44,737 nucleotides of DNA, from positions 1-44,737 of the forward strand of contig JAIXUW010000355.1 in NCBI GenBank assembly GCA_027483355.1, given 5' to 3'. Source of the DNA: Alphaproteobacteria bacterium. GTDB lineage: Bacteria > Pseudomonadota > Alphaproteobacteria > Micavibrionales > UBA2020. Position 1 is the stretch's first letter, and every line of letters starts with the position of its first letter. Below are positions 1 through 44,737 of this stretch, piece after piece. Position numbers and translations under genes: made by a program. The notes below the pieces were generated by a model. The model saw nothing but the letters and a program-made list of their open reading frames with translations, did no database searches and was not told the DNA's origin.

Positions 1-471
1 AGTGTCTTGCCAACTAATGTTGCAAAATTCATCGCTGCGGAATTTTTCATCGATCTGATGGAATCCATGCTCTCGTGTCCAGTTAAGAACAGATAAAAAC
101 ATATCAACAACTGTTCCTGCGCCGTCAAAGAATTCTCCTGCACCGGCTTCAGCAGGTTTAAATCCGCGAGCATATTTTCTTTCGTATTGCCGCAGGCAGG
201 ATAACGTCAGCTCAATTGCTTGGGAAAAGTCAGCCTTTTGATCCCGAAAAATTTTTGGCACGGAAAAAAATGCCGCATTTTGAAAGCAAACAAGGCCGAC
301 AAATTCTAATCTAAATGCGTCGGTGGTCGAACCCTGTGTTTTCCGCAGAACCAGCTGGCTCTGCAAAAATTGAATATCGTCGTTTGAGATTCCCAAGCGG
401 TTTTTCCAAAAATCACGCGTACCGACAGTGCCTTCAAACAGTATTTGTGAAGATTCTTTTTTAGACGTCAC
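1..471 (-). CDS. Partial CDS (N-terminal ~157 codons, continues past window start); probable nuclease partner (McrC / LlaJI-R2 position) of the adjacent McrB-like GTPase
   Basis: Absent from the ORF track because it is truncated. My translation from GTG 469-471 (VTSKKESSQILFEGTVGTRDFWKNRLGISNDD...) stays open to position 1. It starts 7 nt after the stop of the McrB-like gene. Function is inferred from gene order only; no catalytic motif is visible in this part. Confidence 0.45.
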   Translation of the reverse strand, partial: MTSKKESSQILFEGTVGTRDFWKNRLGISNDDIQFLQSQLVLRKTQGSTTDAFRLEFVGLVCFQNAAFFSVPKIFRDQKADFSQAIELTLSCLRQYERKYARGFKPAEAGAGEFFDGAGTVVDMFLSVLNWTREHGFHQIDEKFRSDEFCNISWQDT

Positions 472-478
472 TAGGCGC

Positions 479-1786
479 TCACTGCGTTAACGAACCCAAA
501 GGCGAACCGTCGCCCATAGCCCACGCCTTTTCAAGGTCTGCGAAGGTTTGGATGCCATCGAAAAAAAGGTGGGAACGGGATTTTAAAACATCGTTCCATA
601 TATAGCCCCACAAATCCTCGTATATGGCCCCAGGGTTGCCAAGTTTTCTTTCTGGAAGCATATAAGGGCCAATGAATTTATCCTCAGAAACGCCCTCAAT
701 GGATTTCAATTTGTTATTGATGGCGGAGCGGAGCGTTCCCCAAGGAATATTTGCCCCGCCATATTTTACATTAGAGGAATCATAGCTGCCGGTGACAAGA
801 TAAGAGATGTATTGCTTGTCCCACCGCCGTAAAAAAGCCGCATCTAATTGACGGGCGTTTTGATCTGCACGGTTCATTGTCGCCCATATGTACAAATTAG
901 GAGGGAAGCGGATATTCCCAACTGCTACATGATCGTGCCAGACTTCGTTAAACGTGAGCCAGCTCCAAATATCTGGTCTTGGTTCGATCTCGTAGGTGCT
1001 ATAGCCTTTCAGGGCATGGGCTTGATCTTCAATACGATCAAGTAATTGTAGTGTATCTCCAAATACGTGAGCGGCGACGGCTCTACTTAACTCTTCGATA
1101 ATCAAAACCACAGAGCGATCGGGATATGTACAAGCCAGATAATATGCTTTCAGCAAAGAACCCGCTTGAACCACATATTGCACATAGGGTTCACCCGGGA
1201 CATCTATGCTGGAGCCTGAAAATTTAGGTTGTTCAGTGAGTATCCTATAAATCGATTGAGGACGAAGAGCCCCAACAAAATCTGAATACGAGGATTCCGG
1301 ATGCAAAACGGTCCGGATAACATAGTGAGCCGCTGAAGCGTCTTGTTCGAGTTGATGACTTTTTCCCGATCCAGGGCAGCCGTGAATAATTCTCTGCAAA
1401 GGCGCCTGCAAAGGAAACTTGCCTTTTGGGTTGTGAGGAATATCGAGGGGATGGCGCGCCTCATCTTTGAGGATTGTTTCCGGACTCTGTTGAGAGTTCT
1501 TTTGCTGTATGGCGATTTTCAACGAGTCTTTTGAAATAGCCTCGCCAAAAGTATATTCCTTGGTGGGGCTTCCTTTTCTGGCGCCGGATATGGCTCGCGT
1601 CATGCCCCCAGTTGCAACAATATATTTTTCCTTGACGAGCGCCTTAATAAGACCAGGCTTTTCTACGGAGCCAGGTTCAATCCCCTCAATATAACGCCAT
1701 ATTTCATCAGAGGGAAAGCAATGTCCCGATTTTGTTGCCGCGAACAGACGTTTAATTGCATCTACACTCTCCGACATAGCTGCCAC
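479..1786 (-). CDS. McrB-family AAA+ GTPase restriction subunit (LlaJI-R1-like)
   Basis: Walker A is GCPGSGKS and a Walker B-like VLIIEELSRA is present. The McrB signature ATMNRADQNARQLDAAFLRRW is also present. The codon at 1786 is GTG; ATG at 1777 with GGTGG 5 nt upstream is the more likely start. Confidence 0.8.
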   Translation of the reverse strand: MAAMSESVDAIKRLFAATKSGHCFPSDEIWRYIEGIEPGSVEKPGLIKALVKEKYIVATGGMTRAISGARKGSPTKEYTFGEAISKDSLKIAIQQKNSQQSPETILKDEARHPLDIPHNPKGKFPLQAPLQRIIHGCPGSGKSHQLEQDASAAHYVIRTVLHPESSYSDFVGALRPQSIYRILTEQPKFSGSSIDVPGEPYVQYVVQAGSLLKAYYLACTYPDRSVVLIIEELSRAVAAHVFGDTLQLLDRIEDQAHALKGYSTYEIEPRPDIWSWLTFNEVWHDHVAVGNIRFPPNLYIWATMNRADQNARQLDAAFLRRWDKQYISYLVTGSYDSSNVKYGGANIPWGTLRSAINNKLKSIEGVSEDKFIGPYMLPERKLGNPGAIYEDLWGYIWNDVLKSRSHLFFDGIQTFADLEKAWAMGDGSPLGSLTQ

Positions 1787-1791
1787 CCGTC

Positions 1792-3069
1792 TTAGTTACT
1801 TTTAAGATGTTCTGCGACAGCGCGAGCTACTGCCAGCCCAACGAGCGGGGGGACTGAGTTCGCGACTTGTCTATGCTGATCGAGATCACGCACACTACCG
1901 CTTCTGCCGCGCACTGGCCCTTGCAACACGTAGTCGTCAGGAAATCCATGAATCCTCATATATTCTCGTGGCGTTAAGTAACGATCTTGACTCGGGTGGA
2001 AGAAAATTTCCCCACAGCGAAGAGTGTTGCTTTGCTTGGCTCTTCCGAGGCGCAAAAATTTAGTGGTGTCCTTTGGAGATAGCCTGCCTCTTACTGAGGC
2101 CGGTGCGGTGAAGGTTTTGGCCAGATATTCACCTTCAGCGACAAAGCTGATCCTGTGCTTGTCGCCGGCAGGAGTAATATCGATATGGTTGGGGAATTTG
2201 GGCGTTTTGCCTTTGAGAACTGGCTTTGGCAATTTTGAAATCGCCGCTCCAACCGTTGCATACTCGCTTTTCGGAAGTGGGGCAAAAGGAAACTCAAAAG
2301 CTCCAATGCCACGCACAGCTACAATGAAGAGCCGCTTGCGGCTCTGGGCTACCCCGAAATCTGCTGAGTTTAAAACTTGCATTGAGACTTTGTAACCTAA
2401 GTTCTCCAATGCTTTGCTGAGATCACGAACGACGCCGCCCGTCTCTCCTCGCAAGTTTTTTGCAGACAGAAGAGCCTTGACGTTCTCAATAATAATGGCT
2501 TTGGGCATAAGCGCCTTGGCGTATTTCACCATAGTGAATAACAACGCTCCCCGCTCATCGTTTAGGCTTTGAAGCTTTCCAATCTGGCTGAAGGTTTGGC
2601 AGGGCGGCCCACCAAACAATAAGTCCAAATCGCCAGTACGCAATCCAAGCCTTTTCTTTAAAGCATTAAGCTCAACAGCGTTTACGTCTGCATTTATGAT
2701 TTCCGCATGACGAAAATATTTTGGCTGATTGCTGGAAAGCGTGGCGCAGCAATTTGCATCTTTCTCTATGCATGCAAGAGTTTTGAAGCCCGCTGCTTCA
2801 ACTCCTATATCCAAGCCTCCGCCTCCAGAAAAAAGAGAAATCGCTGTCTTGCCTTTCGCTACGGATCGACGTCTGGATTTTTCTAATGCGAATTCCAGGG
2901 CATTGTGGTCAGAGCTATATTCCGATGATGCGTTCGAAGAACGATGCAGGACAAGATTGGTCATAAATATTCCCCGGGTATATGCGCAATTAAGCACAAG
3001 AATCTCAAGGCAATACTGCAACCCATTTGAGCCACAGTCAACTGAAAAAGAAGAACGAAATGTGAACAT
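1792..3069 (-). CDS. DNA (cytosine-5)-methyltransferase
   Basis: Motif I SLFSGGGGLDIG, motif IV GGPPCQTFS, motif VI IIENV, motif VIII QSRKRLFIVA and motif X ANSVPPLV are all present. The internal ATG at 2964 (MTNLVLH, GGGGA upstream) is a likelier start than 3069. Confidence 0.9.
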   Translation of the reverse strand: MFTFRSSFSVDCGSNGLQYCLEILVLNCAYTRGIFMTNLVLHRSSNASSEYSSDHNALEFALEKSRRRSVAKGKTAISLFSGGGGLDIGVEAAGFKTLACIEKDANCCATLSSNQPKYFRHAEIINADVNAVELNALKKRLGLRTGDLDLLFGGPPCQTFSQIGKLQSLNDERGALLFTMVKYAKALMPKAIIIENVKALLSAKNLRGETGGVVRDLSKALENLGYKVSMQVLNSADFGVAQSRKRLFIVAVRGIGAFEFPFAPLPKSEYATVGAAISKLPKPVLKGKTPKFPNHIDITPAGDKHRISFVAEGEYLAKTFTAPASVRGRLSPKDTTKFLRLGRAKQSNTLRCGEIFFHPSQDRYLTPREYMRIHGFPDDYVLQGPVRGRSGSVRDLDQHRQVANSVPPLVGLAVARAVAEHLKSN

Positions 3070-3128
3070 TATTGCTTATGAATAAGTCATTGACCTCAAG
3101 ATCAAAAATTATTAAAAATACTTTTCGG

Positions 3129-3362
3129 TCAGTTAAGGCATTCCCTAATTTGCGCTCTTAACAGAGCGTAGTCTTGCAAGGCCACAACAAAGACGGCGTC
3201 TTCAGGGGCTTGTTTTATTTCCTCTGCCAGTTTCCGCTGAAATTCCTTGCTGTATCTCTTTATTGGTGGACAGACGGCCGGATCAGAATTTGCCGTCGCG
3301 CAGGCGGTCAACAAGCTCACCGCGATTGCGAGGGGCATCCAGCGTCGCACGAAGTTGGGCAT
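3129..3362 (-). CDS. o-spanin (Rz1-like outer-membrane lipoprotein)
   Basis: ATG at 3362 is preceded by GGAGA at a 6-nt spacing. The signal peptide plus lipobox reads AVSLLTAC. The mature part is short. The start lies inside the i-spanin ORF in another frame. Confidence 0.7.
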   Translation of the reverse strand: MPNFVRRWMPLAIAVSLLTACATANSDPAVCPPIKRYSKEFQRKLAEEIKQAPEDAVFVVALQDYALLRAQIRECLN

Positions 3363-3522
3363 TTTTAATCTCCAATGATTTCTTAAGTTGCTCCACGCGC
3401 TCGGCATTACGCCCCGCCTGCCGTGCGCCAAACATAACTGTCGCCACCGACAACGCCGCCACGCTCCAACCGACGATCCGTAGGAGGTTGCCGGAGAGCC
3501 ATGTTTTTATAATTGCCCACAT
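3283..3522 (-). CDS. i-spanin (Rz-like)
   Basis: It has an N-terminal TM helix (LLRIVGWSVAALSVATVMF) followed by a charged coiled-coil-like segment. There is a TAATG overlap with the upstream endolysin-like gene. It overlaps the o-spanin by 80 nt. Confidence 0.65.
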   Translation of the reverse strand: MWAIIKTWLSGNLLRIVGWSVAALSVATVMFGARQAGRNAERVEQLKKSLEIKNAQLRATLDAPRNRGELVDRLRDGKF

Positions 3523-4181
3523 TAGCGAAGCCCTTTGCGACGATCATCGATCCGTGCCCAGAGCATGACCCCGATACCGATCAGGGTAACGGCCAGCAAG
3601 GCCCATTTTGCGGCATCCAGATACGGTGCGATCCCTGTAAGCGCGTCACGGGCGGGATCGATGGTCTGCTGGACAGCCTCCACCATACCAAGACCAGCGG
3701 TGGCGGCAGTCGCTGTCTGTCCACCCTTAACCGTGCGTGTTTTTTGTAGGCTGGGGGTTTCCGGCTCCACTCCCGCAAGGACAAGAGCTTTAGTGATTTC
3801 TGCGTCTGTATAGGGCTGTTGGCCGTTTTCGTGGCGGATGATGGCTTTGACCACTGGTTCAAGATGTGCGAATTTGTGCATATCTAGGGGGCGGTCTGCC
3901 TCGAAACCCGTGGCTTTTTCAACAGAGGCGACGTATGCCGCTGTGTCGTTTTCATTCGCAGGCGCCCAGCGGCAGATAATTTGACGTATAGTGCGGAGCT
4001 TGTGTTCGTCCTGATAGTTGATCAGCACCCGTGCCAGTGCGCGGATGCCGTAAATGGCCGTCTTGAATGTGAAAAACTCACGGTCGGTCTGTGGCACGGC
4101 AAGGCCTTGCCACGGATCAGACGTCCGCCGAATATTTCCAGGATTGTGGTTTCGTATGCCGCGAGGGGTTCGGGTTGTCAT
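3522..4181 (-). CDS. Endolysin-like cell-wall hydrolase (RNHNPGNIR motif family) with C-terminal membrane anchor
   Basis: The N-terminal NPGNIR-type motif is seen in phage virion/lysis proteins. A C-terminal hydrophobic helix reads WALLAVTLIGIGVMLWA. It lies between the holin-like gene and the spanins. The SD is AAGGAGAG. Confidence 0.55.
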   Translation of the reverse strand: MTTRTPRGIRNHNPGNIRRTSDPWQGLAVPQTDREFFTFKTAIYGIRALARVLINYQDEHKLRTIRQIICRWAPANENDTAAYVASVEKATGFEADRPLDMHKFAHLEPVVKAIIRHENGQQPYTDAEITKALVLAGVEPETPSLQKTRTVKGGQTATAATAGLGMVEAVQQTIDPARDALTGIAPYLDAAKWALLAVTLIGIGVMLWARIDDRRKGLR

Positions 4182-4198
4182 GATTTCTCTCCTTTTGA

Positions 4199-4468
4199 TT
4201 ATCCGCCGACTTTCACGCCAGCGAGGTATGCGAGGCCAATAACGACCGCCATAATCGTTGTTTTGATGATAACGGAAACGGCAGTTTTAAGGGCTTCGGA
4301 TTTGACGATACGGCAGGCACGTAGCCAGTCGCGCAGGTCGCGGATGTCGTTTCCTGCTTCAGTATCATTGAGGCCAAGATCGGCCAGCGCCTGTTTTGCA
4401 CCTGTGTGTGCGGCCTGCGTCAATAAGGCCTGTAGCTCCAACCTTGTAAGCGCGATGCTTTCTTCCAT
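4199..4468 (-). CDS. Small membrane protein, holin candidate
   Basis: 89 aa with one C-terminal TM segment (TIMAVVIGLAYLAGV). It sits immediately upstream of the endolysin-like gene. The call rests on position and topology only. Confidence 0.4.
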   Translation of the reverse strand: MEESIALTRLELQALLTQAAHTGAKQALADLGLNDTEAGNDIRDLRDWLRACRIVKSEALKTAVSVIIKTTIMAVVIGLAYLAGVKVGG

Positions 4469-4471
4469 ATT

Positions 4472-4885
4472 TTATGTTCCTTCCGGATAGGGTGGTTGCT
4501 TCGGCAACGAACCGATGCCTGTTTGAAAAATCTCGCGCAGGCTGGCGACGTATTCCTGCCATGCGACGGGAAAGGCAATGCCTGCCTTAACGCATCGAAG
4601 GGCGGTAATATCGGATTGGATCAGCGCGTCATAGGCGCGATCCTTTAAAAGGTCGGCCTTCTCTTCTTCCGTGCGTTCTCGCATCTGCCAGACCTGCACG
4701 AAGTTTTTGTCGATAATGAAGTCTGTGACCACCACCGCATCGGTATCGGACGGGCGCGGCATTTCCATGACGGGGTGAAGGTCTGGGATTTCATCCTTTG
4801 GAAAATTGGCGGGATACTTCGTTCCGTCCGCGCCGACATAGGGGGCGTTATCAGCGATGGGGGTAAGGGTTTCGTCTGTGTACAT
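4472..4885 (-). CDS. Tail fibre assembly (Tfa-like) protein candidate
   Basis: 137 aa, located downstream of the tail fibre genes. The C-terminal half has the Tfa-like pattern (EEEKADLL...WQEYVASLREI). Confidence 0.45.
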   Translation of the reverse strand: MYTDETLTPIADNAPYVGADGTKYPANFPKDEIPDLHPVMEMPRPSDTDAVVVTDFIIDKNFVQVWQMRERTEEEKADLLKDRAYDALIQSDITALRCVKAGIAFPVAWQEYVASLREIFQTGIGSLPKQPPYPEGT

Positions 4886-4897
4886 TTTCCGTCTCTT

Positions 4898-5551
4898 TTA
4901 TTTGAAGCCGATGATATGCAGCCCAAAGCCGCTGAGCGTCCCGCTATAGGTCACGGCAACGCCGACCCCTGAGCCGCTTGCAGGCATGACTTTCATGGCA
5001 CTGCTGTGTGTATTGGTTCCGTCATACGCATGATCGGCCTGTTCTATAAGTCCGGCGGAGCCGGACCATGTGAAAGACCCCGTGGTATACGTTTTGGCAT
5101 GGGCAATGACGATGGTGTTTGGATCATAGGTGATGCTCTGAGAAAGCGGTGACGTTGTGTCAACGGCGGTAAAGTCGGGCGTCGTGGATTTGATATTATC
5201 GATAGCGTACACGTCGATGGTCGTTGCGGCCTGCAATGTAGACCAGTTAATTGTGACGGTGCCTGTTTCCCCCGTTGGAACGATGGCGGAAATCGTCGCG
5301 ATAGAGCCGTTACCGATAGACGTGTTGAGGTGGATCGTTGCGGAAACGCCGCCAATCGTGGCTGAAGCAACCGTACCTCCGGCGTCTCGGTAGCCCGCAA
5401 CGCAGACTACGACCAGGCGTGTTGGGGACGGTGTGCCAAAATTTACCCCAGAGAAAGAATAGTTGGTCAGTGTGGCGGCAGATTCTTTGCCATCGACATA
5501 GGTGCAGGTCGGCGACGCTTCGCTAAAATGCATGACAGGAAAGGTAAGCAT
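4898..5551 (-). CDS. Phage structural protein of unknown function, paralogue of 5561-6193
   Basis: The N-terminus MLTFPVMHF matches MFTFPMSQF of its neighbour, and the two share R.VVV...A and VPTG.T blocks. Composition is Gly/Ser/Thr-rich and beta-like. The SD is AGAGAGG. Confidence 0.6.
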   Translation of the reverse strand: MLTFPVMHFSEASPTCTYVDGKESAATLTNYSFSGVNFGTPSPTRLVVVCVAGYRDAGGTVASATIGGVSATIHLNTSIGNGSIATISAIVPTGETGTVTINWSTLQAATTIDVYAIDNIKSTTPDFTAVDTTSPLSQSITYDPNTIVIAHAKTYTTGSFTWSGSAGLIEQADHAYDGTNTHSSAMKVMPASGSGVGVAVTYSGTLSGFGLHIIGFK

Positions 5552-5560
5552 GAGACCTCT

Positions 5561-6193
5561 CTATATAAAGATGGCGGCAGCTCCATAACCGGAGGAATAG
5601 GTATTGCTTCCAGTCAGCGTCAACGTGGCGGCACCTGGGGCGTCGGCCTTGGCATGAGCGCCAACCCAGCTGGAGTTTCCACTACCTGACGTGCTGAAAG
5701 CGTCCGTTACGACATCGGTCAGGACGCCGGAAACGGATGCGGAATACGAGGACTGTGTTGACCTTGAACGGGCGATACCGATGATGACGGATGGCTGGGC
5801 AGGCATTGTGGGCGAAATGATATAATTCGCGCCCGATACCGTGCCGTTCAAAACCTGATCCAGCGCGGTCACGCCTGTGATGACCCACCCAAACATCCGT
5901 GTTCCGTTCGTACAGGCAAGATTTGCAGTCGTTCCTGTAGGAACAAAGGCATAGGCCATGACCATCGGGTCTGAAATCGCTGGCTGGACCAGAATTGTGG
6001 CAGCACTTCCATTGATGGTTGGCGTACCAAAAGCCGATGCGGCATCCAGTTCACGCTGGGCGGCAACCACAACCACACGATCTGACCTGGCCGGGCCGAT
6101 ATCAAGACTCGTGCCACTACCATTCGTAAAAGCACCCAGAAAGGAAACTTGCGGTGCGCCGCCGCCAAACTGGCTCATAGGAAAGGTAAACAT
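5561..6193 (-). CDS. Phage structural protein of unknown function, paralogue of 4898-5551
   Basis: See the paralogue at 4898-5551. There is a TAATG overlap with the tail fibre gene. Confidence 0.6.
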   Translation of the reverse strand: MFTFPMSQFGGGAPQVSFLGAFTNGSGTSLDIGPARSDRVVVVAAQRELDAASAFGTPTINGSAATILVQPAISDPMVMAYAFVPTGTTANLACTNGTRMFGWVITGVTALDQVLNGTVSGANYIISPTMPAQPSVIIGIARSRSTQSSYSASVSGVLTDVVTDAFSTSGSGNSSWVGAHAKADAPGAATLTLTGSNTYSSGYGAAAIFI

Positions 6194-7185
6194 TACGAGA
6201 AAGCCTTCTGGCAGACGCCATACATATTTGTGCCGTCGGTGACAAAGGTCAGGATATCGACGGCATTGGCAGTGGTGGAAAGAACGGGTGTTACTCCATT
6301 GGGAAATTTATAAACAGCGTTGTAGGCCAGTGTTCTTCCGCCTGTGGCATCCTGCTTGACGATGAGGACGTAGGTCGCGCCCGCCACCTTGTTGCTGGGG
6401 TTGCCAAGGGTGCGGTTGCCACCCAAGGTGACCGTACAGACCTGGTTATTCGAAGAGTCCCAAGCGATGGTCGAGGCATCGGTCAGCGTCGTTGCCGTAA
6501 AATTCTGGGTCTTGGTATAGCCCTGCGCCACGTTGGTTTTGGCGGTATTGGCATCATAGGCCTGGACGTTCGCGCCAATGGCAAGGCCAAGGTTCGTGCG
6601 CGCACCTGCGGCGGTTGTCGCGCCCGTGCCGCCAAGCGCGATGGAGGTGACGCCACTATCGTTCAAAAGAACAAAGTTCGTGCCATCATAGATCAGCAGA
6701 TAAACGCCGTTGGCATCCAGCATTCCTGCCGCGAGGTTCGCGCCTGTCAGAGTCTTGATTGTCTTTGCAGGCAGGTCATTGACGGCGAGTGTTGATGTTC
6801 CGCTGTTGGTATTGGCAGGCTTGAGGGTAACGACCTGTCCCACAACATAGGTGGCGATAGCGGGTGATGGTGCGATAGCATAGGCATCCGCGCTTCCGGT
6901 ATCGGCGGCGTAATTCAAATACCGGATGGCGGCTGTACCAAAGTAAGGCGTGAAAGTGTTCGTAACACTATTTACTTCACCCATGACGATCCAGTCCGAA
7001 CCGTCATGGACTTTCAAAAGCCAGGGTGTCTCGTTATCGTCCATCCATATCATGCCTGCCTCGGCATAAGTGGGGGCGGTCGAGCCCTTATGGTGGTTAA
7101 GAAGAGCGCGCTTGGCGTTGTTGTCCTGGGTGCGGTATGTCAGGCCGGAGAGGTTTGCGCCCAATATGGGGGTGGATTGTGTCAT
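6193..7185 (-). CDS. Tail fibre protein
   Basis: 330 aa and Gly/Thr/Asn/Ala-rich. It lies directly downstream of the J-like gene. The SD is AAAGGAGG. Confidence 0.65.
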   Translation of the reverse strand: MTQSTPILGANLSGLTYRTQDNNAKRALLNHHKGSTAPTYAEAGMIWMDDNETPWLLKVHDGSDWIVMGEVNSVTNTFTPYFGTAAIRYLNYAADTGSADAYAIAPSPAIATYVVGQVVTLKPANTNSGTSTLAVNDLPAKTIKTLTGANLAAGMLDANGVYLLIYDGTNFVLLNDSGVTSIALGGTGATTAAGARTNLGLAIGANVQAYDANTAKTNVAQGYTKTQNFTATTLTDASTIAWDSSNNQVCTVTLGGNRTLGNPSNKVAGATYVLIVKQDATGGRTLAYNAVYKFPNGVTPVLSTTANAVDILTFVTDGTNMYGVCQKAFS

Positions 7186-7196
7186 GTCGCCTCCTT

Positions 7197-10100
7197 TTAA
7201 GTTTTCCCGTATCCCTTGGCGAGATAATCGAAGGTTCTTGAAACGCCTGCGCCCGCACTATTGAAGAAGCGGATGTCAAAACCTGCTGGTGTGCGGCCTG
7301 TGATGAGAAAATAGTCTCCGGTCTCCATATCGCTGGAGGTCACGCCGATGACAGGCGTTTCCTTGAAGGCATGGATGAAGCCGACCTCCGATCCCAAAGG
7401 GATCGACACAAGGTTTCGTTTCGCATCCGTCCTATCCGGCATATCGATCTGGACGGAAAGCGCCGACACCATCGGGGATACACCCGATTGAAAGCTGGTC
7501 AGCAGAATGCGGCATTCAAAAGCGCGGGCGGTGTAATCCCCGACCACGAAATTCATCCAGTTGCTCCATGTGGGATCGTCCGTAGGATCGTCATTCGTGG
7601 TGCGGACTTGCAGCTGGACGCTGTAAGATGCCGGATCGGCGCTCTGGTCGAAATCCTCCATCACATCGACATTGATGACTTGATCGAAGTTTTGTTGCAA
7701 ATCTACGCCGTCAACGGCGATAGTGGCCGTGAGCTTCGAGGTATACACATCGCCAAGATCAAAGGCGTCCTGGAATTGATAAATGCCCGATGACAGGATG
7801 CCGTTTACGCCGAAGTCTATGTTGTCGGCGGCGTCGATATCCTCCAACTCATCGAACAAATCCGCGCTATCAAGACGTAAGATGCCCGCATCCCCAGCCG
7901 TTCCTTCATGCGTTCCCAGATAATCGGGGTAATCGCTCAAGGTCGTAATGGCATTAAAGCCTTCAACATCCGCGATGGTGGAAACCACCCGCGCTTCGTT
8001 GACGCTTTCCCTGCCGCCAAAGTCGAGGGCTTTGATAAGGTATGTTCCGACCAACGCGGGGACAGTCGCCGAGGTCGCAGGCGCAGAGACCTTCAAGACC
8101 AGATCAACGGAGCTTGACCAGGTTGCGCCCCCAGAGGTATCGGGCGAAAACTTGATCCGGTAGTGGTTAAGGTCAATGTTGGAAACGGTATCCCATGACA
8201 GGTGCGCCGTCTGGCCGTTGATATTGACCTGAAACCCGCTTACATCCGAAGGTGGCTCGGTCGCACCCACGACGTTCTGGTTGGTAATAATGGTCTGTGG
8301 TGACGCCATGCCATTGGCGTTCTTATAGACAAGGCCGATATCGTAATATTCAAAAGCCTCGACATCGATGACCCTGATCTGGTTTCCAGCCTGAAGGAAG
8401 CTGGCCGTCCTGAAGTCGGTTTCCCCCGTGGCGCGGATTTGCACATCCGTAAACAGCGTGGCGGAATAAGCCGGAGCCGCCAATGTCATGGTGATGGTCG
8501 CAGAGAACGATCCATCGGGGTTGCGGATCAAGGCTTCTTCGCCCGTCTGTACGCTCACGACAACGGGCGCTGGCGGACGTTTAAGGTCAGCCGGAACGGT
8601 GACATGGCTTTCGTAGGACGGGATCACTCCCGTATCCGCCGTATGCACAGCGGGCGCAGCATCGACGCAGGTAACCCGTGCCGTCAGATCAGATTGCGGC
8701 TCGATGCTCTTGACGATGCATTCTATGCTTTCCTTGCCAGTTTCACCAAAAAGGACAAGGTCGCCCACGCCAGGCGCCTCCGCCAACAGCAATATTTCTG
8801 TGAGCGTCAGCGTTTTTGTATCGCCAGCGACGGCATTGATAGCGCAAACCAGGCTTGTGCCATTCGCTTTTCGGATGCGGGCGGCATAGTTTTTGCCGTC
8901 TTCCATTGTGAAAGTATCGTCAACGGTAATGGCGGTAATATTGTCGCCGTCATCGACAAGAGTTTTAATACGGGCAGAACCAAGGCCGACCAGCAGAACG
9001 TCATGGGTCAGCCGGATCAGGTCGCCCCGTGTGCAGACGACATGCTCGATGTCTGTATTAAAACTGAAGGTCTCCGGTCGCAGGCGCGCCGTGGCGATAT
9101 GGTAGCGTCCATCCTTCCAGGCCTGTGCCGGATCGGTGATGCCGACCAGATCAAGTCCTTCAAATTTTGTGGCATTGGCGGCGGTATAGCCATCGTCGTA
9201 GACAATCCGCTCATCTGCCTGCCAGTCATTGTTGCGGTTAACAAACTTGACACGAAACCCGTGCGGCAGTTCGGGAAAGGCTTTCTGCGATTGAAAGCCG
9301 AAGCTATTGCGCGGCGTAAAATGCTGCGCCGGAACATTTTGCGGTTTGTCCTGCACCACACGCCACTTGCCGTCGATAACGGCAGGGCTGGCTCTGCCTG
9401 CGGCGGCGATATTGGTCAGAAGGTCATGGACACTCAGCTGGCTATCGACGACATAATTGAATTCACGCCCCGACACGACGCAATCGGTATGCCATTCCTG
9501 TATGGCGGGTAGATCAAGGCGGTTGTCGTCCAGCGCACGAGCATTGGCTTTCCCTTGCAAAACCTCGCGGTAAATGGATGCAGGGTTGGCAGTCTCGCGT
9601 ACGACCCAGCTTGAGCCGTTCCAGTCATGTAGGATGGAGCTGACAATGCCGCTAAATTGGTCGACCACGCCATTGAGCTGGTCGGTTGCCTTGATCCGCA
9701 AGACCGTGACGGCAAGGCCTTTCAATTTGACAGGGTTGTCGTTGCGGATAGAGCGAAGCGCCGTCCAGATCACCTCATCGATAACGCTGTCGCTGGTGCT
9801 ATCTTCGGTGATACGGCGCACCCGCACGTCGTATTGCCCGCGTGCGACTTTGAAGCGAAGCCCCTTGCGGACAGCCGCGCTCTGCTTTGCCGTGACGCTG
9901 ATATTATCCGTGCCGACCCATGCGCCAGAGCCTGTAGGTGCGTATTGGACTTCGAGATCAACGATCTGGTTGGTTTTCTTGCCGTTGCTGCCGTATTTGG
10001 CGAGGCCGCGTGGAAAGGTCACATCGACGCTGATCTCGTCCACATTGTCTTCCGTTGTCCGTACTTGCCAGCTTGCTTCGGCAGTGAGCGTGATAGAAAG

Positions 10101-10904
10101 ATCGTTCTGGTTGATCTGTTTCGTAAACAGCGTCAGCGGGGCATCGTCGTCATAGCCCTGGCGGGTTTCGATTTCGACATCGCTGAATTCGCTGATGCTG
10201 GTGTCGCCGATCCGCAGGTCGCTGATAGCCAGTGGGCCATAGCCCCAGACGAACAGCATACGGACGTATTGATCGTTGCCGACAATCTCGGTGAACGGCA
10301 ATGCCCCGTATGGCGGCATCATCCGGTGCTTGCCCAGTGGGCGCGGGATGGCGTTGAAGCGGAGAACCTGGTTTTTGCCGCCGCTGATAAACTGCGTCGG
10401 TTTTTCTCTAATGCTGGCGATGCTTCCAGCGCCCTTTTGCTTGGAGGGCGGAGCTATGGCGTTGATGGCCAATCGCCCCACAACGGAGACAATTCCCGTA
10501 GCTATGGAAAGACCGCTGAGGCCGCCGACCGACCACGAGATCAACCCCGCAGACGTTGCCGTCGCAAGTCCTGTCGCGGTCGCCAGCGAGGCTCCGAGGG
10601 CTGGGGCGGCAACGATAAGGGCGAGAGATAAAACCGTCGCAATAGGGTTTTTTCCGCCGCCTTTGCCAGGGACGACACGGATGGTGACGACCGTGCCTGT
10701 CTTGGGGCGGACCGCCAGCCACATATTTTGCGGAATATAATCCCCGTTGACGAAGACGTGAGCGAAACGGACAGAAACACGCGGGATCGCAAAGAGTACG
10801 ATCTCGGCGACCGTCCAGCCAAGGGGGATTTGCTCCTTGACGTTGCGGACACGAAACGGCTCAGGACAAGCCGTCAGCCAGACTGTCTGTGGGGCGTTCT
10901 CCAT
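7197..10904 (-). CDS. Host-specificity / central tail fibre protein (gpJ-like) with N-terminal gpI-like tail assembly domain
   Basis: 1235 aa. The N-terminal ~130 aa resemble lambda gpI (VTIRVVPGKGGGKNPIATVLSLALIVAA plus a Gly/Ala-rich membrane-like stretch). The central region is J-like. An FN3-like segment reads PPSDVSGFQVNINGQTAHLSWD...YRIKF. Confidence 0.8.
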   Translation of the reverse strand: MENAPQTVWLTACPEPFRVRNVKEQIPLGWTVAEIVLFAIPRVSVRFAHVFVNGDYIPQNMWLAVRPKTGTVVTIRVVPGKGGGKNPIATVLSLALIVAAPALGASLATATGLATATSAGLISWSVGGLSGLSIATGIVSVVGRLAINAIAPPSKQKGAGSIASIREKPTQFISGGKNQVLRFNAIPRPLGKHRMMPPYGALPFTEIVGNDQYVRMLFVWGYGPLAISDLRIGDTSISEFSDVEIETRQGYDDDAPLTLFTKQINQNDLSITLTAEASWQVRTTEDNVDEISVDVTFPRGLAKYGSNGKKTNQIVDLEVQYAPTGSGAWVGTDNISVTAKQSAAVRKGLRFKVARGQYDVRVRRITEDSTSDSVIDEVIWTALRSIRNDNPVKLKGLAVTVLRIKATDQLNGVVDQFSGIVSSILHDWNGSSWVVRETANPASIYREVLQGKANARALDDNRLDLPAIQEWHTDCVVSGREFNYVVDSQLSVHDLLTNIAAAGRASPAVIDGKWRVVQDKPQNVPAQHFTPRNSFGFQSQKAFPELPHGFRVKFVNRNNDWQADERIVYDDGYTAANATKFEGLDLVGITDPAQAWKDGRYHIATARLRPETFSFNTDIEHVVCTRGDLIRLTHDVLLVGLGSARIKTLVDDGDNITAITVDDTFTMEDGKNYAARIRKANGTSLVCAINAVAGDTKTLTLTEILLLAEAPGVGDLVLFGETGKESIECIVKSIEPQSDLTARVTCVDAAPAVHTADTGVIPSYESHVTVPADLKRPPAPVVVSVQTGEEALIRNPDGSFSATITMTLAAPAYSATLFTDVQIRATGETDFRTASFLQAGNQIRVIDVEAFEYYDIGLVYKNANGMASPQTIITNQNVVGATEPPSDVSGFQVNINGQTAHLSWDTVSNIDLNHYRIKFSPDTSGGATWSSSVDLVLKVSAPATSATVPALVGTYLIKALDFGGRESVNEARVVSTIADVEGFNAITTLSDYPDYLGTHEGTAGDAGILRLDSADLFDELEDIDAADNIDFGVNGILSSGIYQFQDAFDLGDVYTSKLTATIAVDGVDLQQNFDQVINVDVMEDFDQSADPASYSVQLQVRTTNDDPTDDPTWSNWMNFVVGDYTARAFECRILLTSFQSGVSPMVSALSVQIDMPDRTDAKRNLVSIPLGSEVGFIHAFKETPVIGVTSSDMETGDYFLITGRTPAGFDIRFFNSAGAGVSRTFDYLAKGYGKT

Positions 10905-11301
10905 AGCGATAAAATCCTGTGACCCTTAAAGCCCAGCGGGCAGATGCGTAACTGTCGAGGACGCTGCCAATGCCGACCTCGGCATGGAGCATTCGGCCTT
11001 TCTCGATGACGAGGCCGACATGGATGGGTTGCCCGCGCATTCGCAGCACAACCACATCGCCGAAAACTTCTTCGCCATGCTCGATAGGAATCCAATGTCG
11101 CCGTTCTTCGGCGATAAGCGGTGCTAACTGGTCTTCCCGTGTAGTGCTGTCGTAGTAAGTGGAATACGATGGTAGGACGATGCTAAATTGTTCCGCCATG
11201 ACCAGCCGCACCAGCCCCCAACAATCCACGCCCATGCGGTCACGGCCATGCTCTTTGAAAGGCAAGCCAATGTAATGACCGACCCAGATTGGGATGGACA
11301 T
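10861..11301 (-). CDS. NlpC/P60-family tail peptidase (gpK-like)
   Basis: The catalytic Cys context is GVDCWGLV and the His context is PIHVGLV. Its position between the gpL-like and J-like genes fits gpK. Confidence 0.8.
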   Translation of the reverse strand: MSIPIWVGHYIGLPFKEHGRDRMGVDCWGLVRLVMAEQFSIVLPSYSTYYDSTTREDQLAPLIAEERRHWIPIEHGEEVFGDVVVLRMRGQPIHVGLVIEKGRMLHAEVGIGSVLDSYASARWALRVTGFYRYGERPTDSLADGLS

Positions 11302-11360
11302 GATTTTGCCTTTCCAGAGAGTATTTAAGTGGGGTATATTTCAGAAAAATGGAGCGTAAA

Positions 11361-11915
11361 ATGGCTGACTTTCTTGATATCTTGGGACAGATTCCTGAAT
11401 GGTTCGGTAGCGCAGTTACAGCTGCGCTAGGATGGTTCAGCCATGTCGGCTACACAGCTTGGCAAAAAAGCAGACTTCCTTTTAAGGAAGATAAAAAAAG
11501 ATTCGAGCTTACTATTGAGGCAGTAAATACAAAGAGCCTCTATTACTTCAATAGCTGGGACCCAAGCGCTATTCCGCAGCACGTCTTTGACGGTCTTTTT
11601 GACACGGAATATAAGTTAACCCCACAGGCGAGACCCGTAGCATTTTTAAACAAAAAGTTAAAAGAAAAAGAGGAAACGTTTATCAATGCGCTACAGCACT
11701 TCAACAGCTATATATCGACACACACGTTCAAACACAGGAATAATTCACAGGTTTCTACAATCTATGTTGATAATTTTGATGAATGGAATGATGAGCACCA
11801 AAGAAAAGCTCAAGAAATTATTGATGAAATCGTAAGGCTTAAAAGTGCTGCTATATCTAGCTTTGAAGAATATAGGGATTTCGGCAATAAGATGTTTGCC
11901 GAAAAAGTCTCCTAA
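11361..11915 (+). CDS. Opposite-strand AT-rich accessory gene (moron); membrane-anchored protein of unknown function
   Basis: The ORF track start is 11349. ATG at 11361 has GGAG 6 nt upstream. An N-terminal hydrophobic helix reads FGSAVTAALGWFSHVGYTAW. GC is much lower than in the neighbours. It is the only plus-strand gene in the tail module. Confidence 0.6.
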   Translation: MADFLDILGQIPEWFGSAVTAALGWFSHVGYTAWQKSRLPFKEDKKRFELTIEAVNTKSLYYFNSWDPSAIPQHVFDGLFDTEYKLTPQARPVAFLNKKLKEKEETFINALQHFNSYISTHTFKHRNNSQVSTIYVDNFDEWNDEHQRKAQEIIDEIVRLKSAAISSFEEYRDFGNKMFAEKVS

Positions 11916-12385
11916 AATAGACCAGGAAAATCCGCAGGCGAGAACACCCGTGCCGGATAAGGCTCCCCAATAAATTCTTCCAGGGTCAAATCCCCCTCGA
12001 CCGTAAGCTGGTCGTAGGTGATGTTCGACAGGCGAAAATCGAGAAATTCAGCCTCCACCACATCCGGCGTTTCTGCCATGACGATGCGGATGGTAACACG
12101 GGGCGCGGAGCTGATCGTGCGGATAGCCAGCACGATCTCGCGGCTGATATTGTCGATCCGTAATTTGGCGCGCGGTGGTCGGTCATCCACATCATCGGGC
12201 AGGATCACCTCGAAAGGAAACGCCACGTAAGTATCGCCATTATGTACTATACTGGCACCACTACTGTTGACGCGGATTGCTTCCTCCAGATCGGCGTGGT
12301 CCATGGTGATCAGAACCACAAATTCATGCTCGGTTCCCTGCGCGTAAACAGCTTGTTTAAGCTCCGCGCTGACGTTACGGGTCAT
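11912..12385 (-). CDS. Minor tail protein (gpL-like, DUF1833-like)
   Basis: 157 aa between the gpM-like and gpK-like genes, with an ATGA overlap with the upstream gene. The sequence pattern is typical of DUF1833 phage proteins, recognised from memory only. Confidence 0.6.
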   Translation of the reverse strand: MTRNVSAELKQAVYAQGTEHEFVVLITMDHADLEEAIRVNSSGASIVHNGDTYVAFPFEVILPDDVDDRPPRAKLRIDNISREIVLAIRTISSAPRVTIRIVMAETPDVVEAEFLDFRLSNITYDQLTVEGDLTLEEFIGEPYPARVFSPADFPGLF

Positions 12386-12732
12386 GGTTGCACCTCAAAT
12401 TTCAGAACGACGCGCCAGCGGCCTGGGCCGAAATACTGGCGTTGCGGTGGTGCGCCGAAGACAACGGTGATCGTCCCGCTGTCCGCACCTGGCGTGGGCA
12501 GGTCAAAAGGCAGGGTTTCCTTGACGGTTTCTTGAAAGAAAGTGACCAAATCATCCCATTCCGCCGTCGTCATCACCATCGATCCTGTCATGGTGCGGAT
12601 ATTGGCAGTGGTTTTACGGCGGCGTTTGGGCGGCCCTGCGTCCATCGCCGTTGCGATGACGTTATCAGGCAAAGTATCGCTAAAATCCGAAGCTGCAAGC
12701 CGCTGCGGAAGAGTTAAAGGCCAGGTGAACAT
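12382..12732 (-). CDS. Minor tail protein (gpM-like)
   Basis: 116 aa, directly after the tape measure gene. The SD is GAGGTAA. Confidence 0.55.
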   Translation of the reverse strand: MFTWPLTLPQRLAASDFSDTLPDNVIATAMDAGPPKRRRKTTANIRTMTGSMVMTTAEWDDLVTFFQETVKETLPFDLPTPGADSGTITVVFGAPPQRQYFGPGRWRVVLKFEVQP

Positions 12733-12735
12733 AGA

Positions 12736-15141
12736 TTACCTCGATGCAAGTCCGCCAAAACGTGCCAGTGCCCGCGATGAGCGAGAGCCAGGATCGCTCA
12801 AAAGCTGGGCGTTCATCTCGTCCAGCTGGATGATCAGGTCGCGCCCGCCCGAAGCGTTGGATTTCTGCTGAACGGTCGCTTTTGCGCTCGTATTATTGTT
12901 GATCGTAACGTTAACTGTACCGCTTCCAGACATGGTGACAGGGATCGTGCGCCCGTCCGGTAACGGCACGTAGGCTTCGGGCTTGCGACCTTCGCCGAAC
13001 ATTGCGATTTGCGGAGAATTGGCGATACCGCCATTCGCGTACCGATGCAGGGGCAAAGCGCCCGCCGATGTCATGACTCCGCCTTGTTCAAAAGGAAGCA
13101 GGCCTGTGATAAACGATGAAAAACCACCGCTTTGCAGACTATTGAATAAAGGTTCTGTGATCGATTTCCGCACGGTCATGCGGAGGATATCGTCCATGAT
13201 CGAATTGAACAGGTCGCCCAGGGATTTCAGGCTGCGTCCGCCGGATTTAACGAATTCGACAATCGCATCCTCCGCACCGTTCATGGCGTTGGTGAAAAGT
13301 TTTTCGATATCCTTGGCTGTATCCTCCGCCTGTTCACGGTAGGCGCGAAATGCACGAAGCGCGCCGGCCTCCGCATCCTTGCGGGCGGCAAGGCTTTCTT
13401 GTTCGGCCTTGGCGACAGCGCGGTTATAGGTGTCCTGACTGATCGCGCCTGCATCAAGCAGTCCGTTCAAGCGTAAGATTTCTGAGGCATAAGCCTCCGT
13501 AGCGGAAAGCGTCGATTTGGTAACTTGTTCGCCATCGCTTTGCAGTTTGGAAAGGCTTTTTTGCGCCTCTCCATGATCGTAGAGCGCGGCGGCAAGACGA
13601 GTGACTTCATTCTGTTGATCTTGGGTTGCGCCATCTGACAGCCGAGACACGGCGTTTTGAATAAATGCCGCCCGTTTGTCTGCCAGAGCGCCGATCTGGT
13701 TGCCAAGATCGTTGACAACTTTTTGATTGGCTTGTGCGACGCGCTTTGCCGCCTCTAGCGAAGGCTTTTCGATAGCGGCGATTTTACGTTGGGCGATGGT
13801 TTCCGCTTCACGAATGGCCGCATCGACCGATCCCGTGTTGCTGCCGTCCTTTTCGCGCAGAGCATCCAGGCGCTGTTTCGTAACCGCCAGCTCCTTATTG
13901 ACCTTGGCGATCCGCTCGGAGGGCTCGGTCAGCAGACTATCAAGTGTGTCGTCCAGCGCCTTTCTTTGCTGGGAAAGCTGTTCGCTTCGAAAATCGCGCG
14001 CAGCCTGTTCTTGCCCCGCGATGGCGGCTGCTTTTTCATCCGCGATCTTTTTTGTTTGCTCCTTGGCTTCCTGTAGGATGCGGTCAAGATCGGCCTGCAA
14101 CCGTGCCACGCGCCGCTCATGGAGCTGGATGACCGAAAAACTGGCGTCACCATCCCTAAAGCGTTGCAAGACATCCTGCGCCTGCAGGAGCTTTTCTTGC
14201 GCCTTGAATATCTTTTCGCCTGTTGTGTCGTCTTTCAACAGGCCATTCAGCCCTTCAATGACCGTTGCAAGGCCGGATAGCGAGCTTTTGGCAGCGGTGC
14301 TGACCGTTTCCGTCTGGGCAATCCCTTTCAAAAGGTTGCCCCAGGCATCGGAAAGACGGTTTGTCGCTCCAGCAAGACCGCTGGTTTCAGCCCTGCCGGA
14401 ACCGCCAATTTTTTTCTCTAGCGCATCGAGGATCATCCTCTGCGCTTCGGCCTGCCGTCCGGTTTCGACCAGGGTCTGGATGGTATCGCGCTGGCTCTCG
14501 GTCAACAGGCGATAACTTTTTTGCAATCCGCCGAGGCCGTTGATCGGGTCTTCGAGGGCTTTGCCCAGCGCGGCAACATTGGATTTCAGGTCGCCACCGA
14601 ATGTCGCCGACATATCTTGCGCCAGCGTCAATGTGCGGGTAAAAGTATCGCCCGCGACGGTGCGGAAGGTCGCCAGCACGGTTGCGGCATCTTGCACCTG
14701 TTCGGCGGTCGCTAGCGTTGCTTTTTCAATTCCCTCAGCCGTGGCCACAATTTCGTTTGCGGTCAGGCCGGAGGAATTGCCCGTTGCGCGCAATACGGCT
14801 TCCAGGCGCATGAAAGACTGTTCCGCCTGCGCGGCGGCTTCGATACCCTTCAATAAACCCAGCGCGACAGCCGACAAAGCCACACCCGCCGCCAGACCAT
14901 ACGGACCTATGGCCGAAAGCGCAGACCCTAGTGGCCCCAGCTGTCCGGTCATGTTCAGCGCAGAGCCTTTGACATCGTTGGCGGCGGCGCTGATGGCCAG
15001 AAGCGCCTTTGAAGTGGGCTTGCCCGCCAATTCGATGCGCTTGAGGGACTTTTCACCAGTCTCCCCAATTTCACGCAGTTCGGCTTTGACCTTTCCCCCA
15101 TCGAGGACGGTCAGTCGGATGGCAAGATTGCGCTCTGTCAT
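12736..15141 (-). CDS. Tail tape measure protein
   Basis: 801 aa. It is Ala/Gln/Glu/Leu-rich and coiled-coil-like, with a Gly-rich hydrophobic stretch. It lies downstream of the G/GT chaperones. Confidence 0.9.
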   Translation of the reverse strand: MTERNLAIRLTVLDGGKVKAELREIGETGEKSLKRIELAGKPTSKALLAISAAANDVKGSALNMTGQLGPLGSALSAIGPYGLAAGVALSAVALGLLKGIEAAAQAEQSFMRLEAVLRATGNSSGLTANEIVATAEGIEKATLATAEQVQDAATVLATFRTVAGDTFTRTLTLAQDMSATFGGDLKSNVAALGKALEDPINGLGGLQKSYRLLTESQRDTIQTLVETGRQAEAQRMILDALEKKIGGSGRAETSGLAGATNRLSDAWGNLLKGIAQTETVSTAAKSSLSGLATVIEGLNGLLKDDTTGEKIFKAQEKLLQAQDVLQRFRDGDASFSVIQLHERRVARLQADLDRILQEAKEQTKKIADEKAAAIAGQEQAARDFRSEQLSQQRKALDDTLDSLLTEPSERIAKVNKELAVTKQRLDALREKDGSNTGSVDAAIREAETIAQRKIAAIEKPSLEAAKRVAQANQKVVNDLGNQIGALADKRAAFIQNAVSRLSDGATQDQQNEVTRLAAALYDHGEAQKSLSKLQSDGEQVTKSTLSATEAYASEILRLNGLLDAGAISQDTYNRAVAKAEQESLAARKDAEAGALRAFRAYREQAEDTAKDIEKLFTNAMNGAEDAIVEFVKSGGRSLKSLGDLFNSIMDDILRMTVRKSITEPLFNSLQSGGFSSFITGLLPFEQGGVMTSAGALPLHRYANGGIANSPQIAMFGEGRKPEAYVPLPDGRTIPVTMSGSGTVNVTINNNTSAKATVQQKSNASGGRDLIIQLDEMNAQLLSDPGSRSSRALARFGGLASR

Positions 15142-15799
15142 CTATTTTTCAACTCATCAGAGATTTTTTCATTGAGGGCCGCGGTCACGCCCGCGTCGCA
15201 AGCCGGAAGAAGTTCAGCCGTCCCTGTGCAGCTATAGCCCAGCGTTTCAGACATCTTCAGATAGGCCTGGAAATCCATACCCATAACGGTCGTGTTGATC
15301 ATGTGGAGCTGACTTGATGTTTTAAGGGTGACATCCCAGGCTTGCCAGCCTTCCAAAGTTTGCGGTGCGTGTTCGATGTAGGGACAGTTTTTGCAGAGAT
15401 TTTCGCAAGCATCGCAATAGTTCGGCCCGCCGCCAAAATGCCAGCGGCAACGAGCCGTCAGACGTTTTTTTCCTGTTCCAGTAGCAAGGCGGGTGCGAGG
15501 TACAAGCGCTCGAAGGCATCCGCCACGGGCCAGAGGTCAAGCAGAGCGTGGATATTGTCCGGCGTCGGCAGCAGAATGTTTCCGTCATCGTCTCCCACGC
15601 CCTCCCATTCAATAATGGCGATTTCAGCAAGGCATTTCAGAAGCGCCGTACCCCGCTGGATTGGATCTTCAGGGTTGTCTTTCAGCGCGGCAGTGCGGGC
15701 GGCCATGATGACCGCCGTCGATGCCGGACGTACGAAAAATCTGAGATTTGGAAGAATATCGAGCCAGTAGTTTTCACGTTTCAGGTTTAGGGTAATCAT
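15138..15799 (-). CDS. Tail assembly chaperone frameshift product (gpGT-like), made by -1 ribosomal frameshifting at 15464-15470
   Basis: I translated the -1 frame by hand. It is open from upstream of the slippery site down to 15138 (KKRLTARCRWHFGGGPNYCDACENLCKNCPYIEHAPQT then the tracked ORF 15138-15356). It ends with an ATGA overlap on the tape measure start. Confidence 0.75.
15458..15799 (-). CDS. Tail assembly chaperone (gpG-like)
   Basis: 113 aa located between the major tail protein and the tape measure. It ends ...EQEKNV-stop, with the slippery heptamer immediately before the stop. Confidence 0.8.
   Translation of the reverse strand: MITLNLKRENYWLDILPNLRFFVRPASTAVIMAARTAALKDNPEDPIQRGTALLKCLAEIAIIEWEGVGDDDGNILLPTPDNIHALLDLWPVADAFERLYLAPALLLEQEKNV
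15464..15470 (-). promoter_or_regulatory. -1 programmed ribosomal frameshift slippery heptamer A_AAA_AAC
   Basis: The minus strand reads GA[A AAA AAC] GTC TGA. This has the X_XXY_YYZ form in the zero frame, one codon before the gpG-like stop. Confidence 0.75.
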
Positions 15800-16740
15800 G
15801 CGTAAGTTTCCACATCGTTGTTAAGGGTGACGGTCAGCATACGGGCGGGGCTGGAAGCCTTCGCCGCTTGCCAGTCGAATGAGGCCTGAATACCGCCAGG
15901 GCCGCTGACGGCGAGTTTCGGTTTTGGTAAATAAACCTCATGCGCCGTGAAGACGAGGAAGAAATCCTCGCTGATCGTATAGGCGAACTCTAGCTCGATA
16001 GGCGTGTTGTTCGTGGCGGCGTCGATCAGCGCGGTGTCTGCAAACCGGACGTCGATGTTGCCCGTCAGCGCGGCGATGGTCGGGTCTGCGCCTTCGATCT
16101 TGCCGTCGGATCGGATGGTTTCGATCCTCTCCAGATTGTTGGTGTAGGTGAGCTGTGCGCCCGTGACGTTACCCAGAACCGATCCGTCCTTTTTGACCGA
16201 GCCTTGGAATTGGTTGAAGCGAGTCAGGCTAAGAGTTGTCAGCGTACCGCCGCCGCTACTGGAAGCGCGGGCTTCCCCTTGGGCGATGCAGTTGATGGTG
16301 GCGTTCGCAGCACCAGATCTGGAGAAACTGAGCTGAAGAGAGTTGGCGCGGATGCCCGAGCTGAGGAAATAGGCCGGAATGTCTGGCATTCCGATTTCGA
16401 GCGATAGGCTCGGCAGGGCCGCGAGACCAGAAACAAAGGTGTGAGTATAGTTAGCCCCGTCTTCCCCTGTCGTTGGTGCGCCTAAAAGGGCTTTCAGCCA
16501 GAGGCCGAAGTTTCGCAGGTCGACGGGCACGACGACGTTGCCCTCCACGCGGATTATATCGCGGATCGGGGCGGCGGGATCGCGGCCTTGCCCCAAAAGA
16601 TCGGAGGCAACCAGCCCCTGTTCCGAACCGAGGTCGGACGATACGAAGGGAAGCTGACTATAGTTTCCGCTGGGCGGTGTGCCGTAGCTGGACTCAAACT
16701 TCCCCACAAGCTGGGTATTCGCGCCGTATGCACGAGCCAT
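15796..16740 (-). CDS. Major tail (tube) protein
   Basis: 314 aa with a strong SD (AAAGGAGAGAAAT). Its position immediately upstream of the G/GT chaperones fits a major tail protein. Confidence 0.7.
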   Translation of the reverse strand: MARAYGANTQLVGKFESSYGTPPSGNYSQLPFVSSDLGSEQGLVASDLLGQGRDPAAPIRDIIRVEGNVVVPVDLRNFGLWLKALLGAPTTGEDGANYTHTFVSGLAALPSLSLEIGMPDIPAYFLSSGIRANSLQLSFSRSGAANATINCIAQGEARASSSGGGTLTTLSLTRFNQFQGSVKKDGSVLGNVTGAQLTYTNNLERIETIRSDGKIEGADPTIAALTGNIDVRFADTALIDAATNNTPIELEFAYTISEDFFLVFTAHEVYLPKPKLAVSGPGGIQASFDWQAAKASSPARMLTVTLNNDVETYA

Positions 16741-16790
16741 ATTTCTCTCCTTTTGTTAAATAAAATTCTGATTGCCACTAAAACTGGCTG

Positions 16791-17219
16791 TCAGCCGAGA
16801 GGATCGGCGGTGACGTAGATCAGCTCCAAAGTCACGGTGGCGGCTTTGATGGAGGCCGCGCCCTCGATGGCGAGGGTGTCGGTGTCAGGGGCTTGCGCCG
16901 TCAGGATGTCGCAAAGCCCGCCCAAGGTCTTGTTGGCGGCGACCATTGCTGAAATTCCTTCAAACAGCGTATCGAGCGCGGTATCGCGGGCAGCGGCAGT
17001 GTTTTTTTGCACAGCGACTTCCAGCCTTACGCGGTGCTGCCAGTAATAAGACAGGGGCGACAATATCGTCTCCGGCTCTCCTGGTTCTCCATCGCGCATG
17101 ACGATCAAGCCGCCGTCGGGGATTCTTTCGGGGAAGGCTTCGTTGCGGACAACCTTCATGCCAGAAATGGTTTGCAGGGCGGTGAACAAGGCTTGCAAAA
17201 TCGTTTCTCGCGCCGTCAT
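16791..17219 (-). CDS. Tail completion / terminator-like protein (DUF3168-like)
   Basis: 142 aa between the head-tail genes and the major tail gene, with an ATGA overlap upstream. Confidence 0.5.
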   Translation of the reverse strand: MTARETILQALFTALQTISGMKVVRNEAFPERIPDGGLIVMRDGEPGEPETILSPLSYYWQHRVRLEVAVQKNTAAARDTALDTLFEGISAMVAANKTLGGLCDILTAQAPDTDTLAIEGAASIKAATVTLELIYVTADPLG

Positions 17220-17860
17220 GTGGCTTCTTTCTTGTCAGGCCAGGCGGCAACCACCAGCTCTGGAAGCTGGTCGATCCATTTCTTGGCGACGCTGTCGATA
17301 TCAAAGCGTTTCTTAAGTGTGACTTGCGGTATCAGCAGGAACATGACGACGGTGGCGACACGGCCTGTTTTGATGCCGCGCGCGCTGGCAGCGCGCGCTT
17401 TCCCTTTTTTGGTGATGCGGAAATTATCCACGACCAGAAGACCGATCTTCCGTTTTCCCTGTGGCGGGACATAGCGGAGCGGGATGCCTGCCTCTTCAAA
17501 ATCGACTGGCGTGACGCGCCGCCCTTCACGGCGAATGACGTATTTTGTCGGGATCGCCAGAAACCGCCCGCGTTTGTTCTTGATGGTCACACCCGTTGCA
17601 AACGCACCGATAATTTCAGGGGCTTTGTTATAAACAAACCCTGCGGCATTGACGCTCATGCCGCCCTTGGGGTAAATCTCGCCCCGCCAGCTCTTGGCAA
17701 GGCGGTTGCCCAGACCTGCGCCTGTGACCTGCTGTCGCAGGTCTTCTTTCAAGCCGTCTGTCGCTTGCTTTACGCCACGGCTGACGGCGGTTTCCGCATC
17801 CTTGACCTCTTTTGCCATGACGGCCTTGAGGTCTCCAAGAATGGCGGCTTTCAGAAGCAT
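17216..17860 (-). CDS. Head-tail connector / neck protein of unknown family
   Basis: 214 aa. The call is positional. It overlaps both neighbours. Confidence 0.45.
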   Translation of the reverse strand: MLLKAAILGDLKAVMAKEVKDAETAVSRGVKQATDGLKEDLRQQVTGAGLGNRLAKSWRGEIYPKGGMSVNAAGFVYNKAPEIIGAFATGVTIKNKRGRFLAIPTKYVIRREGRRVTPVDFEEAGIPLRYVPPQGKRKIGLLVVDNFRITKKGKARAASARGIKTGRVATVVMFLLIPQVTLKKRFDIDSVAKKWIDQLPELVVAAWPDKKEAT

Positions 17861-18165
17861 GGAGCGACATCCAGCGTCCAGACCAGACCTTCCCGATCCA
17901 GCTTGGGTTCGCCCTGTACATTATATATATGCGTTCCGAGGGTGATCTGATCCCCCATGGCGGGTTCGGGGACTTCCGAGGCGCGCACGTCGAAAAGCAT
18001 GGTAGGCGTGTGGAACTGCCCCTCACCAAACCCCACCACCGTATCCGGCTGTTTGGCGATCACACGCACCGGATAAGGTGTGGGTGCGCCGACAGGCAGA
18101 TAGGTGGCGAGTTTGCTTAAGACGGGATCAGCAAAAAGCTGATCTATCATGCCAGGAAAGGCCAT
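17851..18165 (-). CDS. Head-tail joining protein
   Basis: 104 aa, immediately downstream of the major capsid gene. Confidence 0.5.
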   Translation of the reverse strand: MAFPGMIDQLFADPVLSKLATYLPVGAPTPYPVRVIAKQPDTVVGFGEGQFHTPTMLFDVRASEVPEPAMGDQITLGTHIYNVQGEPKLDREGLVWTLDVAPCF

Positions 18166-18167
18166 GA

Positions 18168-19184
18168 TTACGTCCGTTTGGCTTTGATGAGCGTCTTCGG
18201 ACGGGTGCAGATCGGAAGCGGGTTCGACTGCGTGTGCAGCTTGACCCAGCGACCGAATTCCTGATCCACAGCCTGTTTCGCGTAGCGCGGCAGGCCGATG
18301 GTGTTCGCCGTTTCCACAAAGTCGGCAGGCGCGTTGTACTGCCGGAAGAGACCGGGCACGCCCACGGGAAAGAAATTGGCCTTATTGGTATCGGCGTAAT
18401 CGACCGTGCCGACCTTGCCACGGTACTCTTCGAACACGATGCCGGCGTATTCGAAGGAGCCGCGCGCCTGCCCCTGGCGCAGGAACAGGCCGTCGAGGTA
18501 GCGCTCGTAAGCCGTCTTGACTTCAGGATGGGCGATCAGATCGTCGAAGAAGGCGGCACCGCAGAAAGCATGGATGTGGTCGTAGGGCTGCGCTCCCAGC
18601 TCATCCTCGATCTTGCGACGGATGTCATGGCATTTCTTCTTGATGATCCCTTCGGTCGGGGTCGGATTGTCGAGATCAAAATCGATCTCGCTATGCTGGG
18701 AGACCCCGAACTCGTTGAAAAGGTCGTAGAGTACGGTCGCGCCGTCGGCGTCAAGGATTTGCCCTTTGATGGCGCCGATCCGCAGGTGTTCCAACGTGGC
18801 GTCGTGTTTGCGCGCCATTTCCTCAAGACGGAATTGAAGTACCTGCTCGAGGCTTTCTAGTTGCGATTCTGAGCCAAAGGCACGGACGTTCTGGATTTCA
18901 TCGGCCAGGATCGTGTCCTCCAGCGCGATATGAGGCACGACGAAGGATCGCGCCTTGCGCTTGTTATGCCGGTTCTGCACGGCGGGCGCGCCACGAGAGG
19001 TCGTTTCGATGAGGTTGAGGCTGCCCTCGCGTTCCTCGATCATGATCGACGTGGTCGAAACACCGGACTCGGAAAAGATACCGAGTTGACCGATCCGGCC
19101 GGGGACGAAGGGGACTTTGTTAATCGCGTCCGTGAGGGAAATCACGGAAAAGGCGCGATTGCTGAAAATATCAAGTGCGGGCAT
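18168..19184 (-). CDS. Major capsid protein, lambda gpE family
   Basis: MPALDIFSNRAFSVISLTDAINKVPFVPGRIGQLGIF is a typical gpE-family N-terminus. The ORF track start at 19214 is a TTG. ATG at 19184 has AAAGGA 10 nt upstream. Confidence 0.85.
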   Translation of the reverse strand: MPALDIFSNRAFSVISLTDAINKVPFVPGRIGQLGIFSESGVSTTSIMIEEREGSLNLIETTSRGAPAVQNRHNKRKARSFVVPHIALEDTILADEIQNVRAFGSESQLESLEQVLQFRLEEMARKHDATLEHLRIGAIKGQILDADGATVLYDLFNEFGVSQHSEIDFDLDNPTPTEGIIKKKCHDIRRKIEDELGAQPYDHIHAFCGAAFFDDLIAHPEVKTAYERYLDGLFLRQGQARGSFEYAGIVFEEYRGKVGTVDYADTNKANFFPVGVPGLFRQYNAPADFVETANTIGLPRYAKQAVDQEFGRWVKLHTQSNPLPICTRPKTLIKAKRT

Positions 19185-19220
19185 GGGGGCGTATCCTTTC
19201 GATGTTGTGGGCAAAACAAA

Positions 19221-19248
19221 GCCCCCGCGCGCGGGATGCGGCGGGGGC
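19221..19248 (-). terminator. GC-rich stem-loop between the decoration and capsid genes
   Basis: GCCCCCGC (19221-19228) pairs with GCGGGGGC (19241-19248). On the minus strand it is followed by TTTGTTTT. Confidence 0.35.
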
Positions 19249-19274
19249 GTTTGTCGGGCGAGATGGTTCGTGGG

Positions 19275-19916
19275 TTAGCGGGCAACGATGTCGTAAGAGC
19301 TTAGCTGCCTCAAGGCCGCTTCCTTCTGGGGATCGCTGGCGCCGGTGAACCAGACCAGCTCGGCCTTGTTCACCTCGGCATGACGAGCCAGGATGACGCC
19401 AGCGCAATCACCTGCCGTTGCATCGGCAAAGTTGACCAGGATGGCGACCGCCACCTGAGAGCCGTCCGTGTTGGCGGGATTGTATTCCTTGTACTTGCCC
19501 GACCCTTCGGCCACGGTCACAGTGAAGCGATCACCCGCCACGAAGTCTGTTGCACCGTCATTGAGGGTGAAATTGACTTCGCCTGCGAAGGCGGCACCCA
19601 CGATGGCACGACCGATGACGACCCCATCGGGGTTTTCAACGCTGAACGTGCCAAGGTTTGTGCCTGGTTCGATACAAATGATCTGGTAAACACCCGCTTT
19701 AGCGGTGTCGCCAGCCGATACCGCCGTGATCGTGCCGTTGCCGGTGTTGCCGGAAACCGCAGCACCCGTGGCCGTGCCGACCGATACCTTGCCAAGAATA
19801 TGGCCTGGTTGAAGATTCTGACCGGAGAGGATGGTCACGCTCTCTCTCGACAGATTGCCATTGGCCTCGGTAACGATAAATTCAGCGTTATGCTGAGATT
19901 CGGTGAGTTCAGTCAT
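19275..19916 (-). CDS. Head decoration protein (gpD-like)
   Basis: The N-terminal pattern ...NGNLSRESVTILSGQNLQPGHILGK matches the gpD type. It lies between the protease/scaffold and the capsid gene. The SD is AAGGAGAAAC. Confidence 0.75.
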   Translation of the reverse strand: MTELTESQHNAEFIVTEANGNLSRESVTILSGQNLQPGHILGKVSVGTATGAAVSGNTGNGTITAVSAGDTAKAGVYQIICIEPGTNLGTFSVENPDGVVIGRAIVGAAFAGEVNFTLNDGATDFVAGDRFTVTVAEGSGKYKEYNPANTDGSQVAVAILVNFADATAGDCAGVILARHAEVNKAELVWFTGASDPQKEAALRQLSSYDIVAR

Positions 19917-19928
19917 AGATGTTTCTCC

Positions 19929-20456
19929 TTAAGGTTTTTTGTTGCGTTGGGCGTAGATGGCCGCCGTGTCGATGGTCGGTTCCCGATCTGATCTGGGGAT
20001 GCCGCTATGCGGCGCATGCCCCATGATGGCGGTGGCATCGTCTTGCGCCGCCTTTGCGTTCAGAAGGGATTTGCGTACAACTGAAAGAGGAACGGCTTTG
20101 GAGATAAAGGCCGCAGCCCGATCAGGCCTTCCAGCCAACAGACACAGATCATTGACCTCCGCCATATAAGAAAGAGCCTCTTTTTGGACGGTGGATCGCT
20201 TTGCTTTGCCACGTTTTCTGGCTGAAGAAGGGTCTTTTTCCTCCTCCTCGTCGTCTTCGTCCGAAGTTTCTAGCGAAGCTTCATCGTCGTCCTCGTCATC
20301 GTTTTTTTCGGCTCTTGATCGACGGCGGGTCTTGGGCTTCTCTTCGTCCTCGCTATCGCTTTCGTCTTCGGCATCCGCACGGCGTCGTGCCGTCTTGGAT
20401 TCCTCGGCCTTGTCTTTTTCCTTTTCGGGATGCTGTTCTTCGGTATATACAGACAT
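19929..20456 (-). CDS. Nested in-frame scaffolding protein (Nu3-like) from an internal start within the protease gene
   Basis: The in-frame ATG at 20454-20456 (MSVYTEEQ...) is preceded by AAGGAGAA at a 7-nt spacing. This matches the lambda C/Nu3 nested arrangement. Confidence 0.55.
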   Translation of the reverse strand: MSVYTEEQHPEKEKDKAEESKTARRRADAEDESDSEDEEKPKTRRRSRAEKNDDEDDDEASLETSDEDDEEEEKDPSSARKRGKAKRSTVQKEALSYMAEVNDLCLLAGRPDRAAAFISKAVPLSVVRKSLLNAKAAQDDATAIMGHAPHSGIPRSDREPTIDTAAIYAQRNKKP

Positions 20457-21314
20457 CGCATTTTCTCCTTTTCTGTTGTGGGGATGAGGGTTGGTGGAAA
20501 TCTTTTGCGCCAATGCGTGGAGAGCATCGTCGAAGGTACCGATTTTGTCGGCAAGCCCCGCTGTCAAAGCGTTCTCTCCGAAATAAAGGGCTGCTTCTGT
20601 TTTCTCGATCTTGTGCTGATCGATCCCGCGCATACGAGCGACGGAACTGGTCAGGATTTTATAAACCCGTCCCACTTCCGCCTGCAGCTGTGCGCGGGCG
20701 GGGTCGCTTAAGGGCTTATGGGGCGACATATCGTTCTTGCGCGCGCCTGCGAAAACGGCTGTATAGGCGAGGCCAGCGTCCTCCTCGGCCTTGCTTTCAT
20801 CGAGGTGCATGGCGATGACCCCGATGGAGCCGACACCGCCTGTGCGCGGGACATAGATGCATTCGGCGGCAGCGGCGAGAACATAGGCCGCCGAAAAGGC
20901 GTCTTCGTTGACCGATGCCCAGATCGGCTTGATGGCGCAGGCGGCATGGATTTTATCCGCGAGATCAAAAACCCCGCCTGACTCGCCGCCTGGGCTGTCG
21001 ATATCGAGCAAGATACCCTTGATCAAGTCGTCGTTAAGAGCCGCATCCAACTGTTCTTGTAGAAAAGCATAACTGGTAAGGCCGCTTTGCGCCTCCAGTC
21101 CCACGGTGCGACGGACGAGCGTTCCGATCACGGGGATGACGGCGATGCCCGCATAGGGAACATCATATTCACGGACTGCCTGCGGAGGGGCGATGGGGAT
21201 TGCTTCCCCTTGCATGCGCGGCGCGATGACGTTCAAGATTGTATCGAGTTTTGTGCAGGTGATCATCAAAGGCGCGTTGAATACGCGACCAGCCGTATAA
21301 GGGAGAAGATTCAT
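19929..21314 (-). CDS. Prohead protease, S49/SppA (ClpP-like) family, gpC-like, with acidic scaffold tail
   Basis: LLDIDSPGGESGGVFDLADKI is an S49-type motif. The C-terminal third is extremely acidic and low in complexity. There is an ATGA overlap with the portal gene. Confidence 0.85.
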   Translation of the reverse strand: MNLLPYTAGRVFNAPLMITCTKLDTILNVIAPRMQGEAIPIAPPQAVREYDVPYAGIAVIPVIGTLVRRTVGLEAQSGLTSYAFLQEQLDAALNDDLIKGILLDIDSPGGESGGVFDLADKIHAACAIKPIWASVNEDAFSAAYVLAAAAECIYVPRTGGVGSIGVIAMHLDESKAEEDAGLAYTAVFAGARKNDMSPHKPLSDPARAQLQAEVGRVYKILTSSVARMRGIDQHKIEKTEAALYFGENALTAGLADKIGTFDDALHALAQKISTNPHPHNRKGENAMSVYTEEQHPEKEKDKAEESKTARRRADAEDESDSEDEEKPKTRRRSRAEKNDDEDDDEASLETSDEDDEEEEKDPSSARKRGKAKRSTVQKEALSYMAEVNDLCLLAGRPDRAAAFISKAVPLSVVRKSLLNAKAAQDDATAIMGHAPHSGIPRSDREPTIDTAAIYAQRNKKP

Positions 21315-22789
21315 GGAGCTTCCTCTTGTGCTTTTTCCTCGAACGGATCGACGGCGGGTTGTTGTTGTTCGCCAAGCTTACCGAGGCGGATGCCAAGCGC
21401 GTCTCTGCGCCGCTGGTCCGCGGCAATACGCTCGTAAGTCTCGTCGATGTCGTATCCTTCGGATTCGATGATGTCGGAGGGCGCTTTCCATCCGCATTCC
21501 TGCGCAATCTTCTCCGCCTGGCGGTCTTTCAGCGGATCGACCCATTCCCATTTCGGCGGTATCCACTTAACGGGAGTGTAGAGGTGGGGATTTCTTGAGA
21601 ACTCCGGCATGTCGAGCGCGCCTGACAGGGCTGCGGCCTCCAGCCAGCGAAGCCAGATCGGGCGGCACATCTGAAAGATCAGCGTCGCATGCTGGAATTG
21701 ATCGAGCCGCCGCCGAAACTCAACCGTTCCCGCACGGATGCTCGAATAATTGGCGGCCTTCAGGTCGCCCGTGACATTCGTGTAAGGAATGCCCATCGCG
21801 GCGCAAGCGGCCAGCAAGGTGCGGTATTGGAACATCTCATACGATCCGCCAACGTCGGCGGGAGAAGAAAACTTCACGTCTTCGCCGGGGAGCAGCACCT
21901 GCATCGTGCCAGGCGACAACCCTGCCACGGCGCTTCCGTCTGCGGCGGCGGCGCCTTCACCGAGGATATTGTCCTCCGGCGCGTTTTTCGTGATGAATCC
22001 CGCGAAGAGTGCCGCGACCTTCTTCCTGTCAAGCTCCGCGTCGTCGTATTGATCGAGCAAGAACAACTTGACGAGCGCGGGCGCGATCCACGGCACGCCA
22101 CGGATTTGCCCCGGGCGTTGGGGACGATAGATATGCAGGATTTCCGAAGCGGGGACGCGAACGATGTCTCCTCTGTTTTCCTGTTCCGTCGTGTCTCCGG
22201 GGTGGTTGCGATAAAAGTGATAGGCCACGCGTTTGCCGATACGGTCAAATTCAATCCCGCACCGCAGGGTGTTTCCGTTATGGCTTCCCGTCTTGTTGAA
22301 AGGCAGAAGCTCCGCCTCCAGAACCTGGATTTGCAAGGGGACGGTTAAGCCGTCTTCCACGCGCCGTGGGCGGAAACGGATAAAACATTCTCCCGCCTCG
22401 AACATGGCGCGGGCGACCAGCGCCTGCAGGCCGTAGAAATCCGTCAAGTTGTCGGCATCGGCTTCGTCCGTCCAAGCGAGCCACGCTTCCTGAATGTTAT
22501 TTTTAAGTTCTGCATCTTTGACGAGGGAAGAAGGTTTGATACCGGTGCCAACGGCGTTAGCGACGAAACTGTCGGCGGCGTTGGAAGCATAGGGGTTTGA
22601 GCGCACGATCTGCCGCGCCCGCGCACGTAAAACATCGCCGCCAGAAGACAGGAGCGTATTGATGTTTTCCTGCGTCGCCCGCCACGACACGAGACGGCGG
22701 TTCTGCATCGCGCCCTCAAAGGCGGAAGCGGATATTTTTCCTGTCGCGGCATAGCGCATTGCCGAACCGATGCGTGAGAAGATGCTCAT
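21311..22789 (-). CDS. Portal protein, lambda gpB family
   Basis: 492 aa between gpW and the protease. The sequence pattern is typical of lambda-family portals. Confidence 0.85.
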   Translation of the reverse strand: MSIFSRIGSAMRYAATGKISASAFEGAMQNRRLVSWRATQENINTLLSSGGDVLRARARQIVRSNPYASNAADSFVANAVGTGIKPSSLVKDAELKNNIQEAWLAWTDEADADNLTDFYGLQALVARAMFEAGECFIRFRPRRVEDGLTVPLQIQVLEAELLPFNKTGSHNGNTLRCGIEFDRIGKRVAYHFYRNHPGDTTEQENRGDIVRVPASEILHIYRPQRPGQIRGVPWIAPALVKLFLLDQYDDAELDRKKVAALFAGFITKNAPEDNILGEGAAAADGSAVAGLSPGTMQVLLPGEDVKFSSPADVGGSYEMFQYRTLLAACAAMGIPYTNVTGDLKAANYSSIRAGTVEFRRRLDQFQHATLIFQMCRPIWLRWLEAAALSGALDMPEFSRNPHLYTPVKWIPPKWEWVDPLKDRQAEKIAQECGWKAPSDIIESEGYDIDETYERIAADQRRRDALGIRLGKLGEQQQPAVDPFEEKAQEEAP

Positions 22790-22790
22790 G

Positions 22791-22997
22791 TCAGAGGTCT
22801 TTCTCTGCGTAAATCTTGATTTGTCGGGTGTGCGGCTTGCCGCTATCCCGCGCCAGAGCCGCCTCGACTTCGTTGAGGGCGGCTTTCAGTTCGGTCATCG
22901 AACGGTACTCGACCGTCTTGCCGTCATAGGACAGGCGCAAGACGCCGCTGGCGATGGCCTGTTTCAGGGCATCGCGGTGTGCTGTGGTATAACTCAT
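22791..22997 (-). CDS. Head-tail joining protein gpW family
   Basis: 68 aa. YDGKTVEYRSMTELKAALNEVE is gpW-like. It lies upstream of the portal gene. Confidence 0.75.
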   Translation of the reverse strand: MSYTTAHRDALKQAIASGVLRLSYDGKTVEYRSMTELKAALNEVEAALARDSGKPHTRQIKIYAEKDL

Positions 22998-23023
22998 TGA
23001 TGAAACGGGTCTTTTTTAAGAGG

Positions 23024-23051
23024 TTGATTTGTTAACCGATTCCGCTATATA
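23024..23051 (+). promoter_or_regulatory. Putative sigma70-type promoter of the Abi gene
   Basis: TTGATT (23024-23029), then a 16-nt spacer, then TATATA (23046-23051). Confidence 0.4.
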
Positions 23052-23066
23052 AAGGTACTAACACGG

Positions 23067-23109
23067 CTGGCCCCTCTGCACCTCACGGTGTACGGGCCAG
23101 TTTTCGTTT
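23067..23109 (+). terminator. Terminator-like hairpin plus T-run in the Abi leader
   Basis: CTGGCCC pairs with GGGCCAG and an inner TGCACC pairs with GGTGTA around the loop TCAC. TTTTCGTTT follows. The structure ends 13 nt before the Abi ATG. Confidence 0.45.
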
Positions 23110-23122
23110 GTAAATTCGCATC

Positions 23123-24082
23123 ATGACCGTCCCTTATACCAAACCCTATTTAACCCTCGATCAGCAGGTCGCGCTTTTGCAAGGCCGGGGAATGGGGATT
23201 CAGGACGTTCTGAAAGCGAAGCATTACCTTCAGCGTCTCGGTTATTATCGTCTGAGCGGATACTGGTATCCTTTCAGGCAATCCAGAATTGAGGCTACGG
23301 GCGCCGCCGTGCTGGACAATTTTAGAGCTGGCACAGAGTTTAGCCATGCCGTTGACCTTTATGTCTTCGACAAAAAACTCCGTCTTCTCATGATGGACGC
23401 CTTGGAGCGAATAGAGGTCGCCATTCGTGTCGATGTCTCTTCCGTCCTTGGCGTCCGCGATCCTTTCGCTCATAGAAACCCTGCTTTGCTGCACGGTAAC
23501 TTCACAAAGAAAATCGATCCGAAGACGAACAATACCTATTACATTGATTGGCGGCGACGCTTCGATGAACTGGCAGCGCGCTCGAAGGAGGACTTCGTCG
23601 TCCACTTCAAGAACAAATACAGCGATCCTTTGCCGATCTGGGTCGCGACGGAGCTTTGGGATTACGGTCTTTTGTCGAGGTTCCTGTCTGGCGTGAGCCA
23701 TAACGACCTTTCTACTATAGCGGCAAGATACGGCGTGCCGCGCCCGGATCTGTTGGCAAGCTGGGTCAGAAGCATGAACCACGTTAGAAATATTTGCGCG
23801 CATCATAGCCGCCTATGGAACAGGTCTCCTTCCGATCAGCCAAGAGTGCCGCGCAGAGGGGAAATCCCCATGCTCGACCATCTCGTAGCAGACCATTACG
23901 CTCAAGTTCATATTTACGCGGTTGCGGCGGTCATGCAGTACGTCCTACGAACGATCAACCCATCGTCACAATGGAAACAGCGCCTCAAAGATCACTTCGC
24001 TACGTTTCCAACGGCGCCGGGGATCAATGTGGGGCAAACGGGTTTCCCTCCTGACTGGGAAAATCTGCCACTCTGGTCTTAA
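23123..24082 (+). CDS. Abi_2 family (AbiD/AbiF-like) abortive infection protein
   Basis: KPYLTLDQQVALLQGRGMGI...AKHYLQRLGYYRLSGYWYPF is the characteristic Abi_2 N-terminus. The gene is on the opposite strand to all its neighbours and has lower GC. Confidence 0.8.
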   Translation: MTVPYTKPYLTLDQQVALLQGRGMGIQDVLKAKHYLQRLGYYRLSGYWYPFRQSRIEATGAAVLDNFRAGTEFSHAVDLYVFDKKLRLLMMDALERIEVAIRVDVSSVLGVRDPFAHRNPALLHGNFTKKIDPKTNNTYYIDWRRRFDELAARSKEDFVVHFKNKYSDPLPIWVATELWDYGLLSRFLSGVSHNDLSTIAARYGVPRPDLLASWVRSMNHVRNICAHHSRLWNRSPSDQPRVPRRGEIPMLDHLVADHYAQVHIYAVAAVMQYVLRTINPSSQWKQRLKDHFATFPTAPGINVGQTGFPPDWENLPLWS

Positions 24083-25971
24083 ATATAACTGCTTTTGATC
24101 ACCCGCCGCGTCGTGGGCGGGGTTTGTGTCGGTTTCGGCGGCTCTGGCGTATCCGTTGGGCGCGAGACGTTGCCCCCCAAAGCCTGTTCCAGCCGTTGCC
24201 ATGTCGCCTCGCCAAATCGGTCGATACCGAGCGCCGATGCGGCGGCGCGGGCGTAGATACGACAGTCCAGGGCTTCATTGCGTTCCCGCAACTTGCGCCA
24301 TTCGCGGCGGGGAAAACCGCGCTTGTCCTTGACCGTCACCAGCCGCTCGGCGGTGAGTTGCTTGAAATATTCCTCCCCGTATTTGGGGAAATGGCAAAAG
24401 CCTGGCGGATTCTTTTCCCCCGCTTGCGCCTGTTCGTCGGTGGCCTTATCTTTTCGCAAATGCCCGTAAAACTCGGACTTGCAAAAGGACACGCCCACTG
24501 GCCAAACCAGAAGGCCGCGCCGCTTGCGCTTGCCCTGCATGGTCACGTCCATGTGGCTGGGCGTGCCGATGGCGGCTCCCAGACGATCCACACCTTTGAC
24601 GGCGATGACGCGGTCTGAGGATTTGCGTACCCAATCGTAAACTTCCTGCGTGGCGTAGCCCGTGTCGATGGCCAGGCGCATGATCGATAGTTCGACACAG
24701 CTCGCATGGGTGAAGGTCTCCGCCATCACCGCGTCGAGCTGTCGCCAAACATCGGGTTTTACGGGATCTCCCTGCAGCACACGATAATCGATAGACCAGC
24801 TCTCGCGGTCGCGCCCCCAGGCGACGACTTCCAGTTCCAGCCGGTCTTTCTGCACGTCCACGCCAGCAGTGAGGAACAGGCCGTCTTCGGGGATTTCCCC
24901 GATGCGGTAATCCTCGCGGCGGTCATAGAGGCGTTGCCATTCCGGCGCTTCGCCGCTCTCCGCCCATGTCCGCGCCTCGATGGTATTGACGTAAACCTTC
25001 ATCGCAGCATCGTCTTTGGCGGCGGCTTTGCGCTCGGCGATCTGCGCCCAGGTAAGCCACGGGCTATTAAGGCCTGAGAGATGAAATCCCGCCGACTTTC
25101 CGACACCAGGCGCATCGGCGCGCCATTGTCCGCGGGCGTTCATCCATGGTTTACGGTGGCTGGGGATCGCCACCCCGCAATGCGCGCAGAAATACATCGC
25201 CTCTTCGGGTCGATCCTTCGGCCATTGCAGGTGCTTTTCTTCCAGCACCTGATGTTCGGCACATTCGGGGCATGGAACCCACCAGCGTCTGCGGTCTGAG
25301 GCGTCGTATTCCAGCTCGATCCGGCTCAAGCCCTGGATCGTGGGCGTGGAAACTAAAAATATTTTTCTATTCGCAAACGTGATCGTTCTCTGGCTGGCAA
25401 GGCTGACAGGATCGCCTTCGCCGTCCACGTCGAAATCATAGGCATCCACCTCGTCGAGGAAGAGGTAGCGCACGGGCATGGAGCGCAGGCCGACGGCGCT
25501 GTTGGCGCCCGTCATGACCAGTATCCCGCCTGTGAATTCCTTGCTCTGTACCGTATTGCCGCTATCGCGGGCGCGGGCTTCCTTCACGCGTTCGCGCAAC
25601 ACGGGCGTGCTGTCGATGAGCGACGCGATGCGTTGCTTGCTCCACCGTTTCGCCATTTCCACGGTCGGCTGCACGGCGAGCATCGGCCCCGGCGCGTGAT
25701 GGATGACATAGCCGATCCAATTGTTTCCGGCTTCCGTCCCGCCGATTTGCGCCCCTTTCATGAATACGACCTTCTCGACCGGATTGGCGGGCGAGAGGCA
25801 GTCCATGATCTCTTTCAGATACGGTGTGCGCTCCGTGCGCCACGGCCCAGGTTCACCGGAGGCCGTTTGCGAGAGGAAGCGGTGCGCGTCCGCCCATTCC
25901 GATACCGACAACAGAGGATCGGGACGCAACGCCATGGCGGCGGCAGCCAAGCATTCTTGCAGAGCGTCCAT
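24079..25971 (-). CDS. Terminase large subunit (gpA-like)
   Basis: 630 aa. FMKGAQIGGTE is Walker-A-like and LFLDEVD is Walker-B-like. A Cys cluster reads CPECAEHQ...CAHCG. The small subunit gene lies immediately upstream. Confidence 0.9.
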   Translation of the reverse strand: MDALQECLAAAAMALRPDPLLSVSEWADAHRFLSQTASGEPGPWRTERTPYLKEIMDCLSPANPVEKVVFMKGAQIGGTEAGNNWIGYVIHHAPGPMLAVQPTVEMAKRWSKQRIASLIDSTPVLRERVKEARARDSGNTVQSKEFTGGILVMTGANSAVGLRSMPVRYLFLDEVDAYDFDVDGEGDPVSLASQRTITFANRKIFLVSTPTIQGLSRIELEYDASDRRRWWVPCPECAEHQVLEEKHLQWPKDRPEEAMYFCAHCGVAIPSHRKPWMNARGQWRADAPGVGKSAGFHLSGLNSPWLTWAQIAERKAAAKDDAAMKVYVNTIEARTWAESGEAPEWQRLYDRREDYRIGEIPEDGLFLTAGVDVQKDRLELEVVAWGRDRESWSIDYRVLQGDPVKPDVWRQLDAVMAETFTHASCVELSIMRLAIDTGYATQEVYDWVRKSSDRVIAVKGVDRLGAAIGTPSHMDVTMQGKRKRRGLLVWPVGVSFCKSEFYGHLRKDKATDEQAQAGEKNPPGFCHFPKYGEEYFKQLTAERLVTVKDKRGFPRREWRKLRERNEALDCRIYARAAASALGIDRFGEATWQRLEQALGGNVSRPTDTPEPPKPTQTPPTTRRVIKSSYI

Positions 25972-25972
25972 G

Positions 25973-26503
25973 TCATTCCATCGGCGTGTTGACGAGGTTC
26001 ACGGCATCCGCCACATCGGTGAGTATTTGTCTCAATTCCTTTTCCAAAAGATCGCGGACGACTTTCGGATCGCTCTCCGCCGACAGTACAGGCGCCATAC
26101 GATCCGGCAAGCCAAGGACACGGTCGCGCAGGACGCGCAGGGTGTTGAACCACGCAACCTTGACAATATCGACCTTGACGAGACTGCCGGACTTTTCTTC
26201 GTAAGAGAGCTTCGCGAGCCGTGCGTTATAGGCTTCGCGGACGGCTCTGCTCTGCGCGAAGCTGGGACCGCTATTGACGATAGGCGGATCAGAATGCCGT
26301 TCCTGCCTTGGCGCGGAGGAAACGTCTCTTTCAGTTATCCTTCTCGATGTCGGGTTCGAGTTTTTGCGCCAGGCGGCATCCGCCCTGTCGGCGTCTATCG
26401 TGCCGTCCGGTTCTTTCTCGATGCGACCGGACTTGATGGCCTTGATGACGGCGACGTGGCTCACGCCGCGATGGCGCGCATAAGCGCTGATGGATAATTT
26501 CAT
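25973..26503 (-). CDS. Terminase small subunit (Nu1-like, N-terminal HTH)
   Basis: The N-terminal HTH reads LSISAYARHRGVSHVAVIKAIKSGRI. It lies directly upstream of the large subunit gene. Confidence 0.7.
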   Translation of the reverse strand: MKLSISAYARHRGVSHVAVIKAIKSGRIEKEPDGTIDADRADAAWRKNSNPTSRRITERDVSSAPRQERHSDPPIVNSGPSFAQSRAVREAYNARLAKLSYEEKSGSLVKVDIVKVAWFNTLRVLRDRVLGLPDRMAPVLSAESDPKVVRDLLEKELRQILTDVADAVNLVNTPME

Positions 26504-26601
26504 GATCTTTTTCAGGCATTCTTCGCCATTCGATTGCTCAGGTTCGAGTGGATTATCTCCGTAGATGAAGCGTTCATGGAGATATCGAAAGGAGGACGAT
26601 C

Positions 26602-26895
26602 ATGTCCAAAAAAACAAAATCATCCAAACCCGCCCCCAAGGGCAAAAAACTCTCTGCGCCGATGAAGGCGGGTCTCAAGGCGGTTGCCGCCACGTCGGGA
26701 TCGAAGCTCTCTCAGGTCATCGCGCTCCTCAGTCGCCCTGAAGGCGTGACGCTCGAGGAGCTGATGAAAGCCACGCAGTGGCAAAAGCACACGGTGCGTG
26801 GCGCCATATCCGGCGCGCTCAAGAAAAAACAGAGCTATATCGTTACATCGGTCAAAGGCGCTGACAACGTGCGCATTTACAAGATCGAGCAATAA
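26602..26895 (+). CDS. DUF3489-family small protein
   Basis: GSKLSQVIALLSRPEGVTLEELMKATQWQKHTVRGAISGALKKK is a typical DUF3489 pattern. The SD is AAAGGAGG. Confidence 0.7.
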   Translation: MSKKTKSSKPAPKGKKLSAPMKAGLKAVAATSGSKLSQVIALLSRPEGVTLEELMKATQWQKHTVRGAISGALKKKQSYIVTSVKGADNVRIYKIEQ

Positions 26896-26903
26896 AAAGA
26901 TGG

Positions 26904-26940
26904 AAACCCAAGCCGATTGTTTTATAATCGGCTTGGGTTT
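26904..26940 (+). terminator. Rho-independent-type hairpin after the DUF3489 gene
   Basis: AAACCCAAGCCGATT pairs with AATCGGCTTGGGTTT, a 15-bp perfect stem with a 7-nt loop. Confidence 0.6.
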
Positions 26941-27026
26941 CTCTTCGCAATAATCGCGCCCGTCCAGAGCTTGATTATCTTCACGAATGAAGCGTGAATG
27001 AAAATATAAGCCAAAGGAGAAACACC

Positions 27027-27251
27027 ATGACGACCGAGCCTAAAACCATCATCCAAAACGCCATCGCCGCTAATCTTGCGGCCTTGACCGAGCGCCTGAC
27101 CCAAGCCGCCGCGCTGGCGCAGGAGGCGCACGAGGCGATGACCAAGGGCGAGCAAAACCAAGCCATCGGCACGATCATCGATTTTGATCGGCTCTTGCCG
27201 GAGACACAGGCGCTCTACAACGCCGCCATCGCTCTGCATCGCGGACGTTGA
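27027..27251 (+). CDS. Small hypothetical protein (74 aa)
   Basis: ATG at 27027 is preceded by AAAGGAGAAACACC. The ORF track start at 26994 lacks an SD. The sequence is predicted helical and Ala-rich. Confidence 0.5.
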   Translation: MTTEPKTIIQNAIAANLAALTERLTQAAALAQEAHEAMTKGEQNQAIGTIIDFDRLLPETQALYNAAIALHRGR

Positions 27252-27278
27252 AGGAAGCGCATATGCGGTGGTTTACCG

Positions 27279-28505
27279 CTATTCAGTCGCTACCAATTCC
27301 GCTTTCTTGCCCGTAAATTCTTCCCAGCGCTTGACGATCACGTCGGCGTATTTAGGGTCAAGCTCGATCATGCGGCATTGACGGTTCAGTTTTTCGCAAG
27401 CGATGATCGTCGTGCCTGAACCGCCGAAGCAATCCAGCACAATATCTCGGCTCTTGCTACTGTTCTGAACGGCGCGTTCCACCAGCTCGACGGGCTTCAT
27501 CGTCGGGTGCAAGTCGTTGCGGACCGGCTTATTGACGAACCACACATCGCCCTGATTTCGCGCCCCGCACCAGAAATGGTCAGCGCCCTGTTTCCAGCCG
27601 TAAAGAATCGGCTCGTATTGCCTTTGATAATCGGCGCGGCCCAGAGTGAAAGTGTTTTTTGCCCAGATGATGAAGGTCGACCATTTTCCACCCGCCGCGA
27701 TGAAGGCCTTTTGGAGTGTATGCAGCTCGCTCGACGACATGCAGATATAGACCGCGCCCTTGCAAACGGTCAGCATATTGACACAGGAGTCGTAGAGAAA
27801 CTGCTCAAAGCCTTCGCCCAGATTGTCATTCATGATGGTGCGGTTGGTGCCGCGCATTTTGTCTTTTGCCGTGTTGCCGTAGTCCACGTTGTAGGGCGGA
27901 TCGGTGAACACCATGTCGGCCAGCTGGCCGTCCAAAACCCTTTCGACGTTGGCAAGCACGGTGCTGTCGCCGCAGAGAAGCCGGTGGTGGCCAAGCTTCC
28001 ACAGGTCGCCAGGCTTGCTGACGGGGGTGACGGGTGCTTCCGGCACGGCGTCTTCGTCCGTGTTTCCCGCCGCGACGTTGGAGTCGGCCAGCAAGTCCGC
28101 CAGTTCGTCGTCGGAAAAGCCGATGACGGGTAGATCGAAATTCTCCGCCGAAAGCGCGACCATTTCGGCGCGGAGCAAGTCTTCGTCCCAGCCCGCATTT
28201 AAGGCCAGTTTATTGTCCGCGATGACGTAGGCGCGCTTTTGCGCCTCGGTCAGATGATCCAGCACGACGACGGGGACTTGCGCGAGGCCGAGTTGTTTTG
28301 CCGCCTGGAGGCGGCCATGCCCTGCAATGATTCCCGCCGCCGTGTCGACGAGGATGGGATTGAGAAAGCCGAACTCCGCGATGCTCGCGGCGATCTGGCT
28401 TACCTGTTCCGTCGAATGAGTGCGTGGGTTCTTGTCGTAAGGGACGAGCTTATCCGCGGGCCAGACCTCGATGCGGTCGGCCATTTTTTTGTTCAAATCA
28501 GGCAT
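27279..28505 (-). CDS. ParB-like nuclease domain fused to N6-adenine/N4-cytosine DNA methyltransferase
   Basis: The N-terminal ParB/Srx-like domain reads NPRTHS...LVDTAAGIIAGHGR. Motif IV is TDPPYNV and motif I is LDCFGGSGTTIIA. The SD is GAGGAAC. Confidence 0.85.
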   Translation of the reverse strand: MPDLNKKMADRIEVWPADKLVPYDKNPRTHSTEQVSQIAASIAEFGFLNPILVDTAAGIIAGHGRLQAAKQLGLAQVPVVVLDHLTEAQKRAYVIADNKLALNAGWDEDLLRAEMVALSAENFDLPVIGFSDDELADLLADSNVAAGNTDEDAVPEAPVTPVSKPGDLWKLGHHRLLCGDSTVLANVERVLDGQLADMVFTDPPYNVDYGNTAKDKMRGTNRTIMNDNLGEGFEQFLYDSCVNMLTVCKGAVYICMSSSELHTLQKAFIAAGGKWSTFIIWAKNTFTLGRADYQRQYEPILYGWKQGADHFWCGARNQGDVWFVNKPVRNDLHPTMKPVELVERAVQNSSKSRDIVLDCFGGSGTTIIACEKLNRQCRMIELDPKYADVIVKRWEEFTGKKAELVATE

Positions 28506-29731
28506 AGTTGTTCCTCAGATTTTGAGACCCGCAGAAGCAGAGAGAGTTCGGAACGCATAAGCCGCAACCAGCGGGACGACCCCGTTACCGCAGAGGCGCA
28601 GTCTGTCCACCCGATAGGCCAGCCCATCAGCGCCTCCACGAACAGCGGGTTCAAGGTCAGGCCGGTATTGGAGGTAACGCCGCCATCCTTCAGCGTCCGT
28701 GGGGCCTGGCGGGAAAGGTTGCTCCGGCTCTCGGCATTGCTGTTGTGGATCACGCCGTCCTTCCAGTCCCGCGCCGTCGGTGTCGCCCAATGGCGGGTCA
28801 CGATCTCTTTCAATCCGACCCCGTGGGTCGCGGCGTTGCTCCCTGGCTCCTGCGCGCGCGGCGTTGGCCATTTGGTTCTTGTGTGCGCCCGCGCCACGCG
28901 GTAAGGACGCTCGGTCTGCGCCAGCGTCAAATCCTGTTTCGTATAGGGAAAATCCCTCGGTTGCATCACTGTCTCCGCGAGCGACGGTGTTCGCAACACG
29001 TTCCGTCCGTCCTTGCGGATCATCTTTTCGGGCGGACGGGCGCGGGTTACGGTCGCATCCGTTGCCGTGGCTGTCGGCCAGAGGACGGTCTGCGCCGTCA
29101 GCGACCCGTAGCAGCGATCCGTCCGGTCGCCATTGCGTTTGAGGAACGTTTCCTGCTTCTCCGCGCTCTCCTGCGCTCTCGGTGTAAGCCAGGATGAAGA
29201 GCCGTTCGCGCTTGTGGGACGCACCGACTTCTTCCGCCGTAAACAATCCCGCCGCAACGCGGTAACCCATTGATCGAAGGTCATCGTGGACTTGTTCGAA
29301 TCCCAGTCGTAGATGCCCGCCGACGTTCTCAAAGAAACAAAGGCGGGGTTCGATCTCGCGCACGATGCGGGCGACGTGGGGCCAAAGGTGTCGTGGGTCT
29401 TTGTCTCCGAGCTTGCGTCCGGCGACGGAAAACGGCTGGCACGGATAGCCGCCATGAACGATATCCACCGCGCCGCGCCAAGCGTTGCCGTCGAAGCTGG
29501 CAAGGTCGTCCCAGACAGGTGCGCGATCCAGGGCCTTGTCTTCCATCCGCGCCACGAGCGTGGCCGCTGCATAGGCTTCCCGCTCAACGTAACCCACAGT
29601 TCGATATCCGGCGTGGGCAAGGTGGAGTCCGAGATCGAGGCCGCCAGCTCCGGCGCAGAGGGAGAGACCGAACAGACTTCCTCCCCCGTCGTTTGCGTCA
29701 AAGCATCCGGCGGGAGATAAAGCCACGTCAT
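28493..29731 (-). CDS. Alternative-frame ORF overlapping the whole C5-MTase gene; its 3' half encodes WPTP-type repeats and a motif-IX-like segment (beta-like candidate, possible internal start at 28966)
   Basis: The ORF is open for 412 codons from an ATG 4 nt downstream of the frame-A start. It encodes WLTPRAQES, WPTATATD, WPTPRAQEP, WATPTARDW and LNPLFVEALMGWPIGWT. An internal ATG at 28966 has GGAGA 5 nt upstream. The 5' half may be only a shadow of frame A. Confidence 0.45.
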   Translation of the reverse strand: MTWLYLPPDALTQTTGEEVCSVSPSAPELAASISDSTLPTPDIELWVTLSGKPMQRPRSWRGWKTRPWIAHLSGTTLPASTATLGAARWISFMAAIRASRFPSPDASSETKTHDTFGPTSPASCARSNPAFVSLRTSAGIYDWDSNKSTMTFDQWVTALRRDCLRRKKSVRPTSANGSSSWLTPRAQESAEKQETFLKRNGDRTDRCYGSLTAQTVLWPTATATDATVTRARPPEKMIRKDGRNVLRTPSLAETVMQPRDFPYTKQDLTLAQTERPYRVARAHTRTKWPTPRAQEPGSNAATHGVGLKEIVTRHWATPTARDWKDGVIHNSNAESRSNLSRQAPRTLKDGGVTSNTGLTLNPLFVEALMGWPIGWTDCASAVTGSSRWLRLMRSELSLLLRVSKSEEQLCLI

Positions 29732-29735
29732 TCAA
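28515..29735 (-). CDS. Phage DNA (cytosine-5)-methyltransferase, frame A (motifs I-VIII and X; alpha-like)
   Basis: Motifs FGLSLCAGAGGLDLG, GGYPCQPFS, FFENV and SHKRERLFILA are present, and the C-terminus carries FPPGPTDAEGW...RVDRLRLCGNGVVPLVAAYAF. The TTG start is 7 nt after AGAGG. The middle third is R/G/D/P-rich. Confidence 0.8.
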   Translation of the reverse strand: MNDVALSPAGCFDANDGGGSLFGLSLCAGAGGLDLGLHLAHAGYRTVGYVEREAYAAATLVARMEDKALDRAPVWDDLASFDGNAWRGAVDIVHGGYPCQPFSVAGRKLGDKDPRHLWPHVARIVREIEPRLCFFENVGGHLRLGFEQVHDDLRSMGYRVAAGLFTAEEVGASHKRERLFILAYTESAGERGEAGNVPQTQWRPDGSLLRVADGADRPLADSHGNGCDRNPRPSARKDDPQGRTERVANTVARGDSDATEGFSLYETGFDAGADRASLPRGAGAHKNQMANAARAGAREQRRDPRGRIERDRDPPLGDTDGAGLEGRRDPQQQCREPEQPFPPGPTDAEGWRRYLQYRPDLEPAVRGGADGLAYRVDRLRLCGNGVVPLVAAYAFRTLSASAGLKI

Positions 29736-29738
29736 GCG

Positions 29739-29773
29739 GTAACCTCTGTAACCTGTAACTGTAACCTGTAACC
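29739..29773. repeat. Five tandem GTAAC(C) units immediately upstream of the C5-MTase start
   Basis: GTAAC occurs at 29739, 29748, 29755, 29761 and 29768. The minus strand reads GGTTACAGGTTACAGTTACAGGTTACAGAGGTTACC and runs into the SD. Confidence 0.8.
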
Positions 29774-29978
29774 AGTTTTTCGGCTCTGACGCTAAAAAAC
29801 TCCCGCGCCTCGCCCGCCCTCATGCGTTTTCGCGCAGGAAGGACCCAAGAATTCAAATGGTTAGGGGATTGATCGTTTAGAGGCGGCGCTTTGCGTCCGC
29901 ACGTTCCGCGATCATGGATTACATCTTGGCAGAAAACGTTGCGTCTGTCTCATCCATAAATGTTGCAACAACTTTCCG

Positions 29979-30362
29979 TCAATCTTTCCGCGAGTTAAGA
30001 TGCGCGGCGATCTTGGCGAGCGCCACGTTCCATTTGCGCCACGCCGTGGTGCGGTCGCATCCCAGCTCCCAGCACAAGGTCTTCCATCTGACGCGCGCGG
30101 CGCGCTTCCAGACGAGATGACGCTCCTCGACCTCGATGCAGAGCATCCATGTCAGCGTCTCCTCCATGCGGTCGATAGCGGCTGGCAGGGCGCGCAGGCG
30201 AAGCGGTTTCTTTTCCATCGCCAAGATCTCCGCCGCCTCCCGCTGGATCGCCGGCCAGACGGTGAAATAGCTTTGCGCCTTGACGGGCGGCATGCGGCGC
30301 AACGTCCTGATGGATTCCTCTAGACGCTCGGCCACCGCTTTTTCATTCCACTTTTCCATCAT
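29979..30362 (-). CDS. Conserved phage hypothetical protein (possible DNA-binding / regulator)
   Basis: 127 aa with an ATGA-type overlap with the RuvC gene. The C-terminal segment LGCDRTTAWRKWNVALAKIA is HTH-like. No firm family assignment is possible. Confidence 0.5.
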   Translation of the reverse strand: MMEKWNEKAVAERLEESIRTLRRMPPVKAQSYFTVWPAIQREAAEILAMEKKPLRLRALPAAIDRMEETLTWMLCIEVEERHLVWKRAARVRWKTLCWELGCDRTTAWRKWNVALAKIAAHLNSRKD

Positions 30363-30838
30363 GCGCCTCCGTTACCTTCGTGTTGTCTTCTCGCCCAAGA
30401 GAGAATGGCCAGGGCATCGGCCTCGTTGTCGTCTTCCGGTGCGTAGCCGAGCCGCCTGATCGCCGTGATCACCGCTGCCTTGTCGGCGTTACCCTTGCCC
30501 GTGACGAATTTTTTGATCGTGCCCACCGGAACGCCCTCGTAGGGAATGCCATGGTGTTCGCACCAGGCCGTGAGATGGGCCAGGAAGCCGCCGTAGGCGT
30601 GGGCGGCGTCCACACCGACGTGGCGGCGCACCTCCTCGAAATAAACGGCGTCGATCCGGCCCAGGCCGTTCTTCGTCTCGGTGAGCCAGCGCTTGAAGCG
30701 GAGATAGCGCATGCCGCCGCCTTCGAAACGGCTGTGCGCGAAACGCGCCGTTCCGCTCAAGATTGCGCCGTGTCCGTCGAGACGCGCCCATCCGGTCGTG
30801 GTTCCGAGATCGATGCAAAGCAAGATGAGGTTTGTCAT
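30359..30838 (-). CDS. RuvC-like Holliday junction resolvase
   Basis: ATG at 30838 begins MTNLILLCIDLGTTTGWA. The acidic motif DDNEADALAILSWA lies near the C-terminus. The longer track ORF (to 30925) is probably an upstream extension. Confidence 0.75.
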   Translation of the reverse strand: MTNLILLCIDLGTTTGWARLDGHGAILSGTARFAHSRFEGGGMRYLRFKRWLTETKNGLGRIDAVYFEEVRRHVGVDAAHAYGGFLAHLTAWCEHHGIPYEGVPVGTIKKFVTGKGNADKAAVITAIRRLGYAPEDDNEADALAILSWARRQHEGNGGA

Positions 30839-30993
30839 GCGGGTTCTCCGGTTCTGGGTTGAAAAAAAATCAAGACGCACGAGACCCCATCCACATGCGG
30901 GCGAACCGTGCGCGGTTTCGCCCACATGTAATGTGGGGGGTCTATCTCAAATCTGAGACGGGACCGGAATCGTTGAAGGACAAAGGCTTGCGT

Positions 30994-31125
30994 CAGATTT
31001 CGAGATTTCGGGGCAGATTTCGTCAAAATCTGCGATGCCCGCTGAAATCCTTGCAAATAAAGGAATTTCGGCAGATTGCAGATTTCGCCGCATTTCAGAT
31101 TCTGCGGAATCTGGGGCAGATTTCG
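30994..31125. repeat. Iteron cluster (G)CAGATTTCG, candidate phage replication origin
   Basis: Direct copies lie at 30994-31002, 31003-31010, 31013-31022, 31078-31087 and 31116-31125. A partial copy lies at 31071-31077. Inverted or degenerate copies lie at 31024-31033 and 31095-31113. The cluster starts 9 nt beyond the primase-helicase stop. Confidence 0.6.
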
Positions 31126-31133
31126 GCGCATAA

Positions 31134-33266
31134 TCATGGCGTGTCCTCCTCGGGGTAGACCCAGACGGCGGGATTTTCGACCGGCAAAAGCGCGCCGGAT
31201 TGCGGGTGCTTGAAGTGGGTCGGAAGAATAGGGCGCACGAGAATTTCGCCGTTCGCGTCGACGTTTCCGTCTTTGTCAGGAAGGAGCATCCCCTCGATGC
31301 ACATCTCGCCGTATTTGCTTCTTGCCGTCTTTTTGCCCTTGTTGAATTTGATGTAGCCCTTCGTCGCCAGGACGCTGATGCGCTCGCGGATGGCATAGGT
31401 GCTGGCAAGGCCGGATTCGTTCTCGAACGCCTCGGAAAAGGCGCTCGGTGAATAGAGTTTTCCTTTAAGCGCTTCTTCGCGCAGGATCGTCAGGATCACG
31501 TCGTTGCGGCGTTCGCGGTCTGCGTCGAGCCGCTCGCCGTAGTCCTTGTTAACGAGGCGCTCGGAATGACGTTCGATCTCGCGCCAGCGACCATCGATCT
31601 TGTCCACGAACTTCGGGGGAATGCCTTCTCCGTTGCGAAGCTCGAACATGAGCTGACGCACGCTGTCCTGCTCGTTCGGCCTAAAGAGGATCATGCCCGT
31701 GGAATAAAAACTCCTCAGGCTTCCAGCCCCGCTCAAGCCCTGGAACGGGTCTTCCTCAAGCACCCTCTTGCCGATCTTCTTCGTGTGGTGCGCGAGAATG
31801 ACGCCAAGGTCTGGATTGACGAGGAAGCGCAGTTTTTCCACGCGATTTTGCAGGAACGTCAGCATCTCGGTATTGTCGTTCTCTCCTGCGCCGTCGTAGA
31901 CGTTGCGGAGGGGATCGATGGCGATGATGTCGAGGAGCTTGGGATCGAAGTGTTGCAGGATGGCGCCGCGTACCAATTCCACGCCTTCTTCGTCCAAAAG
32001 CATCCGCACCTGCGGGGTGATAACCAGATTCTGCCGAACGAGCGGCAGGAAATTCCTATCAAAACTGACGGCGCGCAGACGCTCGCGCAGATAGTGGTAG
32101 CCGATCTCCGCCTGGAAATAGAAGATTTTGAGGGGCTTGGCAGGTCGCATGCCAAGAAACGGCAATCCCGCCGCCATGTGCGCAAGCATACAGAGCAGGA
32201 AGTCCGTCTTGCCCACTTTCGGAGCACCACCCAGCACGAGAAGTCCGCCAGGCGTCAGTACCCGCGGGGCGATGATGTCGTCCGGCATGAGGCTTTCGTC
32301 GTCGAGCAGATGCCCCACGCTAAAGGCGGGCAGCCCCGGAGAAGAGAGCGTGAAGGCCGCACGGTTCGCGGAGGCGAGAAAGGCTGGAACGTCCATGCCT
32401 TCTTTCACGGCATCGGCCACGTCCCAGCCTTCGGGCTTGCCGTCGGGCGGGATCAGGATGGAAATGGCCGTTACACCCGCGCCACGCAATTTCTCCACGA
32501 CCGTCTCGGCATAATGCCGTCCGGCCTCGTCGTTGTCCGGCCATAGCACGACCTGCTTGCCGTAAAGCGGCGACCAGTCCGTTTTTTCCACGGGCGCGTT
32601 CGCGCCGTTCATGGCTGTGGTGGCGCAGATGCCGAGGGAAATAAGTGCATCGGCGCATTTTTCGCCCTCGACGAGTACGATCACGTTGGATTTCGCGATG
32701 CCTGGCTGGTTGTAGAGCGGCCTTGGCTCCGGTGCACGGCGCCGGCGCGTCTTCACGTCCCATGGGCGGAACTCCTTGCCGTCAGGCGTGTCGTAGCGAT
32801 AAACGCAGGCGATGAGGTTCCCGTGTCTGTCGAGATAATCCCACTTCGCGGCAGGCTTGCCCAAATCCTCGCTTTCCCCAATGCTTTTTCGCGTCATGGG
32901 ACGAACGGGGCCGCCGAGCCATTCCTGTACGGAGCTGACGATATCCGGGAAGCGGGTATGCGGGTCTAGGCCGAGAACCGCGCCCCAAAGGGCCAGAATG
33001 TCGCCGCCTTCGCTCGTAGCGAAATCGTACCACATACCGATCTTCGCACCGGAAAGGTCGACGACAAGGCTGTCCCCCTTGTTACCGCGCACATCGCCGA
33101 CATAAAATTTTCCGTTCCTGACCCTGCCGTTGGGGAACAGGTATTCCAAAGCCTCTCGTAAACGCCCATGCAGACGATCCTTCAGGTCTTCCGATGTGAC
33201 GCGCTCTTCCGGCTTCGGGCGGTCTTGGTCGCGCGCGTCATTGAAGTCGTTCCATGCCTGTTTCAT
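31134..33266 (-). CDS. Bifunctional DNA primase (Toprim) / replicative helicase (RepA/AAA_25-like)
   Basis: Toprim motifs are VIVLVEGEKCADAL and VVLWPDNDEAGRHYAE. Walker A is LGGAPKVGKTDF. ATG at 33266 has an ATGA overlap with the nuclease gene stop. Confidence 0.85.
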   Translation of the reverse strand: MKQAWNDFNDARDQDRPKPEERVTSEDLKDRLHGRLREALEYLFPNGRVRNGKFYVGDVRGNKGDSLVVDLSGAKIGMWYDFATSEGGDILALWGAVLGLDPHTRFPDIVSSVQEWLGGPVRPMTRKSIGESEDLGKPAAKWDYLDRHGNLIACVYRYDTPDGKEFRPWDVKTRRRRAPEPRPLYNQPGIAKSNVIVLVEGEKCADALISLGICATTAMNGANAPVEKTDWSPLYGKQVVLWPDNDEAGRHYAETVVEKLRGAGVTAISILIPPDGKPEGWDVADAVKEGMDVPAFLASANRAAFTLSSPGLPAFSVGHLLDDESLMPDDIIAPRVLTPGGLLVLGGAPKVGKTDFLLCMLAHMAAGLPFLGMRPAKPLKIFYFQAEIGYHYLRERLRAVSFDRNFLPLVRQNLVITPQVRMLLDEEGVELVRGAILQHFDPKLLDIIAIDPLRNVYDGAGENDNTEMLTFLQNRVEKLRFLVNPDLGVILAHHTKKIGKRVLEEDPFQGLSGAGSLRSFYSTGMILFRPNEQDSVRQLMFELRNGEGIPPKFVDKIDGRWREIERHSERLVNKDYGERLDADRERRNDVILTILREEALKGKLYSPSAFSEAFENESGLASTYAIRERISVLATKGYIKFNKGKKTARSKYGEMCIEGMLLPDKDGNVDANGEILVRPILPTHFKHPQSGALLPVENPAVWVYPEEDTP

Positions 33267-34018
33267 GCCGCCACCTGCCAGCAACGGACACGATAAGGGC
33301 AGAACTTGCATTCGAAATGATCCTCGTCCGCCGCGATGCGCGGAAGCGCCTCTCCGGCCTCCGTGGCGCGGATCAGATTGACGGCACGGTCGCTGGCATC
33401 TTGCGCGAGGGCAGCATCGAACGGTACAAGCTCGTGATAAATCTCCGCTGTGTCCTTATTCACGGCGGTAAATAATGCGGGAGCGGCGGCAATGCCAGGG
33501 ACGCTACCCTCCATATACGCTTGATAGGTGGCGACCTGCACGGCGTAGACGGGTTTGGATTTTCTGAGACCGTTCTTGACGGTATCGCGCCAGGATTTGG
33601 CGTTAAGCGACTTGCATTCCCAAATGGCGGGGACGCTCATACCAAGATCGGCAGGCGCGGAATCGACGATACCGTCCACATGGCCGCGAATGCGCCCGCC
33701 CGCGACCGAAAAGCCGAAAGCCTCGCCGCTGGGTTTTTGCGTGAAGATGCTAAATCCGGCCTGTCGCAGCCACGAGAGCGCCAGAGTCTCGAAGGCATGG
33801 CCGATTTCAAAGATGCGGAGCGTCCGGCCGGAGAAATCTTCGTCCTTCGGCGTTTTCGTATATTCGTATTGCAGGGCGCGGGCGCAAGACACGCCGAGAC
33901 GGCTTGCCCCCAAATATTCACGCTCCGGCTGAAAGGAGCGCGCCTTCTGCACGGCGACGTCGATATGCGCGTTGATTTGATTCGCGATGATGGGTCTGTG
34001 GTTGAAATCGAGCGTCAA
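33263..34018 (-). CDS. PD-(D/E)XK exonuclease, Cas4/YqaJ-like, with C-terminal Cys cluster
   Basis: GHVDGIV...IWECKS is a D...ExK-type motif. The C-terminal Cys cluster reads CKFCPYRVRC. The proposed TTG start at 34018 overlaps the upstream stop (TTGA), with GGAGA 7 nt upstream. The N-terminal 59 aa of the track ORF are Arg/Pro-rich shadow. Confidence 0.65.
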   Translation of the reverse strand: MTLDFNHRPIIANQINAHIDVAVQKARSFQPEREYLGASRLGVSCARALQYEYTKTPKDEDFSGRTLRIFEIGHAFETLALSWLRQAGFSIFTQKPSGEAFGFSVAGGRIRGHVDGIVDSAPADLGMSVPAIWECKSLNAKSWRDTVKNGLRKSKPVYAVQVATYQAYMEGSVPGIAAAPALFTAVNKDTAEIYHELVPFDAALAQDASDRAVNLIRATEAGEALPRIAADEDHFECKFCPYRVRCWQVAA

Positions 34019-34224
34019 AATGGGATCTCCGTATCTTCCGGTTGGGGCTGGGCTTGCGCGAGGAACGTCAGGTAATTGCTGACGACGACCTCGATCAGCG
34101 TGAGGACTTCGGCACGGCTGTATGCGGAAAGGGGTTTTTGCATCCCGATTTCCGCTACGACCTCTCCGAGCGGCTGAAGTGTCTGCTCCATGCATCGTCT
34201 TTCGATGTCAGTCGCGTCGATCAT
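34015..34224 (-). CDS. Small hypothetical protein (69 aa)
   Basis: It is translationally coupled on both sides (ATGA and TTGA overlaps). Confidence 0.5.
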   Translation of the reverse strand: MIDATDIERRCMEQTLQPLGEVVAEIGMQKPLSAYSRAEVLTLIEVVVSNYLTFLAQAQPQPEDTEIPF

Positions 34225-35882
34225 GATGCGCTCCTTGTACCGTCGATGGCGTTGCGGATGTGGTCACGGTTGAAGCGCATCGTCATCAAAGCCGATGCCT
34301 TATAGCGGGTCAGGCTATAGTCGTTGCGATGGTTGGGCAGATACTGAAGCTGTTTTTCCGTGGCAGGCTGATGCACCCAGGAGCGAGTCTTGTGTGCGGT
34401 CTCGTCCGTCTCATAAAGATTGAGCCAGTCGTCCGCCGCCGCGAAACAGAGGATGCGATCTCCCGCCGCCAGCAATGTAGCCGGACCGTTCTTGCGTCCA
34501 CCCACGGCATGCCATTCGCCGTCCTTGAGAAAGACACCGCCCCAGGCGTTGAACCCCGTGGCGAGGAAGTATTTGTCGTTTCCTTGCAGATCGACCCAAA
34601 GGAAACTGGAGCGTTGCAGCAGGTCGATCTCCGACATGACGAAGCCACCCTCTGCCAATTCTCTCGGGGCGCCTTGCGTCTGCCACTCGTATCCGCAGAG
34701 CGGACATTCCTTGACGGCGGCGGGGACTTCCGCGCCACATTCCGGGCATTCCTTCGTCGGCGCGTCCCCGTTACCCATCTGATCGTCCAGGTTCACGTCC
34801 TGCTCAAGCGAGCCATGCAACAGCGTGGACGTGCCGAAATCGAGGACGACGCAATCTTTTTTATGCACATTCGGATGCTCTGCGGGATCGACGGTGCGAA
34901 GACCGCGCCCGATCATCTGGATCATCGTGGACTTGTAGGAGCTGGGGCGGAGCAAGATCACACAAGATGTCGGTGGATGATCCCATCCTTCCGTCAACAC
35001 AGCCACATTGACGATGACCTGCGCCGCGCCGTCCGTGTATTCCGACAACACGGCCTCGCGTTCCGTGTCCGTCATGTTTCCGTGGACGAAGACGGCAGGG
35101 ATTTCTGCGGCGTTAAAGCTGCGCGCTACGTCCTCGGCATGTTGCACCGTCGAGCAGAACACGACCGTTTTTCGATTTCTGGCTTTCTCGCGCCAGTGCG
35201 AGACCACGGCATCGTTGATGGGGCGTGTGTTCATGATGGCGGAGACGGCCCCCATGTCGAAGTCGCTCGCCGTCTTCTTGACCTGGCGCAATTCGTCCTG
35301 CACACCCACATCCATGACGAAAGTACGCGGTTGAACGAGATGGCCGGAGGCGATCAGCTCCTTGACGGTGATCTGGTCGGAAACGTTGGAGAAAACCGGA
35401 CGCAGACCTTTCTTGTCGCCGCGATTGGGCGTGGCGGTCATGCCAAGAAGCTTCACGTCCTTGTTCGCCGCCTTGACGCGCTCTATCACGCGCATGTAAC
35501 TGTCAGCGCGGGCGTGGTGCGCCTCGTCGATCACGAGAACGTCCATCGGCGGCATGGCCGAAAGGTTGTTTTCCCGCGACAGCGTCTGCACCATGGCGAA
35601 GGTCACGTCCCCGCGCCACGACTTGACGGAGGCATCAAACACCCCTGTCGAGATGTCAGGGTTCACGCGCTTGAACTTGTCCTGGTTTTGGAACGTCAGC
35701 TCGTCGCGGTGCGCGAGGACACAGGCTTTTTCCGATCCACCCCTGAACATCTCTCCGATGATGGCGGAGAGCATGATCGTCTTGCCGGCACCCGTGGGCG
35801 CGACCGCCAGCGTGTTGCCATGCGTCTTGAGCGCGGAGACGGAGCGCGTGACCAGCTCCTTTTGTCTGGGTCTTAAGATCAT
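34221..35882 (-). CDS. SF2 DEAD/DEAH-box helicase with C-terminal zinc ribbon
   Basis: Walker A is AVAPTGAGKT and the DEAH box is VLVIDEAHHA. Motif VI is QMIGRGLR. The zinc ribbon reads CPECGAEV...CPLCG. ATG at 35882 has GAGGTGGA upstream. Confidence 0.85.
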   Translation of the reverse strand: MILRPRQKELVTRSVSALKTHGNTLAVAPTGAGKTIMLSAIIGEMFRGGSEKACVLAHRDELTFQNQDKFKRVNPDISTGVFDASVKSWRGDVTFAMVQTLSRENNLSAMPPMDVLVIDEAHHARADSYMRVIERVKAANKDVKLLGMTATPNRGDKKGLRPVFSNVSDQITVKELIASGHLVQPRTFVMDVGVQDELRQVKKTASDFDMGAVSAIMNTRPINDAVVSHWREKARNRKTVVFCSTVQHAEDVARSFNAAEIPAVFVHGNMTDTEREAVLSEYTDGAAQVIVNVAVLTEGWDHPPTSCVILLRPSSYKSTMIQMIGRGLRTVDPAEHPNVHKKDCVVLDFGTSTLLHGSLEQDVNLDDQMGNGDAPTKECPECGAEVPAAVKECPLCGYEWQTQGAPRELAEGGFVMSEIDLLQRSSFLWVDLQGNDKYFLATGFNAWGGVFLKDGEWHAVGGRKNGPATLLAAGDRILCFAAADDWLNLYETDETAHKTRSWVHQPATEKQLQYLPNHRNDYSLTRYKASALMTMRFNRDHIRNAIDGTRSAS

Positions 35883-35890
35883 GATCCACC

Positions 35891-36460
35891 TCACCGCGCC
35901 CAAGAGGGAAGATTGGCGGCAGTAGCCGCGGGTGTAGAGGTCGGCGCGGGAGGTGTAGCACTGCTGCCAGCCTTATCTGCGCCCTTCTGATCCTTCGTGA
36001 CCGCCGTCTTAATGACGTTCTTGTCGTCGCCGTTCTGATTTTTCTCTACGTCGATGCGGGCGACGAACTCGATGCCGTCGAGGTCGCGTAGGCCGTCGAT
36101 GCGCCGCGCCGCCTGCGCCTGCGGACTTTCGTCCTTGGCGGAAAAACCACGGGCGGAATTGAGGATTCCCTTGACGAAAGAGCGTCCCATGTTGGCGTAG
36201 GTCGGCCCCTTGGGGCTGTGCAGGCCGATCAGGCTCCAGACCTTGCGCCGCGCATATTGTCCTTCGAGGACGACGAACTCGCAGTTGAGATAGATCGCAC
36301 CTGTGTCGCCTTGCGTGGCATAGCCGCCCGTCCAGCCTTGCGCGGGATCGTCATAACCGCCTGGCTTGATGGTCATACGGACACGTGCGATGGTGCCTTT
36401 GGGGATGATATCGAAGGTTTGCTGGTCTTCGGCGTTGCCGAAATCTTTCCATACGGACAT
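35891..36460 (-). CDS. DUF669-like protein (putative ssDNA-binding partner of the Sak4-like ATPase)
   Basis: Its position downstream of the AAA_24-like ATPase fits this call. The second ATG (36460) has AAGGAG at a 7-nt spacing. The C-terminal tail is Pro/Thr/Ala-rich. Confidence 0.55.
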   Translation of the reverse strand: MSVWKDFGNAEDQQTFDIIPKGTIARVRMTIKPGGYDDPAQGWTGGYATQGDTGAIYLNCEFVVLEGQYARRKVWSLIGLHSPKGPTYANMGRSFVKGILNSARGFSAKDESPQAQAARRIDGLRDLDGIEFVARIDVEKNQNGDDKNVIKTAVTKDQKGADKAGSSATPPAPTSTPAATAANLPSWAR

Positions 36461-36462
36461 GG

Positions 36463-37329
36463 TCATTCTCCTTGCGTGTTTTTGGTTTCGGATTGTTGCG
36501 GGCGGGCGTAGGTCAGTCGCTCGGCGGCGGGTTTCGCGGCACCTGCGATCTTCTCCATCAGGCGACCGAGGTGTGGCTCTTCGATCACGCCGAGACGACC
36601 GCTTCGATCCTTGGCGGGAAAGCCGTAGGGATTGAGCGTCTGGCAGACGAAGGCGCGATAGGGCGTTTCGTCATCGGCCTTCAACTCGGCCATGGTGATG
36701 ACCTGATCGACGATCCCAGGCAGCTCCAGCCCCGTCTTCGAGCCTTCGATCTGCGGCTGAAAGAAACGGCGGTTGAAGTCGTCCAGCTTCTCGTCGAGGA
36801 TGCCGACGAACCAGATGTTCTTGCCGCGCGCATGTTGCAGATGCGTGAGCCAGGCGATCATTTCCTGACCGTGCAGGCCGTAGGCCCCGCGCGTGTCGGG
36901 CTTTCCGGTCTTGTCGCTAAAGGCTTGCGGCTGCCCTTTACACCACTGGAAACAAAGCCTTCCCGCCACGGTGATGGAGTCCACGAAGACCGTGTCGTAT
37001 TTGCTGAGCGCGGCAGGGTCGCCGAAGCGCTCCTTGACCGCCTCGAAATGCGCCTGACTATAAGGTTGCTCGTCGCGCAACGCCGGATTGGGGCCGCCGA
37101 TGAACACCGCGAAGTCGCGGCATTCCTGCCAGGTGCGCGGGCGCACCGTGTCGCCCGCCCAGCCTTCTATGGCAAGGTCTCCGGCTTCAAGGTCGAAGAA
37201 CAGCGTTTTTTCAGGCGGAAGCGTCCAAAGCAAGGAGGTCTTGCCGATGCCGGACTTTCCGAAGATGCACCCTTTGACGCCGCGTCTTTCCGCGAGGCGC
37301 TCGTCAGCCGAGATGATGGGGAGAGTCAT
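36463..37329 (-). CDS. Sak4-like / AAA_24 RecA-fold ATPase
   Basis: Walker A is IFGKSGIGKTSL and Walker B-like is TVFVDSI. Confidence 0.7.
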   Translation of the reverse strand: MTLPIISADERLAERRGVKGCIFGKSGIGKTSLLWTLPPEKTLFFDLEAGDLAIEGWAGDTVRPRTWQECRDFAVFIGGPNPALRDEQPYSQAHFEAVKERFGDPAALSKYDTVFVDSITVAGRLCFQWCKGQPQAFSDKTGKPDTRGAYGLHGQEMIAWLTHLQHARGKNIWFVGILDEKLDDFNRRFFQPQIEGSKTGLELPGIVDQVITMAELKADDETPYRAFVCQTLNPYGFPAKDRSGRLGVIEEPHLGRLMEKIAGAAKPAAERLTYARPQQSETKNTQGE

Positions 37330-37616
37330 TTCGCACCCCCGTTCTTCGTCACGGCACAGACGATGTTATCGCACCCCAACGCACCGTTCTTGCGGGCCTG
37401 CTCGTAGAGGCGCTGCAGGCCGTAGAGTTCGTTTCGCAAGGTGTCCATCCTCTTGTTGATGGCCTGCACAGCGAAGGCGATGTCGTCGACCGTGGCGATC
37501 TCGAGAGGCTTGGTCACGTCCCTGGGGTCGTCGCCGCAGGGCGGGAGGTTGATGGTTTCCGGCACGTTGCGCGCCAGATAGTCATCTTTCAGAAGTTTTT
37601 CAATCTTCTTGCTCAT
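37326..37616 (-). CDS. Hypothetical phage protein (96 aa)
   Basis: It overlaps both neighbours. No motif was recognised. Confidence 0.5.
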   Translation of the reverse strand: MSKKIEKLLKDDYLARNVPETINLPPCGDDPRDVTKPLEIATVDDIAFAVQAINKRMDTLRNELYGLQRLYEQARKNGALGCDNIVCAVTKNGGAK

Positions 37617-37789
37617 TATTTGTTTCCTTTCTGCGTTTTGAGTTTGAGAGCGCCGCGCAACCAGCGGGCGATCAGTTCGGCCTTCGCCAAGAGGCGGCGA
37701 AGTTCGGTTTCGTCGAGTTCGAGAAGCTGTCCCACGGGCGTGGTGTAGACGGCGTCGAGGGAGTCGTTGGGGGAGCGGACGTCAGACAT
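37616..37789 (-). CDS. Small hypothetical protein (57 aa)
   Basis: The internal ATG at 37789 is preceded by GAAGGAGG. The upstream part of the 108-aa track ORF is Arg/Pro/Ser-rich shadow overlapping the HTH gene. Confidence 0.45.
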   Translation of the reverse strand: MSDVRSPNDSLDAVYTTPVGQLLELDETELRRLLAKAELIARWLRGALKLKTQKGNK

Positions 37790-38030
37790 GTGCGCCTCCT
37801 TCGGCCTCTGCGGACTCGTCGTCGGACAGCGGAACGCCACCGTCCTTGAGCGTGCCCTCGCGCAGATGCTCGGCCTCGTAGGTCTCGATGTCGGAAAGGC
37901 GGTAAAGAATCCTGCCGCCGATCTTGATGTAGGGAGGGCCATAGGCCATCCATCTCCAGCGCTCCAACGTGCGGGCCGTAAGATCCCACCGCCGTGCGAG
38001 CTGGTGTTGGTTCAGGTGCGTGTCGCTCAT
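37782..38030 (-). CDS. HTH DNA-binding protein (MerR/AlpA-excisionase-like), first gene of the early operon
   Basis: LNQHQLARRWDLTARTLERWRWMAYGPPYIKIGGRILYRLSDIETYE is an HTH_17-like pattern. The SD is AAAGGAGA. Confidence 0.7.
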   Translation of the reverse strand: MSDTHLNQHQLARRWDLTARTLERWRWMAYGPPYIKIGGRILYRLSDIETYEAEHLREGTLKDGGVPLSDDESAEAEGGAHV

Positions 38031-38086
38031 TCTGCATCTCCTTTCGTGTTGTGCGTGTTCGACAAGGGACAGAATGCGAAAATGGA

Positions 38087-38127
38087 GGTGTGGTAATCGG
38101 TGCGCGGACGGTGTGAAAATCGGTGTG
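38087..38127. promoter_or_regulatory. Two 18-nt direct repeats GGTGTGNNAATCGGTGYG upstream of the early operon (operator candidates)
   Basis: 38087-38104 and 38110-38127 are identical at 16 of 18 positions with a 23-nt register. They lie between the upstream terminator and the HTH gene. Confidence 0.4.
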
Positions 38128-38147
38128 AATTGCGGATTTACGCCATG

Positions 38148-38177
38148 AAAAAAGGCCCCTGACGGGTGTCAGGGGCC
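38148..38177 (-). terminator. Rho-independent terminator of the three-gene operon
   Basis: GGCCCCTGAC pairs with GTCAGGGGCC, a 10-bp stem with a 4-nt loop. TTTTTT follows on the minus strand. The structure lies 35 nt after the stop at 38212. Confidence 0.75.
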
Positions 38178-38211
38178 GAATGAGGGGCGTATCGCGCCTA
38201 TGCGCGGGTTA

Positions 38212-39135
38212 TCAGTAGAAGGCGAGCCTGTAGTTGCCTTGGCTATCGAACAGGATCAGCACGTTCCATGCGGGATGGTATTTTCCGCTCTTGCGGAACA
38301 CGCCCTTCGGGTCGTCTTGGCTCGAATGCTTTGCCATGAATTCTGTCTTGTGCAGGGGCTTTCCTGCCGTGTGAAGCTCTTCAATGATCGCCGCCTGCGT
38401 CTTGCTGAAATCATAGTCCACGCCGTTAAAACGAACGGTGCGGTATCCGTCGCTATATCCGTCTGTGGCGGGCGTCACGCCACCGCCAAGTAGGGCTTGC
38501 GTTCGCGCCATGTCGATCTTGAAATAGTCTGTTTGCTCCACGATATCCGGCAGGGAAAGGACGGTCGCGTGTTCCGCCACGCGCACGCAATCATTCGCGG
38601 CGGCGGTAAGGACGATGACCTTCTTGCCCTTATGCACGGATTTTATCTCTTTTAGTAAGACATCGACGATATCGTCGGTACGCAGGTGACGTGCAAAAAA
38701 GACGGGAATGGATGATTTACCGAAGGCTGCGTCCCCGATGCTCCAGACATGGTCGGACATCAATTCGCGGGGCATGACACGCTTAGAAATGCCTAACCCT
38801 TCTGCGATCCAGCGCAGAAGCCAGGGCAGATCGAGGCTGTATTGGCGCAGATCGTCGGGATCGACCGAGACCCACCCGTTTTCGCCCCAATAGCCGCTTT
38901 TCTTGTCGCCCCGGAAGACGATCTCCGCCTCCACCTCGTCGTCGCCCTGCGGTACCGAGATAAATTTAAGGTTCTCGGCGGCAACCAGGCCGTTCTTCTT
39001 CAAGAGCGCCATACCCGTCTTTTCGAACCTTTCCGTCAACAGGCGATGCGAGACGAGCGGTCGCGTCTGACGGCAGATGTCGCAGGCCGCGAGAAAAACA
39101 TCGGTCTGTAGGCGTGATTGCGTGACGGCGGCCAT
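38212..39135 (-). CDS. Unknown-function protein C (307 aa), third gene of the accessory operon
   Basis: The ATG abuts the upstream TAA (TAAATG), with AAGGAAGAA upstream. No family was recognised. The only motif-like string is GDAAFGKS (aa 134-141), which is Walker-A-like but lacks a convincing Walker B. Confidence 0.6.
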   Translation of the reverse strand: MAAVTQSRLQTDVFLAACDICRQTRPLVSHRLLTERFEKTGMALLKKNGLVAAENLKFISVPQGDDEVEAEIVFRGDKKSGYWGENGWVSVDPDDLRQYSLDLPWLLRWIAEGLGISKRVMPRELMSDHVWSIGDAAFGKSSIPVFFARHLRTDDIVDVLLKEIKSVHKGKKVIVLTAAANDCVRVAEHATVLSLPDIVEQTDYFKIDMARTQALLGGGVTPATDGYSDGYRTVRFNGVDYDFSKTQAAIIEELHTAGKPLHKTEFMAKHSSQDDPKGVFRKSGKYHPAWNVLILFDSQGNYRLAFY

Positions 39136-40305
39136 TTATTCTTCCTTGATCAGCTTCCACCGTGCCAGATATTTATCGCCGATCAAGCGTTCCTTCTCGG
39201 TGCGGCTCTTGAGGTCGCAACGATTGGGCATCGTGATCTTGACGGGCAGAGACTTCCCGCGCTTTTCGCCTTCGGTCGGATAGAATTTTACAACGATCTT
39301 GGCCTGCGTCAGGAAAAACCCGCCCTTGAGCGGATCGTTCTGCTGGAACCAGTCGTTTACGCGACCGTAGATGGAGCCTGAATATTTTGAGAGGTAGTCG
39401 AAGGTGACCCGGCCTTCGCCGTCCATCGGCTTCAACGTCAGCGATACGACCGTGACGGATTCGATCCCGTCTTCGGGATCGGTCGGAAACGTGCGCGGCG
39501 CAATGAGGGTGGAGATGTCGTATTTCTTCAAGGGAAGGCGCACAACGTCGATCTTCGTGCCGAGCAGGGTTTCGCTGAAAAGACGGGCGACCGTCTCCCG
39601 CTGTTCCTTGCTCTGCGCGATCACCTCGATCTCGCCCGTGCCAGATTCGTAGCAGATGACGATCTCATATACGGGACGGCGGATTTTAACGACGATCTCG
39701 TCCTTCTCCAGTGCTTTGTAGCTGTCGGGAAGCCCTTCCTTGTAAACGACGATCTGATTGATGGTCGTGACAACGCCGTCCTCGTCTTCGTTCTCGCGGC
39801 TGTATGCCTCGATCTTCATCTTCGTATCCTGGCCGAAAACTTCTGCGGCAAGGCGCGTACGGAACGCTTCGAGGTCGAGATCGGCATCGGAAACGGTCTT
39901 ATCCTTGGGGCCGACGAAGCCGTCCCACATGCGCCCGAGGCGGTTGTGGTTGGCGTAGCGCGTCTCTTCGGCGTGGCGGAAGGATTCGTTATCGCTATTG
40001 AAGACCCACATCGCACGGTCGTGGGCGTTCGCCAGGGTGTTGAACACGCTTGTATCGGTCAGGACGGACAGAAGAGCCGTCTGGCCTTCCTCGTCGGTCA
40101 TTTCATTGATGCGCTCGGCATTGTGACGCAACAGCTCGTATTCGTCACGATCCATGTCATCCACGGCTTGAAGCAGGGGTTTGACGTGATCGTCTTGCTC
40201 CTGAGGCCATGCGAATTTTTCCGCGAGGATCGGAGCGTTGCTGTTGATGTAGGACGCCATTGCGGCGCGGGGCGTGTGGCGGATAAAATTCGCGATGGCG
40301 TTCAT
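39136..40305 (-). CDS. Unknown-function protein B (389 aa), second gene of the accessory operon
   Basis: It has a clean ATG with AAAGGAAAT upstream. The N-terminal half is acidic and helical, and the C-terminal half is beta-rich. I see no TM segment and no recognisable catalytic motif. Confidence 0.6.
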   Translation of the reverse strand: MNAIANFIRHTPRAAMASYINSNAPILAEKFAWPQEQDDHVKPLLQAVDDMDRDEYELLRHNAERINEMTDEEGQTALLSVLTDTSVFNTLANAHDRAMWVFNSDNESFRHAEETRYANHNRLGRMWDGFVGPKDKTVSDADLDLEAFRTRLAAEVFGQDTKMKIEAYSRENEDEDGVVTTINQIVVYKEGLPDSYKALEKDEIVVKIRRPVYEIVICYESGTGEIEVIAQSKEQRETVARLFSETLLGTKIDVVRLPLKKYDISTLIAPRTFPTDPEDGIESVTVVSLTLKPMDGEGRVTFDYLSKYSGSIYGRVNDWFQQNDPLKGGFFLTQAKIVVKFYPTEGEKRGKSLPVKITMPNRCDLKSRTEKERLIGDKYLARWKLIKEE

Positions 40306-40327
40306 TTATATTTCCTTTTGTTGAAAA

Positions 40328-40603
40328 TTACTTGTTCAAATTTTCTTTCAGCCAAGAGCCAGTCTCGTCGCTGAGGCCGGACCATGCCGCTTCTCCGTTC
40401 AATCTGCCGACGAACAACTCATCGTTATTATCGATATACTGCTTGAGATTGTTACGGATGCTTTCGGAATTGCTGGATGAAACGATTATGTATGTGGTCG
40501 TGGCGATCTTCGCCCAGGTGCCGTATGCTTTGATTGCCTTCTCCAGCGATTCGTAGTTCTGCCCGGTCTTATTCAGATCGTAGGTAATGATGTAAGAGGC
40601 CAC
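40328..40603 (-). CDS. Unknown-function small protein A (~91 aa), first gene of the accessory operon; ferredoxin-like/Cas2-like pattern by eye
   Basis: The track start at 40612 is a GTG overlapping the SD. GTG at 40603 lies 8 nt after AAGGAG. The sequence is ASYIITYDL...YESLEKAIKAYG...TYIIVSSSNSESIRNNLKQYI...ELFVGRL. GC is lower than in its neighbours. Confidence 0.55.
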   Translation of the reverse strand: MASYIITYDLNKTGQNYESLEKAIKAYGTWAKIATTTYIIVSSSNSESIRNNLKQYIDNNDELFVGRLNGEAAWSGLSDETGSWLKENLNK

Positions 40604-40738
40604 TTGCCACACTCCTTTTGTTTCGTTATAACGTGTATCGCTAGGTAGAACTTTACGCTATCGTCGGCGTTTTCGGTTGTCAAGTACGATTTGTAACGCT
40701 ATACCGAACATACGATAGCATGACGAGAACGGAGAATT

Positions 40739-41065
40739 ATGGTGAGCGCAACTCTTGGGCACAAAATAAACCAATTACGTAAAGAAAAAAGCATGACCCT
40801 GGAACAACTCGCGGAAAAGACCGAGTCCAGCAAAGGGTATATCTGGGAGCTAGAGAACCGCGAGACCAAGCGCCCCTCGGCGGAAAAATTGCAAAAAATT
40901 GCAGAGGCGCTCGGCGTGACGACCGTGTTCCTGCTCGATGAGGACCAAGCTCGTCCCGATGACGAGGTCTTGAAGCAAGCGTTGTTCCGCAAGCTCGGCA
41001 AATTGCCTGAAGACGATCAAAAAAGAATTATGAAGATCATTGAATCCTGGGGTGACGAAACGTGA
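40739..41065 (+). CDS. XRE-family HTH transcriptional regulator (ImmR / CapH-like)
   Basis: LGHKINQLRKEKSMTLEQLAEKTESSKGYIWELENRETKRPSAEKLQKIAEALGV is an HTH_3 pattern. The SD is GGAGA. It is divergent from the three-gene operon. Confidence 0.85.
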   Translation: MVSATLGHKINQLRKEKSMTLEQLAEKTESSKGYIWELENRETKRPSAEKLQKIAEALGVTTVFLLDEDQARPDDEVLKQALFRKLGKLPEDDQKRIMKIIESWGDET

Positions 41066-41970
41066 CCATCGTTCTTCCCACGACCCCCGCCGCTTGGGCG
41101 ATCAAGCTGTCGCAACTCCTGCAGCATATCCAGGCCACGACGAATGAAAGCATATATCCTATCAAAATACAGGATCTCGCTTGCGATATCTCGAAGCATT
41201 TCTTTCCTTCCGATCCCCTTGTGCGCGTCTGTGGCGATACGTTCTCCACGGAATTCGATGGGATGATGGTCAAGAAAAACGGACAGTGGGGGATCGTATA
41301 CAACGATGCGATCACCTCGCGGGGACGGATCAACTTCACGTTGGCGCACGAATTCGGCCATTATCTGCTCCACCGCGCCGATCTTGAAAACGGCATCCAA
41401 TGCGGACGCAACGAGATGATGAAATGGAAATCCGAGCAGAGGAACATCGAGGCCGAGGCCAACGAATTCGCGTCCCACCTCTTGATGCCGATAAATATTT
41501 TCAGAGAGAAGGTTAACGGCGAGACGCTGGATTTAAACCTGTTCCAAAACATCGCGGAATACTTCGACGTTTCTCTCACCGCCGCGCTTCTTAAATGGAT
41601 CAGCTTCACGAGCAAGCGCGCCATGATCGTCGTCGCCAAGGATGGCTTCGTTAAATGGGCGAAACCGAGCGATGCGGCCTTCAATTCCGGTATCTACCTC
41701 GCCTACAAGAAAAACCTTATTGAGCTTCCCGCACAATCTCTCGCGGCGCGCAGAGACACATTCTTCGATAACATGGCGGGAACGGATCACGCCACGGGCA
41801 TCTGGCCTTTCCGCGAAGGCGTTCGCGAGGCGACCTTGCTGGCGGATACCTATGACATGACGATCTCTCTGTTGTTATTCAATGATGTCGCGCCCGTCCG
41901 CTATTTCGGGGAAGAAATGCCGGAAGAAGATACGTTCGACAGGTTTCAAAGAATGGCCATCAACGGTTAA
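41062..41970 (+). CDS. ImmA/IrrE-family zinc metallopeptidase (DUF955; ImmA / CapP-like)
   Basis: The HEXXH motif appears in FTLAHEFGHYLLH. The GTG start overlaps the XRE stop (GTGA). Confidence 0.85.
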   Translation: MTIVLPTTPAAWAIKLSQLLQHIQATTNESIYPIKIQDLACDISKHFFPSDPLVRVCGDTFSTEFDGMMVKKNGQWGIVYNDAITSRGRINFTLAHEFGHYLLHRADLENGIQCGRNEMMKWKSEQRNIEAEANEFASHLLMPINIFREKVNGETLDLNLFQNIAEYFDVSLTAALLKWISFTSKRAMIVVAKDGFVKWAKPSDAAFNSGIYLAYKKNLIELPAQSLAARRDTFFDNMAGTDHATGIWPFREGVREATLLADTYDMTISLLLFNDVAPVRYFGEEMPEEDTFDRFQRMAING

Positions 41971-42343
41971 ACCCAAACCACTTGCGCTGCTCCTCCCATA
42001 CGAGCGGAAAAGGCTTCAGCATATCGATCAGGCGTAGTCCCTTGGGATGGTTGCCATCGAGAATATCACGCTTGATGTCTGGCGCCAGAAGGTTGAGGCG
42101 CATGACCCGCGCCATGTAAGACCCGTTAATGCCCTCCCGTTTTGCCAAATCGGTCGCGCTTGCCGCCTTTCCCTCCTTCAATGCATTGTTCCAGACGTAC
42201 GCGCGCAACAGCGCGGCGATGATGGTATCGTCAGGCTCCGGCGCGATCCGCGCAGGTGCTGATCCATCGGGGGAGAAAATGAGCTTTCTGCCGCCCCTGC
42301 GGACGAGCTTCACAGGAATGCGGATAGTGAGATTGTCGCTCAT
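41960..42343 (-). CDS. Recombinase-associated small protein (127 aa)
   Basis: There is an ATGA overlap with the recombinase stop. MRLNLLAPDIKRDILDG is a motif typical of accessory proteins next to large serine recombinases, recognised from memory only. Confidence 0.55.
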   Translation of the reverse strand: MSDNLTIRIPVKLVRRGGRKLIFSPDGSAPARIAPEPDDTIIAALLRAYVWNNALKEGKAASATDLAKREGINGSYMARVMRLNLLAPDIKRDILDGNHPKGLRLIDMLKPFPLVWEEQRKWFGFNR

Positions 42344-43674
42344 ACCTTCCCCCGTTTCTGATAACCCACCACGTCATGGGCGAGATTTTCAAGGCCACTG
42401 ACACGCATTTTGATGTCTACGCCCTCGGTATCGACGGTGACGTGTTCGACCAGCAGGTTCACGATCCGCAACTGTTCGGCAGGGAACAGCTCTTTCCACA
42501 CAGGGCCGATGTCGCTTAAAGCCTTCTTCACTTCCTGTTCGGTTACGCTTGCGTCCTGCACGTGGGCCGCGGCCCATGTGCGGACAACCGTCTCTGGTTC
42601 GACGAAGAAACGTTGCAACTGCCCGACCACCACATCCTCAAGCTCTCCTGCTGGGATCGCGCCGAGGGGGCATCCATCGCATCCGCCCTTGATGATCTGG
42701 CTCGGCTTGTAATACCGATAATGCTTGCCGTTCTTCATCGTGTATGTAGGCGACATGACGGACTTGCACCCGCCGCATCGCACCAGTCCTTTGAGCAAGG
42801 CTGGGTTTTTAGCCGCCGTGACGCGAGCGCGCGGGCTGACTTGCATGACGGCATGAGCTTCGTCCCACAGTGCTTTGTCGATAATGGACTCGTGCTGACC
42901 TGGGTAGGACTTGTCCCTGTGCGGAATCTCGCCCAGATAGAGACGGTTTTTTATGGTGCGATAAACCTGATTTTTTGTGAAGAAGCGTGGAATCCGCTCG
43001 TTGCCCGTTTGCGTGATATAGCTTTTGGTGCGGATATCGGTCGTCTTCAATTCTTTGGCCAGAAGCGTGACAGAGCGCAGGGTTATGAAGCGTTCGAAGA
43101 TATATCTAACCTGCTTGGCTTCGGTCTCGTTGACGATCAGCTTTCTATCCTTCACATCGTATCCCAACGGCGGCGTTCCGCCCATCCACATGCCTTTGCG
43201 CTTCGATGCCGCAAATTTATCGCGGATACGTTCCCCGATGACCTCGCGCTCGAACTGCGCGAAAGACAGAAGAATATTGAGCGTGAGTCGCCCCATGGAC
43301 GTGGTGGTGTTGAATTGCTGGGTGACGGAGACGAAACTGACATTGTGGCGGTCGAACACGTCAACCAGCTTGGCAAAGTCCGTCAGCGACCGTGACAAAC
43401 GGTCGACTTTGTAAACGACGATCACGTCGATCGCGCCAGCCTCCACGTCTCGCATGAGTCGTTTCAGCGCGGGACGCTCCATCGATCCACCGGAAAACCC
43501 GCCATCGTCGTAATGATCCGCGACGAGCGTCCAGCCCTCGTGCCGTTGCGAGAGGATATAGGCTTCTCCCGCCTCGCGCTGGGCGTCGAGGCTGTTGAAC
43601 TCCATGTCCAATCCTTCTTCGGTGGACTTGCGAGTGTAGACCGCACAACGGATTCTGCGCTTGATATCGCTCAT
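42340..43674 (-). CDS. Large serine recombinase (phage integrase)
   Basis: ATG at 43674 begins MSDIKRRIRCAVYTRKSTEEG. The motifs VVYKVDRLSRSL and the recombinase domain GGTPPLGYD are present. A C-terminal Cys cluster reads CGGC...CDGC. Confidence 0.9.
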   Translation of the reverse strand: MSDIKRRIRCAVYTRKSTEEGLDMEFNSLDAQREAGEAYILSQRHEGWTLVADHYDDGGFSGGSMERPALKRLMRDVEAGAIDVIVVYKVDRLSRSLTDFAKLVDVFDRHNVSFVSVTQQFNTTTSMGRLTLNILLSFAQFEREVIGERIRDKFAASKRKGMWMGGTPPLGYDVKDRKLIVNETEAKQVRYIFERFITLRSVTLLAKELKTTDIRTKSYITQTGNERIPRFFTKNQVYRTIKNRLYLGEIPHRDKSYPGQHESIIDKALWDEAHAVMQVSPRARVTAAKNPALLKGLVRCGGCKSVMSPTYTMKNGKHYRYYKPSQIIKGGCDGCPLGAIPAGELEDVVVGQLQRFFVEPETVVRTWAAAHVQDASVTEQEVKKALSDIGPVWKELFPAEQLRIVNLLVEHVTVDTEGVDIKMRVSGLENLAHDVVGYQKRGKV

Positions 43675-44132
43675 GCCGATTTCCCCTTTCTGCCCGCCGC
43701 CGTGGAGGGTGCGAGGCCGAAGAAAGAGGGACCAGACCAAGCCATGCCCGTGATGATCTGCGCGATGCGCGAGAGGCTCTTGTATTTGCGCCCTTCAAAA
43801 GCGAACCCGTCCGCCAGCACCGTGACGCGATATTGTGTCCCTTGGTATTCGCGCAGGAGGCGTGTCCCTGCGGGCGGGCGATTGATCTTCGTCTTGCGTT
43901 TTTGCCGCGCATTCTGGCTCAGGACAATCCGCGCTCGTTCCGACATACGCTTTTCCAAAACCTCGTCATCCCCGCCGTAGGCCAACTCCTGTATGCGATA
44001 CGTCAAGCGGCTGACGAGATAGGTGCGGTTGAATTCAGGGGGATCGGTGCGGTACAGCTCGCGCCAGAGCGACTTCAACTGCCCCACAGGCATTGTCTTC
44101 AAAGCTGTAATCTTCGCCAAAACATCGCTCAT
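43671..44132 (-). CDS. DUF2924-family protein (serine recombinase partner)
   Basis: LKTMPVGQLKSLWRELYRTDPPEFNRTYLVSRLTYRIQELAYGG is a DUF2924 pattern. There is an ATGA overlap with the recombinase start. The SD is AAGGAGAA. Confidence 0.7.
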   Translation of the reverse strand: MSDVLAKITALKTMPVGQLKSLWRELYRTDPPEFNRTYLVSRLTYRIQELAYGGDDEVLEKRMSERARIVLSQNARQKRKTKINRPPAGTRLLREYQGTQYRVTVLADGFAFEGRKYKSLSRIAQIITGMAWSGPSFFGLAPSTAAGRKGKSA

Positions 44133-44620
44133 GGCCGTTCTCCTTTTCGGTCATGAATGCTTCCATTCGGTCTGAAGTCCACGGGTTTCTGTGCGGGTTC
44201 GGTCTTATTTCTGGCGCGCATGCGTAAAATACCCAAAGCGAGGATGCGGGCGATTTCGGCAGCGGGAGATGTGTCGGTCTCGATCATGTCCCCATGCTAC
44301 CGTGCGCAGGGAAAAGCGAAAACGCACGTTCTTCACGCAACGGCTGCCGTTCTTTTCGATTTGGCGCAACAAGATGATAGGCGGGTGGAGAAAAAACCGC
44401 TTATCGTGTTCCCCCTTGAAACCTCTGGACTTTTAAGTCCGTACATCGCCCCCAAATGTTCAGAGCCTTCGCAGAATGGGGGTGGTTTGAGAGTGGAAAT
44501 GGCCGTCTTCACACCCTATGCGGCGGCAGTGATGTACAGAGGTATTGTCGGGAATGACCGCCGAAACGGGGCAAATCCGCCCCCGTCATAAACTTCAGAG
44601 AAAAGTTTGGAATAGTAAAA

Positions 44621-44643
44621 TGGCGGAGAGTGTGGGATTCGAA
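44621..44643 (-). other. tRNA-Ser-like 3' fragment (T-loop, 3' T-stem, acceptor 3' strand, G discriminator, CCA); probable att remnant, not a gene
   Basis: The minus strand reads TTCGAATCCCACACTCTCCGCCA. There is no complementary 5' T-stem (AATGT versus the required GTGGG). No GGAGAGT acceptor 5' strand occurs in the next 100 nt. Confidence 0.55.
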
Positions 44644-44737
44644 ACATTAGTACGTCTTCCGATCTTTTTGTCCTTTTATGACGTTTCCTCTGGAATAGTT
44701 GCTTGAAAATAATCAATAAACAGAGCCTTTAGTCTAT

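Follow-up and report, generated by a model that had tools for sequence, protein, structure and literature searches.

The window, by which we mean the whole analysed stretch of 44,737 nucleotides, carries on its minus strand a C5-methyltransferase (C5-MTase) locus in which two full-length ORFs, here called frame A and frame B, read the same DNA. Their features are as follows.

28515..29735, minus strand: frame A ORF (alpha), 406 aa from a TTG start; predicted C5-MTase large domain
28493..29731, minus strand: frame B ORF (beta), 412 aa from an ATG start, in frame A+1; laid out as leader, modular recognition region, motif IX and tail
29729..29747, minus strand: shared translation-start region with SD, A start and B start
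29743-29747, minus strand: SD AGAGG, 7 nt before the frame A TTG
29733-29735, minus strand: frame A start TTG
29729-29731, minus strand: frame B start ATG, 4 nt downstream of the frame A start
29166..29678, minus strand: A residues 20-190, catalytic core (motifs I, IV, VI, VIII)
29628-29672, minus strand: A motif I (FxGxG)
29427-29453, minus strand: A motif IV (PCQ)
29316-29336, minus strand: A motif VI (ENV)
29184-29216, minus strand: A motif VIII (QxRxR)
28719..29165, minus strand: A residues 191-339, R/G/D/P-rich linker, open and unconstrained as protein
28518..28718, minus strand: A residues 340-406, FPPGPxD..W followed by RVDRLRLCGNGVVPLVAAYAFRTL (pre-X segment and putative motif X helix)
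28572-28589, minus strand: A putative motif X, GNGVVP
29192..29731, minus strand: B residues 1-180, leader over the catalytic core, stop-free and mostly unconstrained as protein
28658..29191, minus strand: B residues 181-358, putative target-recognition region (TRD) of W-P-T-[PAV] modules
Starts at 29191, 29080, 28870 and 28789, minus strand: four W-x-T-x modules of B, at residues 181, 218, 288 and 315
28604..28654, minus strand: B residues 360-376, LNPLFVEALMGWPIGWT, putative motif IX; dual-coding, read by frame A as EPAVRGGADGLAYRVD
28496..28603, minus strand: B residues 377-412, tail after GWT, unconstrained in frame B

The first-pass annotation had described two full-length same-strand overlapping ORFs at this place, with the same coordinates, spacing of AGAGG and starts, and division of motifs between the frames, and all of these were recovered. 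Its view of the overlap as an outlier within the window stood as well: the stop-to-stop overlap of A and B is 404 codons, and the runners-up on the same strand reach 173 and 163 codons, somewhat above the limit of about 150 codons then given. Frame B extends 22 nt beyond the frame A stop and ends inside the next gene downstream, which encodes a ParB-like N6-MTase and whose start it overlaps by 13 nt. The GC content around the locus is about 61%, and long antisense shadow ORFs are present elsewhere in the window.

Frame A carries motifs I, IV, VI and VIII in a single polypeptide, and its homologues from NCBI bear the name 'DNA cytosine methyltransferase' and contain PF00145. When the two frames were searched separately, as had been proposed, Pfam PF00145 (DNA_methylase) matched frame A only, over residues 24-202 with 112.8 bits (cut-off 22); the match spans profile positions 4-177 of 324 and then ends. 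TIGR00675 reached 89.8 bits, below its cut-off of 100.65, over profile positions 3-163 of 329. In the AF2 model of A, the catalytic core has a pLDDT of 75-95 and the C-terminal helix with motif X about 90, and the linker between them, with a pLDDT of about 30-37, is disordered over residues 194-335. The predicted fold matches M.HaeIII and M.HhaI, on which Foldseek superposes the model over only about 173 columns. Neither the profile searches nor the model places a TRD or motif IX in frame A, in line with the earlier remark that A has no recognisable motif IX.

The generic profiles do not reach further along the locus. Pfam and NCBIfam searches with frame B, and with C-terminal fragments of B or A, gave nothing past profile position ~186 of 324; on an artificial chimera of A (I-VIII), B (TRD and IX) and A (X), PF00145 and TIGR00675 left motifs IX and X unreached. 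This check is uninformative for IX and X because single-frame actinophage enzymes are also unaligned past position ~186 of 324, and neither profile aligns the motif X region even in these single-frame relatives. We assign the putative motifs IX and X from their pattern, their position and their homology to the actinophage enzymes.

In frame B, the TRD has homologues in the LLPTP modules that actinophage MTases carry in frame. Its modules are gained or lost whole between homologues, and these module-wise indels respect frame B. The following segment, LNPLFVEALMGWPIGWT, overlaps the start of RVDRLR... in frame A (28542-28613) by 10 nt. The leader departs from its general lack of constraint at the N-terminal M-x-W-L-Y-L-P-P and at the fixed residues W60, W89, S137, S148 and R166, which represent site-specific fixation of A-synonymous sites, and a B-frame codon-phase signal covers residues 1-12, of which the first 8 are under B-frame selection. 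A leader of about 180 residues with a dN/dS near 1 is odd cargo for a subunit. M150 of B is nearly invariant in the window's subfamily; as an internal start it was rejected, having no upstream SD and not being conserved in the Paracoccus-type clade. The internal ATG at 28966 that the first-pass annotation had offered as a start is present, with GGAGA 5 nt upstream, but it was rejected: it lies inside a TRD module and its Met is L or I in homologues, among which it is the ATG at 29731 that is conserved as the start of B.

Proteins of the B type are numerous and poorly described. At least 523 homologues of B were found, and none of the 120 listed has a Pfam domain. At E<=1e-10, B-type ORFs make up 16,179 clusters (clusters at 50% identity); they belong to no Pfam or NCBIfam family and are mostly unnamed. 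The family phrog_1008 ('DNA methyltransferase') matches B over residues 91-380 (E 1.9e-18), gives no match to frame A, and appears to collect B-type ORFs. AF2 did not fold B confidently (mean pLDDT 50, pTM 0.23, too low for a fold search), and comparing the B profile with PDB sequences returned only chance matches, to picornavirus VP1.

We fetched 160 related loci from genomes and viral contigs and reduced them to a non-redundant set of 101 loci with less than 90% identity. In about 150 of the 160, neither frame is interrupted from one end to the other and B is always A+1, so that the double openness noted in the window extends to its homologues. The N-terminal half of B is stop-free in all 101 non-redundant loci, where within-region synonymous-codon shuffles predict 22%, and the middle of A, the linker, is stop-free in 96 of the 101, where the shuffles predict about 11%. 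In loci at 46-48% GC the double openness extends over 354-467 codons (shuffle P0 <=0.003). When synonymous codons of the window's own gene are shuffled region by region, B stays open over its N-terminal half in 26% of trials and A over its middle in 10%, and the window by itself is only suggestive for the overlap; its significance lies in conservation across homologues. The arrangement recurs in independent assemblies of Alphaproteobacteria, cyanophages, Firmicutes and enterobacterial phages, among them genomes with 47% GC. A blastn search against phages and plasmids yielded few matches, among them the route to the Shinella and Synechococcus phage loci. The paired starts are kept 2-4 nt apart across the 101 loci; the B start position is ATG in 95 of them, and the A start position is ATG, TTG, GTG or CTG in 94. 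Homologues carrying all motifs in one frame and differing by simple indels had been named as an observation that would speak for a pseudogene or sequencing error; motifs IV and IX stand in one frame in 0 of the 160 loci, and by comparison with its homologues the locus is evidently neither an assembly error nor a pseudogene. One clade of five loci has 4-14 stops in the A linker. In this clade motif X is still under A-frame selection, and an SD-like sequence and an ATG follow the last A-frame stop in all five.

Frame-specific dN/dS, a further check that had been suggested, alternates along the gene. It is 0.22 in A versus 1.13 in B over motifs I-VIII, 0.18 in B versus 1.25 in A over the TRD, 0.11 in B versus 1.15 in A over motif IX, and 0.07 in A versus 0.83 in B over the motif X segment, where B reads its tail. 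Codon-phase diversity agrees with this mosaic: in the catalytic core, variability is highest at the third position of A codons, and the motif IX segment has low diversity at all three codon phases. As estimated here, purifying selection switches frame exactly at the motif boundaries. C5-MTases consist of a large structural domain with motifs I-VIII as well as X, alongside a small one with the TRD and motif IX (PMC3404938), and the division between A and B coincides with these two domains. Because selection alternates between the frames in this manner, A would be the large domain, with I-VIII and X connected via a disordered, unconstrained linker, and B, after its stop-free leader, would be the small domain with the TRD and motif IX.

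A precedent had been seen in M.EcoHK31I, where motif IX comes from the beta subunit, whose coding sequence lies within that of alpha but in another frame (PMC2836561). The likeness holds insofar as there would be two polypeptides here, the second in an alternative frame of the DNA of the first, and insofar as motif IX, judged by pattern and position, belongs to the out-of-frame subunit as LNPLFVEALMGWPIGWT. It fails for the TRD, since by the published description M.EcoHK31I alpha has the TRD and its beta is short and nested, whereas here the whole TRD is in B as well. Unlike in M.EcoHK31I, B starts 4 nt after A and is co-extensive with it over the 404 codons, and frame A has an unconstrained linker in the position of the TRD. 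The subunits of M.AquI come from separate, non-overlapping genes. M.AquI is a natural two-chain C5-MTase that reassembles, with its break within or close to the variable region that follows motif VIII (PMC3404938). The window's enzyme, as its sequence suggests, would likewise be split over two chains, but here motif X remains on the catalytic subunit and the overlap of the two genes is complete.

Closer parallels have been annotated as nested pairs: ORF31 'C-specific methylase' and ORF30 'Mte8-like protein' of Escherichia phage K1G, gp32/gp33 of K1ind1 and gp56/gp57 of Paenibacillus phage Jacopo. These are members of the same family with the same architecture: their A genes also consist of I-VIII, linker and X, and their +1 ORFs have WPTP modules and NPxWVEWLMGxPxGW; an HMM of the C-terminal half of B matches these ORFs with E 1e-11 to 1e-19. 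Unlike in the window, the nested B begins within the gene, somewhere from A codon 30 to 68, and has an SD of its own and a leader of ~100 codons. These nested ORFs of distant relatives start just past an in-frame stop, with the SD GGGAGGTG, 10 nt and ATG in Jacopo and GGAG, 7 nt and ATG in K1G. Equating their 'LTLFP' with the window's 'WLYLP' was rejected, as the former is a shadow of the conserved IDLISAG of A. Two 'DNA-cytosine methyltransferase' genes are listed without comment in PMC6070908, and the 'Mte8-like protein' is merely named in PMC5582158. Our literature search found no paper analysing the nested +1 ORFs or describing this two-frame family. The first-pass annotation was not aware of a characterised phage-borne version spanning the whole gene; the arrangement had not gone wholly unnoticed, as nested +1 ORFs are annotated both in K1G and in Paenibacillus larvae phages.

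Single-frame C5-MTases of actinophages, such as gp70 of Mycobacterium phage Cornucopia, have a homologous core (hhalign 99.7%), homologous LLPTP/WPTP modules, the same motif IX and a motif X of LGNGVVP. In these enzymes a single frame covers I-VIII, some modules, IX and X, with ~14 residues between the last two motifs, and 579 actinophage records have the same motif IX directly before motif X in one frame. Since the B alignment, when compared with Cornucopia gp70 by hhalign, gave only a spurious match, of the B leader to the motif IV region, we used a local HMM of the B C-terminal half, which matches in-frame regions of actinophage MTases, including LGRPAP...FVEWMMGxPxGW, with E 4e-7 and 1e-6. 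In Cornucopia and B22, the first module or modules after VIII are in +1, and in Raleigh all modules are. Some actinophage relatives thus have IX and X in frame with the catalytic core and TRD modules in +1, which fits two subunits less naturally. A functional ORF in an alternative frame of an open phage methylase gene also occurs in the ShiLan-type insertion, an HNH endonuclease that lies out of frame, hidden in actinophage methylase genes (PMC11855218). That insertion is a mobile homing element with an unrelated nuclease, whereas frame B would be part of the methyltransferase itself.

Taken together, the locus probably encodes a split, heteromeric DNA cytosine-5 methyltransferase with two subunits from two frames of the same DNA. 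One SD site would recruit ribosomes, which would initiate at either of two codons. Initiation at the TTG would give alpha: the AdoMet-binding and catalytic large domain with motifs I-VIII, a disordered linker of ~150 aa whose sole requirement might be to have no stop codons, and then the motif X helix completing the large domain. Initiation at the ATG 4 nt downstream, in +1, would give beta: a leader of ~180 aa, also kept stop-free, then the variable W-P-T-P module array (TRD) and motif IX, which together would form the small, DNA-recognising domain. Alpha and beta might then associate non-covalently into an active enzyme, like M.EcoHK31I, M.AquI and artificially split C5-MTases. The sequence comparison shows the double openness, the alternating purifying selection, the paired starts and the homology of B to in-frame TRD and IX regions; we infer that both products are made, bind each other and are both needed for methylation. 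AF2 of B does not support the TRD as a folded domain, which speaks against the two-subunit reading, as do the odd leader and the failure of the generic profiles to reach IX and X.

The order of motifs along the DNA, I-VIII, TRD, IX and X, is canonical and is also what frameshifting would need, so that a single I-X polypeptide might be made by two programmed shifts, +1 after VIII and -1 after IX. We consider this unlikely. Distant actinophage relatives do have I-VIII, modules, IX and X in a single frame; the five-locus clade has frame A closed by stops soon after VIII with motif X still selected; and in Jacopo frame B stops 9 codons past GWT with motif X ~35 codons further on in frame A. However, neither junction has a conserved slippery heptamer or a site for a +1 shift in the 101-locus alignment; as regards the heptamer, the first-pass annotation had noted the same for the window. 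In a programmed frameshift the zero frame closes after the site, and here both frames are open far past the junctions. Two shifts need neither B open over its first 180 codons nor A open over its middle 150, both of which are kept, nor a conserved B start, a B-selected N-terminus or the dedicated SD of the nested B ORFs, and two sequential shifts would have a very low yield. Two pairs of functional segments share DNA, GWPIGWT (B) with RVDRLR (A) and GRQ (B) with PPGP (A); because each pair overlaps, a single chain made by simple frameshifts cannot hold both members. In the window, the GWT/RVDRLR overlap would leave only ~4 residues between IX and X of a shifted chain, whereas the single-frame relatives have ~14. 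The openness, the alternating selection and the lack of a shift site thus support the earlier preference for two polypeptides over a double frameshift.

A mixture of both processes seems very unlikely, with beta separately initiated and some ribosomes shifting, for example from B to A after IX, to give fusions such as TRD-IX-X, like M.AquI beta, that add to or regulate activity. M.AquI demonstrates that IX and X can work on the smaller subunit (PMC3404938), and the five-locus clade, with its interrupted A linker, must still express motif X. There is no shift signal, however, the A linker stays open in most lineages, and the SD-like sequence and frame A ATG straight after the last stop offer that clade a simpler route. 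We count the interrupted linker as tolerance of non-covalent assembly, and thus for the two-subunit enzyme. Hardly credible is that B is a shadow ORF without function, or that a frameshifted pseudogene or assembly error accounts for the locus, with only A or nothing functional. The GC-rich surroundings, the antisense shadow ORFs, the 26% of shuffles of the window's own gene and the unfolded AF2 model of B could be cited for it. Yet B is under purifying selection over the TRD and IX (0.18 and 0.11) where A is at about 1.2, indels follow the modules in frame B, the arrangement recurs in independent assemblies from all four of the groups named above, and frame A alone is left without any TRD or motif IX. 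The comparative record already contradicts such an artefact.

We lean towards regarding a very large, old class of phage and prophage C5-MTases as obligate two-subunit enzymes with their large and small domains in two frames. The overlap in the window's clade, of ~400 codons, would then be among the longest conserved same-strand overlaps in prokaryotic viruses, a whole-gene variant of the M.EcoHK31I arrangement of which nested versions are annotated in some records, without an analysing study that we found. For the evolution of overlapping genes it would be a textbook-scale case, with selection passing between frames at domain boundaries and each frame paying with a translated, essentially sequence-free spacer, the A linker and the B leader. 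Because the A linker is unconstrained, the recognition modules of B could be freely shuffled, which would perhaps give multispecific protection. For thousands of phage entries called 'DNA cytosine methyltransferase', the description would cover only the catalytic half, and current annotation and specificity prediction would overlook the recognition subunit entirely. Predicting the targets of these orphan MTases would require the hidden frame because the TRD sits there, a point of relevance for anti-restriction and the interpretation of methylomes. Split C5-MTases that occur naturally, are pre-optimised and have modular units for recognition would be of interest for targeted-methylation tools, which until now have been built on M.EcoHK31I or on artificial splits (PMC2836561, PMC3404938).

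The C5-methyltransferase (MTase) locus of the window, a lambda-like siphovirus or prophage carrying terminase, portal, tape measure, J-like tail protein, primase and helicase genes, holds two ORFs that overlap almost completely on one strand, with the 3' ends of the two frames 22 nt apart:

28515-29735, minus strand: frame A (alpha), TTG start, 406 aa
28493-29731, minus strand: frame B (beta), ATG start, 412 aa, +1 relative to A

AGAGG precedes the A start by 7 nt; B begins 4 nt beyond the start of A. The first-pass annotation had singled out this same-strand overlap as an outlier, and at 404 codons it is one, the next longest in the window being 173 and 163 codons. Motifs I, IV, VI and VIII and the near-C-terminal GNGVVP were all located in frame A, and four W-x-T-x modules and LNPLFVEALMGWPIGWT in frame B, at the coordinates originally assigned to them. 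The Pfam DNA_methylase match was confined to residues 24-202 of A, corresponding to positions 4-177 of the 324-position profile, and TIGR00675 matched A over the N-terminal half of the profile only, with a score below the cut-off. Frame B matched none of the Pfam and NCBIfam profiles; it matched phrog_1008 ('DNA methyltransferase').

Both open frames are conserved well beyond the window. A Shinella replicon, found by blastn at 75% nucleotide identity, has the same overlapping pair with a target-recognition region (TRD) about 80 aa shorter, and the distant cyanophage Synechococcus phage Yong-M2-251 has a pair of 379 and 371 aa. Frame A has more than 4,000 homologues, named 'DNA cytosine methyltransferase' by NCBI. 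More than 500 protein homologues were found for frame B, many of them full length, with 33-75% identity among the matches listed, and no Pfam domain occurred among the 120 matches listed. In a sample of 160 homologous loci, drawn equally from GTDB genomes and IMG/VR (80 each), about 150 had both A and B open over their full length, B was always A+1, and motifs IV and IX never shared one frame (0/160), which bears out the proposed split of the motifs between the frames. Five loci of 46-48% GC keep both frames open over 354-467 codons. We shuffled synonymous codons per region and per gene in a non-redundant set of 101 loci (<90% identity). The N-terminal half of B lacked stops in every locus (101/101), compared with a mean probability of 0.22 under shuffling (at most 0.003 in low-GC loci), and the middle of A lacked them in 96/101 compared with 0.11, although these loci are phylogenetically related and are not independent trials. 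Because the loci vary in identity, GC content and module content, double openness by chance or inertia is implausible. Judged from these comparisons, the two-frame locus is not an artefact.

The frame-specific selection analysis proposed in the first-pass annotation, run on the 101 loci aligned by codon, revealed that the selected frame alternates by region. The most variable codon phase changes along the gene, and Nei-Gojobori dN/dS values are consistent with that pattern.

Codon-phase variability and selected frame, by B residue
1-12: B third positions most variable; frame B
13-181: A third positions most variable; frame A
182-337: B third positions most variable; frame B
362-373 (motif IX): low variability in every phase, highest at B third positions; selected in frame B and dual-coding
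374-397 (motif X): A third positions most variable; frame A

dN/dS by region (overlapping frames give interdependent values, which indicate the dominant frame only)
Catalytic (I-VIII): A 0.22, B 1.13
TRD: A 1.25, B 0.18
Motif IX: A 1.15, B 0.11
Motif X: A 0.07, B 0.83

The phase switching and the regional dN/dS together argue for a functional division in which A supplies motifs I-VIII plus X, with the TRD and motif IX supplied by B. Variation within the TRD of the B alignment consists of whole W-P-T-[PAV] modules gained or lost. A residues 191-339 (the linker) and B residues 13-180 (the leader) are kept free of stops and otherwise vary with little restriction. In the leader, A-synonymous fourfold sites are fixed site-specifically, namely GTG at B W60 and W89, GTC at S137 and S148, and GCG at R166, and the N-terminal M-x-W-L-Y-L-P-P of B is under B-frame selection; on the evidence of the alignment, the B leader is not wholly free to vary.

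An HMM of the C-terminal half of B matched in-frame regions of actinophage MTases (E 4e-7 and 1e-6), including LGRPAP...FVEWMMGxPxGW, which argues that B carries a true TRD and motif IX belonging to this lineage of MTases. The same HMM matched +1 ORFs of other phages with E-values from 1e-11 to 1e-21. A motif IX string of actinophage enzymes, with LKALGNGVVPQQA after it in the same frame, occurred in 579 phage records. In contrast to the split locus, motifs I-VIII, LLPTP modules, IX and X share a single frame in gp70 of Mycobacterium phage Cornucopia. Since the generic profiles reached neither IX nor X in any family member tested, the assignment of these motifs rests on pattern, position and actinophage homology. 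In an AlphaFold2 (AF2) model of A, built on a 78-sequence alignment, residues 20-190 form a core of high confidence (pLDDT 75-95), residues 194-335 are a linker whose pLDDT is ~30-37, and residues 387-401 form a confident C-terminal helix (~90); only ~173 columns of it align with M.HaeIII and M.HhaI in Foldseek. AF2 of B alone gave a mean pLDDT of 50 and no confident fold, a weak point of the case.

Start signals are conserved as well. The A start codon is ATG, TTG, GTG or CTG in 94/101 loci and the B start is ATG in 95/101, with the two starts 2-4 nt apart across the clade (e.g. TTGAATG, ATGCATG, GTGTGG). In distant phages with the same split (Synechococcus S-H1, phage C72C1, Lacticaseibacillus R23.9, Escherichia K1G and K1ind1, and Paenibacillus Jacopo), B begins within the gene at A codon 30-68, directly past an in-frame stop, and has its own Shine-Dalgarno (SD) sequence in Jacopo and K1G. 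A is open over the TRD of B in all six distant lineages examined; the B leader is at least ~100 codons long in five of them and 24 codons in MW202733. Both ORFs are already annotated in K1G ('Mte8-like protein') and in Paenibacillus phages (two 'DNA cytosine methyltransferase' genes), and we found no discussion of these pairs in their accessible papers.

The most economical reading of these comparisons is that alpha and beta would be initiated separately on the same DNA and would assemble after synthesis, as in M.EcoHK31I, whose beta subunit is read out of frame within the alpha gene and provides motif IX (PMC2836561). Similar behaviour, with chains that assemble, is seen in M.AquI and in artificially split enzymes (PMC3404938). 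The main rival is a double programmed frameshift, from A to B and back to A. As the first-pass annotation had favoured, two polypeptides remain the better account: a conserved shift site is absent, B possesses a start and an SD of its own, and a double shift would leave both long stop-free stretches without purpose. The junctions also argue against it, because GRQ of B physically overlaps PPGP of A, and because GWPIGWT of B overlaps RVDRLR of A, so that only ~4 residues would separate IX from X compared with ~14 in single-frame relatives.

In a clade of five loci (L026, L027, L029, L083 and L084), the A linker contains 4-14 stops, and motif X is still selected in the A frame (A2 0.00, A3 0.16, A1 0.04). 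TGA-RGGTGTSGC-ATG past the last A-frame stop in 5/5 suggests that the motif X piece is separately initiated there as a third ORF, and in either case I-VIII and X appear not to need a covalent connection. The evidence is entirely comparative, and from it we infer translation of B, binding between A and B and a need for both.

With its out-of-frame subunit, the locus is of the same kind as the known split C5-MTases. Unlike in those systems, the hidden subunit contains all of the TRD, extends over the full gene in the clade of the window and is widespread among phages. At E<=1e-3, a B profile search retrieved 33,964 clusters (50% identity); the counts at E<=1e-10 and E<=1e-30 were 16,179 and 3,255. 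Ten clusters were scanned, and a Pfam domain occurred in none. Our literature searches yielded M.EcoHK31I and M.AquI as precedents and no published description of this two-frame family, and the hidden HNH endonuclease in actinophage methylases is unrelated to it (PMC11855218).

Further arrangements occur among actinophages, in which the MTases of Raleigh, B22 and Cornucopia are annotated as single ORFs with IX and X in the annotated frame. In Raleigh gp38 (Streptomyces phage), all LLPTP modules after motif VIII are in +1, and in B22 gp50 (Propionibacterium phage) and Cornucopia gp70 the first one or two are. With +1 modules in such annotated genes, the hidden-frame phenomenon may reach into hundreds of SEA-PHAGES genomes; actinophage genes whose modules lie only partly in +1 are not accounted for by the present model. 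A large intein-like insertion splits motif IV of B22 gp50 (GGSPC / HNCQD). In the protein P0197, from a JGI metagenome, two WPTP modules lie in the frame of the catalytic motifs, and the protein is joined to the C-terminus of the ParB-MTase upstream of it; this variant reflects natural variation by indels or else an error of assembly.

By inspection, some conserved B-type 'motifs' are +1 readings of C5-MTase motifs, both in loci L163-L166 and L170-L171 and in databases generally. GFPCQDIS read in +1 gives DFPAKTS and LENVS gives SWKTSQ, and GMMRNG-type strings come from GYDAEW-type ones (GLMRNG from GFDAEW in S-H1). Likewise by inspection, the A-frame VGRVAxG is a -1 reading of WVEWLMG. hhalign placed the B leader on the motif IV region.

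Other features of the window are as follows:

27279-28505, minus strand: ParB-like N6-adenine DNA MTase gene (phrog_498), immediately downstream of the C5-MTase
34260-35876, plus strand: antisense ORF, 538 aa, opposite the helicase
8439-9512, plus strand: antisense ORF, 357 aa, opposite a tail gene
36472-37407, plus strand: antisense ORF, 311 aa, opposite another gene

The antisense ORFs are probably GC-rich shadow ORFs. The ATG of the ParB-like MTase lies 13 nt before the frame B stop, and the SD of that gene (TGAGGAA) contains the frame A TGA; translation of the two MTase genes looks linked. The Shinella homologue has the ParB-MTase upstream instead of downstream. Four tandem copies of the heptamer GTTACAG (gene strand, window 29746-29773) lie directly upstream of the AGAGG SD and enter it, and this repeat, in an intergenic region of ~240 nt, may act as an operator or as a regulatory repeat.

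Follow-up and report, generated by a model that had tools for sequence, protein, structure and literature searches.

A CapH/CapP-linked gene pair of alphaproteobacterial prophages, its co-varying promoter repeats, and a possible role as an early switch for replication genes

CapH/CapP pairs, whose biochemistry has been described (bioRxiv 10.1101/2022.04.27.489752 and PMC13228613), control immune operons and are encoded upstream of them and on the opposite strand (bioRxiv 10.1101/2022.04.27.489752). Lau et al. list an operon of 'DUF2188 + two hypothetical proteins' as likely defence, and operons beside CapH/CapP-like genes have been taken for probable immune systems, a habit that calls for caution in defence mining. 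A second described system is that of phage lambda, in which RexA—an RdgC-fold protein encoded beside cI—modulates the lysis-lysogeny switch (PMC11077077).

The locus described here lies in a 44,737 nt stretch of DNA (hereafter the window, meaning the whole stretch analysed) from an Alphaproteobacteria bacterium (Micavibrionales; UBA2020; assembly GCA_027483355.1, contig JAIXUW010000355.1). The initial annotation recognised a three-gene operon, A-B-C, and put it forward as a candidate novel defence or host-takeover system or, alternatively, as the first genes derepressed on induction. The last of these fits the evidence best. We propose, with a probability of roughly one half, that genes B and C form a prophage early switch that turns on replication genes after DNA damage, and are not a new defence system.

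The features of the locus are listed in Table 1. The open reading frames and the RNA fold confirm what had been annotated: three closely packed minus-strand genes that form a discrete unit, with a TAAATG junction at which B ends and C begins without a gap, a strong terminator, and divergent regulators. Gene A starts at a GTG that lies 8 nt after an AAGGAG and is kept in relatives; the mechanical list of open reading frames carries it on to position 40612, past this conserved start. The A-B gap is 22 nt and contains an AAGGA ribosome-binding site. The terminator has a 10 bp stem with 8 G-C pairs and an RNA fold of −37.5 kcal/mol (z = −5.9; none of 200 shuffles is as stable), and it is kept in relatives and also in the Micavibrio locus L001 discussed below. 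No transmembrane segments are present in A, B or C (maximum hydropathy below 1.0), again as annotated.

Table 1. Features of the A-B-C locus and its surroundings in the window.
Feature	Coordinates	Strand	Details
HTH_17 (excisionase/AlpA-like) gene	37782-38030	-	Pfam HTH_17 1e-4 (below curated cutoff); phrog_66
Four phased direct repeats, [C/G][A/G]CACC	38087-38127	-	starts 38127, 38115, 38104, 38092
Intrinsic terminator closing A-B-C	38148-38177	-	stem 38154-38177, T-run 38148-38153
Gene C	38212-39135	-	307 aa
Gene B	39136-40305	-	389 aa
Gene A	40328-40603	-	91 aa
Divergent control region	40604-40738		135 bp, shared between regulators and A-B-C
CapH-like XRE repressor	40739-41065	+	108 aa; PADLOC capH 1.1e-30; Pfam HTH_3
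CapP-like M78 metallopeptidase	41062-41970	+	302 aa; PADLOC capP 1.1e-64; Pfam Peptidase_M78 1e-16

The arrangement of the genes thus stands as annotated, but a single three-gene system does not: what was taken for one consists of an unconnected Cas2-like gene and, behind it, the pair B-C, which is conserved but has no annotation. Gene A is present only in the closest relatives (L161-L164, at 64-70% identity); none of 160 related loci has it, whether these carry B-C or not, and it is therefore an independent insert between the promoter and B, encoding a standalone Cas2-like small protein. The slot that it occupies contains a DUF2188 gene, an SNase-like gene, or nothing in the relatives, and its GC content is 0.478 as against 0.566 for B and C, in agreement with the lower value noted initially. 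None of the three proteins had at first been placed in a family; for A this no longer applies, as it matches phrog_1090 (9e-27), a large phage family of 1680 representative clusters, and more weakly the Cas2 models of PADLOC (5e-5 to 0.017). A PDB profile search also reports Cas2 (E 0.083), and weak Cas2 matches are found for 13 of 38 members of the gene A family. It differs from Cas2 in scoring under the curated cutoffs of Pfam PF09827 (18.2-18.5 bits versus 23.8) and NCBIfam TIGR01573 (17.3 bits versus 24.5) and in having no cas1 beside it in the window, where it lies between the CapH-like gene and B. Its homologues at 42-45% identity go by the name Cas2 in records of Staphylococcus phages, and one in a Mannheimia phage is annotated merely as hypothetical; in the phage records these are solitary genes near repressor or metalloprotease genes. 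The family recurs as a lone gene in temperate phages, in their immunity and early regions.

The divergent regulators proved to be a genuine CapH/CapP-like pair, as the annotated organisation had implied, with PADLOC matches that are nearly full length (capH, 4-100 of 103 positions; capP, 4-241 of 242). Alignment of the control region with those of relatives reveals a conserved TTGACA at 40678-40683 on the minus strand, and an inverted 8-mer, GCTATCGT/ACGATAGC, is located at 40657-40664 and 40712-40719. This 8-mer is found nowhere else in the window and is missing from the HTH_17 promoter; it is a candidate CapH operator. A generic scan returned no canonical sigma-70 promoter at the control region of either A-B-C or HTH_17. 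Whatever the regulator type, B-C adjoins a damage-sensing regulator: a divergent CapH/CapP pair in 86 loci, an XRE gene then an ImmA-like gene on the same strand in 11, a LexA-like S24 gene on the same strand in five, and a fused XRE-M78 gene in one (L096).

Neither B nor C can be assigned to a named family, as had been supposed; sequence searches of Pfam, NCBIfam, PADLOC and PDB gave no match for either. B matches phrog_37634 (3e-75), a family without assigned function, and its own family comprises 103 protein clusters; it is matched by 230 stretches in the collection of species-representative genomes and by many viral contigs. The division of B that had been described, into an acidic helical N-terminal part (residues 3-121, pI 4.8) and a beta-rich remainder, is reproduced in the AF2 model (pLDDT 89, pTM 0.74). 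Foldseek comparison of this model places the RdgC fold at the top of two structure libraries, with RdgC itself (2owl/2owy, E 2e-4, probability 0.99-1.0) and CENP-N/L among the PDB matches, and phage RdgC-like proteins in BFVD (E 4e-6 to 1e-4). Lambda RexA (8twq) appears at rank 36 (E 0.17, probability 0.11). The RdgC-type matches have TM-scores of just 0.2-0.33 and an rmsd of 10-16 Å, none of 30 family members matches RdgC (PF04381) at E up to 1, and hhalign of the B profile gives a probability of 0.03 against E. coli RdgC and finds nothing against RexA. B is modelled as an acidic helical domain joined to a two-domain body that resembles RdgC, RexA and CENP-L/N.

One reading of such a fold is that B mainly acts on host recombination or SOS as RdgC acts on RecA, damping RecA or guarding phage DNA ends, with C targeting or regulating B. 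The RdgC matches in both structure libraries, the linkage of expression to DNA-damage sensors of four kinds, and the Sak4 and Cas4-like exonuclease recombination module that comes next all lie in its favour. B has no sequence similarity to RdgC, however, it always has C as its partner, separate or fused, and the repeat array described below is left unexplained. We regard this as a highly improbable account of the pair, though compatible, as a second activity of B, with the early switch that we propose.

The model of C (pLDDT 85.5) is predicted to end in a winged helix like those of OmpR and PhoB. Foldseek matches of its C-terminus to OmpR/PhoB DNA-binding domains have probabilities of 0.85-0.93 and target TM-scores (TMt) of 0.44-0.53 with weak E-values (0.15-0.6), and those to whole response regulators are weak as well (E 0.02-0.09); none of 35 members of the C family matches Pfam Trans_reg_C or any other HTH family at an E-value of 1 or below. 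Hydrophobic segments are absent from C, which is soluble. The string GDAAFGKS in C, first read as Walker-A-like, is not conserved in this fast-evolving protein—W131, G134 and R149 are the only conserved residues in the area—and it is therefore not a P-loop.

B and C are a conserved two-protein module of obligate partners that are sometimes fused. In genomes, 79 of 80 loci have C beside B, the B stop and C start abut or overlap, and two loci (L117 and L144) encode B-C as a single open reading frame. The pair is carried by prophages of a large, mostly alphaproteobacterial family that have a serine recombinase and Sak4. Of the contigs anchored on Sak4, 40 extend far enough upstream; B and C are both present on 32 of these, another four have B in a different place and no detected C, and four close Sak4 relatives do without B-C. 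There are phages that share the replication genes at 85-92% identity and lack B-C, and phages without B-C carry a sigma70_r2-like open reading frame in the position of the pair. Synteny of B-C with the downstream operon is seen in 66 of 80 loci.

These data bear on the possibility that B-C is a prophage exclusion or defence module like lambda RexAB, a DNA sensor of RexA/RdgC fold with its partner beside the repressor gene, induced by damage through CapH/CapP and protecting the lysogen or aborting infection. Several observations accord with it: the fold predicted for B, shared with RexA; the control of immune operons by CapH/CapP pairs and the likely defence rating given to the DUF2188-containing operon; and the much faster evolution of B and C than of the replication genes, together with their absence from some close relatives. 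Defence and toxin-antitoxin cargo (AbiE, Xre-RES, DarT-NADAR) occupies the slots flanking B-C, and in Micavibrio (L001) the pair lies among UvrD/TerB-type helicases, Vsr and type I R-M, surroundings that resemble a defence island, with no phage genes near. Against this, no PADLOC-DB v2 family matches B or C at E up to 0.1, and neither protein has a nuclease, NTPase, TIR, Sir2 or membrane domain, or any other effector-type domain, C being soluble unlike RexB; the resemblance to RexA ranks low. B-C is, moreover, near-constant and syntenic in one prophage family, and is therefore unlike swappable defence cargo, the true examples of which vary around it. Exclusion also leaves unexplained a C-specific array at a fixed promoter position. 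A defence role, novel or Rex-like, is in our judgement unlikely.

The array consists of four direct repeats spaced by 12, 11 and 12 bp, just past the A-B-C terminator. It is unique in the window, in which CACACC-N5-7-CACACC is expected 0.01 times, and no chain of four repeats arose in 200 shuffles. It precedes the HTH_17 gene, on whose call the relatives agree and which heads an operon that continues with a 57 aa protein, phrog_36009, Sak4, a helicase, a Cas4-like exonuclease and a primase. Relatives have the same four-copy layout with 11-12 bp spacing, which runs from 95 to 60 nt before the ATG of HTH_17, and at least four copies are present in 40 of 91 distinct regions (44%), whereas shuffled or coding controls reach this number in 1.1% of cases. 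The likely −35 element and spacer of the HTH_17 promoter are overlapped by the array, and CATTCT at 38071-38076 is our guess at the −10 element. The distance to the HTH_17 start codon is fixed within about 3 nt across lineages, so that the array is better seen as a promoter element than as an origin.

Related prophages keep this layout and change the repeat sequence, and the class of the repeats corresponds one-to-one to the type of C, and does not track CapH, HTH_17 or Sak4. The clusters of the C C-terminal domain correspond to the motif classes CCTACC (26 loci), CCTCCC (14), CACAC (7), TGCCCGCC (6), CCAC (3) and CCTAAC (3). Spearman correlations of motif distance with protein distance are 0.79 for C, 0.63 for B, 0.53 for HTH_17, 0.41 for CapP, 0.27 for CapH and 0.22 for Sak4, and the partial correlations are 0.48 for C, 0.14 for HTH_17 and 0.08 for B. 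None of 229 pairs that are at least 70% identical in the C C-terminal domain differ in motif, whereas 94 pairs with HTH_17 proteins at least 70% identical do, some of them at 93% identity. Part of this co-variation could reflect shared recombination history rather than binding, because the array adjoins C in most loci; the match of C and motif persists where 1-1.8 kb of AbiE or toxin-antitoxin genes part the two. The Micavibrio locus keeps C, the terminator and a CACACC array ahead of different genes. Co-variation with a promoter-proximal array argues for regulation, rather than for defence or for the host takeover that had been entertained, and we propose C as a candidate sequence-specific binder of the repeats.

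Four direct repeats whose sequence tracks a fast-evolving DNA-binding protein, directly upstream of replication and recombination genes, might also be origin iterons, with C as a two-winged-helix initiator akin to plasmid Rep or lambda O and B, with its ring- or clamp-type DNA-binding fold, as a loading or remodelling partner. The fixed spacing to the HTH_17 start is promoter-like, not origin-like; the period is one helical turn and the core 6-8 bp, as against the 17-22 bp of a typical iteron, and no AT-rich unwinding region adjoins the array. B-C and the array persist in two loci (L001 and L023) that have no replication genes, and, as noted above, the replication genes are also found without B-C. 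We give this interpretation very little credence.

In the early switch that we favour, the CapH-like repressor would hold the A-B-C promoter off in the lysogen. DNA damage, in the form of single-stranded DNA, would activate the CapP-like peptidase; CapH would be cleaved and A, B and C made. The winged helix of C would then recognise the four phased repeats where the next promoter should have its −35 element, just downstream of the A-B-C terminator, and start expression of the delayed-early operon (HTH_17, Sak4, helicase, exonuclease and primase), while B would assist C, as a co-factor or as a DNA clamp without sequence specificity. The relay would be obligatory because of the terminator. The lack of the candidate CapH operator at the HTH_17 promoter and the sigma70_r2-like reading frame of phages without the pair also speak for this switch; the weak fold matches, the lack of a called sigma-70 promoter and the four close relatives that do without B-C count against it. 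We infer the control of the A-B-C promoter by CapH, the binding of C to the array, the activating rather than repressing sense of that binding, and every role given to B.

The opposite sense would make C an array-bound repressor, a second immunity factor that silences the replication operon, with B-C expressed in the lysogen from a CapH-independent promoter. The overlap of the array with the −35 and spacer is also repressor-binding territory, fast divergence resembles the behaviour of immunity regions, and the 16 loci in which B-C is co-transcribed with a repressor gene (XRE-ImmA or LexA-like) recall rexAB with cI; for activation by C, these same loci need a low, autoregulated basal level of B-C. 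The 86 loci in which B-C diverges from CapH are, however, arranged like CapH-repressed operons, so that damage would raise the repressor, counter to induction, and C has no evident route of inactivation in the form of a cleavage or sensor domain. We hold repression by C to be very unlikely. A broader proposal, which we advance tentatively and consider somewhat unlikely, is that B-C is a new type of two-component transcription switch, a portable cassette under several families of DNA-damage sensor in which an RdgC/RexA-fold clamp, B, is obligatory to C, and which drives prophage induction as well as non-phage operons, including R-M in the Micavibrio locus, or doubles as a Rex-like exclusion system.

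Compared with the described systems, the regulators of the window resemble CapH/CapP, ImmR/ImmA and DdrO/IrrE: they match the models and lie upstream of, and divergent from, an operon. They also lie beside the prophage integrase and, as in the ImmR/ImmA case, no other master repressor is evident; the genes putatively controlled here match no known immune system, unlike those of CapH/CapP immune operons. B-C appears to be the induction circuit of the phage itself, with the genuine defence and toxin-antitoxin cargo in the slots on each side. If the relay is correct, a CapH/CapP-type damage sensor is tied to lytic genes in a large group of temperate phages, most of them alphaproteobacterial.

B recalls RexA, RdgC and CENP-L/N (Iml3-Chl4) in its best structural matches, and rexA in its place in the immunity region by a repressor gene, followed by a coupled partner gene. 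It differs in lacking sequence similarity, in its low TM-scores, and in an extra acidic helical domain of 120 residues; it is mostly divergent from the repressor rather than co-transcribed, and its partner is soluble and putatively DNA-binding, whereas RexB is a membrane protein. Should our reading hold, the RdgC/RexA fold would gain a concrete partner and a sequence-targeted regulatory role.

The design of the array resembles the pho-box layout, and C is comparable to the PhoB/OmpR activators in its predicted winged helix and in a candidate target of four repeats that have cores of 6-8 bp, recur every 11-12 bp and stop about 10 bp short of a weak −10-like element. C lacks their sequence membership (Trans_reg_C), a receiver phospho-acceptor domain and a kinase, and adds an N-terminal domain and an obligate RdgC-fold partner, B. 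The relay would imply a protein-DNA recognition code, with at least six types of C each predicted to have its own repeat motif.

The logic proposed is that of AlpR-AlpA of P. aeruginosa, Mor/C of Mu, Ogr of P2 and Q/N of lambda, in which a damage-cleaved repressor frees an early operon and this in turn the next block; HTH_17, encoded downstream, may be an AlpA-like factor in its own right. The proteins here are unrelated to those of the phage relays, and this relay would combine two of them, B being predicted to have an RdgC fold, with a phased array of four sites. Phage early regulators are already known as a kind of system, while B and C are two undescribed families without annotation, and what is newly recognised is a phased repeat array at a fixed position ahead of the HTH_17/Sak4/helicase operon, the class of which tracks C.

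The window carries a siphovirus-like prophage with genes for terminase, portal, tape measure and J-like tail protein, together with those for a DEAD helicase, a Cas4-like exonuclease, a primase-helicase, Sak4, methyltransferases and a large serine recombinase. Genes A, B and C, which the initial annotation read as a three-gene operon of unplaceable proteins, are present as described, with abutting B stop and C start codons (TAAATG); the A start codon is kept in relatives. Other features noticed at that stage were also borne out: the strong terminator behind the operon, the lower GC content of A (0.478, against 0.566 for B and C), the lack of transmembrane segments in all three proteins, and the divergent XRE and M78 peptidase pair, to which the PADLOC capH (1e-30) and capP (1e-64) models align almost end to end. 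An inverted 8-mer found at two positions and nowhere else in the window is a candidate CapH operator, and neither control region yielded a sigma-70 promoter in a generic promoter scan. Coordinates are collected in the table.

Features of the window and of loci compared with it
Feature	Position	Strand	Remarks
435-aa protein	479-1786	-	weak AAA_5 match; next after the C-5 methylase
C-5 cytosine DNA methylase	1792-3069	-	Pfam 7e-58
188-aa ORF	11349-11915	+	GC 0.397
Abi_2 gene	23123-24082	+	319 aa; Pfam 1.8e-53
Two DNA methyltransferase genes	27279-29731	-	phrog_498, phrog_15396
HTH_17 gene	37782-38030	-	first gene of Sak4/helicase operon
Repeat array	starts 38127, 38115, 38104, 38092	-	spacing 12, 11, 12 bp
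Terminator	hairpin 38154-38177		10 bp stem, T-run; RNA fold z = -5.9
Gene C	38212-39135	-	307 aa
Gene B	39136-40305	-	389 aa
Gene A	40328-40603	-	91 aa; GTG start preceded by AAGGAG
Candidate CapH operator	40657-40664 and 40712-40719		inverted 8-mer
CapH	40739-41065	+	XRE repressor
CapP	41062-41970	+	M78 peptidase
Large serine recombinase	42340-43740
B-C fusion, L117	2620-4842		one ORF
B-C fusion, L144	4402-6639		one ORF
Sigma70_r2-like ORF, L081	5662-6267		phage without B-C here
Sigma70_r2-like ORF, L114	7690-8238		phage without B-C here
C-HTH_17 hotspot, L036	2904-4573
C-HTH_17 hotspot, L009	10082-11316
DarT and NADAR-DarT1 genes, L163	1830-3142		close relative
A homologue, L170	3001-3264		Staphylococcus phage SN8; annotated Cas2
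B-C stretch, L001	1-17158		Micavibrio sp. UBA1672

Elsewhere in the prophage, the Abi_2 (AbiD-like abortive infection) gene adjoins the terminase gene on the opposite strand and looks like a defence insert. The ORF of very low GC within the tail module, also on the opposite strand and without a Pfam match, looks like an inserted gene. Low GC (0.47–0.48) likewise marks the two genes at the left end; at this edge of the prophage they may form a pair of the restriction-modification or McrB-like type. Two DNA methyltransferase genes are neighbours, the first fused to a ParB-like nuclease domain.

We rejected the view that A, B and C form one system, because beyond the closest relatives (L161–L164, with A at 64–70% identity) A is never found with B-C. 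An HMM of the A family gave zero matches in 160 loci related to the window prophage, and the A slot in other loci holds DUF2188 (~30 loci), an SNase-like gene (9 loci) or nothing. Gene A can moreover be placed in a family, matching phrog_1090 at 9e-27; an exhaustive search recovered 1680 representative clusters of proteins of ~90 aa. Cas2 models match A weakly (PADLOC 5e-5; Pfam 18 bits, under the curated cutoff of 23.8), as they do 13 of 38 aligned family members. A degenerate-pattern search for the family in viral contigs gave nothing, because no stretch is sufficiently conserved. Homologues of A in GenBank phages are solitary and close to repressor or metalloprotease genes, being named Cas2 in Staphylococcus phage records and simply hypothetical in a Mannheimia phage. 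The copy in phage SN8 lies near an XRE regulator and metalloprotease pair, close to a TIR-domain gene. The family may generally travel with immunity regions of the XRE/metalloprotease type.

B and C belong together. C lies directly 3' of B in 79 of 80 genome loci (family HMMs), the B stop and C start codons overlap or abut in family loci, and two loci carry natural fusions of ~740 aa with the B domain followed by the C domain. The B family comprises 103 protein clusters, all unnamed, and is matched by 230 stretches in the collection of species-representative genomes, mostly from Alphaproteobacteria with some from Gammaproteobacteria and Magnetococcales. Neither protein could be placed, as first reported: searches of Pfam, NCBIfam, PADLOC and PDB sequences gave nothing useful for either, and tblastn of B against phage GenBank records gave zero matches. 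An RPRD1B profile match was dismissed as a coiled-coil artefact, a CobS_N match for B was dropped as non-conserved or sub-threshold, and the Walker-A-like string noted earlier in C is not conserved in the C family. The replication genes are much better conserved across loci (Sak4 ~80% identity, helicase ~63%) than B (38–50% in genome loci, down to 19% in viral contigs) and C (~25%).

The gene order of the window is common to most loci: DUF2924, serine recombinase, orf127, CapP and CapH, and divergently an optional small gene, B, C, an optional insert, HTH_17, phrog_36009, Sak4, helicase, exonuclease and primase. Among 40 IMG/VR contigs anchored on Sak4 with at least 5.5 kb upstream, 32 have both B and C, and four have B beyond the recombinase, behind a LexA-like gene. 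In the other four, among them the two whose Sak4 is most similar, B, C and CapH/CapP are all missing and a sigma70_r2-like ORF takes the place of B-C. Such ORFs (180–200 aa, weak Sigma70_r2 matches) lie directly upstream of the Sak4 operon in the related phages L081 and L114, and may encode an alternative early regulator. A damage-type regulator is upstream of B in all loci classed: divergent CapH/CapP (86 loci), XRE then an ImmA-like peptidase on the same strand (11), a LexA-like gene on the same strand (5), or a fused XRE-M78 gene (locus L096).

The slots around B-C hold real defence and toxin-antitoxin cargo. One of them, the C–HTH_17 slot, is a hotspot for insertions, as in L036, L009 and ~20 other loci, with AbiEi/AbiEii in 12–17 loci and an Xre-RES pair in six. 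In L163, DarT (PF14487) and NADAR-DarT1 genes directly follow CapH-CapP on the same strand; this DarTG-type pair may be under the same damage-responsive regulators. In L001, where no phage genes are in view, B-C lies among genes for two large helicases, of which one is UvrD-like and has a TerB domain, along with a Vsr-like ORF and the HsdR and HsdS genes of a type I restriction-modification system.

In the predicted structure of B (pLDDT 89, pTM 0.74), residues 1–121 form an acidic, helical N-terminal domain and the body is beta-rich, the layout foreseen in the initial annotation. Foldseek against the PDB placed RdgC on top (E 2e-4, prob 0.99–1.0), with kinetochore CENP-N/L also matched and lambda RexA far lower in the ranking; the top viral models were phage 'RdgC' and 'exonuclease' proteins (E 4e-6 to 1e-4). 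The paper on the RexA structure (PMC11077077) groups the RdgC, CENP-N/L and RexA folds in one family. An hhalign comparison of the B profile with E. coli RdgC and lambda RexA gave zero signal, at low sensitivity because each target is a single sequence, and a Pfam scan of all B members found no RdgC match. Because TM-scores are low (0.2–0.33) and sequence similarity is absent, we take the modelled likeness of B to RdgC as one of fold only. An action of B on RecA or the SOS response seems very improbable. That B-C is a Rex-like exclusion or defence module strikes us as unlikely.

In the model of C (pLDDT 85.5), the final ~85 residues run strand, three helices, hairpin, the order of OmpR/PhoB effector domains, which Foldseek matches to this region at prob 0.85–0.93 and TMt 0.44–0.53; matches to whole response regulators are weak (E 0.02–0.09). 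A Pfam scan of all C members found no HTH match, and other sequence families were also blank.

Four phased direct repeats, [C/G][A/G]CACC, lie in the stretch that separates the terminator from the start of HTH_17. No second array of this kind occurs in the window, where CACACC-N5-7-CACACC is expected 0.01 times, and 200 shuffles gave zero chains of four. In relatives the repeats are arranged alike, from 95 to 60 nt ahead of the HTH_17 ATG, and at least four phased copies occur in 40 of 91 distinct upstream regions versus 1.1% of shuffled or coding controls. An iteron-initiator pair made up of B-C and the array is scarcely probable. The repeats precede the Sak4/helicase operon in the window, and in L001 C, the terminator and a CACACC array are kept ahead of unrelated genes.

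The repeat sequence varies by lineage, and its classes correspond one-to-one with clusters of the C C-terminal domain: CCTACC (26 loci), CCTCCC (14), CACAC, the class of the window (7), TGCCCGCC (6), CCAC (3) and CCTAAC (3). Motif distance tracks C distance best (Spearman 0.79), ahead of B (0.63), HTH_17 (0.53), CapP (0.41), CapH (0.27) and Sak4 (0.22); partial correlations, which cover C, B and HTH_17, are 0.48, 0.08 and 0.14, respectively. All 229 pairs whose C C-terminal domains are 70% identical or more agree in motif, and the match holds despite 1–1.8 kb of inserted genes between C and the array. Physical linkage of C and the array inflates the co-variation to some degree. HTH_17 was rejected as the array binder: motifs differ in 94 pairs whose HTH_17 proteins share 70% identity or more, some being 93% identical with different C proteins. 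The HTH_17 protein may be an excisionase, or an AlpA-like regulator or antiterminator. CapH was also rejected, given its poor motif correlation and the absence of its candidate operator 8-mer at the array.

A transcriptional relay from CapH/CapP through C, with B, to the delayed-early operon is the interpretation that we find most economical. CapH would keep the A-B-C promoter off until damage-activated CapP removes it, a mechanism taken from the CapH/CapP papers (bioRxiv 10.1101/2022.04.27.489752; PMC13228613). We infer that C would then bind the array together with B and turn on the delayed-early operon, the array taking the position of the -35 element and the terminator keeping read-through from that operon. 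That C is a second repressor acting at the array, with which it co-varies, we regard as distinctly unlikely. The observation behind the earlier proposal of a defence or host-takeover system stands, with that interpretation supported in part only.

Literature and database searches found no paper or database describing the B and C families, and nothing relevant on RdgC-like defence proteins or this prophage family. An operon of 'DUF2188 + two hypothetical proteins' linked to CapH/CapP, presented by Lau et al. (2022) as likely defence, may be the B-C module; Extensimonas perlucida WP_144728457.1 and WP_144728459.1 from that study are candidate homologues of B and C. Phage early regulators that act downstream of a repressor cleaved upon damage are already known as a kind of system; the B and C proteins, the partner with an RdgC-like predicted fold and the recognition-code pattern are new. 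PhoB/OmpR-type activators classically act on phased 11-bp direct repeats that replace the -35 element, and the window array may be likened to targets of this layout.
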